This document shows, in pieces, positions 1 through 5,980 of a DNA stretch of 5,980 bases; the first letter of the stretch is position 1; each line of letters starts with the position of its first letter. The translations under genes were made by a program, and so were the position numbers. Location of the stretch: contig JAVYLC010000003.1 in assembly GCA_038741355.1 (NCBI GenBank), forward strand, positions 539 through 6,518, in the 5' to 3' direction. This DNA comes from Nitrososphaerota archaeon. Lineage in GTDB: Archaea; Thermoproteota; Nitrososphaeria_A; Caldarchaeales; Calditenuaceae. The notes under the pieces are model-generated. The model worked only from the letters and a program-made list of their open reading frames with translations. It was not told the DNA's origin and ran no database searches.

Positions 1-1028
1 GCTCAGAACGGGCTTGGATATAAAAAGATTTGGAAGACGTTGAGAGAGAATGGGGTTCGGGTAGCTAAGTCGACCGTCGGGTACTACTACTATAAGTTGT
101 TCTCAGAGAGGGTGGGGAAGAGAGGCCCACACCTAGACAGAGCTGTTAGGATTAGACTTTACAGCGAGGTCAAGAGGCTACGGAATAAGGGCTATTCATA
201 CAGCATGATCATAGATGAGGTGAAGGAGAGGTACGGTGTCAGATTAAGTAGGTCAGAGGTCAGTGAGTGGTTAAGAGGAATTCGTAAACCATTAAATGAA
301 ATACGGATACCATCGATTGACTACCTAGAACCGTCACCGGACCTAGCCTATTTTATAGGTGTTGTTGGCGATGGATGCGTAATCAGAAAAAGCACGTACA
401 GCACATGGGGTGGAGGATATAAGGTCGTAGCCTGCGTCAAGGATGGAGAGTTTGCCGAAGAGTTCGCGAGGTGTTTGGGAAGAGTTCTCGGAAGGGAGCC
501 ACCAAAGCCAACGCAAACAAGGGGTGGATTCTTTGGGTACGTGTTGCCTCAAAGACCCTCTACAACCTACTCAAAAAACCAATTAACGTTGATGATACAA
601 GACGTTTCACGGAGCATTGTAGGTATTGTGTGCAGAGCTTTCTACGAGGATTCTTCGACAGTGAAGGCTCCGTAAAAACATGCAGTGCAATCTATTGTTA
701 CAACACAGACATTAAAATTCTCAAATATGTTCAGAGACTTCTAAAACTCTTGGAGATAGAGTCCATAGGACCACGTCTACACGCAAAGAAGGGGACTCCC
801 TCCAAATTATGCGTAGCAAAGAATGATGTATACCACCTCTACGTTGGGGGTGCTAGTAGGCTGAAGTTCTATGAGCACGCCGGATTCACGATACAGAGGA
901 AAAAACAGCGCCTCGGAGAATATCTTACACGTCACGGACTACTTAGGGACAAGCCGCCTAAAACCCCCCTAAATCCTTTCCCTCTACCCACAATCACCGT
1001 GAAAACTAATGAAAAAAGGAGAACATAG
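1..1028 (+). pseudogene. HTH + double-motif LAGLIDADG (I-DmoI-like) endonuclease gene, copy 1. The 5' end lies outside the window and a 1-nt frameshift sits near 535-537.
   Basis: Frame 1 is open from nt 1 (AQNGLGYKKIWKTLRENG...) and aligns with residues from about 55 onward of the 4679-5938 ORF. Motif 1 is LAYFIGVVGDG. Frame 1 reads ...RGGFFGY and then diverges from copy 2. Frame 3 from 537 (VRVASKTLYNLL...FLRGFFDSEGSV...GFTIQRKKQ) resumes the alignment. Codon alignment with copy 2 (ggt ggg ttg ctc gaa gta cgc) shows one base missing in 'ttt gg- gta cgt'. The stop is tag at 1026-1028. Confidence 0.8.
1002..1017 (-). terminator. Possible oligo-T terminator for the aspS/small-ORF transcript
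   Basis: The minus strand reads CCTTTTTTCATTAGTTTTC. The T6 run is at 1012-1017, starting 13 nt past the TAG of the 76-aa ORF. The tract lies inside the last codons of the convergent LAGLIDADG copy 1. Confidence 0.3.
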
Positions 1029-1029
1029 A

Positions 1030-1260
1030 CTACTCCACCTTCTTAAATGGGTCGAGACCTGCGAGGGCTCTGAGCTCTAGGATGCGCCTTTTCAAGTGGT
1101 CAATCTCCTCCACGCTGGGCTCACGAGCCTCTGAACCAGAGACAAGTCTCGCCTTCAGGCCAGCCCACCTATACGCCAGCTCCTCCACATCCTCTTCCGT
1201 CAAATACTTCTCAAATATTCGTTTCGAGATCTCTCTAAACTCCTCAGCCGGATCGCTCAT
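1030..1260 (-). CDS. Small acidic, helical hypothetical protein (76 aa), translationally coupled to aspS
   Basis: Its ATG at 1260-1258 overlaps the aspS stop in an ATGA arrangement (minus strand GTG CCA TGA GCG). The composition is charged and helical (EEFREISKRIFEKYLTEEDVEELAYRW...), unlike the low-complexity antisense ORF 1082-1273. I do not recognise a family. Confidence 0.55.
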   Translation of the reverse strand: MSDPAEEFREISKRIFEKYLTEEDVEELAYRWAGLKARLVSGSEAREPSVEEIDHLKRRILELRALAGLDPFKKVE

Positions 1261-2579
1261 GGCACGAGCCTGAACCTATCCCTCGGGAAGAGTATTACGT
1301 CCCTTATGTTGGTACGCCTTGTGATGACCATTATCAGCCTCTCGAACCCGAGCCCCCAGCCTGCGTGGACAGGCATGCCATAATCATATACCGCCACATG
1401 GTGTTTGAAGCTCTCGGAGTTGAGCCCTTGCTCCTGCAGCCTCTGCCTGAGAAGCACGGGATCTGATATCCTCGTCCCACCTGAAGCCAGTTCGAGCCAC
1501 TGGTACATCAGGTCGAAGGACTCAGATACCTGTGGGTTGCTGGGGTCGGGCTGGATGTAGAAGGGCTTTATGGCGGTTGGGAAGTGGGTGATGAAGTAGA
1601 AACCCGTGTGCCTCTTGGCCAGATATCTCAGTTCTGGGGTCTCCAGATCGCCTCCCCAGCTCTTTGGATGACCAAGCTCCACAAGCTCTCTCAAGGCCTC
1701 GTCATAAGTCATCCGCTTGAAAGGAGTCTTGGGGGGTCGGAGAGAGACGCCGAGGAGCTCGAGCTCCCTCTGCCTCTCCTCTAAGACCCTCTTGAAGACG
1801 TGGGCAACCATCTCCTCAAGCACCCGCATGACACCTTCATAGTTCATGAAGGCAGCCTCTATGTCGACAGAAGTGAACTCGCTGACGTGTCTCCGCGTAT
1901 GCGAGGCCTCAGCCCTGAAGAATGGCCCAATCTCAAAGACTCGTTCAAAGACAGTGACAAGCTCTTCCTTGTAGAGCTGAGGACTCTGGGCAAGATACGC
2001 TTCCTTCCCGAAGTAGTCCACCTTGAAGAGGGCCGCCCCACCCTCAGTCGCGGTGGCTATGATCTTAGGAGTCCTAACCTCCACAAACCCCTGCCCACGG
2101 AGATACTCGCGTATAGCGTCGAAGACCGTGTCAGCTATAAGGAAGATCGCGGTATTCACTGGTTTTCTCAGGTCTAGTATCCTATGGTTAAGACGCGTTG
2201 TCATGGACGCTGAGACTTTGCCGGTCACGTCATAGGGGAGCTTCTCAACCGCCTTGGCAACAACCTCAATCCGCTCACCCCTCACCTCAACACCCATCCT
2301 TGACTGAGGAGCAACGCGCACAGTCCCCCAGACCCTAACAGCCGATTCACGGGTCAAACCATCTAGAGCAGCTAGAAGACCGCTCTCAGCACCTACGCGG
2401 CTAAACACAACTTGGCAGAGACCCGACCTATCCCTCAAAACTATGAAGACCAAAGAGCCGAGGTCGCGTATCTCATGGACCCAGCCCTGAATGACCACAC
2501 GCCGGCCGTCAAGTTCAGGCCTAACCATCCCAGAGCGCACTTGGTCAAAACCGGCCTCGGGCTCCTCATCTCCAGCCAT
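1257..2579 (-). CDS. aspS: Aspartyl-tRNA synthetase, archaeal type (class IIb)
   Basis: An OB-fold N-terminus (VVIQGWVHEIRDLGSLVFIVLRD) is followed by class II signatures: FVEVRTPKIIATATEGGAALF, QSPQLYKE, FRAEASHTRRHVSEF, GMPVHAGWGLGFERLIMV and ILFPRDRFRLVP. It is collinear with the Thermococcus/Pyrococcus AspRS as I recall it. I prefer the ATG at 2579 (MAGDEE...) because the GTG at 2612 abuts the TATA-like box at 2615-2622. Confidence 0.93.
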   Translation of the reverse strand: MAGDEEPEAGFDQVRSGMVRPELDGRRVVIQGWVHEIRDLGSLVFIVLRDRSGLCQVVFSRVGAESGLLAALDGLTRESAVRVWGTVRVAPQSRMGVEVRGERIEVVAKAVEKLPYDVTGKVSASMTTRLNHRILDLRKPVNTAIFLIADTVFDAIREYLRGQGFVEVRTPKIIATATEGGAALFKVDYFGKEAYLAQSPQLYKEELVTVFERVFEIGPFFRAEASHTRRHVSEFTSVDIEAAFMNYEGVMRVLEEMVAHVFKRVLEERQRELELLGVSLRPPKTPFKRMTYDEALRELVELGHPKSWGGDLETPELRYLAKRHTGFYFITHFPTAIKPFYIQPDPSNPQVSESFDLMYQWLELASGGTRISDPVLLRQRLQEQGLNSESFKHHVAVYDYGMPVHAGWGLGFERLIMVITRRTNIRDVILFPRDRFRLVP

Positions 2580-2614
2580 AGAGTTTTTAGACCAAAAAGA
2601 ACATTGATTCACGC

Positions 2615-2622
2615 ATATTTAA
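2615..2622 (-). promoter_or_regulatory. TATA-like box for aspS
   Basis: The minus strand reads CTTAAATATGCG. The TTAAATAT element lies about 36-43 nt upstream of ATG 2579, which would give a short leader. Confidence 0.45.
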
Positions 2623-2674
2623 GTGATAACTTCACATGAGTCATTCATAAACAATCTAACCAAGTATGAGGCCC

Positions 2675-3172
2675 CTAACGCCGCGTAGCCCGCTCAATCC
2701 GTATCGCACGACACTTAAAACTTTTAACCAAATCCACAATCTCGTCCACCGGTAGCTGGAGCTTAGAAGTATCATCCACCGTGACTATCGTCTCCTCGGA
2801 TCCATCAGGAAGCCACACCACATTAATAGTTAGGATCTTAGCAGGGGCAAGAAGCTCAGCCAAAAAGCTATTAAATGCGCGGTGATCCCTAAGCACCCTC
2901 ACAAGTGCCTTTAACCGGCGTGAGAGCTGAAGTGATAGCTCCATAAAGTCCTGAACAGAAGCCTCTACATCTCGGAGGAAGACAAAAATTTTGTTTTTTT
3001 GACGTATCGAGCCGGCGTACTCAGCCTTGGCTAGTAGTGGCAGGTTTAGGTCGATTAACGATGTTAAGACCTCGATGTCCAGCCGCGTAACCTCTCCTCT
3101 CTCTAATTTCCTCTGACAACTCGGGCAAAGAGAGCCACTCCGCAGGTCGAACTCGCATACGGGTATCTTCAG
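2675..3172 (-). CDS. Cys-cluster + NusA-like KH-type putative RNA-binding protein (about 165 aa) with no canonical start codon; CTG is the candidate start
   Basis: One frame is open from 3175 to the stop at 2675. It reads (L)KIPVCEFDLRSGSLCPSCQRKLERGEVTRLDIEVLTSLIDL...IFVFLRDVEASVQDFMELSLQ...FLAELLAPAKILTINVVWLPDGSEETIVTVDD.... The ORF track shows only the C-terminal 89 aa (from ATG 2944) plus an out-of-frame 61-aa ORF. The FLAELLAPAKIL..V segment resembles the F..N.LSPA.V..V segment of NusA-type KH domains. A GGAGG at 3186-3182 lies 9 nt upstream of CTG 3172. Confidence 0.6.
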   Translation of the reverse strand: MKIPVCEFDLRSGSLCPSCQRKLERGEVTRLDIEVLTSLIDLNLPLLAKAEYAGSIRQKNKIFVFLRDVEASVQDFMELSLQLSRRLKALVRVLRDHRAFNSFLAELLAPAKILTINVVWLPDGSEETIVTVDDTSKLQLPVDEIVDLVKSFKCRAIRIERATRR

Positions 3173-3209
3173 TAGTTATCGCCTCCAAGTCTATCATCAG
3201 CCTCATCTG

Positions 3210-3216
3210 TTTTTAA
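3210..3216 (-). promoter_or_regulatory. Possible TATA-like box upstream of the KH-like gene
   Basis: The minus strand reads GGTTAAAAACAG in the 67-nt gap after the alba stop, about 38-44 nt upstream of CTG 3172. Read-through from alba is equally possible because no T-run follows the alba stop. Confidence 0.3.
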
Positions 3217-3239
3217 CCTTCCTTACCCTCGGCGCGCCT

Positions 3240-3512
3240 CTAAGAGGCTATCTTTATCTCGATCGTACTTACGTTCACGTCCCTGTTGTCCTGCCCCTTC
3301 AGCATCTCTGTACCCAGCTTTATCTCCTGCACCTTCAAATCCTTGTAGAACCTGTTCTTCAGTATCTGGACCACATCGACAGCCCTGCTTATTGACCGTC
3401 CCCTCGCCTTCAGTGTCACGTTCTGCCCCTGCTGCAGCGATATCAGACACGCCAAGACGTAGCTCATCGCCGGCTTCTTGCCAACCAATACAGTTACCTC
3501 ATTCGCGGACAT
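3240..3512 (-). CDS. albA: Alba (Sso10b/Sac10b family) DNA/RNA-binding chromatin protein
   Basis: MSANEVTVLVGKKPAMSYVLACLISLQQGQNVTLKARGRSISRAVDVVQILKNRF...VSTIEIKI matches the Sulfolobus Alba pattern (IGKKPVMNYVLA...IKARGRAISKAVD...VSTIEI). The track's start at 3521 is a GTG, and the ATG at 3512 gives a typical 90-aa protein. Confidence 0.93.
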   Translation of the reverse strand: MSANEVTVLVGKKPAMSYVLACLISLQQGQNVTLKARGRSISRAVDVVQILKNRFYKDLKVQEIKLGTEMLKGQDNRDVNVSTIEIKIAS

Positions 3513-3557
3513 TCTTCTCACTCCCTCTGGTTTTTGCAGATGACTTATCCACTAACC

Positions 3558-3567
3558 TAAATAAAAA
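3558..3567 (-). promoter_or_regulatory. TATA-like box for alba, which may also act as the oligo-T terminator of the upstream deacetylase gene
   Basis: The minus strand reads GGTTTTTATTTAGG. It lies 25 nt past the deacetylase TGA (3592-3594) and about 46-55 nt upstream of the alba ATG at 3512. Confidence 0.45.
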
Positions 3568-3591
3568 CCTTCATTACGGGTTCTTTAGGCT

Positions 3592-4362
3592 TCAGAGCAT
3601 GTCGGCGATGGGGTTAACGTGGAGTGCCAGCTGGTTGAGTATTTTGAAGGCCTCAGCATACTTGTAGCCAGCTCTCCTACCTAATATCTCGTCATACTTG
3701 ATGAGGAGTTCAACTATATCAGGAGTGAATTGGGACCTGTGGGCCGACATGGCCTCCTTTTTAACATCTATCAGGTCTGAGATATCGACGTATAGGTTCG
3801 GGTTCTTGGTCCAATAGTAGGCGATGTACTTGGGTGAATGGGGCTCGAGGCCCTTTTCGAGGTCTTCACGGTTGATGTTCGTTAGGTTGCTGAAAAAGAA
3901 GGCCTCGCTGGCTGCGAGTCCAGTTGCTATGTGGTCTGGGTGGGCCTCATAGGGTAGCCATGGATCGACTGTCAAGACGACGTCGGGCCTGTAGCGCCTT
4001 ATCAGGGTTATCAGCTTGTTCCTGAGCTCCAATGAGGGTCTAAGCTCTGAATCCCTATAATCAAGCCAGATGAGTTCTGAGACACCTAGGATCTGGGCCG
4101 CAGCCTGCTGCTCCTTCCTGCGAATACGCGTCAGCTCCTCCCACGATATCGAGGGATCTGTAGTTCCACCACCACCATCAGTCACCGTCACATATATGAC
4201 CCTACACCCACGGTAAGAGAGTCTAGCAACTATGCCGCCGGCGCCTATATCAGTATCATCCGGATGGGGCTGAATGGATAATATCGTTCTGCATTCTTCA
4301 AAAGCCTTCTCAGGCTTCAAACCAATTAACTCCCTGACAACCTCAACCTCTGAAGACTCCAT
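3592..4362 (-). CDS. PIG-L/LmbE-family N-acetylglucosaminyl deacetylase, resembling archaeal diacetylchitobiose deacetylase (Dac)
   Basis: The family signature is QPHPDDTDIGAGG...VIYVTVTDGGGGT...RRKEQQAAAQILGV...DYRDSEL...DPWLPYEAHPDHIATG...YVDISDL...HRSQF. These blocks are collinear with the Pyrococcus/Thermococcus Dac sequence as I recall it. The track's start at 4371 is a TTG, and I prefer ATG 4362 (MESSEVEVV). Confidence 0.85.
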   Translation of the reverse strand: MESSEVEVVRELIGLKPEKAFEECRTILSIQPHPDDTDIGAGGIVARLSYRGCRVIYVTVTDGGGGTTDPSISWEELTRIRRKEQQAAAQILGVSELIWLDYRDSELRPSLELRNKLITLIRRYRPDVVLTVDPWLPYEAHPDHIATGLAASEAFFFSNLTNINREDLEKGLEPHSPKYIAYYWTKNPNLYVDISDLIDVKKEAMSAHRSQFTPDIVELLIKYDEILGRRAGYKYAEAFKILNQLALHVNPIADML

Positions 4363-4390
4363 AGTGTTCAACGATCATAGGGCGTTGGTG

Positions 4391-4397
4391 TTTTTAA
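4391..4397 (-). promoter_or_regulatory. TATA-like box for the deacetylase gene
   Basis: The minus strand reads CTCTTAAAAACACC. Its centre is about 32 nt upstream of ATG 4362, which implies a near-leaderless mRNA. Confidence 0.4.
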
Positions 4398-4408
4398 GAG
4401 TTAAGAGT

Positions 4409-4468
4409 GTGGACCGGCCGGATTCGAGCCGGCGACCTCCCTCACATGTCTTGGGGCTGGGATGAGGT
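4409..4468 (-). tRNA. Orphan tRNA 3' half: anticodon-arm 3' strand, variable loop, T-arm and acceptor 3' strand. A possible anticodon arm plus short intron lies upstream. No 5' acceptor strand or D-arm was found.
   Basis: The minus strand at 4443-4409 reads GAGGG AGGTC GCCGG CTCGAAT CCGGC CGGTCCA C. This has the same 5+5+5+7+5+7+1 geometry as positions 39-73 of the tRNA-Val in this window. One reading upstream is ACCTC AT-CCC-A [GCCCCAAGACATG] T, which is a Gly(CCC)-like loop with a 13-nt intron at 37/38. The complement of the acceptor strand (TGGACCG, or GTGGACC) occurs nowhere between 4445 and 4680. Confidence 0.55.
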
Positions 4469-4652
4469 CTCAACCCCCACCTCTTCAGACCACTCTTCCC
4501 CATAATCCTCCCCCTCAAACCCCTCCTAGGACTCCTCAAGCTAGTAATGGAATTCTTTCCACCCGCTCATTGAATAGTGCCCCAACCGCCGCAGATTTAA
4601 GGCCATGTCAGAAGTCTTAGGCCTAGGTTATTTTCGCCGAGGTGTCTGAGAG

Positions 4653-4660
4653 AATAAGTA
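4653..4660 (+). promoter_or_regulatory. Weak TATA-like box upstream of LAGLIDADG copy 2
   Basis: AATAAGTA is centred about 22 nt upstream of ATG 4679. A GAGGAGG at 4670-4676 could serve as a Shine-Dalgarno-like (SD-like) element. An in-frame taa at 4655-4657 bounds the ORF. Confidence 0.25.
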
Positions 4661-4678
4661 TCGCACGTAGAGGAGGAT

Positions 4679-5938
4679 ATGCTAGTTTTGGGTGGGGAAG
4701 CCTGGGTTTGTTGGGATGGGTCTAGGCCCAGCAATCCCGGAAAGGCCGGGCTGCAGGGGGAGGGTTTGCCCAAGACTCAGCGACGATTAACACCGGAGGA
4801 GAGGTGTAGACTCTTAGAGGCCCTGAGGATTGGAGTGGAGAGGGGATACGGATACGTCAAGATTTGGAGGATGCTGAGGGAGCGTGGGGTGGATGTGTCA
4901 AGGAGGGCCGTTGAGTACTGGTATCGTAAGTGTTTTCCGGAGAAGGTTAGAAGAGGGGGAGAATACCTACCCAGAGAACTACGGATTAAGTTGTATGAGA
5001 AGGTGTTAGAGCTAAGAAAGGCAGGCCTTGGATACAAGAGAGTAAGTAAGAAGATTAAAGAGCTGTATGGTGTCGCGCTGAGCCCTGCAGTGATTGTTGG
5101 ATGGTGCCGGGGAGTACACACACCATACAACGGTATAAGGATCCCCACGATAGACTTCCTAAAACCATCCCCGAAGCTAGCCTACATAATAGGTGTGGTC
5201 GCCGGGGATGGTTGGGCGGTCAAAAATAGGCGGGAAAGTGGAGGCTATAAGGTTGGTGTCAAGGTGAGGGACATGGATTTCGTAGAGGAGTTCGCGAGAT
5301 GCTTGGGGAGGGTCCTTAGGAGAGAGCCGCCGAAGCCAATATCAGTAAAAGGTGGGTTGCTCGAAGTACGCGTCCAGTCAAAGGCATTGTACCAGCTTTT
5401 ACAGAAACCCATAGACTTTGAGAGGATAGGACGGTTCGTAGAGCACTGCGAAGACTGCAAACGAGGCTTTCTGAGAGGGTTCTTTGATAGTGAGGGTTCT
5501 GTGAATAAAAGAGATGGAGGAATTTATTGCGTCAATACAGATGTCAGACTTCTCGAATACGTCCAGAAATTACTAAGAGCTCTAGGTATTGAGACATCGG
5601 GGCCGAGAATCAATATGAGGAAGGGGGCTGCCCATAAAAGGTGGGGAAGAATAATCATGGCGAGAAAAGATGTATACTGCGTTGAAGTCAGGGCGAAGGA
5701 CAGACTGGAATTCTACAGACGCGTAGGGTTCACCATAAAGCGAAAACAACAAAACCTCGAAGAATACCTCAGAAGACGCGGACTACTAGAGGACAAATCA
5801 CCTAACCAACCATCCCCCACTTATCTCTCAACCCCCCTCACACTGATGATGAAATTGGGGCCGGTGGGAATTGAACCCACGACCTCCGCCGTCTCCCCCT
5901 ACGACCACCGCCGTGTGAGGGCGGCGTCATACCGCTAG
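4679..5938 (+). CDS. Free-standing HTH + double-motif LAGLIDADG (I-DmoI-like) endonuclease, copy 2 (419 aa, intact)
   Basis: The N-terminal region of about 150 aa holds two HTH-like repeats (GYGYVKIWRMLRERGVDVSRRAVEYWYRK and GLGYKRVSKKIKELYGVALSPAVIVGWCRG). Motif 1 is KLAYIIGVVAGDG (about 5177-5212) and motif 2 is FLRGFFDSEGSV (about 5468-5503). The acidic residues at the positions expected to be catalytic are present in both motifs. The core (LEVRVQSKALYQLL...VYCVEVRAKDRLEFYRRVGF) resembles I-DmoI as I recall it. The last 27 or so codons (5856-5938) are antisense to tRNA-Val. Confidence 0.85.
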   Translation: MLVLGGEAWVCWDGSRPSNPGKAGLQGEGLPKTQRRLTPEERCRLLEALRIGVERGYGYVKIWRMLRERGVDVSRRAVEYWYRKCFPEKVRRGGEYLPRELRIKLYEKVLELRKAGLGYKRVSKKIKELYGVALSPAVIVGWCRGVHTPYNGIRIPTIDFLKPSPKLAYIIGVVAGDGWAVKNRRESGGYKVGVKVRDMDFVEEFARCLGRVLRREPPKPISVKGGLLEVRVQSKALYQLLQKPIDFERIGRFVEHCEDCKRGFLRGFFDSEGSVNKRDGGIYCVNTDVRLLEYVQKLLRALGIETSGPRINMRKGAAHKRWGRIIMARKDVYCVEVRAKDRLEFYRRVGFTIKRKQQNLEEYLRRRGLLEDKSPNQPSPTYLSTPLTLMMKLGPVGIEPTTSAVSPYDHRRVRAASYR

Positions 5939-5949
5939 ACCACGGCCCC
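5856..5949 (-). tRNA. tRNA-Val (anticodon CAC) with a 22-nt intron at the canonical 37/38 position
   Basis: The minus strand reads GGGGCCG TG GTCT AGCGGTA TGAC G CCGCC CTCACA [CGGCGGTGGTCGTAGGGGGAGA] C GGCGG AGGTC GTGGG TTCAATT CCCAC CGGCCCC A. This folds into a full cloverleaf of 72 nt after intron removal. The anticodon is at 5917-5915. No CCA is encoded. Confidence 0.9.
5892..5913 (-). other. tRNA-Val intron (22 nt)
   Basis: The anticodon 3' strand CGGCGG occurs twice, at the intron 5' end and at the exon 2 start. Removing 5913-5892 restores a 7-nt anticodon loop CTCACAC closed by CCGCC/GGCGG. Confidence 0.75.
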
Positions 5950-5980
5950 ACTCCTCAGAACCGTATACCCGTGCTGTAAC

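Follow-up and report, generated by a model that had tools for sequence, protein, structure and literature searches.

Organisation of the locus and its two LAGLIDADG genes

The DNA analysed here, a 5,980-nt stretch from a Nitrososphaerota archaeon of the Calditenuaceae (hereafter the window), carries a block of host genes flanked by two genes for LAGLIDADG proteins of the homing endonuclease type (HEGs, copies 1 and 2), a tRNA-Val gene that is convergent with copy 2, and an orphan 3' half of a tRNA-Val gene (Table 1). Among the host genes, the aspartyl-tRNA synthetase is annotated as 440 aa in the NCBI contig L001, and the gene for the NusA-like KH protein is syntenic in the related loci L084-L091. 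The spacer between copy 2 and the tRNA, read on the tRNA strand, places ATTTCATCATC immediately 3' of the tRNA.

Table 1. Features of the window, with the basis of each assignment
Feature	Coordinates	Strand	Basis
HEG copy 1, HTH-LAGLIDADG pseudogene	1..1028	+	ORF list; Pfam LAGLIDADG_3, E 1e-10
Conserved 76-aa ORF, downstream of aspS	1030..1260	-	ORF list; synteny
Non-discriminating aspartyl-tRNA synthetase, host gene	1257..2612	-	NCBIfam PRK05159, E 2.7e-159
NusA-like KH protein, 89 aa, host gene	2675..2944	-	NCBIfam PRK06418, E 2.9e-14
Alba chromatin protein, host gene	3240..3521	-	Pfam Alba, E 8.8e-18; NCBIfam AlbA, E 6.4e-32
PIG-L/LmbE-family deacetylase, host gene	3592..4371	-	Pfam PIG-L, E 9.4e-33
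Orphan tRNA-Val 3' half	4410..4441	-	T-arm scan; blastn; alignment to empty-site tRNA-Val
Upstream part of copy-2 insert, non-coding	4442..4678	+	Not conserved with relatives
HEG copy 2, intact 419-aa ORF	4679..5938	+	ORF list; Pfam; AF2; Foldseek
Copy-2 conserved core, about aa 30-380	4766-5818	+	Alignment of relatives
Copy-2 HTH bundles	4793-4933 and 4973-5107	+	AF2 model; Pfam
Copy-2 LAGLIDADG domain 1	about 5156-5443	+	D177 = 5207-5209
Copy-2 LAGLIDADG domain 2	about 5444-5776	+	E272 = 5492-5494
Spacer, 37 nt, last conserved codon to tRNA 3' end	5819..5855	+	
tRNA-Val(CAC), 94 nt, convergent with copy 2	5856..5949	-	ARAGORN; Rfam tRNA, 61.3 bits, E 7e-12
22-nt insert in tRNA-Val, read as intron at 37/38	5892..5913	-	CGGCGGTGGTCGTAGGGGGAGA

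An earlier note on this DNA had described two paralogues in the same orientation, 3.65 kb apart, and this arrangement was confirmed (3,651 bp between them); its estimates of about 75% nucleotide and 60% protein identity proved too high, the measured values being 64.5% and 49.9% (184 of 369 residues), and the longest word common to both copies is 11 nt. Pfam LAGLIDADG_3 matches both copies (E 8e-19 for copy 2) and is found in all 43 aligned family members. In the AF2 model of copy 2 (pLDDT 82.4), aa 39-85 and 99-143 each form an N-terminal bundle of three helices, after which come two alpha/beta LAGLIDADG domains; the LAGLIDADG helices of these domains (165-175 and 258-272) each lead into beta sheets. 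Among PDB structures, the model is closest to I-DmoI (Foldseek E 2.8e-10, TM 0.73). Copy 2 thus has the single-chain, two-motif pseudo-dimer form of these enzymes, with an acidic residue at the C-terminal end of each LAGLIDADG motif. These residues are D177 (gat) and E272 (gag) in copy 2, and are encoded by gat 370-372 and gaa 663-665 in copy 1, in agreement with the earlier statement that both motifs of both copies keep them; all 43 aligned relatives retain the motifs G-D177-G and D-S-E272-G without variation.

The transposase-type HTH region that had been suspected at the N-terminus is also borne out, the assignment being based on the AF2 helix bundles and on Pfam: HTH_21 matches 22 and HTH_32 matches 16 of the 43 members, and some match the Sleeping Beauty transposase HTH (HTH_SB) or HTH_33. 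A sequence search of this region against PDB returned spurious matches only. The likeness to DDE/IS transposons is confined to the HTH part, and no terminal inverted repeats were found at the ends of the copy-2 insert. The family protein combines an N-terminal transposase-type HTH region with a predicted single-chain, I-DmoI-like double LAGLIDADG nuclease. I-DmoI (from the 23S rRNA intron of Desulfurococcus mobilis) and related archaeal enzymes have in common with the family the two-domain fold and the single acidic residue ending each LAGLIDADG helix. However, the I-DmoI gene is part of an rRNA intron and its product lacks any additional domain, whereas the family genes are free-standing, lie outside tRNA genes on the opposite strand, and encode about 130 aa of N-terminal HTH bundles.

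Copy 1 is truncated by the window start and carries a 1-nt deletion near 529 that shifts the reading from frame 1 to frame 3, resulting in the split ORFs 40..675 and 471..1028; the same split is present in the NCBI contig L001. Because it is both frameshifted and cut at the window start, copy 1 is regarded as a pseudogene; the frameshift had been overlooked in the earlier reading. In copy 2, the last ~35 codons of the ORF (about 5819-5938) are read-through into the antisense strand of tRNA-Val(CAC), and this tail is not conserved and has a pLDDT below 50. The tRNA gene beneath it had likewise gone unremarked. The earlier placement of both copies outside any rRNA, intron or intein is correct, but copy 2 is physically joined to a tRNA gene: it lies outside the tRNA on the opposite strand, with no intein/Hint domains.

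A multicopy family linked to tRNA genes

The family comprises 273 cluster representatives at E<=1e-30, with up to 17 loci from one MAG, five copies on one 1.55-Mb contig and empty sites in relatives, which substantiates the proposal of a multicopy, mobile, free-standing nuclease family. It has probably spread through the Nitrososphaerota in the broad sense (Caldarchaeales/Aigarchaeota, Geocrenenecus, Wolframiiraptor, Nitrososphaerales) via insertion at tRNA genes; its hosts are hot-spring and soil archaea. Recent spread and decay are found side by side. For instance, the copies from one genome at tRNA-Ile (L076), tRNA-Ala (L081) and tRNA-Met (L051) are 87-93% identical. Over the 75-nt tail that ends at the tRNA they differ at only 2-4 positions, and at this sharp junction the sequences pass into unrelated tRNAs. 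Similarity between copies in one genome is confined to the stretch that starts ~460 nt 5' of the matched coding region and stops at the tRNA end (for the upstream ends in the Caldarchaeales genome PSS.bin.6, pairwise blastn was used, as multiple alignment gave no usable signal). About a third of the family copies are pseudogenes, including about 20 frameshifted loci among 65 complete ones; such decay of many copies is as expected from the homing-endonuclease life cycle. The earlier suggestion that the nuclease might be domesticated did not hold up: its catalytic residues are invariant, yet the frameshifted fraction is large and occupancy is polymorphic.

Family members are usually arranged tail-to-tail with a tRNA gene, the last conserved codon being ~37 nt from tRNA nucleotide 73. 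In 52 of 76 genome loci, the residue-380 codon is followed at a distance of 0-100 nt by a convergent tRNA, in 21 of them at 36-38 nt, the commonest spacing across loci; the binomial probability against background tRNA density is ~8e-120, an overstated figure since the loci are related. In an independent JGI metagenome set, 41 of 78 loci have a convergent tRNA, with a commonest spacing of 38 nt and 23 anticodons (p about 5e-72, again overstated, as the loci are not phylogenetically independent). These loci share phylogeny, although the tRNA identities differ: about 30 different anticodons are represented among the HEG-adjacent tRNAs. Additional tRNA-linked cases were found by Rfam and nhmmer. 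About one third of the loci, copy 1 among them, have no adjoining tRNA, and neither a tRNA nor a relic of one was found downstream of copy 1, which is a decayed family member located away from tRNA genes. This tRNA association, the defining feature of the family, was absent from the earlier account.

A free-standing endonuclease gene among tRNA genes is also seen in phage T4, where the GIY-YIG homing endonuclease SegB, encoded in a tRNA gene cluster, promotes its own inheritance by cleaving the tRNA-gene DNA of genomes without segB. SegB differs in its nuclease fold, phage host, single copy and one site, and it lacks the fixed tail-to-tail geometry with many different tRNAs that characterizes the archaeal family.

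Empty sites and the rearranged tRNA-Val gene

The related loci L084-L091 contain an intron-less tRNA-Val gene, PIG-L, Alba, AspRS, the 76-aa ORF and nuoA but lack a HEG at both ends of the block, and in these relatives tRNA-Val is followed directly by PIG-L. Because such close syntenic relatives carry neither copy, copies 1 and 2 represent insertions, with the presence/absence polymorphism of homing endonuclease genes. Homology to the empty-site relatives restarts only at position 1064 of the window, past copy 1, and the final ~10 codons of the 76-aa ORF are unlike those of relatives without copy 1. The tRNA flanks in the window and at the empty site L084 have diverged too far for an informative comparison (z -0.4 to 2.7). 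The nearest relative of copy 1 is the protein P0014 (56% identity). Copy 2 is 65-69% identical to proteins of other genomes versus 50% to copy 1; since it is closer to proteins of other genomes, the copies are independent insertions and not products of a local duplication.

A 1.47-kb insert (about 4442-5913) separates the 5' portion of tRNA-Val (nt 1-37/43) from the orphan 3' half, which lies at the far (5') end of the insert and consists of the variable loop, the T-arm GCCGG-CTCGAAT-CCGGC and the 3' acceptor strand, followed by PIG-L. The orphan half, which the earlier note had missed, is 93% identical by blastn over 30 nt to the tRNA-Val 3' ends of L052 and L040. Of the empty-site tRNA-Val, only positions 41-74 align with it (z 5.4), and an Rfam search of 4372-4700 (E-value up to 10) gave no tRNA match; the candidate explanation of a complete but decayed tRNA, as expected from a tRNA plus HEG cassette inserted upstream of the native gene, was therefore rejected. 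No Rfam family reached its gathering score in 4442..4678, and nucleotide similarity to related copies begins only at about 4749-4772. Parts of the tRNA are directly repeated at both ends of the insert (repeat D1, 4411-4440 versus 5858-5887, 73% identical), as in integrase-type elements; such repeats also occur at L004, L007 and L010, and none were seen at the PSS.bin.6 copies, where the junction falls precisely at the tRNA end and no orphan halves are present.

The working tRNA-Val gene has a T-arm unlike that of the orphan half and a 22-nt partial self-duplication at 37/38. Its positions 1-43 are identical to the L052 orthologue, and it aligns to the tRNA-Val of L084 as two overlapping pieces. 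The first 16 nt of the 22-nt insert match the following tRNA positions 38-53 at 14 of 16 nucleotides, and the insert is absent from the tRNA-Val genes of L052, L084, L088 and L090. This self-duplication must be removed as an intron; RNAfold of the insert with its flanks gave no canonical 3-4-3 form of the bulge-helix-bulge, the archaeal splicing motif. The same pattern of an orphan 3' half with an acceptor strand as in the working tRNA and a different T-arm was found at L004 (tRNA-Pro) and at L007 and L010 (tRNA-Thr), and in four loci the breakpoints of the orphan halves lie between the anticodon arm and the variable loop. The stretches between orphan half and HEG contain no convincing ORFs in L007 and L004; that of L016 contains a host-like membrane protease and an IS fragment, and its orphan half may be unrelated.

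The hexamer CTCACA occurs beside the orphan half (4441-4446) and in the spacer (5837-5842; repeats D6 and I4). Such a short match is not interpretable; it may derive from an inverted anticodon loop or simply belong to the C-rich tail of the family.

Origin of the insertions

We propose, with a probability of roughly three in four, that the two genes were inserted independently of each other and belong to a selfish family of free-standing homing-endonuclease genes that spreads by insertion at tRNA genes. We infer the target site and the insertion chemistry, as well as, from family membership, nuclease activity and the break-repair route. The nuclease would cut both strands in or next to unoccupied tRNA genes, the HTH region possibly positioning it on a feature common to tRNA genes. 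Repair would then copy the HEG from an occupied tRNA locus via short tRNA homology, and imprecise exchange would leave behind tRNA 3' halves in duplicate, along with remnants of the junction that persist as introns. Several points speak against this reading: about a third of the loci lack an adjacent tRNA, the 22-nt insert does not form a canonical bulge-helix-bulge in RNAfold, a single mechanism is needed for both the precise outcomes in PSS.bin.6 and the imprecise ones, and repair from a different tRNA locus would have to retain the acceptor strand of the recipient. As a more tentative extension, which we regard as possible, the HTH-LAGLIDADG family may be an integrase-free machine for insertion at tRNA genes, whose imprecise repair directly yields archaeal tRNA introns and orphan halves and, in the long run, split tRNA genes. 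In that case the window would be a fresh example, with its 22-nt junction-duplication intron and displaced 3' half, and the HTH region would read a shared tRNA feature, e.g., the T-arm box, and hold the nuclease a fixed distance away from it.

The processes by which tRNA genes of archaea acquire introns, exchange parts or are split have been debated for a long time, and existing proposals invoke integrating viruses and plasmids, or an 'intron transposition' without a known enzyme. With an element of one nuclease gene linked to the 3' ends of tRNAs at ~90 loci in Caldarchaeales and Nitrososphaerales, the present family offers a candidate enzyme, a predicted nuclease with defined substrates, for tRNA-gene disruption. 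At copy 2 the insertion can be compared directly with empty alleles, exposing a newly formed intron together with a displaced half of the tRNA, changes that may represent one route by which archaeal tRNA genes become disrupted. The family may also represent a LAGLIDADG enzyme that recognises a whole gene class rather than one site.

A specific version of the preferred explanation, rather than an exclusive alternative, is collaborative homing, which we consider rather unlikely. The nuclease would cut intron-less tRNA genes in the anticodon/variable-loop region, the small intron would protect the occupied allele, and the intron and the downstream endonuclease gene would be inherited together, as an archaeal tRNA counterpart of the F-CphI/psbA intron pair in cyanophage. 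F-CphI is likewise encoded by a free-standing gene, and an intron close by interrupts its target, while HO and PI-SceI are LAGLIDADG enzymes that carry an additional module for DNA binding; all three differ from the present family in belonging to bacteriophage or yeast and to group I introns or inteins, with no link to tRNA genes. The HEG-linked tRNA-Val with its insert at 37/38, set beside three empty-site orthologues lacking it, and the shared position of the orphan breakpoints fit this scheme. Introns are predicted for 21 of the 46 HEG-adjacent tRNAs, compared with 5 of the 23 other tRNAs in these loci (odds ratio 3.0), but the association is not significant (p 0.068), and about half of the HEG-adjacent tRNAs are intron-less, including the L052 tRNA-Val with its adjacent HEG. 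Moreover, the anticodon arms vary and near-identical copies lie beside different tRNAs, so that a very relaxed specificity would be needed.

It is improbable that the endonuclease gene is mere cargo of a tRNA-integrating element with an SSV/pNOB8-type tyrosine integrase, the 3'-half repeats being att sites, which is the model put forward by Sugahara et al. (2012) for an insertion at tRNA-Thr in Caldiarchaeum subterraneum. Archaeal elements of this type integrate within a tRNA gene, where a copy that they carry takes the place of part of the tRNA and the displaced partial tRNA remains as a direct repeat (PMC3293823), and the direct tRNA 3'-part repeats flanking the copy-2 insert match this classical integrase signature (PMC3293823). 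However, those elements are viruses and plasmids of many kb with a tyrosine integrase, whereas the insert here (~1.4 kb, with the LAGLIDADG protein only) holds no further gene, its sole family-matching ORF being the LAGLIDADG gene, and no tyrosine or serine recombinase is found within the 1.47 kb. The short extent of similarity between same-genome copies and the fixed 37-nt geometry, which binds the tRNA to the endonuclease gene itself in ~90 loci, also argue against it, and no relatives of the family were found among the viral contigs and plasmids searched.

A comparable insertion of 1.87 kb (regions 'a' and 'b') was described at tRNA-Thr(GGU) of Caldiarchaeum subterraneum (Sugahara et al., 2012; PMC3293823). 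Its 545-bp region 'a' and 813-bp ORF 'b' together come close to the size of the copy-2 insert; it is present in 6-7 copies, and is tRNA-adjacent and linked to a tRNA fragment and a gained intron (PMC3293823). In contrast to the present family, ORF 'b' was called a putative recombinase and placed upstream of the tRNA on the same strand, the tRNA fragment was reported as a 5' one, tRNA-Thr alone was seen to be involved, and a plasmid integrase was proposed (PMC3293823). Judged by its published description, this insertion, from the same archaeal group and of comparable size, is probably the same or a related element.

Very improbable is a domesticated, WhiA-like DNA-binding protein with LAGLIDADG and HTH parts that regulates or marks the neighbouring tRNA gene. 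The combination of domains is indeed that of WhiA, which ranks 41st in the structural search; LAGLIDADG_WhiA gives weak matches to 3 of 43 members, and the tRNA-adjacent position is conserved. However, WhiA is a single-copy housekeeping regulator with a C-terminal HTH and has lost the catalytic residues, whereas the family retains an invariant D and E, reaches 17 copies per genome with many pseudogenes, and is missing from the same tRNA in close relatives. Least credible is the picture of locally arisen paralogues that bracket the aspS-alba block as recombination substrates: orientation and spacing suit it, but the copies share 50% of amino acids and 64.5% of nucleotides with no common word longer than 11 nt, each is equally close or closer to copies of other genomes, and the block keeps the gene order and orientation of genomes without the insertions.

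Two practical consequences concern genome data: HEG repeats break MAG assemblies, and many annotated C-terminal tails of family proteins are antisense tRNA read-through.

Two HTH-LAGLIDADG genes and the block between them

The two HTH-LAGLIDADG homing endonuclease genes (HEG) recognized in the earlier note were confirmed by ORF listing and Pfam, and both lie on the forward strand at the ends of the window. In copy 2, the fold and the catalytic residues are intact. Its AF2 model, built on 43 homologues (pLDDT 82.4), contains two bundles of three helices each (aa 39-85 and 99-143) ahead of two alpha/beta LAGLIDADG domains, and its best PDB match is I-DmoI (E 2.8e-10, TM 0.73 on target). The catalytic acids are kept as had been proposed, the motifs G-D177-G and D-S-E272-G being invariant in 43/43 sequences. 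The N-terminal region matches HTH_21 in 22 and HTH_32 in 16 of the 43 members (Pfam), and some members match HTH_33, Mu Gp27 or the HTH of the Sleeping Beauty transposase; these matches support the suggested transposase-type HTH.

The similarity of the two copies had been overestimated (about 75% of nucleotides and 60% of amino acids); the measured identities are 64.5% and 49.9%, respectively. It had also been overlooked that copy 1, which is cut by the window edge, is dead: a 1-nt deletion near 529 disrupts its frame, and the identical break is present in the public contig. In the 419-aa ORF of copy 2, conservation is lacking and pLDDT is below 50 over the first ~30 and the last ~37 residues. 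The 3' end of this ORF is overlapped by a tRNA-Val(CAC) gene on the opposite strand (ARAGORN, Rfam), and its C-terminal tail is spacer and tRNA sequence read in antisense. The window is a near-exact match to MAG contig JBHHLC010000039.1 (locus L001; window position = L001 position - 491), where the annotated ORF ends differently, at 398 aa. Window 5866-5873 and L001 6327-6345 differ in the length of a C run, by a single base, and in an A/C substitution immediately ahead of the tRNA. Since these differences shift the ORF end, annotated C-termini of the family are unreliable.

Features of the window
Feature	Position	Strand	Evidence or remark
HEG copy 1 (LAGLIDADG-type)	1..1028	+	six-frame ORFs, Pfam
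Between copies: 76-aa ORF, non-discriminating AspRS, 89-aa NusA-like KH protein, Alba, PIG-L/LmbE deacetylase		-	six-frame ORFs, Pfam, NCBIfam
Orphan tRNA-Val 3' half	4410-4441	- (tRNA strand)	far end of copy-2 insert, directly before PIG-L
HEG copy 2 (LAGLIDADG-type)	4679..5938	+	six-frame ORFs, Pfam
tRNA-Val(CAC), 94 nt	5856..5949	-	ARAGORN, Rfam 61.3 bits

Between the NusA-like gene and Alba lies an ORF of 61 aa (3021-3206, reverse strand), without a family match and uncalled in the public contig; at this place, relatives have a ~300-nt gap. Upstream of copy 1 and outside the window, L001 1-130 carries three closely spaced GCTGATGA motifs with CTGA motifs nearby (e.g., aGGCTGATGAgggg...ccCTGAc), which resemble the C and D boxes of C/D-box small RNAs in archaea; the contig stops at this point.

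Association with tRNA genes and spread of the family

The family is defined by a link to tRNA genes that the earlier note had missed, and the geometry of this link is fixed. In 80 loci of GTDB species genomes (76 usable), tRNAs were called by ARAGORN with introns allowed, and distances were counted from the codon that aligns with residue 380 of the query, where the conserved '...RRGLL' ends. An opposite-strand tRNA gene ends 0-100 nt downstream of this codon in 52/76 loci, at 36-38 nt in 21 of them and at 37 nt for copy 2 of the window. Given how densely other tRNAs occur in these loci, the binomial tail is ~8e-120, a value that is indicative only, as the loci are related. Additional tRNA-adjacent cases missed by ARAGORN were recovered with Rfam and a 3'-half HMM. 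An independent JGI metagenome set of 80 loci gave 41/78 with a tRNA, a commonest distance of 38 nt and 23 anticodons (p ~5e-72, again indicative only given the kinship among loci). The adjacent tRNAs span nearly all amino acids, and the C-terminal tails 'GGIRTLD' and 'PAGFEPATSAV' of several homologues are translated antisense tRNA T-arms. ARAGORN also reported HEG-adjacent tRNAs with very long insertions (L038 974-1148, L041 887-1066, L080 3078-3554), of 84-89 nt for tRNA-Val(CAC) and 390 nt for a questionable tRNA-Cys, which may be further rearranged or multi-intron tRNA genes.

Occupancy of the tRNA sites is polymorphic. Homologues of the PIG-L protein (86%, 73%, and 72% identical) lie on contigs that are HEG-free on both sides, and the empty-site order is UDP-glucose dehydrogenase, tRNA-Val(CAC), PIG-L, Alba, 89-aa ORF, AspRS, 76-aa ORF, nuoA, nuoH. 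Locus L001 matches the empty relative L084 at 80% identity (blastn) over 1555-4847, and outside that stretch only the tRNA matches; thus, both window copies are insertions relative to these relatives. The longest word common to the two copies is 11 nt, and copy 2 is closer to proteins of other genomes (65-69%) than to copy 1, so the copies are independent insertions and poor recombination substrates. The idea that they drive recombination across the aspS-alba block found no support, as the block is colinear with that of relatives.

The suspicion of a multicopy mobile family proved right, and this family has spread recently between different tRNAs. It comprises 273 representatives (50% identity clusters, E<=1e-30); a search for relatives in viral contigs or plasmids found none. 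The Caldarchaeales MAG PSS.bin.6 has 17 loci, whose copies share 75-93% identity from ~460 nt upstream of the matched coding region to the tRNA. Five copies occur on a single 1.55-Mb contig, and many lie at contig ends. In three loci (L076, L081, and L051), the 75-nt tails are near-identical (2-4 differences) up to tRNA nucleotide 73, past which the tRNAs are tRNA-Ile, tRNA-Ala, and tRNA-Met, respectively, with different T-arms and acceptor stems; these sequences indicate that copies have recently moved between different tRNA genes and join them precisely. Pseudogene decay is common, as frameshifts affect ~20/65 complete loci, most PSS.bin.6 copies among them, which fits the invade-then-decay cycle of homing endonuclease genes.

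At L016 (2690-3831), a CPBP-like membrane protease ORF and a 70-aa IS-transposase-like fragment lie between an orphan tRNA 3' half and the HEG, so other mobile DNA may share tRNA-proximal sites. The region upstream of the HEG copy in L007 (3390-3600) contains a repeated unit that reads '...DSHLVD...' in the translation of several ORFs; this suggests that the 5' region of the element includes a short tandem DNA repeat.

Rearrangement of tRNA-Val at copy 2 and at similar loci

Some insertions are accompanied by tRNA rearrangements. The tRNA-Val genes of L052, which has the same upstream flank as the window, and of the empty-site loci L084, L088, and L090 are intron-free, with ARAGORN spans of 72-74 nt. 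The tRNA-Val of the window is identical to that of L052 at positions 1-43, followed by 22 additional nt and a 3' part with an altered T-arm (GTGGG-TTCAATT-CCCAC vs GCCGG-TTCGAAT-CCGGC in L052). Read as an intron, the 22 nt (5892-5913) would occupy the canonical 37/38 position. The first 16 of them repeat, with 14/16 matches, the tRNA positions 38-53 that follow, and the gene therefore aligns to L084 in two overlapping pieces. The orphan half, a displaced tRNA 3' half at the end of the insert away from the working tRNA, carries a T-arm of the L052 type, and its acceptor strand is slightly decayed. The working tRNA-Val has thus acquired a new 3' part, with ~1.47 kb (4442-5913) inserted between the native 5' part and the displaced 3' part.

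Orphan 3' halves in tRNA orientation were also found upstream of the HEG in L004, L007, and L010 (in L010, of tRNA-Thr), with the acceptor strand of the working tRNA and a different T-arm; the orphan of L004, a tRNA-Pro CGG locus, matches the 3' part of that tRNA in another lineage without any difference. The breakpoints in the window and these three loci all lie between the anticodon arm and the variable loop. The hexamer CTCACA of the tRNA-Val anticodon loop recurs at window 4435-4446, 5831-5843, and 5913-5924 (repeats D6 and I4), inverted beside the orphan half and again inside the 37-nt spacer; it may be a remnant of repair through a hairpin, or chance within the C-rich tail of the family.

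Proposed mechanism and related systems

We propose that the HTH-LAGLIDADG protein cuts unoccupied tRNA genes and that repair copies the HEG in from an occupied locus. The junction is constant despite differing neighbor tRNA sequences, so the added HTH region may recognize some feature that tRNA genes share and thereby position the nuclease. Imprecise repair via short tRNA homology would produce the 3'-half duplications and junction remnants, the latter presumably persisting only if spliceable. Collaborative homing, a more specific variant in which a small intron shields the occupied allele, is compatible with the window; however, many occupied tRNAs are intron-less, which is incompatible with it (introns occur in 21/46 HEG-adjacent tRNAs vs 5/23 other tRNAs of the same loci, p 0.068). 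Since the insert encodes nothing besides the HEG, an integrase-driven element is unlikely; copy number, decayed copies, and empty sites make a WhiA-like domesticated regulator unlikely as well.

The family is a free-standing homing endonuclease with an additional DNA-binding module and a tRNA-gene niche, and its protein is a testable candidate enzyme for tRNA gene disruption in archaea. T4 SegB, F-CphI with the psbA intron, HO and PI-SceI, and archaeal integrative elements are each functional analogues in a single respect. Full-text literature searches turned up no account of LAGLIDADG genes tied to the 3' ends of tRNAs. The nearest report describes a 1.87-kb multicopy insertion at tRNA-Thr(GGU) of Caldiarchaeum subterraneum, with a tRNA fragment, a gained intron and an 813-bp ORF predicted to be a DNA-binding protein or recombinase, which was attributed to a pNOB8-type plasmid integrase (Sugahara et al., 2012, PMC3293823). 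Compared by description only, this insertion is similar to the family in size, host group, and consequences, whereas its reported strand arrangement and kind of fragment are different. Some HEG copies are placed between two tRNA genes (L019 3645-3733, L037 3634-3707), an arrangement that may be tied to the C. subterraneum geometry reported in 2012.

Follow-up and report, generated by a model that had tools for sequence, protein, structure and literature searches.

The origin of non-canonical introns and of gene splitting in archaeal tRNA genes is a long-standing question, and several described systems bear on it. In phages, free-standing HEGs spread by 'intron-less' or 'collaborative' homing; examples are the Seg proteins of T4, among them SegB, which lies in a tRNA gene cluster. 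Functional halves of split tRNAs are intact and conserved, and carry complementary leader and trailer sequences that form a BHB. Split and tri-split tRNA genes are known from Nanoarchaeum equitans and Caldivirga maquilingensis (reviewed in PMC4033280 and PMC4390854). In integration of the SSV1 or pNOB8 type the target is a tRNA gene, which is reconstituted at one border of the inserted DNA while a partial 3' repeat is found at the other (PMC3293823). The closest precedent for the locus described here is the tRNA-Thr insertion of Caldiarchaeum (Sugahara et al. 2012, PLoS One 7:e32504; PMC3293823), a 1.9-kb insert with one ORF, a reconstituted tRNA and a partial direct repeat of the tRNA at the far end. 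This tRNA-Thr gained a new intron at the junction and has an intron at 45/46 too; the element is multi-copy in the genome, and both empty and filled alleles exist (PMC3293823). Its ORF 'b' (813 bp) was described only as a putative DNA-binding or recombination protein, and the event was ascribed to a plasmid with a pNOB8-type integrase (PMC3293823). The mobile-element model for tRNA introns has so far been built mainly on this one Caldiarchaeum locus with its uncharacterised ORF.

We analysed a window, by which we mean the whole stretch of 5,980 nucleotides considered here, whose host had been taken in the earlier note for a member of the Thermoproteales. This premise is wrong: the relatives are named Nitrososphaerota or Candidatus Calditenuaceae, of the order Caldarchaeales, and the source is an "Aigarchaeota"-type MAG (GCA_042137655.1), which is fragmented and represented here by a 6.5-kb contig. 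The same note had noticed a tRNA 3' piece lacking a 5' half in cis and adjoining the 5' side of a LAGLIDADG gene (copy 2 of two in the window), and both observations hold; ARAGORN at default settings and Rfam (E<=10, 301-nt stretch 4380-4680) call no tRNA there. We consider it quite likely that this orphan is a decaying duplicate of a tRNA 3' exon, situated at the distal border of a mobile insertion whose sole gene encodes a LAGLIDADG homing-type endonuclease.

The orphan occupies 4410-4440 on the minus strand and corresponds to approximately tRNA positions 43-73, as judged from its sequence and from comparison with homologues. It reads GGAGGTC, T stem, T loop, acceptor strand CGGTCC and an A equivalent to the discriminator, with AGGTC preceding the T stem, an acceptor-like strand following it, and a trailer CAC (4409-4407) on the 3' side. 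The T stem comprises five perfect, G+C-rich base pairs (GCCGG 4433-4429, CCGGC 4421-4417). The T loop, CTCGAAT (4428-4422), is near-canonical, its sole departure being C in place of T54 (U54C), and the arm conforms to the G53-C61 pair and the T-loop consensus. The acceptor strand has six nucleotides, not seven, and differs from CGGCCCC-A by one C>T change and a 1-nt deletion. Positions 39-73 had been regarded as perfectly formed, yet homology to real tRNAs begins only at about position 42-44 and the acceptor strand is damaged. Because the orphan sequence is damaged (the acceptor deletion, the C>T change and U54C), the U1-A72 pair with C73 that had seemed an oddity is an artefact and not a real pairing feature.

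Scored against the real tRNA-Val(GAC) 3' exon, the orphan reaches 26; shuffles average 7.9 +/- 1.3, and none of 300 attains that value. The T arm and partial acceptor strand are far beyond chance. A strict T-arm pattern scanned over both strands of 342 kb of related loci gave ten matches outside ARAGORN tRNA calls: six tRNAs missed by ARAGORN, three orphans of the same type and one other, which we take for a chance match. Folding of 96 and 196 nt around the orphan was no better than shuffles (z = +0.7 and +1.4), and so indicates no structure beyond the T arm. When the exact T arm and acceptor strand (GCCGGYTCGAATCCGGCCGGTCC) were searched in 185,579 species representatives, there was no match in Thermoproteota and the source MAG was also not among the matches, even though the pattern occurs in the window; the matches were mainly actinobacterial plus a few Asgard and DPANN tRNA-Arg and tRNA-Ile; the one actinobacterial match inspected (L002) is a tRNA-Ala. 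The piece is not a tRNA gene; we read it as a spare copy of a tRNA 3' exon that is non-functional and decaying.

Opposite the orphan lies tRNA-Val(CAC) (5855-5950, minus strand; ARAGORN and Rfam, 61.3 bits), from which it is separated by about 1.47 kb holding copy 2 alone. Copy 2 (4679-5938, plus strand) has HTH-like N-terminal repeats and a double-motif LAGLIDADG_3 domain (Pfam PF14528, E=6e-19), and is the only ORF in the insert with a family match. It is convergent with tRNA-Val(CAC), which overlaps its end. The gene call is 398 aa; its stop lies at about 5875 in the deposited contig and at 5938 in the window, the two differing by 1 nt in the length of a C run. Across 22 homologues the motif columns GDG and SEG (G176-D177-G178; D270/E272/G273) are invariant, and the conservation of the putative acidic catalytic residues in both motifs is what is expected of a LAGLIDADG domain.

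The tRNA-Val(CAC) itself contains a 22-nt insert at 5892-5913 (CGGCGGTGGTCGTAGGGGGAGA), a near-duplicate of the start of its own 3' part, and the orthologous tRNA-Val genes of L094, L099 and L107 are without it. BHB enumeration found no in-register canonical BHB for this insert, only out-of-register motifs, so tRNA-Val(CAC) may itself be impaired. Between the orphan and the start codon of copy 2 the interior of the insert (4444-4678) is non-coding; it includes the stretch that had been read as an anticodon arm with a 13-nt intron. Compared with the equivalent regions of L192 and L153, it showed nothing significant except the orphan (z about 2.6, unconvincing). A proline-rich, HEG-tail-like reading of 4462-4620 on the plus strand was also rejected, blastx returning only weak low-complexity matches (E>0.3). 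Homology to relatives resumes in the host flank, the PIG-L promoter region (4389-4406, minus strand; TCTTAACTCTTAAAAACA), which is identical at 18/18 positions in L106, whose upstream sequence differs, and L094 and L107 have a similar box. This flank marks where the inserted DNA ends on the right, about 3 nt past the orphan.

In relatives, an intron-less tRNA-Val(CAC) is found downstream of UDP-glucose dehydrogenase and upstream of PIG-L, directly so in L093-L098 and L107 and with an alpha/beta-hydrolase gene between the two in L099. Three of four lineages (L093-L098, L107 and L099) have no endonuclease gene between tRNA-Val and PIG-L. The fourth, L106, which is the closest relative, has a LAGLIDADG-like remnant beside PIG-L and no tRNA piece. 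The orphan is missing at the orthologous place in L094, L099, L106 and L107.

The window resembles the Caldiarchaeum element, which comes from the same order Caldarchaeales and likewise has a tRNA fragment and a reconstituted tRNA around a one-ORF insert. The two also differ. In Caldiarchaeum a 5' fragment forms the orphan, and tRNA and ORF share one strand, whereas the window has a 3' fragment and a convergent ORF. The window ORF is a LAGLIDADG endonuclease, with no integrase, while ORF 'b' is compared here by its description; in addition, the repeated non-coding region 'a' of Caldiarchaeum has no counterpart in the window.

A second insertion of this kind carries the closest homologue of the copy 2 endonuclease (P0122, 69% identity). 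Its locus, L192/L104, has a tRNA-Pro(CGG) whose exons 1 and 2 are separated at 42/43 by a 33-nt hairpin insert; after exon 2 come the endonuclease gene and, about 1 kb further on, an orphan. The L192 orphan matches exon 2 of the intron-less tRNA-Pro(CGG) genes of L133 and L139 at 32/32 positions, exon 1 of these genes is identical to L192 exon 1, and 25 of 29 positions agree between the orphan and the adjacent tRNA repeat. The insert measures 2.2 kb and has no integrase or other gene besides the endonuclease; the empty site, AsnC - tRNA-Pro - hydrolase, is present in L193-L196. At L153, where the endonuclease is about 39% identical to that of the window, tRNA-Pro(CGG) is interrupted at 45/46 by a perfect BHB intron and has a new T arm, and the orphan agrees with the L133 3' half at 36/37 positions. 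The tRNAs of L192 and L198 also have BHB introns when their sequences are parsed manually. The orphans of the window, L192 and L153 are each preceded by a similar junction, ..TGTG[AGG]GAGGTC. Decayed 3' copies also lie upstream of the endonuclease gene at the tRNA-Arg(TCG) loci L173, L180 and L187 (z = 3.6-6.6). Two further candidates were discarded: a decayed orphan in L198 (GTTAGGATTGAAAATCC) was not above shuffles, and the 'tRNA-Gly with 890-nt intron' that ARAGORN reported in L104 has poor D and anticodon arms and a 5' part that is a chance GGGGCCG inside the endonuclease ORF.

In the best-resolved loci the host 5' exon and a 3' exon, with a short insert or BHB intron between them, make up the tRNA by the endonuclease gene, and a second copy of the 3' exon lies beyond the endonuclease gene, beside the host flank. 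Filled and empty loci in two lineages make this a presence/absence polymorphism at a defined tRNA target. The att-type geometry of intact tRNA, partial repeat and empty site is seen when the window is compared with L094 and L107, and again when L192 is compared with L193. The pairing of a tRNA fragment with a reconstituted tRNA that carries a junction insert or intron is found as well, the window's 22-nt insert not being a clean BHB.

The link with tRNA genes extends across the family. A tRNA gene lies no more than 200 nt from the endonuclease 3' end at 60 of the 72 homologous loci whose downstream flank is at least 120 nt long, and 59 of these 60 tRNAs occupy the opposite strand and thus converge with the endonuclease gene. 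Most lie 1-40 nt from the stop codon, and at least 17 tRNA identities are represented; the entire 342 kb of related loci contains seven other tRNAs only. Several of the adjoining tRNAs have BHB introns at the junction, 42/43 or 45/46. An identical 3' exon occurs in the tRNA-Val(GAC), tRNA-Pro(CGG) and tRNA-Pro(TGG) genes of L130, L133, L139, L143, L149 and L158, and past it all six loci have the same 20 nt (ATATTAGTTATTATTTTGAG), which is the end of the endonuclease gene. To judge from these shared sequences, the tRNA 3' exon travels together with the endonuclease gene. Most family loci (e.g. L102 and L198) have no detectable orphan, so either the duplicate is not an obligatory product or it is quickly lost.

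We propose that the endonuclease would cut tRNA genes that have no intron, close to the variable loop or the T arm, and that repair would copy the element from a filled donor, with the tRNA 5' part and the 3'-exon repeat serving as homology arms. The expected product would run, in order, tRNA 5' exon, junction insert or intron, working 3' exon, endonuclease gene, spare 3' exon, host flank. The spare exon of the window would later have gained U54C, C69U and the 1-nt deletion in the acceptor strand. We infer the endonuclease activity, the cut site and the repair pathway from sequence. Tentatively, and with slightly less than even confidence, we extend this proposal to the LAGLIDADG family in Nitrososphaerota (Caldarchaeales and soil Nitrososphaeria-like members) as a tRNA-gene-specific element that would insert at about positions 42-46 and bring a 3' exon of its own, and sometimes a BHB intron, such that the tRNA still works and the original 3' exon is orphaned.

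The proposed element is reminiscent of the free-standing HEGs of phages, which also lie outside an intron or intein, beside their presumed target, and are inherited with flanking sequence; in both, the carrier allele would gain protection from an intron at the target site. Unlike these, the archaeal elements are chromosomal, of the LAGLIDADG class and equipped with transposase-like HTH repeats, and they leave part of the target gene in duplicate and occur at many different tRNA genes.

The T stem of the orphan (GCCGG/CCGGC) differs from that of the local and orthologous tRNA-Val(CAC) genes (GTGGG/CCCAC). The idea that the orphan is simply the old local tRNA-Val exon is therefore not supported in this form, since its T-stem type is unlike that of all tRNA-Val(CAC) orthologues. 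Only 22 of 30 positions match the adjacent tRNA-Val(CAC) 3' half, and this, together with the T-stem mismatch, means that a plain 'displaced local exon' version needs an extra step, either carriage or gene conversion. The best matches lie among tRNAs with the other T-stem variant: 28/30 positions for exon 2 of tRNA-Val(GAC) in L130 and 28/31 for the tRNA-Pro of L133, L139 and L143. The earlier note had suggested looking for an identical repeat; the orphan is not identical to the neighbouring tRNA-Val 3' half. It seems probable that the orphan arrived with the element, or by conversion from it, and that a locus of the tRNA-Val(GAC)/tRNA-Pro type was the source.

The spare exon might also be kept for use, for example as a portable right-hand homology arm between tRNA genes that share acceptor and T-arm sequence, and would then not be a mere passive scar. 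The same GCCGG-type orphan does occur at different tRNAs (Val(CAC) in the window, Pro(CGG) in L192 and L153), the window orphan is of a type that mismatches the local tRNA, and the similar junctions before the three orphans accompany proteins that are 69% and about 39% identical to the window's. However, most loci have no orphan, the interior sequences are not conserved, and the window copy is visibly decaying. Furthermore, the L192 and L153 orphans match the expected original exon of their own tRNA, which passive displacement explains. We regard retention for use as rather unlikely, though worth keeping in mind.

The earlier note had also raised an integration scar, and in part this stands: an intact tRNA, an insert of about 1.47 kb, a partial 3' copy and an empty site in relatives are all present. 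What does not stand is the integrase, the insert's only gene being the LAGLIDADG gene, and the identity of the repeats (22/30 to the tRNA-Val 3' half). Classical integration of an SSV- or pNOB8-type plasmid or virus could still have left such a scar if later deletion removed most of the element and spared the LAGLIDADG gene as a passenger. Archaeal att sites have exactly this geometry, an intact tRNA accompanied by a partial direct repeat of its 3' portion, with a tRNA gene as target and the reconstituted tRNA and the partial repeat at opposite borders, and the very similar Caldiarchaeum locus was explained in this way by Sugahara et al. 2012 (PMC3293823). Yet SSV1- and pNOB8-type integration involves a tyrosine recombinase and identical att cores, whereas here we find non-identical repeats, junction inserts or introns, and inserts of 1.5-2.2 kb with a single endonuclease; neither the 1.47-kb insert of the window nor the 2.2-kb insert of L192 has an integrase or a further gene. 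Moreover, at 60 of 72 loci the tRNA association follows the LAGLIDADG gene itself, the orientation being fixed and the distance a few nucleotides. A viral origin finds little in its favour either, as 2.9 million viral contigs (IMG/VR) contained one weak protein relative only. A classical integrase scar is accordingly improbable in our view, and an insertion scar whose agent was a tRNA-targeting LAGLIDADG element rather than an integrase is what we consider probable. Taken together, the earlier observation is partly confirmed and its interpretation partly supported.

Another possibility, also raised previously, is a functional 3' half of a trans-spliced tRNA with its 5' half encoded elsewhere. 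Like split tRNAs, the window has an isolated 3' portion encoded apart from a 5' portion; its T arm is intact, the same strand has a TATA-like TTAAAT some 150 nt upstream, and such insertions could seed split tRNAs according to Sugahara et al. (PMC3293823). Against this, the piece is damaged and lineage-specific: relative to intact homologues its acceptor strand is one base short and has C69U in addition to U54C, and the piece is missing in four related lineages, including the closest relatives L106, L107 and L094. Sequence inspection shows that the acceptor strand mismatches the tRNA-Val 5' half. We found no BHB or BHB-capable leader, no fold signal, no partner within the 6.5-kb contig, no call above threshold, and no exact T arm plus acceptor among the Thermoproteota of the 185,579 species representatives. 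A working split tRNA is therefore very improbable.

Equally little remains of a heavily interrupted cis tRNA, for which a covariance model and ARAGORN, the latter with introns of up to 3 kb allowed, gave no call above threshold and no BHB was found. The specific candidate, a tRNA-Gly(CCC) at 4407-4493 whose D arm is aberrant and which a 13-nt intron would interrupt, is scarcely credible: it has correct overall spacing but is proposed only at the 80% threshold of ARAGORN (-ps80), as one of about ten sub-threshold calls in the window of which the others are plainly false, its D stem is unformed, its best acceptor 5' strand makes 6/7 pairs with a T.T mismatch, Rfam RF00005 does not match at E<=10, a manual check of the 37/38 reading found a mismatch at the first pair of the 4-bp helix, BHB enumeration lists no motif at its splice sites although the L153 intron passes the same test, and the upstream sequence is not conserved in L192 and L153 although the same orphan is present.

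Compared with the Caldiarchaeum case, three things are new: the agent is assigned to a recognisable enzyme family, LAGLIDADG; the tRNA association is systematic (60/72 loci, at least 17 identities); and there are matched empty and filled sites in which a junction intron goes with a displaced 3' exon. These make the mobile-element model directly testable. A full-text literature search, of incomplete coverage, brought up no account of archaeal LAGLIDADG genes that are free-standing and associated with tRNAs; given that coverage, this is weak evidence of novelty. If the LAGLIDADG element model is true, the family would be a direct and still-active source of non-canonical tRNA introns and of homogenised tRNA 3' halves, and would also yield stray tRNA fragments as raw material for split tRNAs. 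The window orphan would then be one by-product, and possibly also the element's portable homology arm. For annotation, orphan tRNA halves beside these genes should not be labelled split tRNAs.

Some smaller observations concern the tRNA calls and the other endonuclease gene of the window. With ARAGORN at default settings no tRNA was called in L192, and five further tRNAs beside HEGs were left without an identity. LAGLIDADG copy 1 (40-1028, plus strand) is a frameshifted paralogue, read as two ORFs (40-675 and 471-1028) with the Pfam match on the second. It lies on the other side of a gene block, PIG-L to a 76-aa gene, that is conserved by synteny in relatives, and, like L105, it has no adjoining tRNA. 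No conserved non-coding region is common to copies 1 and 2 of the window. The two genes are about 60% identical at the nucleotide level (blastn), and their upstream regions have in common a promoter-like motif at about 4639-4665 (GAGGTGTCTGAGAGAATAAGTATCGCA; repeat family D5).

The tRNA-like 3' piece on the minus strand at 4440-4410 (GGAGGTC GCCGG CTCGAAT CCGGC CGGTCC A, then CAC, then TCTTAACTC), hereafter the orphan, is real, as the earlier note had claimed. It has a perfect, nearly canonical T arm, C at position 54 being the sole deviation in sequence, and its alignment score of 26 lies far above that of shuffled sequences (7.9 ± 1.3; 0/300 reach it). Among all tRNAs of the compared archaeal loci, the orphan is matched best by the 3' exons of tRNA-Val(GAC) in L130 (28/30) and of tRNA-Pro(CGG/TGG) in L133, L139, and L143 (28/31). 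Relative to these exons, the orphan carries U54C and C69U and has lost 1 nt from the CCCC run of its acceptor strand, which explains the odd U1-A72 and C73 noticed earlier. The 3' half had been called perfectly formed from position 39; this holds for the T arm, C54 aside, but not for the acceptor strand, and real tRNA homology starts at about 42–44. Identity to the 3' half of the adjacent tRNA-Val(CAC) is 22/30, because the T stem of the orphan is GCCGG/CCGGC, not GTGGG/CCCAC. The orphan trailer, CAC, equals the local trailer of the tRNA-Val in the related loci L094 and L099 (CCCCA-CAC).

The window belongs to a 6.5-kb MAG contig (GCA_042137655.1) from a fragmented source genome. Its neighbor genes are PIG-L deacetylase, Alba, an 89-aa gene, AspRS, and a 76-aa gene, and the genes most closely related to these come from MAGs named Nitrososphaerota or Candidatus Calditenuaceae, of the order Caldarchaeales (the 'Aigarchaeota' group), not from Thermoproteales, as had been presumed. 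In L093-L098 (PIG-L 86% identical), UDP-glucose dehydrogenase is followed by an intron-less tRNA-Val(CAC), a 57-nt spacer, and PIG-L; in L107, a 79% relative, the same tRNA-Val is followed by a 200-nt spacer, and in a 73% relative (L099) tRNA-Val likewise lies downstream of the dehydrogenase. A LAGLIDADG gene is absent at this place from all of these loci. Because the 5' flank of the window tRNA-Val (5855-5950, minus strand) matches that in the relatives, and the sequences become homologous again on the PIG-L side at TCTTAACTCTTAAAAACA (4406-4389), ~3 nt past the orphan, we conclude that ~1.47 kb has been added between tRNA-Val and PIG-L in the window. The only gene in this insert is the LAGLIDADG endonuclease copy 2 (4679-5938, plus strand; Pfam LAGLIDADG_3, E=6e-19), and the orphan is the last element of the insert. 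The closest relative, L106 (PIG-L 90% identity), has LAGLIDADG-like sequence beside PIG-L and lacks the orphan; positions 1-90, ~50 nt from the PIG-L promoter box, resemble the antisense of the endonuclease N-terminal region. On a contig of only 1 kb, this arrangement looks like a deletion derivative of that in the window.

Among homologues, copy 2 is closest to P0122 (69% identity), encoded in L104; the same locus is represented by L192 on a 1.55-Mb contig. In the direction of the tRNA, L192 comprises AsnC, exon 1 of tRNA-Pro(CGG) (positions 1-42), a 33-nt insert, exon 2 (tRNA at 2634-2744), the antisense endonuclease gene, ~1 kb of non-coding DNA, and an orphan, GGAGGTCGCCGGTTCAAATCCGGCCGGCCCCA, with the hydrolase flank ~50 nt further on. 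The insert contains a 10-bp hairpin and can be parsed as a relaxed bulge-helix-bulge (BHB) at 42/43. In the related loci L193-L196 (hydrolase 77% identical), an intact tRNA-Pro lies between AsnC and the hydrolase, and the endonuclease gene is absent. Exon 2 of the intron-less tRNA-Pro(CGG) in L133 and L139 matches the L192 orphan at 32/32 positions, and exon 1 of these genes equals that of L192; judged by this identity, the orphan fits well as the original exon 2, displaced by the insert. The empty site in L193 (3874-3951) has tRNA-Pro(TGG) and the filled site tRNA-Pro(CGG); the two differ in anticodon and anticodon stem, and their 5' flanks are homologous.

Further cases vary in what they retain. 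The tRNA-Pro(CGG) of L153 (1684-1779, minus strand) has exon 1 as in L192, a 19-nt intron at 45/46 with perfect BHB geometry, and a different T arm; an orphan upstream of a distant member of the endonuclease family is 36/37 identical to the L133 3' half. Decayed 3' copies occupy the equivalent place in the soil-metagenome loci L173, L180, and L187, all with tRNA-Arg(TCG). In L198, from the same genome as L192, tRNA-Arg(CCT) (4075-4167, minus strand) lies 42 nt from the endonuclease stop and, by manual parsing, has an 18-nt intron at 45/46 with clean BHB geometry; no significant orphan was found there. The introns of L192, L153, and L198 are all non-canonical and fall in the variable-loop region. 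ARAGORN missed the L192 tRNA entirely and gave those of L153 and L198 as long tRNAs, leaving the intron unflagged.

The association with tRNA genes extends across the copy 2 family, for which we examined 80 metagenomic loci with relatives and four loci from assemblies (342 kb). In 72 loci the sequence extends for 120 nt or more beyond the endonuclease match on the downstream side, and in 60 of these a tRNA gene lies within 200 nt. It is on the opposite strand in 59 of these 60 cases, usually 1–40 nt from the stop codon, and at least 17 tRNA identities are represented; the 342 kb as a whole contains just 7 further tRNAs. In one subfamily, tRNA-Val(GAC), tRNA-Pro(CGG), and tRNA-Pro(TGG) have an identical 3' exon, and the 20 nt beyond it, the end of the endonuclease gene (ATATTAGTTATTATTTTGAG), are identical too (L130 936-1008; L133 1473-1550; L139; L143; L149; L158). 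The tRNA 3' exon is thus co-inherited with the endonuclease gene, and the pattern suggests that the element homogenizes tRNA 3' halves. Both LAGLIDADG motifs are invariant in 22 homologues, and IMG/VR viral contigs held one weak relative only. Most family members show no detectable orphan.

The insertion exists, adjoins a tRNA gene, and duplicates part of a tRNA, with inserts or introns at the junction, and the window orphan is damaged. We propose that the endonuclease, by its predicted activity, would cut a tRNA gene that has no intron, close to the variable loop or the T arm. Repair would then copy the donor arrangement (junction insert or intron, 3' exon, endonuclease gene, spare 3' exon), with homology arms provided by the 5' part of the tRNA and by the 3'-exon repeat. 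Such repair would account for the GCCGG T stem of the window orphan, from the donor or by conversion, and for its trailer matching the local tRNA-Val trailer of L094/L099. Whether the orphan was carried with the element or is an old local exon, we give the two roughly equal weight. It seems improbable that the orphan is a classical integrase scar with the endonuclease gene as a passenger, given that the LAGLIDADG genes keep a fixed orientation to tRNA genes and a fixed distance from them; no integrase was found in the inserts.

A cryptic tRNA-Gly(CCC) with an upstream anticodon arm and a 13-nt intron, as previously suggested, is rejected: ARAGORN at an 80% threshold places it at 4407-4493 among ~9 plainly false calls, its D stem is unformed, its acceptor has a T.T mismatch, no BHB was found by manual check or listed by the motif scan at its splice sites, and folding of the region gave no signal beyond the T arm. 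Nor did a covariance model reveal the full cis tRNA that had been considered; ARAGORN (default) and Rfam call only tRNA-Val(CAC) in the window, and a dedicated Rfam search of 4380-4680 (E≤10) gave no tRNA match. Read from its sequence, in a fragmented source genome, the orphan is an ordinary by-product, a decaying insertion scar, neither a split tRNA nor a cryptic tRNA-Gly.

The closest precedent is in Caldiarchaeum subterraneum (Sugahara et al. 2012, PMC3293823), where a 1,868-bp insert, with an 813-bp ORF of unknown family, is bordered on one side by a 5' fragment of tRNA-Thr(GGU) and on the other by a reconstituted tRNA-Thr that has gained a new intron. That element is multi-copy, a single population holds both empty and filled alleles, the tRNA-Thr(GGU) also has an intron site at 45/46, as in L153 and L198, and the insert was attributed to a pNOB8-type integrase plasmid (PMC3293823). 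The organisms are of the same order and the logic is the same. However, the duplicated side of the tRNA is 3' here and 5' there, and, unlike in Caldiarchaeum, the present ORF is convergent with the tRNA, is identifiable as LAGLIDADG, and is associated systematically with many tRNAs. A full-text literature search did not find tRNA-associated free-standing LAGLIDADG genes described in archaea. Mobile elements that insert at tRNA genes and leave a tRNA-fragment repeat are known, and the window element is a variant of these. The interest of the case lies in the element behind the orphan, an element that offers an enzyme family and many natural replicates for the mobile-element model of the origin of tRNA introns and fragments.

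The window tRNA-Val itself has a 22-nt insert at 5892-5913 (CGGCGGTGGTCGTAGGGGGAGA), absent from its orthologues in relatives. Its first 16 nt are a near copy (14/16) of the CGGCGGAGGTCGTGGG that follows, and its end, GGGGGAGA, resembles the L192 intron end, TTGGGGAAG. BHB motifs were found in this insert only out of register, and the gene may therefore be impaired or undergo relaxed splicing. The window and the deposited contig JBHHLC010000039.1 differ by one C in the C run at 5832-5837 (6 versus 7) and an A/C substitution at 5853. This difference moves the copy 2 stop from ~5875 (398 aa; the ORF then ends 20 nt into the tRNA) to 5938 (419 aa), and the longer form reads antisense through most of tRNA-Val.

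The other endonuclease gene, copy 1 (40-1028, plus strand), is frameshifted into two overlapping ORFs and has no adjoining tRNA. It lies directly beside the 76-aa gene, at a place that nuoA occupies in relatives; the conserved block from PIG-L to the 76-aa gene is thus flanked by two diverged endonuclease paralogues (~60% nucleotide identity) in direct orientation. A motif ~15–40 nt upstream of both endonuclease start codons (GAGGTGTCTGAGAGAATAAGTATCGCA, window 4639-4665; GATGTCTCAAAGGAAAGTAGTATCGCA, L001 6255-6281) is probably their promoter. Contig sequence immediately to the left of the window start, upstream of copy 1 (L001 6380-6515), holds three copies of CATCAGCCT, 36–42 nt apart, whose antisense, AGGCUGAUGA, is C-box-like; they surround an inverted repeat, GGGCTCC...GGGAGCCC. 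In L192 the endonuclease gene is preceded by a similar sequence, ATCAGGCTGCGGGGCTCCCGATGAGCC (4585-4630), and these copies may represent an element-borne small RNA or a protein-binding site.
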